This document shows positions 1-64,000 of a stretch of 64,000 nucleotides of DNA, in pieces. The stretch covers positions 80,292,001 through 80,356,000 of the forward strand of contig NC_058368.1 in assembly GCF_018350175.1 (NCBI RefSeq), written 5' to 3'. Both the position numbers and the translations under genes were made by a program. Positions within the stretch are counted from its first letter, which is position 1. The number at the start of each line of letters is the position of its first letter. A model generated the notes under the pieces. It did not search any database. It was not told the origin of the DNA and was given only the letters and a program-made list of their open reading frames with translations. This stretch comes from Felis catus. Its lineage: Eukaryota.

Positions 1-196
1 CGCAGCTGGGTGTTCTGGGGAGAACCCGTGTGCGGAGGAGGCCGGGGAGGCTGGTGGCTGGATGCCGGGTGCAGTCCCGGCACAGAGAAGGAACTCGGAA
101 TAAGAACGGGGGAATCCAGAAGAACGTGTGGTCTCCCTAAAGGGTAAGCCAGCACGTGCAGACTGTAAGTGCTCTGCCCTTCTTTTCCTTGCGCAG

Positions 197-305
197 CGAC
201 AGCCCCAGTGCCGTGCGGGACGTGGAGACATGGTTGCCCCGACTGCACACCCTGGTGGTAGGACCCGGCCTGGGCAGAGACAACGTTCTTCTCGAAAACG
301 TTAAG
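197..305 (+). CDS. NAXD: NAXD coding exon (109 bp; equivalent to human exon 5)
   Basis: ttccttgcgcag|C GAC AGC...GTT AAG|gtaacg; [36 protein letters not shown]. Confidence 0.95.
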
Positions 306-3300
306 GTAACGTAGAGAATTACCGAACTTCCCTCTTCTCATGGACCCGACTGAGCTCAGACGTCAGAAGACGAGCACTTTGATGGAGCGTCTGTCCAGTG
401 TTCCGGTGCCTCTTGATGGAGTCATGGAGATGGTTTGGGGGAGGGAGGAGGAACTAGGCAGAGAGAGAGTAGCAAACCTTTAGGTTTTAACAACCAACTG
501 GGATGGGATGCGTCTCTTGCTCTTGGGGCGTCAGCTTTTCACCCTGCAGCTGGGATCGCTCACGTGCGGGTGTCCCACTCTGCTCTGGAACAAGAGGCGT
601 GGGGACAGACGCCTGCCATGGGAGGACAGCCACTGACTTGTTCTCCAGAGAGCCAAAAGAGCTAACGCTTGGACATTTGGGGCAGATAATCTAAGAGCCA
701 GTCCTGCACAGTCGAACAGTAGTTCCAGGTGACACCCTATAAACGAGGGGCATTGGGGCGCTCCTGCTTCGGAGCCACCTGCACCAGCATGGGGGCATGC
801 TGCCTGCCGGGTGGCATCATCCAGCCCTGGAGCCTTGACCTCTTGCTGAAAAGTTGGAGCAATCGTAGCTGAGGAGTGCCAGGCCCCTTGGGTCATGTGA
901 GGCGAGAGGGAGACGGGAGGGGCGTCCCTGTGCGTACACAGTGGGTCTGCAGTGTGCTCTTGTCCTGAGATGGTGGCTGTCCACGCAGCGTGGGTGGGAC
1001 AGGGCCTGGGACAGCCTCTCTGCCACATGGTTTGTCTTCAGGAAGAGAGGCAAGTGAGGGTTCCTGCCGGAATAGGGTCAGAGTGTTTGGTGCCCCCGTG
1101 ACCCTCAGGATGATGGGATTCTTGACCTTTTGTGACCTACCAGTTCACCGCTGGCCCTGTGACAGAGTGGAGCTCACAACAGTCTCTCTGGCCTCTTTCT
1201 TCTTCTTTCGTGCTCCTTGACCCTGATTATCAAATTATGGCGAGCTTTCTTGCTCACGTGCTGTGGAGACATAGAGATGCCATTGGTGTGGATGGATTCA
1301 ACGTAACCTCAAAATTCCGGCTGCTGCTTTTAAGAGCTGTGGTCTGAGTGTGTGTGTCCCTCCAGTCTCACATGTTGGAATCCTGACACCCGCCCCTCCC
1401 CCCCCCCCCCCCCCCAAGGTGAGGTGTCAGGCGGCGTGGTCTGTGGCTCTGCCTGTTCTGGGCCTTTCCTAGCAGTTCAGTCTTAACACTACGTGGCATT
1501 TGTGACCAGCTGTGTTTACCCAGCATTTCGGGGTTCGTCTGTGTGCGCTGTGGCCCAGGGCTCCACTCCTTTCATTGCTGTTTGACGTTCCCTTGTGGAT
1601 GGACCACATTTTGTTTACCTGTCCATCACTTGATGGACGATTGGGTGGCTTCCACTTGGGCTGTTACGAGTAACGCCACCACGAATCTTTGTTACGGGTT
1701 TTGTGATCACTTTTGTTCACGTTTTGAGGAACTTGTGTTTGCTGCACAATTTTTGTTTTTGATTCTTGTTTTTTGCAGCACACTTTAAATTATTTTTTAA
1801 TGTTTATTTATCTTTGAGGGACAGAGCGCAAGTGGGGGAGGGGCAGAGAGAGAGGGAGACACAGACTCCAAAGCAGGCTCCAGGCTCCCAGCTGTCAGCA
1901 CAGAGCCCAACGCGGGGCTGGAACCAACAGACCATGAGATCATGACCCGAGCCAAAGTCAGATGGACACTTAACCGACTGAGCCATTCAGGTGCCCCTTG
2001 CAGCACACATTTTTAATTCTGATCATGTCCTGCCTTTTAAGAGCTTAATTGTTTTTTAGCTGTGATATTTAGGTTTGTGGTCCATTTTGAGTCGATTTTG
2101 ATGTATGGTGTAAGGAAGCAGTCCACCTGTGTTCTTTGGCAAGTGGATGTTCAGTTCCAGCTCCACTTGCCTCGAGTGAGCTGTCTGGGTGTTCTTGCTG
2201 GAAATCCGTGGGCGTAAGGGTTTATTTCTGGGCTCTGGTTTCTGTTCATTGGTTTGTACGGCTGTCCATGTGCTGGTGCCACACAGTCCTGATGACGGTG
2301 GCTATGTGATAAGCTTTTGCGATCTCTCCAGCTTTGTTCATTTCAAGAGTATTCTGGCTGTTCTGGGTCCCGTGCACTTTTCCAGGAGTTTTGGGATCAC
2401 CATATCAGTTTGCCGAAGAGGCAGATGGGATTCCGACAGGGATTGTGTTGAATCTGTAGGTCAGCTTGGGGCGGGGAGGGGGGTGGGTATTGCTGCTGTG
2501 AAGTCTTCCAGTTCATATGCTGGTTTTGAACCAGAGTTTTCCAGATCTAGAATGTAGGCTCTTGACTAGCCTCATTCTTTTTATCTGTAGTTTGTGCTTG
2601 TTCCATGCTAAGTCCTGGACACTTTCTCCTGACAGAGTATGTGTATATTCCTCATGATTCTTTTCTTTTTTTTTTTTTTTAACGTTTTGTTTTATTTTTG
2701 AGACAGAGAGAGATAGAGCATGAACGGGGGAGGGTCAGAGAGAGAGGGAGACACAGAATCTGAAACAGGCTCCAGGCTCTGAGCTGTCAGCACAGAGCCC
2801 GACGCAGGGCTCGAACCCATGAACTGCGAGATCGTGACCTGAGCTGAAGTCGGACACTTAGCCGACTGAGCCACCCAGGCGCCCATATTCCTCATGATTC
2901 TTAATAGCTACATCACCACATGCCATATTTAACTAGTTCATTTGGGCTGCTTCTGGCTTTTTCCTGTTACAGTGCTGATGTCTTGAACATTTGTGCATGA
3001 GTGTACATCCATTTCTTTTGGGCGTCTTCTTCAGGATAACTGTCTGCAAGTTGTGCGTACGGCTGTTCCCTCTGCTGGAGTGCTGCCCTGGCCAGGACTC
3101 TGCTCTGGGGACCATCATCCCTCCTCCCCTCAGCCCCATCCCCCAGGGAGCACTCCTGGTTTACTTTAAATTTTTAAAGAGAGCGAGCGAGCAAGCACGA
3201 GTCGGGGTGGGGGGCAGGAGGGAGAGGATCTTAAGCCCTGATGCAGGGCTCAAGCCCACAACCCTGGGATCACGACCTGAGTGGAAATCAGGAGTGGGAC

Positions 3301-6300
3301 CCTCAACCCATTGACCCCTGGGCACCCCCTGCTGGTTTGTTTGCAGCTGCGTCTTTCTGCTGGACACGCGGGGCTGCTGCACAGCCTCCTCTGACCTGTG
3401 GGGGCGCTCGTTCACTCCTTTCCATCCACCCTGTAGGACCCTGTAGCGCTAACTGGATGTGCGGGGAGAGAGGTGTGGTCGTGTCATCAGCTGGTCTCCC
3501 TGGGCGCTGCTGTCCCCTCTGTCTGCTGTGTTCCGGGGCCCTGGCCGCCACTGTGGCTGCTGTCCTGGCAGCGGAGTCAGTGGGGATGGAGCCACGTGCA
3601 CAGTGCACTTTGTACGAGTCCTCCGAGTGATGGAAGCAGTTGTTCCTTCAGTGGGCAACTGACACGTGGCTCTGTGCTTCAGGAGAGCCAAGTGACCTGT
3701 GACGTTACACGACTCAGATGCCCCGCTGTGTTGCCTGAGGTTTCTCGGCGTTTGAACGTGGACTTCACTGTTCTCTGTGAGAAATGTGATAGGAAAGCAC
3801 AGAGGTGGAGGCATCCTCGTTGTGGCCAGACACTGCAGCCTGCACCCAGAGATCCGGGAAAGTGGAATTAGCCAAGCTGAATCTGTTCTAACGGGAGAGC
3901 CAGACTCCAAGCAAGCAGGAGTGTTTTCGTTGTAAGGGAGGAAGTACGGCTCCACGAGGCTCCTGTGCCCCGACCCTCGTTTGAGGGGGCTTTTGGCCGC
4001 TCTCCCGTCGCTCACACCCGTGTCAGCAAAGGACCACTGAGGCCGTGGGGCAGGGCAGCTCTGGTCTCATGGGCTCTTCGTTTCATTTTCAGAATAACTT
4101 TGTATGAAACGTATGTGGATTTACCTTTTAATGTCTTAAGTTATTTCTGCTTACCATGTATTTTGTTTTACTGTTTTCTTTTTTTAATGGTTGCATTTCA
4201 GGTATGTGCAGGTCCTCGGACCCCCCAAAATAATTTACTTGAAGGAAATAGTTTAAAGGTAAATGTGTGTTAGACCTAAGCAGTTGTCAGGCTCAGGGCT
4301 AGACTGTGTACTTAAAATGATTACTGCAGCTACCATTTGTGGACTGTCAGCTCCCTTGCCAAGAGCTGGGTAAATCTTTAGAGGCAGTATCTCTAGTCCT
4401 CATACAAACTTCAGAGTATTATTCAAGGCCTTATTCTTATTTTAGTGATCAGAAAACCCGGTCTCACAGAAGTAAAGTGACTTAAGTTCACTCAACTCTA
4501 AGTGGCAGAGCTGGGGCTTCGGGGACGATCTTTGGACTCTGAGCCCGTGTACATCACAAGACGCTTTCCGGAGGTCCAGAGCGTGTGACCTGGCGATGTC
4601 CTAGCTGCTCAGTACATATCTTGGACCGTTTCGCTTGAAGCCTAAGTCAAACAGTTGCCTCACAGAGATCGACACATCTTACAAATCCCAAGTCAGGGCC
4701 GTCATTAAGGCAGCTGTCACCTGTCCTGGATTTATCCCCTGGTTCCTTTGCTTTTCCTCTTGGGCCCAGAAGACACTGGAGTTTATGCCATTGAGGCACT
4801 AGACATCTGTAGCTGCCTGCTCAGGTGGCCACCACAGACAACCACAGGCGGGGGCTGGGACAGCAGACATTGGTCCCCCCGCTTCCCCCATTCTGGAAGA
4901 CGTCTGACAGCAGAGTGTCGGCAGGTTTGCTTTTTCCCAAGGCCTGTCTCCTTGGCCTTCCTGCTGTGTCATCACACAGTTGTCTCCATGTTGTCCGTGT
5001 CCTTCCTCTTCTCCCGTTCCAAGGACACCAGCCGTCCTAGAGCAGGGCTCTTGTTTCATTGTTCTCTTAATGTTTTCTACTTTCAAGTGCATTTGCAGCA
5101 CGTGATCTTGTAAAATACTGGTTCATAGCAATAAGCAAGTGTATGTATGTTGATTATGGATAGATAACTTATGTGGATCCTGAGAAACTTAAACCCATGG
5201 TGGAGGGGAAGGAAAAAAAAAGGAGGTTAGAGTGGGAGAGAGCCAAAGCATAAGAGACTCTTAAAAACTGAGAACAAACTGAGGGTTGATGGGGGGGGGA
5301 GGGAGGGGGGGGTGGGTGATGGGTATTGAGGGCACCTTTTGGGATGAGCACTGGGTGTTGTATGGAAGCCAATTTGACAATAAACTTCATATATTGGGGG
5401 AAATAAAAGATAATTTAGTAAAAAACTTCTGAAACTTGGAGTATAACCTTGTCAAAGGTGATTTACTGCTTATTATCATCATCACTGGTTTTATTTATCT
5501 TTGTATTTTTAAAGCTTATTTCGAGATAGAGCGGGCACATGTGAGTGCATATGTGAACAGGGGAGGGTAAGAGAGGGAGGGTCCCAAGCAGGCTCCCCCC
5601 TGTTAGCACAGAGCCCAGTGTAGGGCTCAGTCCCACCCTGGGATCCTGACCAGAGCTGAGGATATTAATGGAAGGCTGCCCAGGTGCCCCGTGGTCACTT
5701 ATTTTAAAACACAAAGTGTTAGGAAATCTGCATAAGAACTGATGATTTGGGAACCCCGGTGAGTGCTGATGGGAGAGTGGGAGACTCTGCCTTGGGGTTC
5801 ACCCTGTGGGCTGGCCCTGACTCCCAGAGGGGCCCGCTGTTGGGTCAGGGGTGGGGGTCTGTTCTGTTTGTTGCCCACATTTAATTTCTGCTTGTCAATG
5901 ACCTGTTGTTGTAATTCATTGCGGAACTGCTTGCTTGGTGTTCTTTGAGTTCCGCCGAGGGGTGAGGGCTTGTCACTCAGTGTGGTTTCCTTTTCCTTGT
6001 AGGGCATCTTAGAAGCATCCAAGGCCAGGGATGTCCCCATCATCATCGATGCGGTGAGTGTGGCCTCTCCTCTGCTCCCCTTCTCACAGCCAGGCCCCGA
6101 GGCTGTGTGCTAAATACCTGTTCTTGTCTGCAGGACGGGCTGTGGCTCATTGCTCAGCACCCGGCCCTCATCCACGGCTACCGGAAGGCCGTTCTCACTC
6201 CCAACCACGGGGAATTCACCAGACTCTCTGACGCTGTGGTGAGTTTGCTGACCTCCCAGGAGACGGGGCGTGAGCCTGAGTCCCTCCTGAGATGGGGTGT

Positions 6301-9300
6301 GAGGTCCCCCCTCTCCGCTCTCGAAGATGGGGTGGGGCAATGCTGTGATTCTGCCCCCACCTGTCCCTGCACACGGCCAGCGGGTAGATACGTGTTCCCC
6401 ACATGCTAACAGTGCTGTTGGTTCCTGGCGGGGCGTGTGATGATGGGGCGTCTTCTCGCTAGCGTGTCTCTTGGTGGATGAGAGGTGGGTGGGTGCTCTG
6501 TGGATCAGCCCATCCCTGCCCGCGTTGCCTGGCCCATGGAATGTGGGTAATGACGGCATCACCTCGTAGGGCCTGTGAGGACGAAATGACACAACAGATG
6601 TAAACCCACAAGTTCTTCCATATTGAGCACCCCGTGAATGTTAGCGCGTCATCATTCAGGCCTGTGTCACTTCTGTGAGCCTTGAAAGTTCCACCACAGG
6701 CAGTGTTCCTTGTCAACAGGAGGGCGGTATTTGTGCTGCTCGTGCCGCTGTTGGCGTCCGCCGACAGCCTTGTCTGTGATGTCCCGCCTCGCAGCTTAGG
6801 GACCTTGTGGACGGCAGTGATCATCGTGAAGCTGTACGGAGACTCAGCCAGGCCCTGGGGAACGTGACCGTGGTCCGGAAAGGGGAGCGGGACGTGATGT
6901 CTGACGGTGAACACGGTGGGTAGCTGTAGGCCTCACGCCTGTCAGCCCGGGTGGCCATGCTGGGCCCTGGGCCCTGGAAGACCCGTCCCCGTGGCACATG
7001 CGGTCCCTTGTGCCACACGTGTTCCACACAGAGGGACTTCCTGATGAGCTTAGTTTTATTCCTGTTTGGCAAAGGGGACTGAGCATGCAGGGCATTCACC
7101 CTTCCTGACGCCAGGGGCGGTGGCGACGCGGTCCGGTCAGCAGGGGTTGCTCCGGGGTCCCTGGCCTGCTGCCTCCCACTCCTTCGGGGTCATAGACAAG
7201 TTTGACTATTCTACCGCATTCTGTTCTGTTGTGAAAACAGTGGGAGGGTGAGGAGGTGCTCGGAGCCGACCCCGGGGAAGGGGTTGCCAGGTGCTGGAGG
7301 GGCTGCATCCCCCTTGTCCTTGCGCCGGGGCCGGTGGGCTGTTGAGTGGGCCGAGCAGGGGGAGGTTCTGGCGGCTGCAGTGCCCCCCTAGTGCCCTGAA
7401 AGCTGGTCCTCCACTCACTTACCGTGATGGGGGGCAGGGAGCACACTGGCTATAACAGCGTGACCCGGGACTGTCACTTGCCGTAAGGGGAAGAAACCCT
7501 TGAGCACCGAGAGTGCTCAACTCACGTGGCTGCGGTCAGCAGACACAGCACGTGTCCTCTGGGGGACCCTGACACCCTTGGGGCTTTTATTGCTGGAGAG
7601 AGCTCTAGAGTGTGACACATTCAGAGGCTGTAATAACCCGTTGTTTTTTTTTTTTAATTTTTTTTTTCAACGTTTATTTATTTATTTTTGGGACAGAGAG
7701 ACAAGAGCATGAACGGGGGAGGGGCAGAGAGAGAGGGAGACACAGAATCGGAAACAGGCTCCAGGCTCTGAGCCATCAGCCCAGAGCCTGACGCGGGGCT
7801 CGAACTCACGGACCGCGAGATCGTGACCTGGCTGAAGTCGGACGCTTAACTGACTGCGCCACCCAGGCGCCCCAATAACCCGTTTTCAAGATCCATATTT
7901 TCAAAACAGCTGCTCGTGACACAGAGTGAACGAAACGGTCACAGCTTGATCTGTGCCGGGGGCACTCGCGTGGCACGCACCTCCCTGAAGGCGGTGCCGG
8001 TCCCTGGGTGGCCTGGGCTCTCGGAGCTCGTGAGCCTGGCCACCCCATGTACCTGTGCTCTTCTCCGATGTGTTCCGGCAGCGCTCTACCAGTTGTACGA
8101 GTCTGCCTGCCACCAGTTGTATGAGTCGGCTCAGGTGGTTCCAGGCCCGTGTGGCTTTGCTCTCCTTAAAACACACCGCCTCATTAGGAGCAGACAGGAA
8201 GGGCCGGAGCTGATCCAGATCGCGCCCCGGGCACAGGCCAGCTCACTCTGACGGCCCTGTCCCTCCTGCCCCGCAGTGCTCGAGTGTGCCCACGAAGGCA
8301 GCAGCCGCAGGTGTGGCGGCCAGGGAGACCTGCTGTCGGGCGCCCTGGGTGTCCTGGTGCACTGGGCGCTGCACGCCGGCCCCGAGAAGACAAACGGGTA
8401 TGTGACGTCTTCTTTCCTTGTCCTTCCGGTTCCCAGCCGTGTGAGCCACTTCGTTTGCTCGTACGTTTAGCTGCTTGGAACGTTGCAGGGGAAAGCTCGG
8501 GATCACGTGGAGGCGACCCCAGGGCAGGGGGGGTCCCAGGACGGTCACCCGCACAGCTCCTGCTCTGTGCGAGGTCGGGGGCCCTGCCCTGTTGCTCGGC
8601 ACCCATGGCTCCGAGGTGTCAGGAGTTTTTAAAGCCCCCTAGGTAATTCTAACATGGCGGCCATGCTCGGGACCCTGTTCCAGGGGGTACGAGGTGTACC
8701 CCCTTGTACGGCAGAAGCGTGGGACCAACACACGGGGCTGAGGGGAGCCGGCTGTGCCCGTTGTCCCGAAAGAGTGGAGTTTCCTCTGAGTGGCAGGACT
8801 GAGAGATGCAGGCTTGGCTCACGTTCCCGGTCGGAACTGTGAGCTCGGGCAGGTTCCCCCACCCCGTCCTCCACACGCATCATGTGACACTGGTGGCCAC
8901 ATGGGCCGGGGCGGGATGTCCCGGGTCTGGAGGCCCCCTCGACACCCATGAAGCTTTATGGGACCTGCAGGGTGGCAGCACCGCTGGTGGGCAGGGACCG
9001 TGCGGGTGCCACACGGGGGTCTGGTGTCAGACGGGGTCGAGGACCCGCGTTCTCAGATCTTCGGTCGTCCTCGCACCCTGGCACCGAGGGCGCTCTAGGC
9101 TGTGCTTTGTGGGGGTAAGCTGGGGTGTGTCCTCCAGGCAGGTGGGTATTGTGTCCGGGCGTATCCGTGTCCCTGGTCATAAAGCTGCCTTCTGCCTCAG
9201 GGGCCCGGCAAGCTTGAACCTGTTTGGGGTGTCAGGGGGACGTGGGAGGGAAAGTGGAGCCTGTCTGACGGTCCTCTCTCCAGGTCCAGCCCTCTGCTCC

Positions 9301-9434
9301 TGGCCGCCCTGGGCGCATGCTCTCTCACACGCCAGTGCGGCCACCAGGCTTTCCAGAAGCATGGCCGCTCCACCACCACCACCGACATGATCGCGGAGGT
9401 CGGGCCTGCGTTCCGCAGACTCTTCGAAACCTGA
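197..9434 (+). CDS. NAXD: NAXD (CARKD), ATP-dependent (S)-NAD(P)H-hydrate dehydratase; 5'-partial, six 3' coding exons join(197..305,6003..6053,6134..6238,6795..6915,8277..8397,9284..9434)
   Basis: Spliced translation [29 protein letters not shown]...IIIDADGL...LTPNHGEF...KGERD...[12 protein letters not shown]...AFRRLFET* has the ribokinase-like NnrD motifs (GPGLG, DADGL, TPN, GQGD). All junctions are GT-AG with consistent phase. Confidence 0.97.
1340..1430 (+). mobile_element. MaLR-type LTR 5' fragment containing a C18 run
   Basis: tgtggtctgagtgtgtgtgtccctccagtctcacatgttggaatcctga resembles an MLT1/MST LTR start. Confidence 0.5.
1440..2520 (-). mobile_element. Old L1 (L1M-type) 3'/ORF2 remnant, interrupted by a SINE
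   Basis: Antisense L1 phrases such as gtccattttgagtcgattttgatgtatggtgtaagg and gggattgtgttgaatctgtagg. Confidence 0.65.
1784..1997 (-). mobile_element. SINEC_Fc (Can-SINE)
   Basis: tRNA-derived head, (CT)n region and A-tail on -; TSD ttgcagcacac. Confidence 0.9.
2663..2884 (-). mobile_element. SINEC_Fc
   Basis: Full length; 18-bp TSD atattcctcatgattctt (2645 and 2885). Confidence 0.93.
3160..3328 (-). mobile_element. Older Can-SINE
   Basis: Diverged SINEC head and body ending ...ctgggcacccc. Confidence 0.75.
4320..4550. mobile_element. MIR remnant
   Basis: MIR-core-like cagaagtaaagtgacttaagttcact...aagtggcagagctgggg. Confidence 0.55.
4805..5110 (-). mobile_element. MaLR (MLT1-like) LTR remnant
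   Basis: accacaggcgggggctgggacagcagacatt...cagagtgtcggcaggtttg...aaggcctgtctccttggc. Confidence 0.5.
5168..5410 (+). mobile_element. 5'-truncated felid L1 3' end
   Basis: cataagagactcttaaaaactgagaacaaactgagggttgatgggg...gatgagcactgggtgttgtatggaagccaatttgacaataaa. Confidence 0.85.
5488..5690 (-). mobile_element. Older Can-SINE
   Basis: Ends ...cccaggtgcccc; T-rich tail on the left. Confidence 0.75.
6003..6053 (+). CDS. NAXD: NAXD coding exon (51 bp)
   Basis: ttccttgtag|GGC...GCG|gtgagt; [17 protein letters not shown]. Confidence 0.95.
6134..6238 (+). CDS. NAXD: NAXD coding exon (105 bp)
   Basis: tctgcag|GAC...GTG|gtgagt; [35 protein letters not shown]; preceded by an 80-bp intron. Confidence 0.96.
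6795..6915 (+). CDS. NAXD: NAXD coding exon (121 bp)
   Basis: ctcgcag|CTT...CAC G|gtgggt; [40 protein letters not shown]. Confidence 0.95.
7643..7873 (-). mobile_element. Young SINEC_Fc
   Basis: CpG-intact copy; TSD aataacccgtt (7632 and 7874). Confidence 0.95.
8277..8397 (+). CDS. NAXD: NAXD coding exon (121 bp)
   Basis: ccccgcag|TG CTC...AAC GG|gtatgt; (V)[39 protein letters not shown](G). Confidence 0.96.
9284..9434 (+). CDS. NAXD: NAXD last coding exon
   Basis: ctctctccag|G TCC...[58 protein letters not shown]. Confidence 0.96.
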
Positions 9435-10447
9435 GCCGAGGCAACGGGAAGCAGGCCACACCACGGATGGGGACGCTGCGTTTGTCACGGGTCCCCGTCC
9501 TCGGGGTACGAGAGCAGCATGATCCGCAGGTTGGTTTTGGCCTTAATACGTAGCTATAGGTGTTACAGGGACACTGAACGGGATTCCTGAACTTTCCTGG
9601 CTGTTCAGCAGTGATGGAGAGAAAGACGTACACGGTCCCGGCCGCTGAGCTGGCGCTGTGGACTTGGCCTGCTTCCTGTTTCTGTGAGGAGCTCCCCGTG
9701 CTACATGCCCCCCCACGGGGATCCCCTGGGTCCTGTCCAAATACCTGCACGATGATGAGCTGTGCTTTTTAAAATTGAGGCCCACCGGGTGGCGTGGCCT
9801 TCGTTTTCTCGTTCACATTTGCTTTTTAAACACTGATTACATTGAAACCCCGGCAGAAATAAGCATTGGTGGTTTGGGCTAATGGAAGCATTTCAGAACA
9901 ATCAGTGATTGGTTTTTGGAGGAAACAACACAGCCCTGAGCGGTGGGTGGGGCTCCGACGTGGCGCATTGGGGCACGGGGACTGAACACGGTCAGACAGC
10001 AGGGCCCTGCTGGTTGGAGGTGGTGTGTCCTCAGGAGCAGATTCTGGTCAAGAAGTTGATGTCTACGTGATACCTGGGCAGCCGCTCGTGACCCATGTGG
10101 TTCCTTCAAACGCCATTTTCCCCTGATGGTGGGGGTGATACTGTGTGACCCCTGACCTCAAATGGATCCTTCCTTTAAAGCCACATTTATTAAAAACCTG
10201 TCTCTCCCTCCCCACCCCCCTTGTTTCAGGTGTAACTTTAAAAACTTCACTGTTTTTCCTTTTGGGGAATTATATCTAAATCTTGGTGACTATTAAAAGG
10301 CAAATCTGGTTTATTTCAACGCATGGTTTTGTATTCGTTTTTTAGCAGACGCCTTTCCTAGGTGAGGACGCAGACAGCAGGGAGATGAAAATGTAAAAGC
10401 CTGTCGCCAACGTTGTTAAAATGTACTCGGCCTTTCCTTCTGCTGAA

Positions 10448-10453
10448 AATAAA
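10448..10453 (+). terminator. NAXD: Probable NAXD polyadenylation signal (AATAAA); weaker ATTAAA alternatives at 10189 and 10292
   Basis: First AATAAA downstream of the stop (~1 kb), followed by a U/GU-rich tract (ggtttttatgggtttg). Confidence 0.65.
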
Positions 10454-11533
10454 CTGTAGTAGTCACAGCAACGGTTTTTATGGGTTTGCTCTAAGTACAA
10501 ACCCTCTTGCTCAAAATTCCTGTAGCTAGGGGCAAGTGGCTGTTATGAAAATTAACTGCTTTCTTGTGCTTTTACAAACCCGTATGAACTTACTAGCTCC
10601 AGCTAGGGATGTGCTTTTCCCGAGAGCAGGCTAGCAACACAGAGCACATTTGGGGGGCCGAGGTCAGCCTCCGGCCATTAGGGGACAGTGTGACCCCCAG
10701 GTACTAAAGGGACTCTGGTATCCTTGTAAGAGGCATACCTGCCCGGGGTATATTTGCACGAGCTGGGTCACTGTAGGCAAGTCTAGTTATGAATGGGAGA
10801 AGGGGACACTGGTGCCTTTTCGGGTCCTGGAGGCCAGGGATGAAGTGAAGGTGGCCGTGTGCTCACTCACAGGCCCAGGAAATGCCATCTCGGCAGTATG
10901 GGACAGCGGGGGGTGGGGGGTGCAGCCACGACCTGCGGGGGTGGGCGGGAAGAGACAGACTGAAAGCAGGGAGACCACACGCTTAGCCATGCCATGAGCC
11001 ACACGGCCATGTCCCGCCCGCTCTCCTACCTGTGACTTGTTCTCACTCTGGCATCCAGACTCTTCCAGAATCGGCCCCTGGAGCACGGCCCAATTATGTC
11101 TGCCACAAAGGATGGCACACGAGAACCATGGTTGAAAAGGTTAACATGCGGCGTGAAGAGACCACGGTCAGAGTGAATGCAGCAGTGACTGCGGGAGTGG
11201 TTATGTTGTTGCCTACGATTAACACGTTACTTGTGTAGTCAGAAGGGACTGTAGGGACGGGTCCTCACCCCTAGTTCAGCATGCCCAGGTCTCAAGGTGC
11301 AGGCCACTCCATCCTGACTCCTGTGAGACCTGCGTCCTGATGTCGGGGCTCCAGGGTTCGTGGGGTCCTGCCATGGTGTCACCCGGGGGCACAGGGCCAG
11401 CGTCAAGGACCAGTGTTGCCGAGGAGGTTTGAGAACCGCCCCTGTCCATCGGCACCATGAAGAATGCACATTTCAGGCATACGGTGTCACTGTGATTTAC
11501 TTCCATGTTCACTGAACAGCTACAATAGGAAAC

Positions 11534-11539
11534 TTTAAT
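11534..11539 (-). terminator. CARS2: Probable CARS2 polyadenylation signal (ATTAAA)
   Basis: tttaat on + = ATTAAA on -, 32 nt after the CARS2 stop codon. Confidence 0.65.
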
Positions 11540-11571
11540 GTAAAGCTTTTACAGAACTGTGTCGGGAGCCC

Positions 11572-11631
11572 TCAGCTCCCTGGTCTGTGGTCCTGACCCA
11601 GCAGCTCCCACGTGGACGTGCTGCTCCTGTC
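11572..11631 (-). CDS. CARS2: CARS2 exon 15 (coding part)
   Basis: ttcctctgcag|GAC AGG...[28 protein letters not shown]. Confidence 0.92.
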   Translation of the reverse strand, partial: DRSSTSTWELLGQDHRPGS

Positions 11632-14600
11632 CTGCAGAGGAAGAAGGTTCTGGCTGAGTGGACTCCCTCAGCTCATGGCGTGAGGGGGCGACGCAGGGCT
11701 CACTGCCACCCCACTGCTTCCACGGGCCTGGACCTGCTCCTGCATCCGTCCCCAGCTGCAGCATCCCCTCCCCAGTACATATTCCCGTGGGTCCCTCGTG
11801 TCACTAGGGCAGGGGGAGGGGTGGTCCTCTGCTCACGAGCGCCATCGGCCCAGCGGGTCTGGCTCGGACCATTCTGTGTGTGCGTGCCCCCCGGCCGTGG
11901 TGGCTCACCTTAATGCTGATGCCGTGGGCGGTGAGGTCCTGGCGCAGAGCGTCACACGCCTCCAGCAGGGGCTGCCTGTCCAGCCGCTGCTGCCGCTGGG
12001 CCTCCCCGGTGGCCTTTCCGCTGGCCAGCGCGAACTGCCGGACCTTGAGCCGGAACCGGACCAGCTCCTCCACCACGCTGTGGAGAGCGGCCTGGCTGCC
12101 ATCGCCTGGAACAAACTATACCCAGGGGAACACCGTGGTTAGTGAGGCCGGGAAGCGGCTGTGCCTGGGGTGGGGGGCGCAGCACGTCCTCCCTGGGCTG
12201 GGCCCTTGGCCCCTCTCCACACTCCTGGCCTGCACGCCTGGGTCACCAGGCAGAGCTCCCCATTGCCACCCACGTCCTTGGGAGGGAGGGGTCCCCGGGA
12301 GGCCAGGCGGCTGGGCCAGGAGCTGCGAGTGCACAGACGTGATTACCAAGAGTCGGAAAGTCCACGCCATACCGACTAATGGAACCGAATCTGTTCCCTC
12401 TAACCAGATACTCAAAACTGCATAGACCTCGCACGTGGTTCGCACACTGGCCAACACTCCCCGCGCCCAGGGGAGAAATTTCAGCAGATCGCATGCATCT
12501 GAAGCTGCCAGAAGTTGTCTCCCCCGACACAGCTTCTTCCTTATGGGAGGGGATCCTAGCAGCTGTTCACATGTGTGAATTACACATTTCACGACTCTGG
12601 GGTCAAGCTTCTGGAACCTATACTATCTTCAGTTACTGCTTCTGCAGTAAAAGACGATTTTCCGACTACAAAAACGTGAGCCTCAAGTGGGAGCCGGTAT
12701 CCGCTGCCGAGGCAGGGAAGGTGAGGGAGCACTTTCTGATGAGGGCTGGGCCAGGCAGGCCTCTTCTTACTCAACAGCACAATCTGGGAAGAGAGATCCC
12801 AGCACGCGTGTGACGGTCACACCTGTCTGCAGCCCTGACCTTTCCCCTCCTTCCCTAGTCTTGCAGTCCTGAAGCCATCAGGCAGGACAGCGTGGGGAGG
12901 GTGCCGTGGAGGTGGGGCCCTGGAGGGGGTGTGTGCAGAAGGCTGCCTGAGGAGGAGGCTGGGGGGGGGGGGCGGGGGAGGGGGGCAGGAGACACCGAGG
13001 GGCTCGGCAGGCAGCTTACTCTCAGAAGGCTCAGGAAAAACGTCCTCTGTGCAACTACCTGCGTTTTGAGTCTTACAAAGTCAACACCACACAGGAGCAC
13101 GCGTGCAGAAGTGACAGCAGGCAGTCTGCAGCCAATGGGCTGCTCGTTCCGCGTGGGCTCCTGGCGGCTTCCGGAAGGAAGATACTAGCTCTAAGCCTCT
13201 TCTCTTTTTAAAGAACGTGTTTTAAGCACGTAAATAAATTCAACACAATTATCCACTGAAATGAACATTTTAAAAGGGGAAAAGTCAGTGGTTCCTGCAC
13301 ATAGTCCTAATCCTACAAGTGAGGCCTGAAAAGAGAAAGGTGTACCTGTCTGTCCGCCAGAGAGATCCCGACGGTCTCGAAGAAGTGTTCGATGTAGGAC
13401 ACGATGGAGCCAAACACGGCAGGACTCCTGGGACCACTGGGCTCCTGGGGCAGATCACCCAAAAGGGGCGCTTTCAAAGCACAGGAAGTGACATGGAACA
13501 GAGACCTGGAAGGTCCCCGCCGGTCCCGGCTTTAGGTCCTCGTGCCGGGAGGACATTCTAGACTCAGTCCTAGAGCTGCCCCTCACCAGCCCACCGCACG
13601 ACGGGGAAGCCACGTCACCCCTGCACCTCAGTCTACCCGTCTGTAACACAGGGATCTGGTAGGTCTGAATGCTTGTGTCCCCCAAAGTTGGATGTTGAAA
13701 CCTAATCCCCGGTGTGATGCTCTCAGCAGGTGGGTCCTTGAGGGGTCACTGGCTCATGGGGACAGAGCCTCACCAAGGGGATTACTGCCAAGGCCCAAAG
13801 ATGGGCCGGGTGGGGTAGGCACAGTTGGGGTCCCAACACACAGCCTCCCCCAATGTCCTAGTTCACATCCCATCAAACTCGGGTTTCCCCGAGTTCCCCT
13901 GAGCAAACGGGGGGATCAGGAGGTACTTCTGTATCGGCAAACACGTGATGCTGCCTGTCCGTGTGTGCGACCTCCCTGCTCTGGGAGGGCGGGTCCCGTG
14001 CAGGACAGGGCAGCTCCCGGAAGTCAGGGGAGGCCTGGGGGCCACTCCAGGAGGCGGCAGGGTGGCATCCCTGCCTTCCCGCCGAGGGAAAGAGCCACGG
14101 TCGTGTGCTTGGGGCTACCTTAGTGCGTGCCTGCAGCTGTCCATTCCCGCGGTGGATGAGGTCCATGACTGCATCCACCGCCGCAGGTGTGTCAAAGTCG
14201 TCTGCCAGCGCAGCCTTCACAGCCTCCCTGGTGTGGCGGAGCCTTGGAGAGACACGGGTGCTCCTCAGCACCCCCGCCCTGCCCAGCACAGGGCCCTCCC
14301 CACTGCAGACGCCCCTCCTGAGAACGGGGTAAGACTAGCCCAGAATCGTCATGTTACCCCAGAATTCAGAGGGAGAAAGCCCCTAAAACCCAGGTTTGAA
14401 CACCCCTGTGCGTGTGGGCAGCTCGTAAGGGTTTAGGAACGCGGTGGTAGGAAAGGCAGTGTTCCCGAGAGGCCAGGCCGCATTCGGCCCGCATTACACA
14501 GCAGTGGCCTGGGCATCTTGGAGGGAAGGACAGCACGAGGTCAACCCCCCTGCCCAGGAGCCTGCAGGCAGGGCACCTGGTCCCACGGTGAGAGCCTGGC

Positions 14601-17600
14601 CTCCCTCAGAGGGAGGGCAGCCTCAGGCCCCGACAGGCCACCTCAGGGTCACGCAGTCCCAGCAGGCCACAGCAGCTTGTGCCCTGCCCCCACCCCGTGA
14701 GCCACACCGGTCTGTGGGCAGCTGGTCAGAACGTCTGGGATCCAATGGCCCCTAGGGCCTGCCCCCACCTCCCCCAGGCTCTGAGTGTGTCCTGCTCCCC
14801 ACACCTGGCTGCAGCCTCTCCACCTCCGTCCCTCTGCTGTGACAGCCCTGCCAGCCAGTGCAGTCTCCGTGACAGTCCACCTCCTTCCCGCCCCCCCCCC
14901 CCCAGCCATGGCAAGGACGTGCAGGTGCCCCTTGGCCCTCCCCTCTCCTGCACGCCTACTGCCTCACACACTGAAGCTTTGTCTGTAAGACGGGCTCCCT
15001 GTTGTCCACCATTACTGGACATCCCCCCACTTCCTGCGAACTCCCCGATTTCCAAGCAGGTGGAGCCCCAGGACCCTTTCCGGCATCGTAAGCAGCCCTG
15101 AACTGGGGCGGCAAAGCCCCTGGACACTCGCCCCTCTGGTGGGCCTGCGGCCCTGGATGGTGGGGCAGTGGCTGCTCTCCAGCCTGGCCTGAGTGACAGG
15201 AAGCGAGGAACAGGCCACAATCAGGGCTCTCTGTCACAAAGCAGAACCCGGCCTCCAGAGTGCCGAATGGCCTCTACCCCCTCCCTCCACCAGGCCCAGT
15301 AGTGAGGAGCGCCCAAGGCAAAGAGGGTGTCCACCTGTCCCTTGTACCCGCCATCTAGACGGCTGCCGAGTCTTGCTGATGGCGCCCCCCCCCCCCCCCG
15401 GCCTGTCCCAGTGCTCCAGGCTTTGCTGCTTTTTCTCCTAACCAGACAAGCACTTCCCCAGTTTCCTGGGTCTTTCCAGCTCCTTTCCATCTCTGATGTC
15501 AATCCCTGGTCTTGTGAACACATCTAACCACTTAACGAAGCAGCAAAACCAGGCGATTTCCACGTGGAGGGTCGGGGGTCCCCCCATGTCTCCTGCTTAA
15601 TACTTACCTCGGCTGTCCTGTGATCACAGACACCCGCGTGCAACAGCAGGGGGCGGGGGACACGCACTCATGCAGACCGGCAGGTCGACTCCCGATCAGG
15701 TCTGAGCTCAGCCACCGAGGCCACCCCCCTCCACTCGGCCTCGCACCCACCAGCCCTACCGAACCACGGAGCGAGGCGCCTGGAACCCCTGTGCGTCACT
15801 CACCAGCACACCAGTGAGCGCCCCGTCCGGGCACAGGTGTCACCCACCCCTGCACAGCCGCCCCGAGGGCGTCCTCGTCCCTCCCCAGCAGGACCACCAC
15901 TCGCCCGAGGCGCCTGCCGCATCAGCCCCCAGAAGCCTCTGCCCTCTCGGCAGCCCCACATTGAGCACCCAGGACCCTGGGGCGGATGGGGGGCACCTAC
16001 CTCTCCCACAGCAGGCCTTCCCCGACGGGGCCGCACACCAGCTGCCCCTTCATGTAGGCCCGGGCGTCCTCGATGAACGCGGCTGCCGCCAGAAGGAGGT
16101 GCTTGGCCTCCAGCATGGTGCCGTCACTATAGTCCACGGCTGCGGAGGGGACACGTGCGGTCACCTGGGGAGCCACTGCACTTTGCAGCCAGAAGTGAAG
16201 CAGCAGATGCGGATACCGCCGCCCCCCTGGGACCACGAGGGTCCGCCCCACCCCGGGCCTCCCCACCTTGGAAGACATGGAGAACCACCCCCAGTACGCC
16301 TGGCCGAGGGGTTCATTCCTGTGGACAGGAGATCCTGGGCCCCGAACCACTGCTTGGGGGATCAGTCGGCGGTGGGGACACAGGGCTTGTATTTCAGGAC
16401 AGGCCCTCAAACTCAGCGTTTTACAGTGAGAACGCACTCTCCACCTGGGAGGGGGTCACTGGGGCACCCCATCCAACCCACACAGAGCAGAGCAGGGGCT
16501 GACTGGAGAACCCACAGCCTCCAAGACACAAGCTTCTAGAATCTTCTGGCTGAGCGCTGGGCTTGCACTCAGAACCCAAACCCACAGGCACAAGGGCAGC
16601 CACACTGACAAGGCTGTGCTTCCTCTCCAGCCTGAGTGTGGGTCCTTCAAGCCACTGGGTTCGGCCCCCAGCCGCGGCCTCACCTGACCTGTAGCTGCTT
16701 CGCATGCAGAAGAGCCGGAAGACGTCGGGGGAGAACGTCTTCAGGAAGTCCTGGCAGAGAAATCAGGGAGAACCCGGATATTATAACGTGCGCTATGTCC
16801 TTGTGAGCCGACCCCACTTACCAAGGTGTCGGAGTTTTTATGGACAGCTTGGTTTTGTTTCCACCCTATTTGCATGTTCCCTACATGTTTCCCTTCAGAC
16901 TGCGTCTGCGGGGAAGGCCCCCTGCTCTGCGCTGACGCAGGGGGTCCACACCGATGTTGACCTTGGGAGCCCCTTGCCATGACACGGTCCCGAGAGGATG
17001 GGCACAGCTCCAGGCCCCATGATGGCAGGGGTCCCAGGAGCGGAAGCTGCCTGGGACATCAAAACAGGCCAGGACCAGGGTCAGACCGAGGGCAGAGACC
17101 AACTCACCCTCCCACAGGCTGTTCCCTGACGCAATGCAGCGAGGCGGGCACCCAGCTCGTGTTCTCAGAGGATACTCTGCCCCTGGTTAAACTGAGGAAA
17201 ACTAACAACCTGTCATTTAAATTCTTTTTAATTTTTTCTTAATGTTCATTTACTTTTGAGAGAGTGCAGGAGCAGGGGAGGGGCAGAGAGAGAGGGAGAC
17301 ACAGAATCCAAAGCAGGTTCCAGGCTCCCAGCTGTCAGCACAGAACCCAACGCGAGGCTCGAACTCATGAACTGTGAGATCATGACCTGAGCCAAAGTCA
17401 GATGCTTAACTCACCGAACCACCCAGATGACCCAAGAACCTGTTGTAGAAGTTGTTAAAACAACCCCAAACCCTGTCTGTGGTGGCCGGTGAGAGGCACT
17501 CGGCGACCTCACAAGGCAGGGATGCAAAGACAGGCCACTGGGCACCGCTTGGCCTGCCTGGGACACTCATACCCAGCCCACGGGGGCCCACACCGATGAC

Positions 17601-20600
17601 CAGCAGTGGCCCCGAGGACAGGCCGGCTCCAACGGGACCCTCTGACAACGTGGGGTTTGGGTCAAATGTCCCTGCATCGTGGACTCTGCATGAGCAAAAG
17701 GAGACTCTCTCAGCCCTTCTCCCGCTCCACATCTAGCAGTGGCTTCTGGCCTTCCCTTGGCCATAGGGACCCGCATGTCACAGCTGGGGGGGATGCGGTG
17801 GCCGGGACCCTGCACGAGGACCGGTGGGCAGCTCCCTGGAGGCAGTGGCAGAGCCTGTCCCCTGGGTTAACATGACCACTGGCCTCCTGGGGCCCGCATG
17901 GCAATAACAGGACGCGGCCTTGTGGTGGCTGGGGATGGGGGGTGGATGTAGCCCCTTATATGCTGAGTACTTGCTACACTGCCAATGGCAGAACCTACTG
18001 GAAGGCTCCCACGACTTCATCACAAACTGCTAAGCTGCACTGCGTCACAACAGCGTCTGCCCCACCACGGTGACAAAGACATGAGGCACGGAGAGCTGAC
18101 AAGCGGCCCACATGACACCAGATCCCCGCTCTGCTGCGGGCTCCAAGTTGCGCCCCACTTAGGTCTTACTTCTGGGTCCCTTCCCCACTGCGGTCTGTGA
18201 GGCTGTGTGAGCGGGGCGGCTGAGGCACAGGCCCCTGGTGTCACAGCTCCCGTGTGCGGCCCTGGTGGACCCAAGTGCCCGTCTGGATCTGCGCCTGCAG
18301 AGCGGGGGCCAGGGGGGCGGGCTTCCCGCGCGGGGTCCCCTCAGCTTGGGGCCATTTCTTGAGAATTCCTTCCCAAAAGCACAGGCTCCACGGCTCTACA
18401 GCCGGGTGTGAGCTGCTTCCTTGCTAGCTGGCGTCAGGGGACCCGCGCCGCCCACCCCCCGCCTTCACTTCAGTTCCTTGTTGTTGCTACTGCTGCTTGT
18501 GTTCTCTTCCCAAGATGTTGCCAGATGTCGGGTGTGTGCAGTGGGAGTCGTGGGGAGTGGTCTGCAGCAGAGCAAAGCGGTGCATCTCCTGGGTCCCAAT
18601 ACGGCCGCACCCAGAACGCACCTGTTCTGCACACGTCTGTGTTTTCTGTGAACTGGGTACCTTTCCTTCCCTGCTGACTTTATGCTTGTATTTGTGCATT
18701 TAGTGAAAACATTTAAAGACTCTGTGGTAATACAGCCATTTTATGTCTGATGAAGCTCTCTGACGTCTCTAAACAAAGACAGCCTCCCTTCCATTTTCGT
18801 ATATTTCTGGGTAGCTATGTTCTCTATTTCACTCCAAAAAGGGTTTTAAGATGTTAGGATGGTAGGATTTTATTTTTATTTTACTTTACTATTTACTTAT
18901 ATTAGAGAGAGAGAACATGAGCAGGGGAGGGAGCAGAGGAAGAGAGTCTTAAACGGGCTCCATGCTGAGCAGGGCTCAATCCCCCAGCCCTGGGATCATG
19001 ACCTGAGCCAAAATCAAGAGTCAGACACTCCACCAACTGAGCCACCCAGGTGCCCCTACGATTTTATTTTAAAGGGGTTTTCCTCCCATTCAGAATTTTT
19101 ACCCCCTTAGGGGGGTGGCGCCTGTAGAGTATAGTACTTTGAGTAGAAATCTGTAGTCTTTCTACAGCATTCAGTCTCTGGGACTAATTCCTGGTAATAA
19201 CAGAAGGAAAAGGCAACCACATCCAACTACCAAGCAAGGGAAACCATCAACAAAACAGAAAGGCAGCCCACGGAATGGGAGAAAACATTTGCAAACTGTG
19301 TATCTGATAAAGAGGTGAGTATCCAAAATCTATGAAGAGCAAAAGACAACCTGATTCAAAAATGGGCAAAAGACATGAATAGACACTTCTCCAGAGAAGA
19401 CATCCAGATGGCCGACACCTGAAAAGATGCTCATCACTCATCATCGGGGAAATGCAAATCAAAACCACTATGAGACACCACCTCACACCTGTCAGAGTGG
19501 CTAAAATCAACAACACAAGAAACGATAGGTGTTGGCGAGGACGTGGAGAAGAAATAGGAACCCTCGTGTACCGTTGGTGGGAACACAGACTGGTGCAGCC
19601 ACTGAAGACACTGAGAACCACCAAATAATACAATTTAAAGGGTGAATCCTGGGGTGGCTCAGTCAGTTGAGTGTCTGACTCTTGGTTTCAGCTCAGGGCA
19701 TGATCTCATGGTTTGTGAGTTCAAGCCCCATGTTGTGCTCTGTGCTGACAGTACAGAGCCTGCTTGGGATGTTCTCTCTACCTCTCTGTCCTTCTTCCCC
19801 CGTGTGTGCTCTCTTTCTCTAAAATAAATAAAATGAAAAAAAAATGTGAATCCTCTGATGTGTGAATTACATCTCAATAAAGCTGTTCTTAAAAACAAGA
19901 ATTGCAAGGAAACTTTAACTTCACTCAGTGGTTTTACCATTAATATGACTATTGGTATTAACATTTTAAATATGTCAATTTTAAGAGAAAGCATGAAGTT
20001 GATGTGCTGTTGTAAGGAAACAAGATTTTTCATAAAGAGGGAAAAGAGCTAAAACCAGAAAGTCCTATAGCATTGGACTGGATAGTTCACAATGAACTCC
20101 AGGGACCAACTACATGCACATGGGTTCATCTCCACCAGCTCTGTCCCCTGAAGAGGCCTGGAAACAATGTCACTCTTGCGGTAGACACACCGAGCATCCA
20201 GATCTTGGTTCGAGATTCCATCTTCCCGCAAAGGCAGCGAGCTCCTTGGGGGGAGTGGCAGCACTGCGGCAGGACGCAACGGGAAACAGGGCCAAAAGCC
20301 AGGATGCGCGGGGCATTTCCCCCGGAAGAAGGAGCCTCCTCCCCACCCCTCCCCCCTGCCCAGGCCAGAGCTGGAATAATTTCAGCACAAAAAGAATGAA
20401 GACTGAATTGATAATACACAGAGTGAAAATAAAAGCTTAATTCCTAGTGGTACCAAAAAAAGAACAGACAAGCCCCTGTCTCTGAAAAGGACTGCCAGCC
20501 AGGGAGTGTGACGGGGACAACAGCACAAGATAGCGTGCTCTGCAGGGACCAGAGACATGCATGATGGGGCGAAGCCACCAGAGCATGAGAAAACCACAGA

Positions 20601-23600
20601 CTGGAGGTGGTCTGGGAAGAGGACGCCCCATGCAGACCACCTCGCCAGTTCTCCATGCTCATGAAAGAGAACCTCTCTGTCAGAGGGTCGCCTGGGGGGC
20701 TCAGTCAGTGAAGCGTCCGACTTCGGCTCAGGTCATGATCTCACAGTCTGTGAATATGAGCCCCATGTCAGGCTCTGTGCTGACAGCTCGGAGCCTGGAG
20801 CCTGCTTCTGATTCTGTGTTGCCCTCTCTCTCTGCCCCTCCCCTGTTCTCTTTCTCTCAAAATAAATAAACTTTAAAAAAGAAAGAAAAAAGGCACCTGG
20901 GTGGCTCAGTCAGTTAAGCATCCAACTTCAGCTCAGGTCATGATCTCACAATCTGTGAGTTCGAGCCCCGCATCAGGCTCTGTGCTGACAGCTCAGAGCC
21001 CAGAGCCTGCTTCGGATTCTGTGTCTCCCTCTCTCTCTGCCCCTCCCCTGCTCATGCTCTGTCTCTCTCGGTCTCAAAAATAAACAAAAACATTTTTTTA
21101 AAAATTTAAAAAATACTAAAAAAATAAAGAAAAAAGAATTTCCACTGGTGGCCATCCCTTACCCGAGCAGTCAAGCCCAGCGTCACCAGCAGGACAGCCT
21201 GACGCTGTGGCCCCGGAGGGATGCTGCGTGAAGCCCACAGCACCACGGAGGAAGTTTCCCACCAGAAAGATTGAACCTGAACCGAATCAGGCCTGAGGCC
21301 TCGCTTCCAGTTACGAGGAAAGACAGGAAACCACAGATATGCAAAGGACATATGTATGATACAGGACACCACAGACATGCAAAACGTGGGCCATTCACCA
21401 AAACTGGCCTCATCCCTTCAAAAAGGTCAACACCACAGGGAGAGGCTGTTGTCGATCAGAAGCCCAAACAACCCAGCCAACCAAACAACAGGAGGATATA
21501 ATTGCGTGTAAGGAGGGAGGAGCCCCGGTCACCCGCTACGGTGACATGTGAACGCGGTGCCCAGTGAAACAGCCACAACGGGATGAACGCTGTCTGCGCT
21601 GGCGCGAGGTCCACGGAACACCCCCATCGTGGGAACAGAAAGCGGATGCGGAATGCCGGGGCCGGGCCGGGCGGGGAGATGCTCAACGGGGAGGGTGTCG
21701 GTTGCGCACGATGAAGCGGCAGAGCCGTCCAGCCCGACAGCGAGGGCAGTCAGCACGACCGCGCTGTACCCGCAGACCGGTTACGACGGGAACTCGGTGC
21801 CGTGCCTTCCCACCACGGAGCATTTCCCCTGAGCAGCCTGGAAAGACACGGCCCGCAAACGCAGCACGCGAAGGTTCACCGGGTCTTGGCTCTAAGGGAC
21901 ACTGGACACGTGGAAAAGTCAGAACGCAGACTGGGGAACTGGTATTGAGAAGCCACTGCTGACGTGTCACTCTTGTCCTCGGGAGTGCGGGCAGGATGGG
22001 GAAGGGTCGTGACGTCTGCGGTGTTGAACGGTTCAACGACAGTGGTGATGAGACACACGTACACCATGCATATGTGCACACACGTGCACACACGCCCACC
22101 ACTCCCTTAGGTGCAGGAAAAATGATAACTCTTGAACCTGTGTGGTGAGCGTGTAAGTGTGTAACTTTTCTGCAGGAAAACGTGTCTAAGAGTGAATACT
22201 CCTGCTAAAGAGGAGTCGATAAAGACGCTTTTATGAGGAGCACCCCCGCTCTGGCTTCCAGCCTGCCCCGTCCACGGGGGGTGCGTTCTGAGGCCCCGTG
22301 GACGCCTGGACACGTGATAGCACCGAGCCCCGTGTTTACTGGTCTAACCTATACAAACACGCCTGTGACGACGTTTCCTTGTAACTGAGGCACAGCACGA
22401 GATCAACTACAGGACGGCTGTGGCAACTTACTGTGATGTAAGTGCCCGTGGCCTCTGTCTCTGTCGACATACCTTCTGGTCCTATTCTCGCCCCTCTTGT
22501 GAGGAAATAAGCATCCCCTGGGATGACAGGAGGGCAGTGGCACAGCGTGAGGCTGTCACTGCCTCTGGACACCGGTGAGTGAGACCGCAGATACAGGGCC
22601 GGCTCTATGTAACGTAACTCTGGTGGGGACAGCTCTCCGGGCCGGGTACTCAGGGGACAAAGGTCTGGTAACTGTCCTTGTCACTTCAGTATTTGCCATT
22701 ACAACCGTGTTTGGCTTCACGGCCCCAAAGACGAAGACCGAAGTGTTTGGAGTGCTCCCGTTGGCTCACTTGCTTTCCACTCGTGTGGACGCCCCCTCCC
22801 GCCCCTCTCCCCACGGCACAGTGATGCTTTTCTCAACAGGTGGCTTTCAAAGCCGGCAGGCAGTGAAGCCCCAAAGCCACAGGCCGGCAGGCTGGTGGTG
22901 GGACAGGAATAGGGGTAGGTGTGACTCGGGGTTGCGTGCGGGAAGGGGCTCAGGCAAGAAGGTGGCGTGAGTCCCAGCACGCAGGAGGAGCTAGGCAGCA
23001 TCCATGGGGAGGCCGCCCGGAGAGGGCAGGGGGACGCGGAGGGCACCGCCCCGAGAGGGCACCGGGTGTCAGAGTAGGGCCGCCTCCACCCGCAGACCGC
23101 ACGTTAAGCTGGGAGGTAGGAGAAACCTGTCGGGGCCACGGGACAAGGGCCTGGAGCACGGGGGTCAGAGACCTGAGGTGGCCCTTCCATACAGGCCAGC
23201 GGTGCAGGGTTACCTTAACAGTGATGTAGTTTTTCAGCGATTTGGACATTTTTTCTTCTTTGCCTTTCACGTGCAAATGCCCTGAAACAAAAAACGGTGA
23301 TTTGTGCCGAATCCGGTGGGAGGAGAAGAGGAGAGGGCTGGTTCTGTCGGAGCGCCAGGCACCACTTCCCGCAACGCTGCGCTGCATCCCCAGCAGGCAC
23401 ACGCCCGCATCTGTGTGGATAGTGTGCCCCCCAGACCCTCGCCCGTGCCCCACCCCCCTCCCCAGACCCTCGCCCACGCTCGGCCCCCCAGGAAAAGGGA
23501 ACCCACAGCCACGCCTGCTCGAGGTCGTCAGGTCTGCCCCGCCCTGTCCCTCAGATTCCTCACCCCAGGAAAGGACAGAGCCCGGGGCTCTGCAGACCCC

Positions 23601-23764
23601 GCGCCTGGCAATACGTGCCGGTTTTCGGAGGTTCCAAAGCGCGGGTCTCTGCGAATGATCCGATTGTGTGCTGCGGTGTGCTGGCACGGGCCTCTCAAGG
23701 GCCTGGGAGAGTGTGTGAGTGAGTGTGAGTGTGTGAGTGAGTGTGAGTGTGTGAGTGTGTGTGT

Positions 23765-23806
<42 letters not shown>

Positions 23807-26800
23807 TGGGAGACAAGAGTCCACGTCAGGAGCTTCTCAGTCCCTGCTTTCACACGGTTTCCTTCCGGGGCGGGGGGGGGGGGAGTGGGGGGTGGGGGGT
23901 GGGGGGCCTCACCTCTCCCGCAGAAGATGCTTCTGCCTTCTCTGACAGGAGCCTGAGCACAAGGGAGCCCCAAGGCCAGTTTTTCTGAGAGCTGGTTAAA
24001 AAGTGTAGCTTCCAAACAACTATGACCTCAAACACATAACGTCATAGAACACATATATACCAAACACAATTAAAACTCTCTTCGGGGCACCTGGCTGACT
24101 CAGCTGGAAGGGCATGTGACTTGCTCTCAGAGTGGCAAATTCGGGCCCCTTGTCAGATGTAGAGATTATAACTAAACTTAAACGCTTTTTTATTAGTTTT
24201 TTTAACTAAATTTTTTTTTCTCTTCAAGTTTACTTATTTTGAGAGAGAGGGAGCATGCGTGGCGGGGGAGGGGGGCAGAGAAGGAGAGAATCCCAAACAG
24301 GATCCGCACTCAGTGCAGAGCCCGACTCGGGGCTCGATCCCACGAACCATAAGATCATGAGCTGAGCCAAAATCAAGAGTCGGGGCGTTCAGCCGACGGG
24401 GCCACCCAGGCCCCCCCATTTTTTTTAATTGACAATATTTAGAAAATGAAATACATCCGACTACTCCTCTTCCGTTCACTTACTTCAGAAGAGGGGTGTT
24501 AACCCTCCTGTGCATCAGGAGACACCAGTGTCTCTCCAGGACGGGGTGACGGCGGAGTGGCGGAGAACCCGCTGTCTTAATAGTTTGTCACAGTCGTCAC
24601 AACGCAGCAACGAAAACCCTTTTCTGTTCCCAAACTGGGGGTGAACAGGACCTGCTTCTCTGTGGCCCCCAAACACCTCGTTAGTGACTCCTGGAGGGAA
24701 GCAGGAGGGGCGCTGGCCCGCCGTCCCCTCTGGTCCCCGGGCCCACATTCGCTGACGGGCACAGGAGAAAACTAAGTGACCAGGAGCACGACCGTGACGT
24801 GTGAACGGGGTGTCAGGCCCCCAGCCAGCTGACCCGGGGTGGGACACGGCCCTTCGGTCCACGGAGGCTCCCTGCCCAACAGGCTCTGCACACATTTACT
24901 CGACGTGGGCCTTCCTCTCCAGTCCCCAGGCCAAAGGGAGGCTCTATTTCCCGAGGTTCCTGAAGCCAAGGGTGGGCCCCTGACTGTGGGCTACGCTGGG
25001 CTCCGGGGGTCACTTCTGAGGCACCCACCGGGCCGGCCCTGCAGCATCACGGGGCTCCCGTCCCCTCCAGGGAGTCGCCAGCGTGCACACCGCCGGCAGA
25101 AATGCAGTTTGGCCCCTGCCGGGTTCTGTTCCGGAGCGGGTACCATACAGCTCACCAGCCCCACTTCTGCATTTCCTCCGCACGCTCCTCCAAGGAGGTG
25201 CAGAAACGGGCTTGGGGTCGCAGAGACCCACGACGGCTGTTCCAGGGCACAGCGGCAGACGTGGCGGCGACTGTGGGGGCAGTCGTTGTCCACCGGAAAA
25301 CGTGGCAGTGGACACGCTTTGGGCCAAGCAGCCTCAGGGCTTACAGTCACGGACGCCAGCGTGAGTGAGGCCTGGCCTCGTGCGCCAGCCAGCAGAGTGC
25401 CTCTGCCAGCGCTGCCCCGGTGATGGAGCACATTCTGCACGCACTAGTCAGCCCTCCCGCCCTCGTAACTCCAGTCCCATCCAAGGAAGTTCACATCCGG
25501 CGGACTTAAACTCCAACACCTCGACGGAGGACGGGTTCTTCCCCTGCGCACCGAGCTATGTCTTTCCAATTGTGACAGAAGCGACAGCACCGAAATAGAG
25601 CACAGTCAACCTGAAGTCACGACTTACCAGAATGCAGAAAATAATTTCCCCACTGCCTGCACTGATGGAAGGCCTCGCACTGGGCGATTTCGTTCTCGTG
25701 ATGCGGGAAAGCTAAGTCCATCCCGCCCGAGTGGATGTCCAGCCGGCTTCCAAACACCAAGCTGCAGGACAGCGCAGAGCGGGGGGTCAGTTCAAACAGC
25801 ATGCGTCTCCAGACCCCGTCTGGCGGCCAGCCCTCCTGGCCTTTGTGCAAGGATCAAATGGATCTCAATTTAAAATCAGTATGTGTGATCATTTAGCTGA
25901 TGCAAAAGGGAGAAACTGAAATTCTGTTTTTACTTCATAAATCCCTGATTCATAGTTTTACATCCTAGTAAAGAGGGTTAATTCTCCTTGTTCTGGATAC
26001 AATATACTGTTTTTATTATTTTTTTTAACGTTTATTTATTTATGAGACAGAGAGAGAGACAGAGCACAAGCGGGGGAGGGGCAGAGAGAGAGGGAGACAC
26101 AGAATCCGAACAGGCTCCAGGCTCCGAGCTGTCAGCACAGAGCCCGACGAGGGGCTCAAACCCACTAACTGTGAGATGACCTGAGCCGAAGTTGGATGGT
26201 CAACCGACTGAGTCACCCAGATGCCCCAGAGAAGAATGTCTTTCAAATGGAAAATACCTACAATATTCACCTATAATATACAGTTTTTAAAAACAACAAA
26301 ATTATGTTTTCTTCTTCAACAGGTAGAGTTGAGTGGTTTTCCAACTTTAACAAAAGAGAACTATAAAATCAAGAGAATTCTTGTCATGGCTTTTGAAAAT
26401 GTACCTATTTAGTGATCACTTATAAATAACAACAAGGTAACTAAATTCAAAGCAATGCACTTCAGCTGCCGGCACGTCTGCTTCGTCTGATTCTGTGGCG
26501 TTCCCGGAAAACCTCACATCCCACAAAACTGCACCCTAAAACCTACAGGGCTGCTGGGGGCCACGGAGCTGGCTCTGTCCCCAGAGCACCTGGGAAGCAA
26601 CAGGCACCACCACCTACAGGCCAGGCTGAGCAGGACGCTTCGGACGACACGGAGACGCGCTGTCAGCATGGGGGGAACGCGGGCCTGTGGGCAGATGCAG
26701 CCACCTGTCCCCTCCCCATCCCAGAGCTCAGAGGGGCTGCGGGTGCAGACACTGTGGTTAAAAAAGACATTTCCAAAGAGGCCATAGCCTCGCTGAGCTC

Positions 26801-29800
26801 CCTCTGCTGAAAGCCGACTCTTCTCCCACCAGGCCGGCTCTGGAAAGACCACGTCCACGCTGGCCACAGAGACTCCAGGCGTGGCAAAAACCTGCCAGCC
26901 CATTCTTGTACATCCTTGGTGACGGGCTTAGAGAGTCTCGGAGTCCTGGTTCAAACACCGCACAGGGGGCATGAGGCAGGAGGGGCAGGACTAGGGAGGA
27001 GAGCAACAGAGGCTCCTTTCTATTTATAATGAGTGATTCGTTCTTACAAGGATCAGAGACAAAGCTGACAGCATGAGGGTTTAACAAAGCTAAACGGGGG
27101 AGGGGGTGCCGGGCTGGCTCTGCAGCCCTTGGTCTCAGGGTTGTGAGTTCAAGCCCCACGTTGGGCGTGGAGGTTACTTAAAAAAAATAATAAAGCTACA
27201 CTGTGGATCCTTGCATTAGTTTCTATCCTTGTCCATATGTTAGACCTGTTTCAATATAAGAGAACCCCGAGGAGTCTATGTTCATTAGATTTCAACAAAA
27301 ATATTTAATGGGAACATTAATTTGAAATTTAGTTCATTTTTTCTACTACTTTAGAGAAATTGTTCGAATCTACAAATAAGTATCTTTTTACAACCTAATA
27401 TGCAGCCCACGTTGCTCTTAAATCAAAAGCATTTATATATACACCTAAGTGTATACAGTAGGACTGACAGTACGGTAGTTTGTTAACAAAAAGTTGGGCC
27501 TGGAACTCCTGGATGCGTTTCCAGAAGAGTCATGTGGACATCATCACAGGTGAGGACAGGAGGGGAGGCGCAGTGGAAAAGCATCCCTTCTAGGCCATCA
27601 GTGGAACGAACGCAACTTGGATCGGCGGGTCCCGGAGGACGTGGGCCTCCCACCCGGTGGAACGGAAAGAGCGTCCCCGGACAAGGAAGCCAGTCTGGGG
27701 TCAGGGGCTGGGGCAGAGCGCTGTCTTGGGGCATTACTCGCCCGACGTGTGCGCTTAGACTTGGCCAGCAAATAGCACCACACGGTGACCAACTCGAGAG
27801 GGCTGGGTTTGCTGGTCTTCAAGTTTGGGCGTAGCCGGCACTTTGACATGTTTGCCTTAATTGTATTTTATGTTTCTTTTTTTTAATATTCTTTTTTAAA
27901 TTCTTTTTTTTAATGTTTATTTTTGAGACAGAGACAGAGTGTGAGCAGGGGAGGGGCAGAGAGAGAGAGGGAGACACAGAATCCAAAGCAGGCTCCAGGC
28001 TCCGAGCTGTCAGCACAGAGCCCGACGCGGAGCTCGAACTCACGAACCGCGACATCATGACCTGAGCTGAAGTTGGACACTTAACTGACTGAGCCACCCA
28101 GGTGCCCCTATGTTTCTAATCTTTAAAACTGCTTATTATAATAAACATCTGTGATGAAGGCAAACACATCAAATGTCTGAAAATCATGGGTTCCTAACGG
28201 TACTAAAAAGCCCCTCACCTCCAGAAACAGGAAATAAATAGTGTTACTCACTGCAGGCTACTCACTGCAGGTATTTATAAGAACAAAACACTGGGAACTG
28301 AACGCTCATCCATAGGGTCCCAGCTAGCTGAATGGTGCACCTTCACAGCACAGCGCCATGGAGCTGAGGCACAATGACAGGTTTCAAGAACCACACAGGC
28401 GGTTCCCGGACACAGTGCAGAGGGAGAAAAAGATATTGCTGGCAACCCAGGAGATTCCCGCAGGCTCGGTTCCAGACCACCGCAGTAACGCAAGTATCAC
28501 AAGCCAGTCAGATGAACTTTTTGGTTTCCCAGTGTATATAAATGTTCACACTACACTGTCGGCTATTAAGTGTGCAACAGCATTCTGTCTACAAAACGCC
28601 GTACACACCCTAATGAAAAGATACTTTATTGCTTGAAAATGCAAACCAGGGGCGCCTGGGTGGCTCAGTCAGTTAAGGCTCTGACTTTGGCTCAGGTCAT
28701 GATCTTGCACTCTGTGAGCTTGAGTCCCACATCGGGCTCTGTGCTGACAGCTCGGAGCCTGGAGCCTGCTTCGGATTCTGTGTCTCCTTCTCTCTCTGCC
28801 CCTCCACCTCTCATGCTCTCTCTCGCTGTCTCTCTCTCACTCAAAAATAAATAAACATTAAAAAAAAAAAAAAGAAAAGAAAATGCAAACCACCACGTGA
28901 ACTTTCAGTGGCTGGTAATCTTTTTGCCGGTGGAGAGTCCTGTCTGATGGTGGTGGCCGCTGACTCATCAGGGCTGTGACTGATGAAGGCTGGGGTGGCC
29001 GTGGTGGTTTCTTAAAATAAGACAACACTTAAGTTTGCCGCATCGATGGACTCTCCCATCCATGAATGATTTCTGTTTTAGGCAAAGCTTTTGATAGCAT
29101 TTTACCCATAGAACTTCTTTCAAAATTCTCTCAGACCCTACCGCAGTTTTTTCAACTGAGTTTATGACACAGTCTTGTAGCTTTCATAAATGACTGTTGT
29201 CATTTCACCAGTCTCCATGGCGTCTCCACCAGGAATCTCAAGAAAGCACTTTCTTTGCTCATCCTTAAGAAGCAACTCCTCAACCGTTCAAGTTTTACCC
29301 TGAGATGCAGCCATTCAGTCGTGTCTTCAGCCCCCACTTCTGAGTCTAGTTGTCTTGCTGTTTCCACCACAGCTGCAGGGACTGCCTCCCCGGAAGTCTC
29401 GAGCCCCTCAAGCTCTTCCATGATGTTGGATCGGCGTCTTCCAAACTCCTACTCATGTTGATATGTGACCTCTTTCCATGAATCACAAATGTTCCCGGTG
29501 GCATCTAGAATGGGGAATTCTTTCCAGAAGGTTTTCAGTTTACTTTTCCCAGATCCACCAGAGGAATCACTTTCTGCTGCAGCTATAGCCTGACAAAATG
29601 TGCTTTTTAAATATTAAGACTTGAACGTTGAAATTACTCCTTGATCCACGGGCCGTAGAATGAATGGGTGCTGGGTTAACGGGCAGGAACACAGCGCTAA
29701 ACTTGTGCAGCTCCATCAGAGCTCTTGGGTGACCAGGTGTGTTGTCAACGAGCAGTTTCAAAAGTCATCTTTCTCGGGGCGCCTGGGTGGCTCATTCGAT

Positions 29801-31521
29801 TGAGCGGCCGACTTTGGCTCAGGTCATGATCTCGCGGTCTGTGAGTTCGAGCCCCGCGTCGGGCTCTGTGCTGACAGCTCAGAGCCTGGAGCCTGTTTCA
29901 GATTCTGTGTCTCCCTCTCTCTCTGCCCCTCCCCCGCTCATGCTCTGTCTCTCTCTGTCTCAAAAATAAATAAATGTTAAAAAAAAAAAAAAACATTTAA
30001 AAGTAATCTTTTTCTCTGAGGAGCAGGTCTCAAGAGCGGGCTTACAACATTCAGGAAACCACGTTGTAAACAGATGGGCTGTCACCTGGGCTTTGTTTTT
30101 CACTTGCAGAACACAGAATAGATTCAGTGTTAATTCTTAAGGGCCCTAGGATTTGTGGAATGGTAAATGAGTACTGGCTTCAACTTAAAGTCACCAGCCG
30201 CCTGCATTAGCCCCTAAAAGGGCGTCAGTCTGTCCTTTGAAGCTTTGAAGCAAGGCATTGACTACTTTTTTCCAGCTGTGAAGTCCGAGATGGCATCTTC
30301 TTCTGACAGAAAGGTGTTCTGTCTACACTGAGAATCTGTGGTTTAACGTAGCCCCTTCATTCACTGTCTTAGCTAGATCTTCTGGACAGCTCGCTGCAGC
30401 TTCTGGGTCGGCGCTCGCTTCGCCACCTTGCGCTTTTTACAGAAACAGCTTCTTTCCTTAAAGCTCGGGAACCAACCCCTGCCAGCTTCAGACTTTCCTT
30501 CTGCAGCTTCCCCAACTCCCTCAGCCTTCACAGCATTAAAGAGAGTCAGGGCCTCGCTCCAGAGTAGGCTTGGTTTAAGGGAATGTTGTGGCTGGTGTGA
30601 TCTTCTATCCAGATGACTAAAACTTTCTCCATATCAGTGGAAAAGCTGTTTCACTTTCTTCTCATTCACGTGGTTACCGCAATACCACTTTTCATCTCCT
30701 TCAAGAACTTTTCCTCTACATTCACAAGGCAGCTAATTGTTCAGCACGAGAGGTCCAGCTTTTGGCCTGTCTTGAGTCTTGACAAGCCTTCCTCACTGCG
30801 CTTAAGCATTTCTAGCTTTTGATTTCAAGTAAGAGACATGGGGCGCTTGGGTGGCTCAGTTGGTAAGCGTCCGACTTCAGCTCAGGTCACGATCTCGTGG
30901 TTCGTGGGTTCGAGCCCCGCACTGGACTCTGTGCTGACAGTTCAGAGCCTGCTTTGGATTCTGGGTCTCCCTCTCTCTCTCCCCCTCCCCCACCCATGCT
31001 CTGTCTCTCAAACATAGATAAAACGTTAAAAAAAATTTTAAGTGGCAAACGTGTGACTCTCCCTTTCACTTGAACACTTAGAGGCTACTGTGGGCTTATC
31101 AGTGGCCTAATTTCAACACCGTTGTGTCTCAGGGAATAGGGAGGCCCGAGAAGAGGGAGACAGATGGGGCAACAGCCAGTTGGCAGAGCAGTCAGAACAC
31201 ACACGTGTCAATTAAGTTCGCCGTCTTACCCGGCGGGGGTCACGTGCCCCCAGACAATCACAACAGCAGCACCAAATATCACTGATCACAGATCACTATA
31301 CCAACTATAACGATAATAAAAAAGCTTGAACTATGGCAAGAATCACCAAAATGTGACAGAGGGAGACAGAGTGAGCAACTGCTACTGATGCCAACTGACC
31401 TGCTCCACACAGGGTTGCCACAGACCTTCAGTCTGTAAACAGCAGCGTCTACAAAGCACAGTAAAATGAGGCGCGCCTGTACAAGAGAGCACATGCGGTG
31501 TGCCGCCTACCGTGTGCCCCA

Positions 31522-31566
<45 letters not shown>

Positions 31567-34500
31567 GGGGCATCTCGCTACCGACAGAACCATGGGAAGT
31601 CAGAGGACCCGTCTACAGAGATCTAAGGTGGAGGATGCCTCACAAAACCAGAAGAAAGTTGTTTCACAGAAGCCAAGGAAAGGGCAGGTGTATTGACCGC
31701 CAGTCACTGACCAGCTGGTGGTGGGGGTCACTGCTGACCTCAGGAGACCTCAGGAGTCAGTGGGGATGCCTGGAGACAACAGCAGGTCAAATGCAGATGG
31801 TAAGATGAGAAGCAGACGGGGCACCTGAGTGGCTCAGTCAGTTAAGCGTCCTGACTTTTGACTCTGCCTCAGGTTATGTTCTCGTGATTTGTGAGTTCAA
31901 GCCCTGCACTGGGCTCCACGCTGTCGGAGCCTATTTGGGACTCTTCCCCTCCCTCTCTCTGCCCCACCCCTGCTCATTCTCTCTCTCTCTCTAAAAAAAA
32001 AAAAAAAAAAAAAGCAGAATCTGGAGATTCTGGAGATTCCTGCAAATCTGGAACTGAGATCACAAAAACATCTGTTCGTGGAGATCCCCAAGACAGAAAC
32101 ATCCAGTACTTGGTGCTGCCCAGGAAGAGCTGGGAGAGTGGGCAGACTGAAGACTGAGGAGCCAGGAAAGGGGAAGCTGGGGTGGTGCCTGAGGGGTCCG
32201 ATCCAGAACCATCTCTGGGGAGCGGGTTGGTAACCAAGAGCAAGTAAGAGGAAGGTGGTCTAGGGAGAGGCTGGGAAGACGGTGGAATAGGAGGATCCTA
32301 AGCTCATGTTGTCCCACAGATACAACTAGAAAACACTCACATCAGCAGAAATGACCCAGAAAATGACCCAAAGACTCCCAGAACAAACTCCACAGCTAAA
32401 GGTAGAGGAGAGGCCACATCAAAGAGGGGTGGGCAGGGCAAAGATGCAGTCAGGAGCTAAAATGGCCCCGGCTGACCACAGTCGGGAGGGAGCCAGGGGC
32501 AGGCAGGAGGGCAAGAAACAGACTCTCATGCCGGGGAGCCCCCATGGGGGAGATGAATCCCCACAGCATTTGGCTTTGAAAGTGAGAGAGGCCGAATTTC
32601 ATGAGTTCTTACAACCAGCAGGAATTAAAAACCTAGAATTAAAAAAAAATCAGCAGTTAGGCTCTGGGAGAGCCAGGAGGGCATTAGGAAGCTGAGTGTC
32701 TGCCCTTAAAGAGAGATCACAACAAACAGCCTGCACATGTCCTAACTCCAAAGCAGCAGTTTGAAAAAAGCCTGGGGCATACAGGAGGGACAGCTATTTA
32801 CTCATCTCAGACGTATCTGGAGAGGCAGGGATCATAGGGAGATCCCTCCAGAAACAAAGGCCATGGAAGACACCATTTCCCTCCCTTGCCCCTCAGCATA
32901 AACACACAGTCACCTGTGGAAACCAGCACTGCACTGACATGACCTAAATTGCTTATATTGCCCCCCCACCCCATGCTTGACTCAGCCCCAGTGCTGCGGT
33001 CCCCTTCCCCAGAAGACTGACCCAAAGCTCACCAACACCGAATGTCCCAACCCACATATTTTGTGGGGCCTCGATCCCGGTGGGGTGGCTGGTCACCTCC
33101 CAGGGAGGACACACAAACCTTATTAAAACTGCACCCCCCTTCCCGTGCACACTTCGCAGAGCAGCCCCAGCCACCCTGTTTCCACAGCAGCTTGGCATCC
33201 CCCGTGGAAAAGGACCAGTGCCCCTTGTTAAAAGTCAGGCATACCGACTTTTAAAAGTTAAAAGTGCATACCGCCCACTACTTTCAAGAGCAAGAGACAT
33301 AGCTGACTTTCCCAACACCTAGAAACAGAGAGTTGATATAATGAGACAGAGGGGTATGTCCGAAATGAAAGAGCAGGATAAAACCGCAAGATACCCGAGT
33401 GAAACAGAGGTAAGTACTATATCTGAAAGAGAATTTAAAGTAGTGATTGTAAAGATACTCACTGGATTTGAGAAAAGAGTGGAGGATGTCAGTGAGGCCC
33501 TTAACAGAAAGATTAAACAACCAACCAAACAAAAACAGTGATGAAGAACACAATACGTGAAACTAAAAATACACTGGGTGGAATAAACAGCAGGCTAGAG
33601 GAAGCAGAGGAGCTAATTAATGACCCGGAAGACAGAGCAACAGAAAGTAATCAAACTGAGCTGGTGAGAGAAAAAAAAAAAAAAATTCAAAATGAGGATA
33701 AACTTTGGGAACTCAGCAACCCTGTCAAGTGTAATAATAAGCACGTTATAGGGATTCCAGAATAAGAGAAAAGGGGACAGAAAATTTATCTGAAGAAATA
33801 ATAGCTGAAAATTTCCCTCCTCTGGGGAAGGAACCAGATATCTGGATCCAGGAGGCACAGAAATCCCCCAAGGAAAGTAACCCAAGGGGGTCCACACCAA
33901 GATACAGAATAATCAAAATGGCAAAATATAGTGATAAAAAAATTAAAACAGCAAGAGAAGACAGTTACATACAAGGGAAACCCCATAAGGCTATCAGCGA
34001 ATTTTTCAGAACAGCAGAAACTCTGCAGGCCAGAGAGGCATAATATATTCAAAGTACTGAAAGAAAAAAATCTGCATCCAAGAATACTCTATCTGGCAAG
34101 GCTATCACTTATAAAAGGAGAGATGAAGAGTTTCTTGGACAAAAACTAAAGGAATTCATAACCACTAAACCAAACCTGTAAGAAATGTTAAAGGGGACTC
34201 TCTGAGTAGAAAGGAAAGACCAAACTAAGAGTATGAAAATGAAAAAACACAAAAGCAGTAAAAATAAGTATATCTATAAAAAATCAGTCAAAGGACTTAC
34301 AAAATAAAAGGACGTAAAGTATGACACCATATACCTAAAACATGGTTAAGAGTAAAAAATTGGTTAAAGCTTAAGTGATCATTAACCTCATATAGACTGC
34401 TATATACAGGAGACAATATAAACAAACCTAGAGGTAACCACAAATCAAAAACCAATAATAGATTGCAAAAAAATAAAGAGAAAGAAATTCAAATATATCA

Positions 34501-37500
34501 CTAAAGAGCACCAGCAAACCATGAAAGAGAAGACAGGAGCAGAGAAAAACTACGAAAACAACCACAAAACAAGTAACAAAATGACAATAAATACGAATCT
34601 ATCAAGAATTACTTTGAATGTAAACTAAATGCTACAATCAAAAGACATAAGGTGATAGTGGATAAAAAGATAAGACTCATCTATATATGATGCCTACAAG
34701 AAACTCATTTCAAATCTTTTTTTATTTTTTATTTATTTTTTTTATTTCAGAGAAAGAGAGAGCATCCCTGTGTTGAGCATGGAGCCTGATGTGAGGCTCA
34801 ATCCCATGACCCTGGGGTCATAACCTGAGCCAAAATCAAGTTGGACGCTCAACCGAGTGAACCACCCAGGCACCCCAAGACTCATTTCAGACGAAAGTGA
34901 GGGAATGGAGAAACATTTATAATACAAACAGATGTCAAAAGACAGCCAGGTAGGAATACTTATGCTAGACAAAAAAGACTTTAAAACAAAGACTGGAACA
35001 ACAGACAAAGAACACTATATAATAATGAAGGAGACGATCCAACAAGAAGATATAGTCACTGTAAATATTTATGAACCCAACACGGGACCACCCAAATACA
35101 TACAACAGTTAGTAACAAACATAAAGGAGCTAATTGATAGTAACACAATAATAGGGGACTTTAACACCCCTCTCATTTCAATGGACCAGATGGATTTAAC
35201 AGATATATTCACAACATTCCATCTTAAAACAGAATACACATTCTTTTCAAGTGCACATAGAACATTCTCCAGAGGAGTTCACACATTAGGCCACAAAATG
35301 AATCTCTACAAATTGAATAAGATCAAAGTCATACCATGTATCTTTTCTGACCACAACACTATGAAACTAGAAATCAACCACAAGAAAAAAATCTGGGAAA
35401 ACTACAAATACAGGGAGATTGAATAACATGCTATTGGGGCGCCTGGGTGGCGCAGTCGGTTAAGCGTCCGGCTTCAGCCAGGTCACGATCTCGCGGTCCG
35501 TGAGTTCGAGCCCCGCGTCAGGCTCTGGGCTGATGGCTCAGAGCCTGGAGCCTGTTTCCGATTCTGTGTCTCCCTCTCTCTCTGCCCCTCCCCCGTTCAT
35601 GCTCTGTCTCTCTCTGTCCCAAAAATAAATAAACGTTGAAAAAAAAAATTTGAATAACATGCTATTAAATAATGAATGGATCAACTAAGAAATCAATGAC
35701 ATTACATGGAAACAAATGAAAATGAAAACACAATGGTTCACACGTTTTAGAATGCAGCAAAAGTGGTTCTAAGAGGGAAGTCTATAGCAACACAAGCCTA
35801 CCTCAAGAAGCAAGAAAAAATCTCAATGAACAACCTAACCTTACACATAAAGGAGCTAGAAAAAGAACAAGCAAAACCTCAAACCAGCAGAAGGAAGGAA
35901 ACAATAAAGATTAGAGCAGAAATAAATGATATACAAACTAAAAAACAAAACCAACCAACCAAACAACAACAACAAAAAAACACACACAAGAGAACACATC
36001 AATGAAACCAGGGGCTGGTTCTTTGAAAAGATCAGAAAAATTGACAGACCTCTGGCCAGACTCATCAAAAAAACAAAACTGGCTGGCTCAGTTGGTAGAG
36101 CACGCAACTCTTGATTTGGGGGGTTGTGAGTTTAAGCCCCACACTGGGCATAGAACTTACTTAAAAAGAGAGACATTCCATGCTCATGGATTGGAAGAAC
36201 AAATGTTAAAATGTCCATACTATCTAAAGTAATCTATACATTTATTGTAACCCCTATCAAAATACCAACAGCATTTTTCACAGAGCTAGAACAAACAATT
36301 CTAGAATTTGTATGGAACCACAAAAGACCCCAAACAACCAAAGCAATCTCAAAAAAGAAAAAACTGGAGATATCACAATTGTAGACTGTGTTAGTAATGA
36401 AAACAGCATAGTACTGGTGAAAACAGACATCATAGATCAATGCAACAGAATGGAAAACCCAGAAATAAACCCACAACTCTATGGTCAATTTTCAACACAG
36501 AAGACAGGAATATGCAAGAAAAAGACAGTCTCTTCAACAAATGGTGTTGGGAAAACTGGACAGCTACATACAAAAGAATGAAACAACCACTTTCTTATAC
36601 CATCCACAAAAATAAACTCAAAATGGATGATGGTTCTAAATGTGGGACCTGAAACCGTAATGATCCTTCTAGAGAGCACAGGCAGTGATCTGACATCAGC
36701 CGTAGCAACATCTTTCTGAATATGTCTCCTGAGACAAGGGAAATAAAGTCAAAAATAAACTATTAGGACTTCATCAAAATAAAAAGCTTCCATACAGCAA
36801 AGGAAACAATCAACAAAACTAAAAGAAAACATACTGAATGGGGGAAGATATCTGCAAATGACATATCAGATAAAGGGCTAGTGTCTAAAATACATAAAGA
36901 ACTAAACAACTCAGGGATGCCTGGGTTGCTCAGTCTGTTAAGCGTCTGACTCCTGATCTCAGTTCAAGTCTTCATCTCAGGATCATAAGTTCAAGCCCTG
37001 TGTTGGGCTCCATGCTGGGTGTGAAGTCTACTTGAAAGAGGGAGGGAGGGAGGAAGGAAGGAAAAAGTATGGATACAAATCAACACAAAACCACCCAAAT
37101 AATCCAATGAAAAATGGGCCAAAGTGAACAGACATTTCTCCAAAGACATCCAAATGGCCAACAGACACATGAAAAGATGCTCAACATCATTCATCATCAG
37201 GGAAATACAAATCAAAACTATGAGATTACCTCACACCTGTCAGAATGGCTAAAATCATCAATACAACAAACAACCAGTGTTGGCGAGAAGGTGGAGAAAA
37301 AGGGACCCTCATGTGCTGTTGGTGGGAATGCAAACTGGTGCAGCCACTGTGGAAAATAGTATGGAGGCTCCTCAAAAAGTTAAAAATAGACCTACCCTTG
37401 GATCCAGTCATCAGACTTCTGGGTATTTACCCCCAAAATACAAAAACACTAATTCAAAAAGATACATGCACTCCTATGTTTATTCAGCATTATTCATAAG

Positions 37501-40500
37501 AGCTAAACTATGGAAGCGGCCCTAGTGTGCATCAATAGATGAATGGATAAGGAAAGTGTTTTGTACATAGATACATACATATGTACACCCATACATATAT
37601 ATATACTCATACATACAGACACACACACACACGACAGAATAGTATTCAGCCAATGAATAAATCTTGCCATTTGCAACAATATGGATGGATCTAGACAGCG
37701 TAATAAAGGCTAGCAAAATATGTCAGAGAAAGACAAAAATACCTATGATCTCACTCATGTGTGGAATTTAAGAAACAAAATGAACAAAGGAGAAGAGACA
37801 AACCCAGAAAGACTCTTAACCCTATAGAGACTTGATGGTCACCAGAGGGGAGGTGGGCGGGGGATGGGGGTTATAGGGGGTGCGGATTAAGAGTACATTC
37901 ATAGTGATGAACACTGAATAAAGTACGAAATTGTTGAATCACCACGTTGTGCACCTGAAACTAACAGAACATGGCATGTTAACTATACCGGAACTAAGAT
38001 AAAAAAATGAAAGAGAAAAAAAGGAGAAAATCAAGAGGAAGGTGGTCTAGTGCCCTGTCCCTGAGGGGCCCGCCCCAAACCCACAGCAGAGGAAAGACAA
38101 AGGGGCACCTGGAAGTGTCCAGTGTGTGACAGGAAATCCAGAACCGACCTGTACGGCTGGCTTTTCCACTAAAAAGAACAGGTGCTAAGACTGGATGGTG
38201 TTTGGTTTCCCTTCTTACGGCTGGTCCCTTCCTCTGGAGCCCAGAGCCTTCCTCCCAAGCCCCGGAATGGTCCCCACTGTCCACACCCACACCCTGTGCC
38301 AGCCAGGTTGGGCACTGTGTGAGCCACCATGGCAACACAAAACCTTACCTTGAGATGGTGGAACATTCGATGTGCCAGCCAGGTCTCCCGTTTCCCCAAG
38401 GAGAGGCCCAAAACACCTCCCGGGGTTTAGCTGCCTTCCACAGGGCAAAGTCGCTGGGATGCCGCTTGTCAGAATCAACTGCCAACAGATCAAGTGACCG
38501 ATCAGGGGCAAGAATCTATAACAGGCAAACCCACACAGCACCGCCACCAGACGGAGGCAGGAGGCACATCCCAAAGATGTTGTGCCTTCCTATCAGTGAC
38601 CTCACATCTCTCATTCACGGGTCTCTCTCCCCAGGTGGCCACTGGAAGGACTACCCAACGCTTTTATCTAAAATATGCCAGACTGTGAGGTGTCACTGCA
38701 GAGCTAAGGCCAGCTCCCACCAAGCAGAACGAGTTGGGATTTCAAATAACAAACACTGAGGCTTCTTCCCAGGGGGGCACTGAGCTGAGCTCTCTCTGCC
38801 TTATTCTTGTTGTGAGAAAGCTGTGTTTGCCAGCAAATGAGTTTCAGGGTAACTTTTTCCCCCAAAAGAGAATTATATAGAGAAAAATAACAACAACAAA
38901 AACCACACACCAAAAACCAGAATGTCCATCACATTGGAGGGGCAAGAAAACCCCAAAGAGGAGGGTCAGGTGATAACACGAGGTTGTACGATGAGCCACT
39001 ACTGGGCTCTCTCTCTGTTCTAAAATGTGAAGCGGCCAAGATTCCCTCTGACAGGTGAGTGGATAAACCGTGTTGTATCCAGACAGTGGAATATTACTCG
39101 ACACTAAAAAGAAATGAGCTATCAAGCCATGAAGAGACATGGAAGGTAGTTGAGTCCCCTGTCCCCAAGGGGCTCTGCCCTTGCCCACGTCCTGGTGGGG
39201 CCTAATGGCTTAAATGCACATTTTCGTTTAAATGTGTATTGAGTGAAAAAAGCAAGTCTGAAAAGGTCACAGACTGTATGATTTCAACTTTATGGCATTC
39301 TAGAGAAGGCTGAACTATGCAGATGATAAAAGATCCTTGGTTGCCAGGGGTCAGGAGGGATAGAAGACGGACAGGTGGAGCACGGGGAGGGGTCTGAGGG
39401 CAGGGAGGTGGCCCCGTGTGATAACACAATGGTGGATACGTGTCATTACACATGTGCCCAACTCCAAAGAATGTACGACACCAGGAGTGAACCCTGATGT
39501 AAACCATGGGCTCTGGGTGATGATGTGTAACACAGGTCCACTATGACAAACGTCCTATTCTGGTGGGTGACACTGATAATGGGGAAGGCTGTGCATGAGT
39601 AGAGGCAGGGGAATGTGGGAAATCTCTGTTCCTTCCCCTCGGTTTTGCTGTGAGTCTATAAGTGCCCCCAAAAATAAAGTCTATCAAAACACAAAAGCGT
39701 TGCTGATGCTAGAACATGTGTCTCAGAGGCTCGTCCTCTGACTCCAGGGGGCACACCGCATATGAACACGTGTGGCCAGTCCAGCGGTCCTCGGTTCTGG
39801 CCTTTCAGAAGGGGAGCAGCATACTACTAAGAGTAACAGACACCATTTCTGAGGAGTCAAATAATACTGTCAGTAATTAAATTTAAATGGCATTGTTTAT
39901 AGAGCAGAGGATAATGCCTGAAGACAAATGACTTGCACAATTTGTCTTTTGAGATGTTGCTTGTTTTTATTTGGTTCTTTTAAATAGTATCCTTTTAAAA
40001 TTATTTTTATTTTATTTTTTTAGTTTATTTATTTTGAGAGAGAGAGCAGGGGAGGGGCTGAGAGAGAGCAGGAGAGAGGGACTCCCAAGAAGGCTCCGTG
40101 CCATCGGCAGAGCCCAGCACGGGGCTCGATCCCACGAACCGTGAGATCATGACCTGAGCCAAAATCAAGAGTCGGATGCTTAAGCAACTGAGCCACCCAG
40201 GTGCCCCTAAAATTATTTTAAATTTACTTCTCTATACACATTTCTTTTCCACAAAAATAGCTTCATTCTAACAGTCACTGGAACAGAAGGGACTGCAGGA
40301 AGAGATTAAAATCCCCTAGGAACGTACTATATGGTAAAATACCTACGGGGATGTAATGTATGGCCAAGTACACGTGGAACTGAACACACCAGCAAGGCGG
40401 AGGAGAGTGGGGAGATGGGACACCGTGAACGTGTGCTCTCTGGGGAAGGGCTGGGGGAGACTCACGACTTGCCGTGTGAACCTCATACTCCACAAATTTC

Positions 40501-42422
40501 CTCTCTTAGAAAATAGGGACTTAAATGCACAGCACGGCTGGGATGGACGGTCTGGCGCCATCACCATGGCCGAGCACAGGGAGGGGGAAGCTGAGCACAG
40601 GGGAGGGGGAGGCTGAGCACAGGGGAGGGGGGGGGTCCACCCACCTGGCTCTGTGGCGGGACTGGGGACCGCACCCACGAGCTTGCCGTACCTGTCTCCT
40701 CTTGACCGCAAATCGAAGTAGACGTTGCCTGTTTTACAAAGGTAATTAGAAATTCATCATTTCTCAGTCTTAAGTATCTGCATCTACACGGGCTTGGGAG
40801 CTGACCGGTAATTAGGACTCAAACTCAGAATCTGGCATCCGGCCTTGATGTGGCCCCTTTGTTCTGTCTCTAACTCAGAATTCATGCCACCACCACTATT
40901 TCGTAAGAGCACGCATTTGCACACATCACGAACATCCAGAGTGGGTGTGAAAACCCAAGTGTAAGATCTACGTCAAACGAGATGGTTCTTTTTCAAGAGA
41001 GGGGAAAGGGAGTGTTATTGCAGCCTGCGTTCAGCTCTGGGCTCTGCGGCTACAAAAAACCCGTCTTGACCCAGATATGTCTACGACCATCTCTTCACTT
41101 GGAGCCCAAACACCTCCACACTCGAGCACCCTGATGGACGAGGGGGAAGCGGGTGCTGGAGCACACCCCCCACCCCCCCGCCCAGGAAGGAGCCCCGTGC
41201 TCAGCGGCCGGGACTGTGACATCAGATCTCTATCCTGACTGGGGGTGGGAGTGGGGCAGGGAAGGACTTGGCACAAGGGCCCTGGGTGGCTGGGTGCTGC
41301 CCTGGCCTGTCCTCTTCTCCCAGAGCTCATATCGGAGCCCAAGCTACGCTGGGGGTAAGTAGGGACACTGGGAGCTGCTGTCCACGACGTCAGAACGTCA
41401 ACACGCTCTCAAAAAGGAGACAATTCTCCTCACCTTCACTCATGTTACCGATTTGCTGAACTGTTTACTCAAAGAGTTCAAAATTCAAATTACAACCGAG
41501 ATTTTACTGAACTGTTGAAAAGTTCAAATTAATGGAGTTTGAGTTAACGTCAATTTACTTTGACTTCATTACATTTACGCTGTCATTATTAAAAACTGAC
41601 AATAAAGCATAGTAATAAAATGATAAAGCGCGTTCCGATGAGCGCCTCTGCCCCTCGTGAGGGTTGCCCTCCGGGTAGTGCGTCCCACTCCACGTCACAG
41701 GGTGGCAACAGAGAAACAATTCTTGTATTTTCTGGAGCAAACTCCAGTTCAGTCCCCTAAGCCCGTTAAAAACAAGTTCTTCTTGGAAACAAAATCTAAA
41801 TAAGGTAAAGGAAAAGGAAAAACAAAACCAAAAACGTATGCTCTTGTGTACGCAGAGGTTACCGAGAGAGGCAGCGCACGGTCTGGGGAACTGGGGGACC
41901 CGGGGTCCCTCACGTGGGTCTGTGCTCCCAGCAAGACCCCTGCAAGAAGGATGCTTCCGGCCAGTAAGTCCAGTGACCTGCAGAAGCTGTGTCCACCCTC
42001 AGGCCTTACAGTCTGTGACTTAACTTGTTATTTACTTGTAACAAGCGTCACAATACCCGTTTCTCCCAGCCCCAGGCTGGGCGTGCTGGTGGGTCATTCA
42101 TTAACAGCACAAGGTTCCTGTGGCCCCAGAAGTGACAAAAAGTGACAAAACACAAGGGCATGACCAGCAAGTTCAGGCAGCACGTGCCCGGCTACCAACC
42201 ACACAGCACCGGCACCAGAACAGGGCCGAAGTCTGCTTTCCACCACGAGAGGTGAAGCAGCATCCTGGGAGGGAGAAAGCTTTGGTTGGGGGGGGTCCAG
42301 GACAGGTGGGACTTGGATCAGGAAGGACCGGGGGGAGGAGGAGGGGGTGCAGCTGAGAGTGAAGGACATCCCAGAGGCAGAAATGCCAGGAGAAAAGTTC
42401 CCAGGACAGGAGACCTCAGCCA

Positions 42423-42461
<39 letters not shown>

Positions 42462-42948
42462 CCAGAGGAAGGGGCCCCCCCAAACAGCTGACCAGTGGTA
42501 ACAGACAGAAGGCACACTCCCGGGCAGTGGGCGGCCAGCAGGGGACCAGGCTGGGGGAGGCAGGGACAAATTCAGGGCGTGAATATGCGGAGGACAGGAT
42601 GCGGTAGGGACTGTCCAGCACCTCGGTCGGATAACGACCCGGGTTATGTGGGGTGCTCTCTTACTCAGAGGTGCACGTGGGAGGGTCAGGATGTCCACAG
42701 CCCGATTTCGCTGGCCCCTCAAACATACACCCGCACACAGAGAAAAATGTCAGAGGGCTTGTCTTTAACAAAATGTGCAACTTTAAGGGTACGGCTTTCA
42801 TCCCCAGCTTTTTGTCATGGAAAATTGCAACCACGCTAAAAGAAGGGCTCGAAAGAACACCTGTACGCTTGCCACCTGGCCGCGGTAACTGCTTTATCTA
42901 GGTGAACTCTCCAGATGTTCATGTCTTCCTGTGACCACGGAAAATACT

Positions 42949-42988
<40 letters not shown>

Positions 42989-45900
42989 TTTTTTTTCAAT
43001 GTTTATTTATTTTGGGGACAGAGAGAGACAGAGCATGAGCAGGGGAGGGGCAGAGAGAGAGGGAGACACAGAATCGGAAACAGGCTCCAGGCTCCGAGCC
43101 ATCAGCCCAGAGCCTGACGCGGGGCTCGAACTCATGGACCGCGGATCGTGACCTGGCTGAAGCCGGACGCTTAACCGACTGCGCCACCCAGGCGCCCCCG
43201 ACACGGAAAATACTTTAAAAAAGAACGATTCAACAGCTTTGCCAAGAAGTATAATAACCATAAGAAAATCTCACGTTTCACACAGTAATCACCTCAAGAA
43301 AGACAGTAAACCATCCGGCTTACTCCAGGAAGTCGTTCACACATGTCCAGTTCCTCCAAACCCTACAGGTGTTTCCCCAATGATCAGTTCAAGCAGCATA
43401 ACCCTACCTTGTGCTGTCGAATAAGCATGCCCGTTAGCAATTATTCCTTCGATGAAAGAAATGATGTGAGGAATATTTTCAGTTACCCTCAAGTACACCG
43501 TCGGGGGGAGAACCTGACGGAAGGCAAAGGAGAAGTGACTTTCGGCGGGTGAAAAGTGGAGGTCCACCGTGCTGGCTTCCACCGCTCATGGCACCCCCTT
43601 GTGGTGAGAGGACTGAACAACACGCTTTACCTTCAAGGCTGCCATGTCTTGTTTAAAATTCTCTTCGTAAAGATTGGCCAGAGAAGCAGGTGACACATTC
43701 ATCTGCAGAGAGACAGGCGAGCTGGTCAGCAGGTGGAGCCCCACGCGGCTGGCCTCAGTTCACCACGGCCGGCTCACAGAGGGGCTCTCAGTGTCAGGTC
43801 TCCAAGTCCTTGTAGTCACTTAGCTAGTCACGAAGGCTCATTACAGACCCCGTGTTCTGGTTAGAGAGAAAAAAGGAATAAACAATGTGACGATTTCTGT
43901 TACGTAATTCAAACCCAAAAACACACACAAAAGCCTCCACTTTTCTAGGGCAAGGACAAGGGCAAGGGCAAGCTACTTCAATCTATTCTACATAATAAGC
44001 AGAAACTTGGGTTCCTATCTTATCCCTTACCCCTCAGGGGGCAAAAGAAAACAAGTCAAAAATACATGAAAGAGGAACTCGGGGAAGTATTTTGAAAGTA
44101 ACACAGCACCTGAACACAGGGCAGTGGGCGGGCAGTGTTCCACCCAAGGGCGGGTGGGCAGGCCGGCCCCGGAGACAGACGTGGAATTCTGCGCTTGGGG
44201 CATCTGGGGACGCGCACCTGCAGCCCCAGCTTCTCAGAGGGCGCTGGCGCACAAAACCAGGCTCCCAAAGTATTTTTTACTTTTCGGCATCAGCAGAAAA
44301 AAACACTTGGGGACCAAAAGCAGGACACGGCACCGGACACTGTTGGGCATGTGAAGGCAGCGGGAGCCGCTCCCTCCCTCAACTGGCCTCCGCAGCCCCG
44401 GCTCCTCCCCAGCCCCTGGCCCCCAGACCAGGGCTCCGTTTCCTGCTCACGGACAGTAAGAAACTTTCCCAAGTGAGATGCCCCCTCTAACCCCATCACT
44501 CTGCAGCCATGGTCTTCCCTGCCCAGGGCCCCAGACAGGTAATCATCCTAGAAATTTTCACCAACAGACAGGTACTGAATAAATAAACCTGGCAAACAAA
44601 GGGGCGGTTCAGCTGTGTGGCCGTGGGGAAGGCAATGAACCCCTGTGCCTCAGGCTTTCTTTGCAACACAGAGATGACCCCCAAGTTTGCCACGAGGATT
44701 CGGTGCGGCTGTGAAGACAACGGTGTGAATGGACGATGCTGGTTAACACCTCTGTTGAAGACACGACTCCCAGCACCCCCCCACACATATCTGCAACTCC
44801 CTCCTGAAATGTACCGCCCTGCCTTGAACCTGCGGCCTGCACACGATACCACCACCACCCGGACCTGTCCCCTGACTGCCTCCCATCACACACCCACACT
44901 CAGAGCCCCTCCCCAGGTCCCTCGTCACACTGTCTTCTGCTGGGACACACGTCACATCACACACATGCAGGTTCATTTCTGAGCTACAGCCCTGGACTTG
45001 AGACAGCCGGGCAGAGGGCACATGCACATACCCTTGCTGGCTACTGTCAACTGTGCCCATGGAGGGTGCATCAGTGTCTGCGGGGCCAGGCCCAACCGCG
45101 CAGGGGACTCACCTCCGGACGCTGTCAACATGACAGCTAACAGATGCTTTCTCGTAACTGTAACGTGTATTTCCCTCCTCTGAGGGGGCGTGAACATCTC
45201 ATGTGTTTAGGAAACATTCACAGGGAACGTATGGCCACCACACCCGTTTCTCTTCTTACCGATTTGTAGGAAGTATTTTTACATGAAAGAAATTAGCCTT
45301 TTATCTCTGATGTGAATTTCAATTATTTTCACAGTCTTTCAACACTATGGTTATCTTAGGTCATGTAGAAAAAAATTTTATATTTAGCAATCCTTTATAT
45401 TTCTCCATCCTTGGGGCGCCTGGGTGGCTCAGTCGGTTGAGCGTCCGACTTTGGCTCAGGTCATGATCTCGCAGTTCATGAGTTTGAGCCCCGCGTCGGG
45501 CTCTGAGCTGTCAGCACAGAGCCTGCAGCCTGCTTCGGATTCTGTGTCTCCCCCTCTCTGCCCCTTTTCCGCTCATGCTCTCTCTCTCTCAAAAAATGAA
45601 TAAACGTTAAAAAAAAATTGTATTTCTCAATCTTTTCCCACAAATGGCTCCTGGGTTTGGAAACAAATTTAGGAAAGCCTTCCCCAATAGGAGGCTATAA
45701 AAACTGCCCCAAAATTCCTTTAGTAATTTGGGGTTCCATTTCTTTTATATTAAGTCTCCAATCTGCCCTAGATTTGGTTGAGGCACACATTCGACTGGGG
45801 TTTATTTTTTTCCCAGATGCTTACCTAACTGTCACCATTTTCTACTGGATAATTCCTCTCTTCCCCACTGATGTGAAATGCCATCGTTACCATAAGACAA

Positions 45901-48900
45901 ATTTCCATTATTTACGGTGTCTACATCCAACTTTCTAACATGTCCCATTATCTGCTCATTGTATCTGTACAATGACCTTTAATTCCTACAACCTTGACAG
46001 CGACAAAACGCAGACTGGTGAATGCTCGGGGGCAGGGTGGCACAGAGGGAGGATGGCCAGGGGCAGAGGAGGCTTTCATGCGTCTGCACACGGGAGATGG
46101 GCTCACAGGTGCACACATGTCACTGTGCTGTGGGCCTCGTGTGCACTAAATGCAATTGATCGTAGGTCTGTTTGACCTCAAAACTGTGCCAGAGAAGGGA
46201 AAGATTATGAAAACAAAAAATTTTCCATAGCTTTAAAAGTATGTTTTAATATCGGGTCGGACTACTCCCTCCTTAATACTCTTCTTTTACAGAACTTTCC
46301 TGCTACTCTTGCTTTTGTGCCGTCCCGTGTGAACTTTAGAATCTGGGTCTCTAGTTCAGAAAAAGGGGAATAGTAAGAACACATGCACGTGCACACACGT
46401 GCACACACATGCACACACACGCATGGCTGCAGACACATGCACACACACAGATGCACATGGCTGCACACATGCATGCATGCAGCTGCACACACACAATGCG
46501 CACAACAGCACACACGCACACGGCTGCACACATGCATGCACGCAGCTGCACACACATGCACACAGCTGCACACATGCATGCACGCAGCTGCACACACACG
46601 CACAATGCACACAACAGCACACACGCACACGACTGCACACATGCATGCACGCAGCTGCACACACGCACAATGCACACAGCAGCACACACACACACACAGC
46701 TGCACACATGCATGCACGCAGCTGCACACACACGCGCACAGCAGCACATGCACACACACGGCCACGCACACACGGCTGCATGTATACGTTCAAGGCCGCA
46801 CACATGCACACAGCAGCACACACATGCACAGCTGCACACACATGCACACGCACACATGCGCACACACGCACAGCTGCACACATGCACACTCATGCACACG
46901 GCCACACACACGCTCCTGTAACGACCTAGCAAGTACCACACTGCAAACACGCAACCCCTCTTCTGCCTGTGGCTTCTCTAGCTCACATGCACGAGCCCAG
47001 AGGGCATGGTTCGGAAATGTTGAGTGACAGTGAATTGTAAGGGGAATATCAATCCATTGCTGGCTTTGCAGGGAGGAGCAGAATCATATTCTAAAAGTAA
47101 AGTTTTTAAATTTGAGTTTTAGGCAGTTGGTCATCCCACTACCATCGGGCTGGCACTGCTCCCCACCCCCCCGCCCCAGCAAACCATAGGACGCAGGTGC
47201 CGAAACGACGTCTTAGTCCCGTGATTTCAGATTCCTGTCCAGCTCGCCCTGACCATCATAAACCATTTCAAGCTGATTCTCCCCCTGGCAAGGGCCCCAC
47301 TGCTCGGGCCTTGGCACTCACGCTGAGTGTCCAGCCTTCCTCCCAGAAAGAAGAGCAACAGGGGCCGGTGTTCTTGAAGCACAGAAAGAATACCTTTGGC
47401 TCGAATCTCTATGCCACATTCATTACGAGTTTTCTTACAAACGGTGACTATGCAGATGTATCATCTTCCTCTGGAAATTCTCACCCCAGAAACCCGTCTG
47501 TGGTTTTTCTCCCCGACAAACTGTAACACTGAGCCAAAAATTAAAGTCAAGGGAGTGATTCAGAAAAGCATAATGTTATAATTTAAAATATTTTAAAAGT
47601 GCTGGAGCAGATGGCACGAAGAATACCGCCGTCACTTAAAAAGCTTGCACTGGATAAAAGACGGCCTTTTTTGCGAGATGCTAAAAAACAAATAGATGTT
47701 TTCATAACCATGCTTCAGATACGTGCTTTATCATCCTACAGATATATCTTGAAGAGATCTACCCAGTGCCACATTAGCATCCTATGACGGGACGAGTATG
47801 GAAATTCTCAGGGGTCAAAAATTAAGCGCTCTCTGCATACAGAATCTTTCAGCCAATTCTACCAGCCTGTTCATAGTGTAAGTAGAAGATGATTTTTTTG
47901 TTGTTGTTTTTGGTTTATTTTGAGACAGAGAGAGAGAGAGTGAGCACACGCGGGAGAGGAGCAGAGACAGAAGGAGGGGGAGGGAGGGGGAGGGAGAGAG
48001 GGGGAGGGAGGGAGAGAGAGAGAGAATCCCAAGCAGGCTCTGCATGGTCAGCACAGAGCCTGACATGGGGCTTGATCCCACGAACCATGAGATCATGACT
48101 TGAGCTGAGATCAAGAGTCAGACACTTAACCGAATGAGGCATGCCTGTGCCCTTAAGTATAACAATTCTTTGACACGCGCTGCCTCTTCATGGTATCTGT
48201 GAAATCCTCTAACTTCCCTCTAGCTGTGTTTACCCCTGCTGCCGCCCCTCCTGGGACATGTGTCCCGTCACCACTTGGCTAACCAACCCCCACCGCTTCC
48301 CCTGGGGCCCTCCAGAGCCTGACCGTCTTCACCCAGGCCTTTCAGGTCGAGGTTTCCACCCCCGATTTTGCAGATTCACAGCAGAGCCCGATTCATCAAG
48401 TTCAGGGACCCATTTGGGCTGTCAGGTGCCCACTGAGGGTAAGGATGGAGGAAAAACTCACGGCTTCACCTTCCTCCTTACTTACTACTTACTTCCTCCT
48501 CCTTACTTACGAGGCATTTCCAAACGCCTCGTGCTGCCGTGTTCCAAGTACGTGCTCACGACGTCAGAGACCACGGATTTCTGGGTGCCGTCTCCATTCT
48601 GAACACAGGCCTTCCTGCTCAGCCCCTGTGGGGTCAGCCTTCCCAGCGCCTGCCCAGGCCAGCCTCCGCTCCTAGCACATTCCAGACAACAGCACAGCTC
48701 CCTGCCCCCCGCCCCTCCCCAGGCCAGCTCGTTTGCTCAAAAGCTTCACCCTAGAATCAGAAGGCTGTGCCCCCAGTGAGGTGGCTGAGCACACACTCAA
48801 GCCACACAGTCCTGGGGAAGCCACTCCAAGCCCCTCCTCCTGTGGGGTCAGCCAGCTGTCACAGAGTGGTACCTGCCCGGGGACCCCTCGCCCCTGCCTT

Positions 48901-51900
48901 CCCTGCTGTCCTCTCACGTCTGCCCCTCACTGCAGCTCCCGACGAAGGGATGGCTCCCCGCGTCTGCATGTCCTTGGCTGGACCAGGGGGGCACCTGACC
49001 CCAGCGGCAGAGACAGAATGGAAGCCACCAGGGCACCAGGGACGGTGACCCAGGCCGGCCTGCCGGCTCTCCGCTCCCAGCCTGCGGTATCATCTTTCTG
49101 TCACCGAACGTGCAGCCGGTGTCCCGGGACTCAACCCTGTTCTGACACTAACTGCGGGTCAGCGGGCTAACCTCCTCCAGGGAGTCATTTCTGAATTCCG
49201 GGGCGGTTTGATGGATTTCCTTGTGGTCCCCCATCCTGGCTAGAAGATGAGCCATGTGACACACGAGCATCCCTCTATGGGATCGTCCACCTCACAGGGG
49301 ACACAAGCTCTGTGCAGCCAGGAAGGGTCTCCCTCACCTTCGTGGGCACAAAGCCAGGCGGAGGTCTGACCCCTGGTGGGTCGATACACTCTCGGGGACA
49401 GTTCTGGAAATGGAGATTGAGTCTACCATAGGGGAACATGGCACACCGGCTAAGCTGCCAACACACTGGCCAACCCAGCTGTGCCGAGGGACACGAGGAA
49501 ACACATTTAAAGCCGGAGCCCAAGTTCAGTGCCGCTGGTAAACGCTCTGAGTGGCCCAACTCTTAGAAGAAAAGCCTTATCAAAGAACCCACTCCTCCTT
49601 CAACCAGAAATTCCACTTTGGGAAAAGTATTTAGTGAAACAAGACATTATGGAAAAAAGACATTCACAGTAGCCCTATCTTTAACAGCTATAAACGACGC
49701 AGCCCAGACGGGGAGCTGCTGCATAGCCCCCTGCATGGAATGCTGTCGAGTTGTTAAAAAGGCAAATTGGGGGGCGCCCGGCTGGCTCAGTCAGAGGAGC
49801 GTGCGACTCTTAATCTCAGGGTCGTGACATCGAGCCCCATGTCAGGTGTAGAGATTTCTTAAGTAAAAGTTACAAAAAAAAAAAAAAAAGGCAAGTTGTG
49901 AGAAACAGGGAGATGTGGTTTCTAGAAAATAAGTTTGACTATGGAAGCACTTCAGAGTCCAAAACTAAGAACGGTAAATAAATTATGATACGTCCACGTG
50001 ATGGAATGTTACGAGGCTATTTAAAAATGCTCGAGAATATTTAAGAACGTGAAGAAAATTCTCAAAATACACTAAGTGGAGGAAGCAGACTATAAAACAT
50101 TATAAGCTGGTTTCCTAAAGAAAAAAAATAGCAATACAGTGTTCAGTACATGCATACATCTTCTAAAACAACAGGAATGTCACATGCTCTGTGTAGGCTT
50201 TTGAACAGATTGGACCATTTAACAATGCTTTACAGATCTTTAGAGATAATTGTTAAAGTTGCTAATTATGACAAGCAGAAGAGACAAACCTTTGAAAGTC
50301 GACTTTTAAAAATTTAACTATAATATTTAACTTCAACCCCTCAGTGAAAACCTCCCCCCAAAAAACTTCCCCTAAATACCGTATGAGTTGTAAGTGCCCC
50401 GTTCGCTTCACACATAACAGGTGGGAAAATTCAGCTTCCCATGAGCTCAGTTTCTCTAGCCCAAAGCGGCCCTTGACTTCCCTCTGCACAGGAGGCTGGG
50501 GGGTTGAGGGGCCAGGAAAAGGATGAGGTTCAAGCAGGAGACCGGGACAGAGCGAGACTCGGCATCAAAGGCTTTGGTGACCAGAATCGAACAGGCCTCT
50601 TTTACCAGGACAGGGATTCCTCTGAGAACCTGTCAGCACATCCTCGCTGGGTCACACACGGACAGTGAGACATAAAACACACGTGTGCAACAGCCACGGC
50701 ACTGCCACGCAGGGATCAGAACACTCACACGATCAACATGGTCGTCGTCAACGCTTACCTCACTGGCTCTTTTGATGATTTTATCATCCACGTCCGTGAT
50801 TCCCATCACCATGATGATGTTGCATCCGAAAACCCTCGTGAGGATCCTTCGAATGATATCGAATCTAACATATGAGCTGCAAGGAAGTAAGTATTAGGGC
50901 GTCTTTAATGCAGAAAATCGCCGCTGTGATCTTTAAAACGGAGCGCCTTACATTTTAACAGGCTGCCACAGAGCAGTCGGGTGTGTGACAGAACGGACAG
51001 CTCACGTGCAGCTAGGAGAAGGGCCCAAGCGGGTCCTCGCGAGAAACTAACAAAGGCATCCCCTCAATGTCAGGTGCAGTATTAGCACTTTTAACGTTGG
51101 AGCTGGTAAGTGCGCTTACATCCATTGGATTGTATAAAAATTCACCGCTGATACAATGGCACTAGGTGGTTAAAATACAGAGAGCTGCTACCATCCCAGT
51201 TCATGTTCTAGAGTAACTGTAATGTTTCGCTATGGCAAAACAGCAGGAACAACAAATCGAGGCAAGTACAATGAAAGCTGTACGATGTCACTCCTAAAGA
51301 ACGTGTAAAACTATCATAGAATATGAACACATTGGCTTATCCGTGGGCTACACTGGGGCAACTCAAACTTATAAAACCAAAAGGGTTCAAGAGCCATTTA
51401 AAATGTCAAGAATCTGGAGGTGCCCGGTGGCTCAGTCAGTTGAATGTCCAACTCTTGATTTGGGCTCAGGTCATGATGTCACATTTTGGGAGTTCAAGCC
51501 CCGCGTCAGGCTCTGTGCTGACAGCATGGAGCCTGCTTGAGATTCTCTCTCTCTCCCCCCCCTCTGCCCCTCCCTAGCTTGCGCTCGTGAGCTCTCTCTC
51601 TCTCTCAAAAAAATATATAAACATAAAAAAAATTTTAAATGTCAAGAATCTGGCTTCACACTCTGGAAAACAGTATGGCATTTCCTCAAAAAAATGAAAA
51701 TAGAACTACCTTATGACCCAGCAATTGCACTACTAGGTATTTACCCAAGGGTTACAGGAGTCCTGTTTTGAAGGGACACATGCACCCCATGTTTATAGCA
51801 GCACTATCAACAATAGCCAAAGTATGGAAAGAGCCCAAATGTCCATCGATGGATGAATGGATAAAGAAGATGTGGTATATATATACAATGGAGTATTACT

Positions 51901-54900
51901 CAGCAATCAAAATGAATGGAAATCTTGCCATTTGCAACTACGTGGATGGAACTGGATGGCATTATGATAAGTGAAATTGGTCAAAGACAGTATCATATGA
52001 CTTCACTCACATGTGGAATTTAAGATATAAAACAGATGAACATGGGGAAAGGGAAGGAAAAATAAGATAAAGACAGGGAGGGGGACAAAACATAAGAAAC
52101 TCTTAAATTCACAGGCGCCTGGGTGGCTCAGTCAGTTGAACGTCTGACTTTGGGTCAGGTCACGATCTCATGGATTGTGGGTTTCAGCCCCGTGTCGGGC
52201 TCTGTGCTGACAGCTCAGAGCCTGGAACCTGCTTCGGATTCTGTGTCTCTCTCTTTCTGCCCCTCCCCCCAGCTCACACTCAGTCTCTCTCTCAAAAATA
52301 AACATTAAAAAAATAGAGAGAGAGAGACACTTAAATACAGAGAACAAACTGAGGGTTGCTGGAGGGGAGGTGGGTAGGGGGACGGGCTAAATGGGTAAGG
52401 GGCATTCAGGAAGACACATGCTGGGATGAGCACTGGGTGTTATAAGTAGGGGATGAATCACTGGAATCTACTCCTGAAATCATTATTGCACTAAACGCCA
52501 ACTAACTTGGATATAAATTGCAAAAAGAATCTGGCTTCTCATAAAAGCAACCTTAACGCTCAAGGTCAGGTAGTCTCACGCTCATCTGTCATCCGCACAA
52601 CCTCTCTAAGTTCCGAACATCCTTTTCCCTCGAAGACGAGCCCTGTTATCACACCCCTTTGGCTTGCCACACCCCCACTCCCCGAACGCAGCTTGGGTGA
52701 CAAAGCGATGTCAGAAACTCCTTGCCAAGATATTTAATCATTTGAAGGCTTGAACTGCTTACTCAGAAACTGGGCAAAATCCCACCACCCCATGGGGTTG
52801 TTGGACGTGATCCTGAGGCCTATGCAGCACGAGTTCCTACAGGCGTCACCATGCCCTTCCTGCGGCTTGAGCAGGGAAAGACCCTACAAGCAGTGAGATT
52901 TCAGAGAAAAAGTAAGAAGCACAAAGTAAAAAGGGTCACATGCTTGGCCCTGAGGAGTTTAAGGGCTTCATGGCACTGAGGCCACAGGTGCATGACTCCC
53001 CCAGGGGCCACTCCATGTCCACGATGTCAGCCCCTTCCCGGCATGTCCCCGTCTGTAGCTGGGGGATCACAGCACCATCATCCGGTGCCGTTAGGGCGTT
53101 ACAGTGGCTGGTGTTTGCAGAGCATTTAGAGCAGAGCCTGGCACACAGCAAGAGCAGGTGTTGTGTCTGTTAACTACACGTCTTTCTTTCTTTTTCAAGT
53201 AAGCTCTACACCCAAGGTGGGGCTTGAACTCACAACCCCGAGATCAAGAGTCGCAAACACATACTGACTGAGCCAGCCAGGTGCCCGGTACATGTCTTTT
53301 TCAGTAGAGGCCAGTGTGGCTACCTGGGGAGGAAGGTGGGGAGACGTTAGCCTGGACGGTAAGTCAGGACAGGCTTATAGAACTGCAGAGACGACCTCAG
53401 GACTTCGAACTTTACCTTAGGGGCAGTGGAGCCAGGCCTGCCCCTCCCTGCCTGTACAACCTCATATCTTGTAGTTCTTAGATTTTCCACCCCCAGGGAC
53501 ATCCTGAAGGACTCCTGAAGAATGGGTTCTATCTCCCAGCCCAGCCTTCCCTAGCGGTTATCCTTGAGGGGAGTGGGGGGGGGGGGGGCGAGACTGACGA
53601 ATGGGGCGCTGGGGAGGCTTCTAGGCTTTTGGTAACGTCTCCCTCTAAGAGCCATGAACACTTCATTCCGCTGTACGCTTAACATTTGTACTCTTTTCTG
53701 TATTTGTAAGGGCAAGTACTAATTATAATCAAGAGGCTTGGTTCTCCTAGCTGAAAATAAGGAAACAGGCTCTCCCCCCACCGCCCCTTTCTTTGAGAAA
53801 TTCCTCAGTCCTTCTAAAATGGATGTAAGGAGCACCTGGGTGGGTCGGTTGGTCGAGCACCTGACTCTTCATTTGGGTTCAGGTCATGATCCCAAGGTGG
53901 TGGGATTGAGCCCCGTACCAGGGTCTGCGCTGAGTGTGGAGACTGCTTAAGATTCTGTCCCTCCCTCTGCCCACTCCCAGGCACACATGTGTTCTCTAAA
54001 ATTAAAAAAAAAAAAAAAAAAAAAAAAGGTTTGTTTTAATTTTTATGAAATATTTTATGTAGATGGTTTTAATGGCTAAGGAAGCCTCTGTTGAGTCCCA
54101 CGACCAGAAAACTCTCAAGGACCCGAGAGCCACCTTTTTTTTTTTTTTAAAGTTTCAGATATTATTTTTTTTTAAATGTTTCCTTTTTTTTTTGAGAGAG
54201 CGTGCATGAGCAGGGGAGGGGCAGAGAGAGGGGCAGAAGATCTGAAATGGGCTCCATGCTGACAGCAGTGAGCCTGATGTGGGGCTTGAACTCACAAACT
54301 GCAAGATCTTGACCTGAGCCAAAGTCGGACGCTCAACTGACTGAACCACCCAGGCGCTCTGAGTTTCAGGTATTTATTAATCAGTGTAAACCCCAACACG
54401 ACACACTAACGTGATCTCGTGCATGCAGAGGGGAGAGGTCTCCTGGGCAAGTGGAAAATTGTGCGGATGGCTTCTAGAAGACCTTCAGTCTAAGCAGCTT
54501 TATAGTGAAACATTTCCTGTCTTCAGTTTGTGGCATCAACGCTCAGTAAACAGAACTTGTATTGATCACTGGGACCCCGTTTGTTTGCTAACATCCATCA
54601 GAGCTAAGAGCCACCCTTCTGAAATAAAACCATCAAGGAAGGAAGGGGGACGGGCCGGACGTGTCATCTGACTGCACGTCACAAACCCCACCTGATCTCA
54701 CAAGTGTCACCCACCTGGCTCTATGAGATTGAGAGTTCTGTCTTTGCAATCCTGTTAGCGGGCTGCCTGTGACCACGTCCCGTTCTGATTTAATGTTACT
54801 CAACAATAAACTTTGCTTTCTCTTCTGCCTTTGTGGAGAGGTTTTTCCAGGTTGGGAAGAGTTCTTGTTTTTTAATACTTCCCCAACATATTTCATACTC

Positions 54901-56295
54901 CAATAAAGAGGTCAAGATATGCTTTTTACAAGTAACGCTGTTAGCCCACAGTGAAGGAAGAAAGGATTCCTACACCACTGATGTTAACAAAACACAAAAA
55001 ATGCTCCAAACTTCCTGGGTGATACATGATTTTCTAAAAAGTGTAACGAGTACAGGTAGCTTTCCACTTTTAGTCTAGGTCTGAAACACAACAAGTTTAA
55101 AACACGAATGAGAGAACATAGAAAGTATTAGGAAAAGTGCAATTCTGACAAAGGTAGGCAGGAGTGGTTAGCTCCAGGATGGTTAGCAGGTTGAGAAAGC
55201 GAGTACCTGGGAGATCAGAGACACCAGGCTCCAGGCTTCCTGAATGTGTGACCTCGGGGAAGTTCCTCACACTAACTGTGAAGTCCCCACCACGCGTCAC
55301 ACTTCAGGCACTCTGCAAGCAGCACTGTATGGGCGTTATTTCAAAAAATTGTGCAGGTTGAAAAAAGACGGATACAATTATCGTCCCCATCGCAAAGATA
55401 AAGAAAGCAGGACTCAAGGTAATAAAGTGGCTTGTCCAAAGTTGGAAAGAAGATAGTGGGGCCAGAAATAACTCACCAGCTGACTCCTAACCCCTGGAAT
55501 GGCCTTATCGCATTAAACATCTAATTCCAAAACAGGTCATTTATCACTGCTCCTCATTGCCTCCCTCAGTTTCCTCACCTGTGAAATGGGCATGAGCGCT
55601 TAGAACTACTACAAGAACGAAATGAGAGACTGTTAACAGGTGTGCTTCCCACAGCACCAGGACTATATTCGGTATTAAGCTGCCACTTGAGAAATGGAAA
55701 AAACCTGCAAAAGGCTCTTTCTTTACAAAATAAATGGTCGCTTGAAGCGTGAAAAATCAAACTGGGGTCACTCACCAAGCATGGCCAAGGTGTGCATGAT
55801 CATAGACAGTTGGTCCACAGCTATACCTAGGAACACAGTTACAATCCATCACGTGAATCATACTTGCAAGAAAGGACACCACATTCTCAGGGTATCATAG
55901 AACCACGTTTGGGGGATTCCCAGCCCAAGCCTGTCAAGTACCCGTGACTACAGCACAGTGTCTCCAATTGTGCCGCCACGCACTTGTCACTTACTGAATG
56001 CTTTCAACCTGAGAACCTTCCGACGCACAGTCCTTCCCGCCCCTGGTCCCCAGCACCCCGGTCCCCCAGGTCCCGGCGGCTACCAGGAGGCGGCGTCCGC
56101 GCTGCCCACGATCAAGGGGTCCTTCCTCCGGGTAAGGCTGTTGTACACCTTGACGCCCGTGTCGTGGCCCGCCGGCTGCAGCCAGCCCTGCCCGCGCGTC
56201 CCCGACGCCGCCCGCCCCGGACCGGGCCAGGCCCCCAGGCCCAGCGCCGCCCGCAGAAGCTGGGGCCCCACGCTCGCCCCGCACGCTCGCAGCAT
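11572..56295 (-). CDS. CARS2: CARS2, mitochondrial cysteine--tRNA ligase; complete, 15 coding exons, 1671 nt / 556 aa
   Basis: Spliced translation has an Arg/Ala/Leu-rich N-terminal presequence, [15 protein letters not shown] (HIGH motif), [52 protein letters not shown] and ALADDFDTP. Exon sizes 212/51/118/72/106/84/130/134/68/67/139/124/99/207/60 sum to 1671 with consistent phases. Confidence 0.98.
11909..12115 (-). CDS. CARS2: CARS2 exon 14 (207 bp)
   Basis: tatag|TTT...AAG|gtgagc; [32 protein letters not shown]...[20 protein letters not shown]. Confidence 0.94.
13346..13444 (-). CDS. CARS2: CARS2 exon 13 (99 bp)
   Basis: ccccag|GAG...CAG|gtacac; [33 protein letters not shown]. Confidence 0.93.
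13655..13790 (+). mobile_element. MaLR LTR fragment (MLT1A/MST-like)
   Basis: ggtctgaatgcttgtgtcccccaaagttggatgttgaaacctaatccccggtgtgatg. Confidence 0.6.
14119..14242 (-). CDS. CARS2: CARS2 exon 12 (124 bp)
   Basis: tctctccaag|G CTC...AAG|gtagcc; [41 protein letters not shown]. Confidence 0.93.
16001..16139 (-). CDS. CARS2: CARS2 exon 11 (139 bp)
   Basis: ctccgcag|CC GTG...GAG AG|gtaggt; [45 protein letters not shown]. Confidence 0.94.
16684..16750 (-). CDS. CARS2: CARS2 exon 10 (67 bp)
   Basis: ctgccag|GAC...TCA G|gtgagg; [22 protein letters not shown]. Confidence 0.94.
17222..17433 (-). mobile_element. SINEC_Fc
   Basis: Can-SINE body and tail on -. Confidence 0.88.
18866..19056 (-). mobile_element. 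Can-SINE
   Basis: Ends ...gagccacccaggtgcccc. Confidence 0.85.
19226..19625 (+). mobile_element. L1 ORF2 C-terminal fragment
   Basis: gaatgggagaaaacatttgcaaac...aaaaatgggcaaaagacatgaatagacacttctcc...gaaatgcaaatcaaaaccac. Confidence 0.85.
19640..19845 (+). mobile_element. Can-SINE
   Basis: ggtggctcagtcagttgagtgtctgactcttgg...aaaataaataaa. Confidence 0.88.
20684..21137 (+). mobile_element. Two tandem SINEC_Fc copies (second starts in the A-tail of the first, ~20891)
   Basis: Two consecutive head/body/A-tail units. Confidence 0.9.
21330..22180 (+). mobile_element. Ancient L1 3'-UTR remnants (L1MC-like with a nested L1MA/MB-like piece), GC-shifted
   Basis: Recognisable 3'-end skeleton (...gatgaa...cacgaccgcgctgtac...ggttacgacggg...accac); family assignment from memory. 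Confidence 0.5.
23214..23281 (-). CDS. CARS2: CARS2 exon 9 (68 bp; KMSKS motif)
   Basis: tgtttcag|GG CAT...AAG|gtaacc; [22 protein letters not shown]. Confidence 0.96.
23707..23806 (+). repeat. Compound (GAGT/GT)n microsatellite
   Basis: gagtgtgtgagtgagtgtgagtgtgt...(gt)n. Confidence 0.95.
24084..24416. mobile_element. Short + strand Can-SINE followed tail-to-tail by a - strand Can-SINE
   Basis: ggggcacctggctgactcag at 24084; - copy ends ...gccacccaggcccccc near 24416. Confidence 0.8.
25628..25761 (-). CDS. CARS2: CARS2 exon 8 (134 bp)
   Basis: cctgcag|C TTG...TCT G|gtaagt; [44 protein letters not shown]. Confidence 0.96.
26008..26227 (-). mobile_element. SINEC_Fc
   Basis: Full-length Can-SINE on -. 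Confidence 0.9.
27103..27195 (+). mobile_element. Short Can-SINE
   Basis: ggggtgccgggctggctc...gttgtgagttcaagccccacgttggg...ttacttaaaaa. Confidence 0.75.
27878..28108 (-). mobile_element. SINEC_Fc
   Basis: TSD tatgtttct. Confidence 0.9.
28649..28878 (+). mobile_element. SINEC_Fc nested in Tigger1
   Basis: TSD gaaaatgcaaacca (28635 and 28879). Confidence 0.93.
29776..29998 (+). mobile_element. SINEC_Fc nested in Tigger1
   Basis: TSD aaaagt(c/a)atcttt. Confidence 0.92.
30840..31036 (+). mobile_element. SINEC_Fc nested in Tigger1
   Basis: ggggcgcttgggtggctcag...aaacgttaaaaaa. Confidence 0.9.
31523..31564 (+). repeat. (CA)n microsatellite
   Basis: About 21 perfect CA units. Confidence 0.95.
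31818..32013 (+). mobile_element. Can-SINE
   Basis: ggggcacctgagtggctcag...A-tail. Confidence 0.88.
34716..34877 (-). mobile_element. Can-SINE nested in the L1
   Basis: TSD actcatttca. Confidence 0.85.
35436..35649 (+). mobile_element. Young SINEC_Fc nested in the L1
   Basis: CpG-intact; TSD ttgaataacatgctatt. Confidence 0.95.
38349..38478 (-). CDS. CARS2: CARS2 exon 7 (130 bp)
   Basis: ttggcag|TT GAT...TCA AG|gtaagg; [42 protein letters not shown]. Confidence 0.96.
39030..39690 (+). mobile_element. Old L1 (L1MC-like) 3' end
   Basis: gtggaatattactc...aaaaagaaatgagctatcaagccatgaa...gagtgaaccctgatgtaaaccatgg...aaaaataaagtctat. Confidence 0.75.
40008..40207 (-). mobile_element. Can-SINE
   Basis: TSD taaaattatttt. 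Confidence 0.88.
40570..40635 (+). repeat. G-rich minisatellite, ~21-22 bp x3 (gctgagcacaggggaggggga)
   Basis: Three tandem copies directly adjacent to the CARS2 exon 6 donor. Confidence 0.85.
40645..40728 (-). CDS. CARS2: CARS2 exon 6 (84 bp)
   Basis: aaaacag|GC AAC...CCA G|gtgggt; [27 protein letters not shown]. Confidence 0.95.
42428..42458 (+). repeat. (AC)n microsatellite
   Basis: About 15 perfect units. Confidence 0.95.
42951..43199 (-). mobile_element. Young SINEC_Fc with a (TAAA)n-expanded tail
   Basis: TSD cacggaaaatacttt (42936 and 43202). Confidence 0.94.
43408..43513 (-). CDS. CARS2: CARS2 exon 5 (106 bp)
   Basis: ccgtcag|GTT...CAA G|gtaggg; [35 protein letters not shown]. Confidence 0.96.
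43631..43702 (-). CDS. CARS2: CARS2 exon 4 (72 bp)
   Basis: ctctgcag|ATG...AAG|gtaaag; [24 protein letters not shown]. Confidence 0.95.
45413..45617 (+). mobile_element. SINEC_Fc inside an old antisense L1 remnant (~45240-46350)
   Basis: Full Can-SINE; degenerate TSD t(a/g)tatttctc(c/a)atc. Confidence 0.88.
46378..46913 (+). repeat. Complex CA/TG-rich minisatellite (units such as gcagctgcacacatgcatgcac)
   Basis: About 535 bp of near-alternating purine/pyrimidine; source of the six spurious HT/CV-rich ORFs. Confidence 0.93.
47893..48152 (-). mobile_element. Can-SINE with expanded GA/G-rich middle
   Basis: Can-SINE body on -. Confidence 0.88.
49769..49890 (+). mobile_element. Short Can-SINE within an old L1 3' remnant (~49560-50160)
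   Basis: TSD aaaaaggcaa(a/g)ttg. Confidence 0.8.
50759..50876 (-). CDS. CARS2: CARS2 exon 3 (118 bp; KIIK motif)
   Basis: ccttgcag|C TCA...GAG|gtaagc; [39 protein letters not shown]. Confidence 0.96.
51416..51636 (+). mobile_element. Can-SINE
   Basis: TSD aaatgtcaagaatct (51401 and 51637). Confidence 0.9.
51658..52524 (+). mobile_element. 5'-truncated carnivore L1 3' end with a nested SINEC_Fc (~52113-52325)
   Basis: TSD aagaatctggcttc (51644 and 52525); cccagcaattgcactactagg...gaatggataaagaagatgtgg. Confidence 0.9.
53184..53287 (-). mobile_element. Short Can-SINE
   Basis: TSD taca(c/t)gtcttt. Confidence 0.8.
53828..54028 (+). mobile_element. Can-SINE
   Basis: ggagcacctgggtgggtcgg...long A-tail. 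Confidence 0.88.
54160..54360 (-). mobile_element. Can-SINE
   Basis: TSD agtttcag; ends ...accacccaggcgctct. Confidence 0.88.
55170..55690. mobile_element. MIR remnants
   Basis: tgtgtgacctcggggaagtt; aaagtggcttgtccaaagtt; cctcagtttcctcacctgtgaaatgggg. Confidence 0.6.
55776..55826 (-). CDS. CARS2: CARS2 exon 2 (51 bp; HLGH motif)
   Basis: ttcctag|G TAT...GCT TG|gtgagt; [16 protein letters not shown]. Confidence 0.96.
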
Positions 56296-56850
56296 GGCCT
56301 GCAGGCGCGCGGCTCGGAGCCTGGGGACCTGCGGCCGCGGGACAGGCTCGCCACGCCCACTCCGGGAGGGACTCGCACTGGGGCCGCCCACCCGGAAGAG
56401 GGCCTCCAGATACCGCCTACCCCGGAAAAGGCTTTCCGTGACCTGTCCAACCCAGAACGGCGGACACCCAGGCCCCGCCCAACCCGGAAGAGGATCTGAC
56501 CACGCCACGCCCATCCCGGAAGGGGTCTCAGCCCTGCCCGCCCATTCCGGAAGATGACCTGCCTCGGCCTTGTCAACCCCCGAAGAAGGGGTCGGGAAGC
56601 GGCCGCGGCGCCTCCCACAGGCCTGTGTGGCGCCTGCTGTGGCGCTGGGGGCGGGGCGCGGCGCGGGCGCGAGAGGAGGTAGGAAGAGGCGCTCCTTCGC
56701 GTCCAGAGGAGAGGGCCCTTCTCCCTGGAGCCCGTCGTGTGGGCTGTGCGCTGACGAATTAGGGCCGCTGCCCACCTCCCGCCCGTGCCGGAGTTCACCG
56801 TGCGGGCACCCGCCTCCGGCTTCTCGCCGGTTCAGGAAGCACGTCTCACC
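56020..56850. promoter_or_regulatory. CARS2: CARS2 CpG-island promoter with repeated GC-box and ETS/GABP (CCGGAAG) motifs
   Basis: Very GC- and CpG-rich stretch around exon 1; CCGGAA at 56392, 56422, 56484, 56516 and 56547. Confidence 0.85.
56084..56295 (-). CDS. CARS2: CARS2 exon 1 (coding part; mitochondrial targeting peptide)
   Basis: gccATG CTG CGA...TCC TG|gtagcc; [21 protein letters not shown]...[34 protein letters not shown](W). Confidence 0.94.
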
Positions 56851-57082
56851 CCAACACAACACGCAGCACATCAGCACCCCAACGCAGCACGTCTGCACCC
56901 CAACACAGCACGTTTGTGCCCCAGCGCACACACAGCAAACACATCACCCCAACACAGCAACGTATGATCCCAATGTGCACAAGGCACGTGTGCACCCCAG
57001 CACAGCATATTGATACCCCAAGACGCACACAGCACGTCTCCACTTAACAGCACAAGGCACACTTGCACCCCAAGACAGCATT
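56848..57082 (+). repeat. Degenerate ~21-bp minisatellite (ccccaacacagcacgtctgca)
   Basis: Roughly ten imperfect units just upstream of the CARS2 promoter. Confidence 0.8.
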
Positions 57083-58423
57083 CTGTCTCCGGATGCAAGA
57101 CCAAAGCTTGGAAACCGCCCCATTCATCAAGTGCCAGTAGTGGGAAGTGTCTACTTGGGATTCATTAAGGTTAAACATTCTATATCATCTCCTCTCGAGA
57201 ACAAAAACAATCTGAATTGCGGTTTCAGTGGGACTTTTAAAAGGCGGATTCATTTGAAGTCGCTTTCATATTGTCTTGACAAAAGTACCCTTACTGATGT
57301 CTTGCAAAACAATGTCTCAAAAAAGAGAAAGAGAAAGGAAAGAAATCCCCTTTGTTTTTACATTCCTCAAAACCGCACAGAGGTCCCTAAGTTTTTTTTT
57401 TTTTCTTTTCTTTCCTTTTTTTGGTTTGTTTTGGTCATTCAGTTGAAAGGAAAATTCTTAACCAGAGACAAAATGGTATGTTCCTTATTTTTTTCTTTCT
57501 TTCAAGATCCCTGAAGTCTAATTCTGCAATTCTGCTTCAAGCTAAATTGTAGTCCAACATCAACTCTGTTCTAATGCATAGTGCTGAAGCGTTAGAACCT
57601 GTGGTTGAGAATTAGGCGACTTCTCCCTCAGTGCTAAGCACAGGCTCCCTGACTCCTCAAAGTCCTACTGGCACGTTATCCCTCCCTTGCTCTCTGCATC
57701 CCTATTTTGGTTCCTTTGTTACTGTCTCCTATTTGTAGTACAATGTGTATATTTTTCTGAGTACTTGAGATTGTAAATTTTTTTGAACTCTCTCACTGTA
57801 AGCAGATTAAATTCGGCAAAGGGTTGCTGAATTACTCTGTGAAATCCACCTGTTGTGCCTGTGGGAGGAAATCTGGGCAGTAAAATATCTGCTAGGGAAA
57901 GCTCTGGTCCAGATATTAGATGTGCCGGTAAAAGAGGAAAATGAACAAAAGGCAATCTGTGACAACACACAGAATTCACGGGAAAGGCTAGAAGTTTTGA
58001 AAACAGATTTAGTGACACTGAAGACCAAATCCTGCACCTGAATCTGTATAGCTGGCATGTTTGAATTGGCCATAGAAAAGCCATGACTTTGAAATGAACA
58101 ATGAGATCTTCTGTCTTCAGAAAACCGGTCGTGTAATATGTTCAGCCCTAACTGGCAGCAATTCTATTTTTTCTTAAGTCTTCCGGAAATCATCAAAACT
58201 ATGATAAGCATAACCCTCTATTTAATGATACAGAATAATTAAAATATGATTAATTATGAATAATTAAAATACAACTCCTTTTGCAGGTTGAATATTCAGG
58301 TATAGTAAAAATGACTGGGAAGATTAGCAAATATATTCCCAAAAAAGAGAATCCTGTTAATTTGGAGGGACTCGTCCTCACGCTGGGTCAGAACAAAGAA
58401 GTATCTTAGAATTAATGATTTCA

Positions 58424-58612
58424 GGGGCACCTGCGTGGCTCAGCGGGTTAAGCGTCCTACTCTTGATTTCGGCTCAGGTCATGATCTCATGGTTCATGGG
58501 TTTGGGCTTTGCAGTGTGGAGGCTGCTTGGGATTCTCTCTCTCTCCCTCTCTTTCTGCCCTTCTCCTGCCTGCTCGCTTTCTCTCTCTCAAAAAAAAAAA
58601 AAAAAAGAAATA
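58424..58612 (+). mobile_element. Can-SINE
   Basis: TSD taatgat(t/c)tca. Confidence 0.88.
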
Positions 58613-59145
58613 ATAATAATGATCTCAAAGTATCTTGAACGGCATTTCCTAGTCCTTAATGACAACCAAAAATGTAGTTCTCAGTAATACCTTTGCTTTC
58701 AAGGCCAAGTCTTGCAAACCCAAAATAGGGTAGATAAGGTAGCACAGTGTTTAAGGTATTTCAAGTTTGAAATAAATGTGTTACCATGTATTTTTTAAGC
58801 ACCTGAAAAGAAACAAACAAAAACTGTATGTTCACTTCTGATTTTATTCTCCCATGAGTTTGAGTATCACCAGTTAAACTAGAAATATAATTCAGAAAAA
58901 AAATTTAATATCCATCTTGCAACACACCCCAAAGAGCAGAACTAAAACAGCCAGGGTTCTTCGATGTATTTTCAGAATTACTTTTCCTTAGTAGTATATT
59001 TAAAATGCACGATCATAGTTACGTTTTAGCCATTGGTCTTCTAACCTTGTTCAGAAAACTGTTAAGTCATTGTTATGTTTTTTTAAGAACTTTATAAAGC
59101 TAGTAAAATATTTTCTGGCTTTTTAGCCCACAGGGTAAACTATCT

Positions 59146-59243
59146 TATAGAATGTAAGCTCCTTAGTCACTGCTGTATCCCCGGGGCCTAAGCAGTAGCT
59201 AGCACCTGGTTGGCACTCACGAAATATTTCTTGTTGAATGATT
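59146..59243 (+). mobile_element. L2 3'-end remnant
   Basis: tagaatgtaagctcc...actgctgtatcccc...gcacctgg...aaatatttcttgttgaatga. Confidence 0.6.
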
Positions 59244-59343
59244 AAGATAACCTTTTGTTTCTGTGTCTGTGAAGACCATGGAAACATGAAAGGAATCATT
59301 ATTCAGATAATATCGTGATTTTTAAAAAAGATAACCTAGTTCA

Positions 59344-59555
59344 GGGGCGCCTGGATGGCGCAGTGCGTTAAACTTCCGACTTGGGCTCAGGTCTCATGGT
59401 TTCTGAGTTTGAGCCCCCAACAGGCTCTGTGCTGACAGCTCAGAGCCTGGAACCTGCTTTGGATTATATGTCTTCTCTTTCTACCCCTCCCCCGCTCCCC
59501 TCTCCCCCTCTCCCTGTCTCTCAAAAATAAATAAACATTAAAAAAAATTTTTTTT
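59344..59555 (+). mobile_element. SINEC_Fc
   Basis: TSD aagata(a/c)cctagttca. Confidence 0.9.
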
Positions 59556-60224
59556 AAGATACCCTAGTTCAAACTGGCTTATCCCTGGAAGCAGTAAATT
59601 ATTTCTTACCTTTATTCTTAAATTCAGACAAACACTCATTCTAGAGCCAATAAATGCAAAGATCTACTAATAGTACCTTAAAATTTTTTGTCTGCTCTCA
59701 GAGAAAAGTAATTATTTTTTAGTAATTATTTTTCTTATTCAACTTTGTATCCTATCTCTATCCCACATACCATTTCTATTGCCATATAATGTCATAGTAT
59801 TCAAGTCTTTTCGTGCAGACTAGTGGCCAATACATTTTGTTGTATAAAATGACATGAAACTTCATCGTTTGCTTTAAACTGAGCCAAGACTGAAAGAAGT
59901 GTGAATCCATAAGTAAAATAACCATTTTCCCAATTATCAAAGCGAGCATTCTTTTGATGTGGGGAAGGGATGAAGGGGTTTAAGAGTGAAGATCAAATCT
60001 ATTTACTTCAAAGTGCTACATTCTTCGTCGTTTATCGCCGCCACAACGTTGGAACGAGAACCAACCATTTCAATGACAAAACAGCTCAATTTAGTCTCAT
60101 TTGCTCTACTGGCATCCCTCTCACAAAATGCCGTACGATCGCTGGAATGAGTACCACCGGATAACAACCTATTTTATAAAAGTTGGGCTGATCTGAAATA
60201 TTAGTGGCTTACACACAGTAATTT

Positions 60225-60354
60225 ATTTTTCTTTACTTTTTATTTAAAGATTTTATTTTTAAGTAATCTCTACACCCAACTTGGGGCTGTAACTCACTGC
60301 CTGGATGGAGATCAGGAGTCGCAGGCTCCACGGGCTGAGCCAGCCAGGCGCCCC
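60225..60354 (-). mobile_element. Short Can-SINE
   Basis: TSD aca(c/t)acagtaattta. Confidence 0.82.
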
Positions 60355-62110
60355 TAACATACAGTAATTTAAAAATCGCCAATGGCCTGGCCTCTTGACA
60401 ACATGCCTCCCTTCGCCGAGCACTCCGAGTTTGCACAGCAGTTGAGCGCCCTGGCTCGGAGTCTGTGGAGGAGCATCCCGCGGGATCCAGGGCACCTGCT
60501 CAGCCCGCAGAGACCGGGAGCAGGTAGAGCTGAGCCAGCTACACGGTCAGAGACCCCGACAGGACACCCCGCCCACCTGGGGAAAGGAAGCCTGCTAGCT
60601 GCACAGGACCGCTGCAGCGGAGGCCCGCCCCGGAGGCACCAGCGGTGGCCGTAGAGGCCGGAGCCCCGAGGACAAAGGCGGAGCGCGGCCACGCCCACGG
60701 GGCGGGGCCTCTGCCGGAAGCGGCGGGCCTGCGCGCTGGTCCGTCGCCTAGGCAACGGGATCGTCTGCGCGGGGCTTTTCAGAAAACCCAAATCCGGGAG
60801 CTTAGGGTGGGGAGAGAGGCCGTGGGGGGAGGGGAGAGGCCGAGATGGCAAGGGGAGCGGGTCCCGGACGCCTGCCCCGCCCCGATCTGAGTGGCCTTTC
60901 GAATAAGATCGGATCCCAGGGCACAGTCGGGATGGGGTCCGGATCGCCCGCCCTCTGCGGGAGCCCGGCTACGAATGCAACTCCCCTCTTGGGCCCCTTT
61001 GTCTCCAAGCCGCTCGGCACTGGGCTCCAGCCGGCGACACAAAGGGAAGGCGGTGAGGACCGCGCAGGCGCGCGAGCCGCTGAGGTTGCTGGGAGCGGTG
61101 GTCCGGCCGCCTAATGGTAGGTCTCCTCCCTCCCGGGCCGATGGCTTCCCTGGCCGTGCAAGTACGCATGCGCCACCACTTCCGCCCTGCACGGCGCGCC
61201 CCCTCCCTCCGCCCCCCGCCGGACGCGGGTTTCTCGTAGTAAGAGCGTGGGAGGGGTTATCCTCACTCGTCCCGCCTCTCCTTTGGTTTGCTTGGGCTAT
61301 CGAGGGAGGGCGGCGAGCGGATTGGGTCTTGGAGTTGCCAGTCTGTTTCGGGCCTTACTTATGCCCGGCTGCGCGGCGGGGCCCTGGAGAGTGAGGGGCT
61401 GGGTGTGGATAGGGAGGTGGCAGCCCAGGCGAGCGATGGCCTCGGCGGCATTGGTACCACGACTAAGTCGGTTCCGACCGGGTCTTCGGCGAGGCCGGCT
61501 GCTCCCCACGTTCCCCGGTGGGCGTGCACTGCCGCCCGACAGGCTCTGCTTCCAAGTGCGAAACTCCTAGTAAAGTTTGCGCTTCGCCCGCCGCCCCTGT
61601 TCCCGCGACCCCTTCCCCAGCCAAAGTGACAGACAAAGCCACACCCCCCGCGCGGCCGGGCCGGTGAGGGGCGTGATGCGGCGGGGGCGGGGCCCGCGGG
61701 GAGGGGGCCGTGGGGGGCGGGGCGCATGCGCGGTGCGGGGGGCCGAATGTTTCCCAAGTGTTTGAAACTGGTATTTGGGTTCTCCACGTTGGACAAGTGC
61801 GGCGCGGCGGGCGGCGCGCGCCCCTTCCCGCGCTCGCTCGGCCCCGGCCCCGGCCCTTGCGCCGGGGTGCGCGCCCGCACGCGCAGCCCGCGCCCGCCCC
61901 GCGCCCGAGGCCGCCGAGCGCCGGCCCGGCCCGCCAGGCGCCGGGTCCCCGGGCCCAGGCGGCGCGGCTCGCAGATGTAGCGGCGCGGGGCCGGCCGGAG
62001 GGGGGGCGCCGGCGGGCGGGAGCTTTGCATTTTGCAGCGCTGGGCTCCGAGGGGGCGGGGGCTGGAGGAAGCGGAAAGCCGCGCCGAGTCGCCGGGGACC
62101 TCGGTGAACC

Positions 62111-62246
62111 ATGTTGAGCCCTGCCAACGGGGAGCAGATCCACCTGGTGAACTATGTGGAGGACTACCTGGACTCCATCGAGTCTCTGCCATTCGACCTG
62201 CAGAGAAACGTCTCGCTGATGCGGGAGATCGACGCGAAATACCAAG
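62111..62246 (+). CDS. ING1: ING1 first coding exon (p33ING1b isoform); the PHD-finger exon lies beyond the window
   Basis: accATG; MLSPANGEQIHLVNYVEDYLDSIESLPFDLQRNVSLMREIDAKYQ followed by G|gtacgg donor (136 bp); the conserved ING1b N-terminus. Confidence 0.96.
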
Positions 62247-63379
62247 GTACGGCGGGATGGATGGGCGGGGGCGGCCGCTCCATCCCCGCCGGTCGCGGCG
62301 CGCCGCGGGGCCGCGGGCCGTCCTGTTCCCCGCCCGGAGGAGCCGCGGGCCCGCGGAGGTGGCCCCGGCCGGGCAGGAACAAAAGGTCTGGAGCGTCTTT
62401 GATTCGCCAAGGTCCTTGTGCGCGAAGCCCGGACACGGAGGAGGAAGGAGGAACGAGAGGTCTCAATGCCAGGCTGCGCGAGCAAAGCGCTCTTTGTAGT
62501 GAAGTGACGAGGCGGGGTGCTGCGGGGGAGGGGGCGCAGGGGGGCGCAGGCTAGGGCGCCGAGGGAGGGATGTGCCGCGGTAGCTGGGGCTGAGGGGCGC
62601 AGCGACGGGGCTGCGCGCAGGGCTGCTGGGAGGGCGCTGCGGGCGGCGGGTCCCCTGCTCTGCTCGCCATCCCCGGAGCCACCCCCACCCAGTCCCGAAT
62701 CTGAGTGTTATATAAAGTCCGGGGTCGGCACTCCGCGCGGTGTGGCCCCGGCCGCCTCCGCCCCCGCGCAGCCCCCCGGGCCTCCCGTGGAGCTGGACAC
62801 CGAGTGAGGGCCGCCGTGCAGGGGGCGGCGCGGCCGGGTGTAGTTCGCTGAGGGCTAGGGCTTTATTCTGTGCGTGCGGTGGGGAAGGGGAGAGGAGGAG
62901 AGGGAAGGGAAGGGAGGATGGGTCGAGGAAGTCGCCCATCTGTGCTCGGGGGGCGCGGGCAAAGATTGTCTGTTTGCAGAGGAACATGGCAGGGGAGAGG
63001 ACCTGTGGGTCGTTCTCTGCAGCCCCGGCTGCCCAGAGTTCCGGACAGAGGAGGAGGGTTCGTGTCCGCTGGGAATTGTTGGCTGTTGGGGAAACTTTCC
63101 TGCCAGGTCAGGCACGGCAGTGGGGGCTGCGTATGGGACGCGGATCGTCACTCGGAGTTTACTAATGTTTACAGGGCTGCGCAGCAGGGAAACGGAAGCG
63201 TGGGGGGGGGAGGTGGGAAGCAGCCGCACGCCCCGAAGCGCAACGGGCACCCCTGCGGGCATGGCGCCCCCTGCGCGCTCTAGCCGAGTCTCTGCTTCGC
63301 AGCGACTTTTATAGGGGTCTTATTAGCATATTGCGAACGTCCCGCTTTGGCCTCCCTATGATTGGTCTCGGCGTTCCCC

Positions 63380-63850
63380 ATGGAATGTCCTTATCCATCC
63401 GCTGCTGAGTTATTGGTTGCTGCGCCGGAGGAGGGTGGGCATTGCGCAGTGACTGGCACGGGTCTCTGTTTCCGCTGCCTTCTTTTTTCTTCAGAGGGGC
63501 GGGGAGGAGGAGGGGGGTCGAGTTGATTTGAATGTCTTCGGGTCGCCCGGCCTCCGGCCTGGGATTGGCCATTGGCGCTGCTGGGGTGGGCCGTGTTCGT
63601 CGATCCTGTGCTGTGATTGGAGCCCCGCTCGGCCTCCGCCCTACGGCCCGGCGATCCCCACAGGCGGTGGCTCTCGGGGCGGGGCGCGACGCCCGCTGAC
63701 CGCCTCCTCATGGGCTGGGGGCCAGGCCCCGCCCCTGTCCCTCAGGGGCTCGAGCCTGGCCACTTCCGGCCGCGGAGCAATGGCGGCGTCCCGGTGCCGG
63801 GGCTGCAGAGGTTGCAGCTCAGGCCTCCCTCCCCGGGCCCGCCGATGGTC
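63380..63850 (+). pseudogene. ING1: Non-coding (frameshifted) orthologue of the human ING1a alternative exon
   Basis: Consecutive frames give MECPYPSAAELLVAAPEEGGHCAVTGTGLCFRCLLFS, then GRVDLNVFGSPGLRPGIGHWRCWGGPCSS...AIPTGGGSRG, then R*PPPHGL, resembling the recalled human p47ING1a N-terminus; interrupted by frameshifts and a stop. Confidence 0.7.
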
Positions 63851-64000
63851 AAGGTCCGCGCGGAGCGGGGGAAGCGTGAGGGGACAGGGGCCGGGCGCAG
63901 GGCGAGCCGGGACGGCGACTCGGTGCAGAGGTCAAAGGGAGTCGTTGTCGCCCTCACCGTCCGTTAGCGCCTACAGGAAATTTCAAGATGACAGTGTTTG

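Follow-up and report, generated by a model that had tools for sequence, protein, structure and literature searches.

Where did the senescence-inducing domain of ING1a come from, and what is the DNA that resembles its exon in an animal to which no ING1a has been ascribed? ING1a has been reported in some primates only, other mammals being said to have no form of it (PMC12876503); the genomic alignments of that paper, as described, cover primates. The paper, which appeared in 2026, calls the domain primate-only without explaining its source. Here the question is approached through a stretch of Felis catus DNA of 64,000 nucleotides (NCBI RefSeq assembly GCF_018350175.1, contig NC_058368.1, positions 80,292,001 to 80,356,000 of the forward strand), which is termed here the window and whose first base is position 1. 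A preliminary description of this DNA, made without database searches, held that the human ING1a exon is present at 63380..63850 with its sequence conserved and its reading frame broken, that it is non-coding promoter DNA, and that it was either recruited from promoter sequence in the primate lineage or lost in felids. Since it has already been published that ING1a is confined to primates (PMC12876503), the point added here is the origin of the exon from older DNA: the DNA in the window is the orthologue of the ING1a exon and does not qualify as a coding ING1a exon.

The first exon of ING1b, which lies upstream of the stretch in question, fixes the locus as intron 1 of ING1. The ING1a-like stretch is located within the ING1 CpG island and 3' of the ING1b exon, the same order as in primates. 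The features discussed below are collected in Table 1.

Table 1. Features of the ING1 region, in positions of the window.
Feature	Position	Strand	Remarks
CpG island	60251..64000	.	GC 0.61-0.77, CpG o/e 0.71-1.05; spans both ING1 first-exon regions
ING1b first coding exon	62111..62246	+	45 codons and one base, phase-1 donor at 62247; Pfam PF12998 ING positions 1-31, E 1.2e-10
DNA 5' of the 48-aa ORF	62816..63379	+	four frame changes relative to panda-like P0001
Five CCAAT boxes (ATTGG on +)	63361..63620	-	at 63361, 63412, 63564, 63571 and 63616
GCG where apes have the ING1a start codon	63371..63373	+	ungapped extrapolation from the primer in PMC12876503
48-aa ORF	63380..63526	+	begins with an ATG orthologous to gorilla Val4
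T-tract and G-run, 40 bases	63479..63518	+	first frame change falls here; in gorilla and panda the span has 13 codons
Best-conserved block	63519..63545	+	RVDLNVFG in one frame; TTTGAA (CHR-like word) at 63527
Stretch read in another frame by gorilla only	63681..63752	+	stop at 63697 in the gorilla register of the window
Open frame from ATG 63710	63710..63875	+	55 codons, with another ATG at 63845; use of donor 63876 would join this frame in phase to the last exon
ETS-like and YY1-like words	63761..63787	+	ATG 63780 at gorilla Ile139
GTGAGG donor-like site	63876..63881	+	probable orthologue of the ING1a exon donor

The reference for ING1a was the gorilla protein (P0002, UniRef G3RB52); this record has 421 residues, as against the 422 that PMC12876503 gives for gorilla and human alike. 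Reading the sequence confirms the ATG at 63380, the 48-residue ORF and its stop at 63524-63526; translation of the other frames produces the continuations that had been quoted, and text matching the human opening given in the preliminary description is found both in gorilla ING1a and in a hominid-like ORF (P0007). A frameshift-aware alignment of gorilla residues 4-173 to positions 63380-63860 yields 99 identities over 157 residues with three frame changes (near 63509, 63681 and 63740-63752) and one stop (at 63697). The match is collinear, and the alignment scores 379, whereas 200 dinucleotide shuffles average 48.6 (sd 8.6) with a maximum of 84. At the residue level the window is 83% identical to panda and 63% to gorilla. 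Stops occur in all three frames between 63380 and 63875, so that no single open frame crosses the exon. As to the feature's extent, its position was correctly given but its end was not, as it runs slightly further, to the donor-like site at 63875/63876.

The ATG at 63380 aligns to gorilla Val4 rather than to the ape start codon, which the ING1a primer in Table 1 of PMC12876503 places, for human, three codons 5' of the Val4-equivalent position; counting back without gaps, the window has GCG at 63371 instead of a start ATG, and most primates have ACG there (PMC12876503). At the 3' end, the site at 63876 is the sole GTRAG between 62810 and the end of the window. Because matching donor text ends ORFs P0001 (panda-like) and P0007, and because the panda prediction makes a junction there, this site is probably the orthologous donor. 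An in-frame join to the last exon is possible from phase 1 only. In gorilla the frame that reads RVDL does reach the donor in phase 1, but in the window it arrives in phase 0 (RVDL being in frame 0 there and the donor requiring frame 2); to judge from the ends of the proteins, it would do so in phase 2 in P0001 and in phase 0 in P0004. A further ATG, at 63780, aligns to gorilla Ile139 and is also found in P0001, P0004 and P0006; this position corresponds to human residue 140, where the truncated macaque isoform starts (PMC12876503).

Three word-based searches and one profile search (ten hits, one of them already found) provided 14 mammalian proteins or ORFs that cover this DNA, including those of gorilla, giant panda and fin whale, all of which were mapped onto the DNA of the window. 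Two pairs (P0001/P0003 and P0002/P0007) are near-duplicates, so that there are fewer independent lineages than rows; moreover, the profile was built on the gorilla-type frame and could favour that register. The 14 relatives together occupy all three registers. Between the landmarks CFRC and RVDL, the gorilla register is found in 8 of the 13 scored rows, that of the window in four and the third register in one; P0012, which could not be scored for these landmarks, has the same stop context as the window. Nine rows scored between ECPY and RVDL divide 5, 2 and 2 among the registers. The gorilla register of this first part is common to primates, panda, P0004, the whale prediction and, for CFRC-RVDL, P0009, and only the first (G-run) shift separates the window from the panda-like ORFs. 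Beyond GGSRG the situation is different: here the gorilla register is unlike that of all five other scored rows, including the primate-like P0008, and the second shift is common to every non-hominid carnivore or primate row scored. Inasmuch as this later shift is common to panda-like ORFs and a primate-like protein, it is the gorilla state that appears to be derived. From RVDL to CDW all 10 rows keep one register, and DLN does not vary among 13 rows. This constancy and the prevalence of the gorilla register over the first part speak against the reading preferred below, but may be due to the fact that protein libraries hold only open frames.

Two of these relatives call for comment. P0006, which is identical to the window at 174 of 177 residues, crosses the G-run in the window's register, so that the first shift is unlikely to be an assembly error; a tree based on 55 columns groups the window with P0006 and then with P0001, P0003 and P0004, with the primate-like rows forming one group and five further rows another. 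The panda prediction, P0003, consists of two separate pieces of P0001 (from residues 187 and 309) and a piece in another frame; it is thus likely to have been stitched together and cannot be taken to show that such a protein exists. The whale record (P0005) is a partial prediction of similar appearance. As a separate matter, the hominid-like ORF P0007 has one extra base after the GGSRG point, which puts it into the register of the non-hominid rows; this base may be genuine variation or an error of the contig.

If the exon-like DNA encoded a functional protein in these species, then the residue changes between them would be expected to be conservative. They are not: in each of 11 comparisons (nine over the exon-like part and two upstream) the changes are no more conservative than those produced by random base change (P 0.21-0.96; mean BLOSUM score -0.48 to -1.46), as judged by a simple null model with one rate and 60% transitions that was applied to aligned residues rather than to DNA. 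In the control, that is, the true ING1 coding region of gorilla compared with that of panda or whale, identity is 89% and the mean BLOSUM score of the changes is +0.19. The changes thus show no protein-level selection on the exon-like DNA in these relatives. The DNA itself is well conserved: relative to P0001, 157 of 183 positions upstream (86%) and 117 of 141 in the exon-like part (83%) are identical, the implied base difference between the window and gorilla is about 0.21, and a block at 63520 reaches an identity of 0.92.

The DNA also contains promoter-like words, several of which are compatible with the relatives irrespective of frame. The five CCAAT boxes fall within 300 bases and constitute the densest cluster among the 53 CCAAT words in the window; such density is reached in 5 of 2000 shuffles (P 0.0025), whereas five CCAAT words per 2.5 kb are not unusual as a total count (P 0.22). 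Relative to RRCCAATSR, one box is perfect, three have one mismatch and one has two; none of the five matches a longer NF-Y consensus with at most one mismatch. In back-translated proteins (rather than DNA), ATTGG is compatible with 5 of 5 rows at the first box, with 12 of 12, read in three frames, at the second, and with 10 of 12 at the third; the fourth box is confined to carnivore-like rows, and gorilla and P0007 have an altered fifth box. Both a CpG island and clustered CCAAT boxes are thus found here, and motifs and evolutionary pattern together suggest that this is non-coding promoter DNA. An ING1 promoter, not further specified in the text consulted, is among the NF-YB-peak regions tested in HeLa cells (PMC4889920). 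The idea of a CHR/DREAM promoter was also considered. TTTGAA occurs 50 times in the window, once at 63527. Table S3 of PMC4176359 lends the idea no support: its entry for human ING1 carries DREAM code 0011 and neither a CHR nor a cell-cycle peak, although the 400 bases that it covers may not extend to the TTTGAA word; nor was ING1 found in the three searchable supplements of PMC4994865.

These observations are best explained, with a probability of roughly 0.7, by supposing that the stretch has long served ING1 as an alternative promoter and first exon, which apes later overprinted. From this perspective, the orthologue of the exon would have been kept as regulatory DNA, namely as a CCAAT-rich, CpG-island alternative promoter and first exon ending at a conserved donor. 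Transcripts starting there would skip the ING1b exon and begin translation late in the exon or inside the last exon, their most likely products being short ING1 proteins of the p24/p27/p31 type. The DNA sequence would be held by transcription-factor sites, while small indels would be free to shift the reading frame. The 188-residue domain of apes would then have been built stepwise on top of this promoter DNA: indels beyond GGSRG and others close to the 3' end would have compensated each other so as to create one frame in phase with the last exon, and a change from ACG to ATG would have supplied the start. Two things expected of overprinting are found, namely orthologous DNA with shared disablers in outgroups and, in 11 of 11 comparisons, a lack of protein constraint in them. 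The preliminary description is accordingly borne out in part. Its statement that the DNA is conserved and the frame is not agrees with the collinear match, the broken frame, the mixed registers and the lack of protein-level selection; and of its two proposed histories, recruitment from promoter sequence in primates is favored by the alignment, the registers, the selection test and the CCAAT cluster.

The other history, in which placental mammals inherited an ING1a-like coding exon from their common ancestor and the cat lineage and others lost it independently, is very unlikely, even though panda and fin whale have ING1a-like predicted proteins (P0003 and P0005), P0001 is open for about 185 codons from the same ATG, and more rows cross the G-run in the gorilla register than in any other (8 of 13). 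Set against this are the composite nature of the panda prediction (pieces of P0001 from residues 187 and 309 joined to one from another frame), the out-of-phase stop of P0001 at the donor, the lack of a conservative-substitution signal, the variation of the start codon between lineages and the second shift, which is common to all non-hominid carnivore and primate rows scored; loss in felids is disfavored by this shift and by the wrong phase in which the panda-like ORF meets the donor. The breaks might also be mere assembly errors, the animal itself having an intact exon, as could be suspected from the location of the first shift in a run of six Gs, a typical site of error. This was named in the preliminary description as an outcome that would speak against it, and is highly improbable given that P0006, which differs at three of 177 residues, passes through the same span in the same register and that the later shifts are common to P0001, P0004 and P0008.

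Alternatively, the stretch might be a slowly evolving CpG-island intron that serves in cat as neither promoter nor exon; a base difference to gorilla of about 0.21 is not extreme, and the upstream DNA is equally conserved. Against such an intron speak the CCAAT cluster with its retention in different frames, the block at 63520 with its identity of 0.92 and the donor at the position expected of the orthologue, and this explanation is regarded as rather unlikely. Somewhat less probable again is that carnivores and their relatives conserve and translate the 48-residue ORF, or an extended form of it, as an upstream ORF or microprotein that damps translation of short ING1. Its ATG is common to panda, P0001 and P0012 (the last with the stop context of the window) and is followed by G at +4; however, it has a pyrimidine at -3, may sit 5' of the true start site and heads an ORF whose length varies widely (48 codons in the window but about 185 in P0001), which has no Pfam match, shows no selection signal and, in a search of proteins of 30-205 residues, gave no hits at E 0.1 among two candidates. 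A last possibility, doubtful though less so than the foregoing, is that placental mammals generally transcribe the exon and that new ING1 N-termini keep arising from it. Apes would have fixed the SAD frame, whereas in the cat a 3' deletion would have brought a different frame into phase with the last exon, yielding an isoform of its own with an unrelated 55-residue extension from ATG 63710. This open frame has a reading unrelated to ape ING1a; if the proposal is true, the isoform would have about 289 residues in all, given a last exon as long as that of human.

Lineage-specific N-terminal extensions can arise as de novo coding sequence from non-coding DNA, and conserved promoter DNA beneath a lineage-specific exon is the pattern to be expected of this known process. 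As in other de novo cases, outgroups have the DNA with shared disablers and without protein-level selection, and the new domain is predicted to be disordered; unlike a typical de novo gene, ape ING1a lengthens an existing old gene across promoter DNA and is not an entirely new gene. In mouse, p31Ing1a and p31Ing1c derive from non-coding alternative first exons. Variants of p31 are reported alongside p37 (PMC3154856), and these short ING1 products beside p33/p37 resemble those proposed here for cat. Compared with the SAD exon of p47 ING1a in human and gorilla (PMC12876503), the window has the same locus and order, collinearity over gorilla residues 4-173 and an orthologous donor, but lacks the ape start, has three frame changes, internal stops and a shorter 3' end, and brings the conserved frame to the donor in phase 0, not phase 1. 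Compared with the truncated ING1a forms of other primates (159 residues in orangutan, 49 in macaque and mandrill and 45 in chimpanzee; PMC12876503), it has ATG 63780 at the macaque start, but out of phase with the last exon. As evidence against the reading preferred here, RT-PCR detected no ING1a transcripts in cells of dog and other non-human species, using primers whose match to non-human DNA is not given in the text (PMC12876503). A search of mostly open-access literature found no paper on non-primate DNA orthologous to the ING1a exon.

If the stretch is indeed an overprinted promoter, then a senescence-inducing domain gains a concrete origin, in ancient promoter DNA altered by a few indels and a single CpG-type change; variants in the coding sequence of the human SAD might then also exert their effects as much via promoter motifs as via the protein.

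Additional searches contributed little. The 48-residue ORF has no Pfam match, the gorilla N-terminus as a query gave no usable hit in the ESM Atlas, and one metagenome locus, obtained from 160 pattern matches, was rejected as a chance hit having no real similarity. A word search of sequencing runs listed 24 runs, 19 of them containing the stretch and five (from two studies) having 0.98 of its 254 words; these were not used as evidence, their RNA labels being mostly guesses and one run possibly being the source sample.

Several minor observations may be added. The 'hypothetical' proteins of panda and fin whale at NCBI (P0003 and P0005) have ING1a-like N-termini seemingly stitched from frame-broken DNA, and 'ING1a-like' database proteins of these species should be used with caution as likely homology-stitched predictions. 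Upstream of the ORF there is a second well-kept block (63040-63200, +), with an identity of 0.74-0.92 per 30 bases over 63070-63190 in two to four rows, which may be orthologous to the promoter or leader of human ING1a. A CAG that closes a pyrimidine tract (63465-63494, +) resembles a splice acceptor and, with the donor at 63876, would delimit a 381-base cassette containing the stop at 63524, i.e., a possible poison exon; this acceptor-like site was set aside, since the other rows do not clearly retain the AG. By back-translation, the C-terminus of P0006, which runs beyond the end of the window (63990-64000), could encode a second GTGAG-type donor just past 64000. Finally, a CpG-rich exon at 56080-56293 (-) lies head to head with ING1; its translation resembles the N-terminus of CARS2. 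A PDB search with this presumed CARS2 first exon found nothing, and a human table in PMC4176359 lists CARS2 head to head with ING1.
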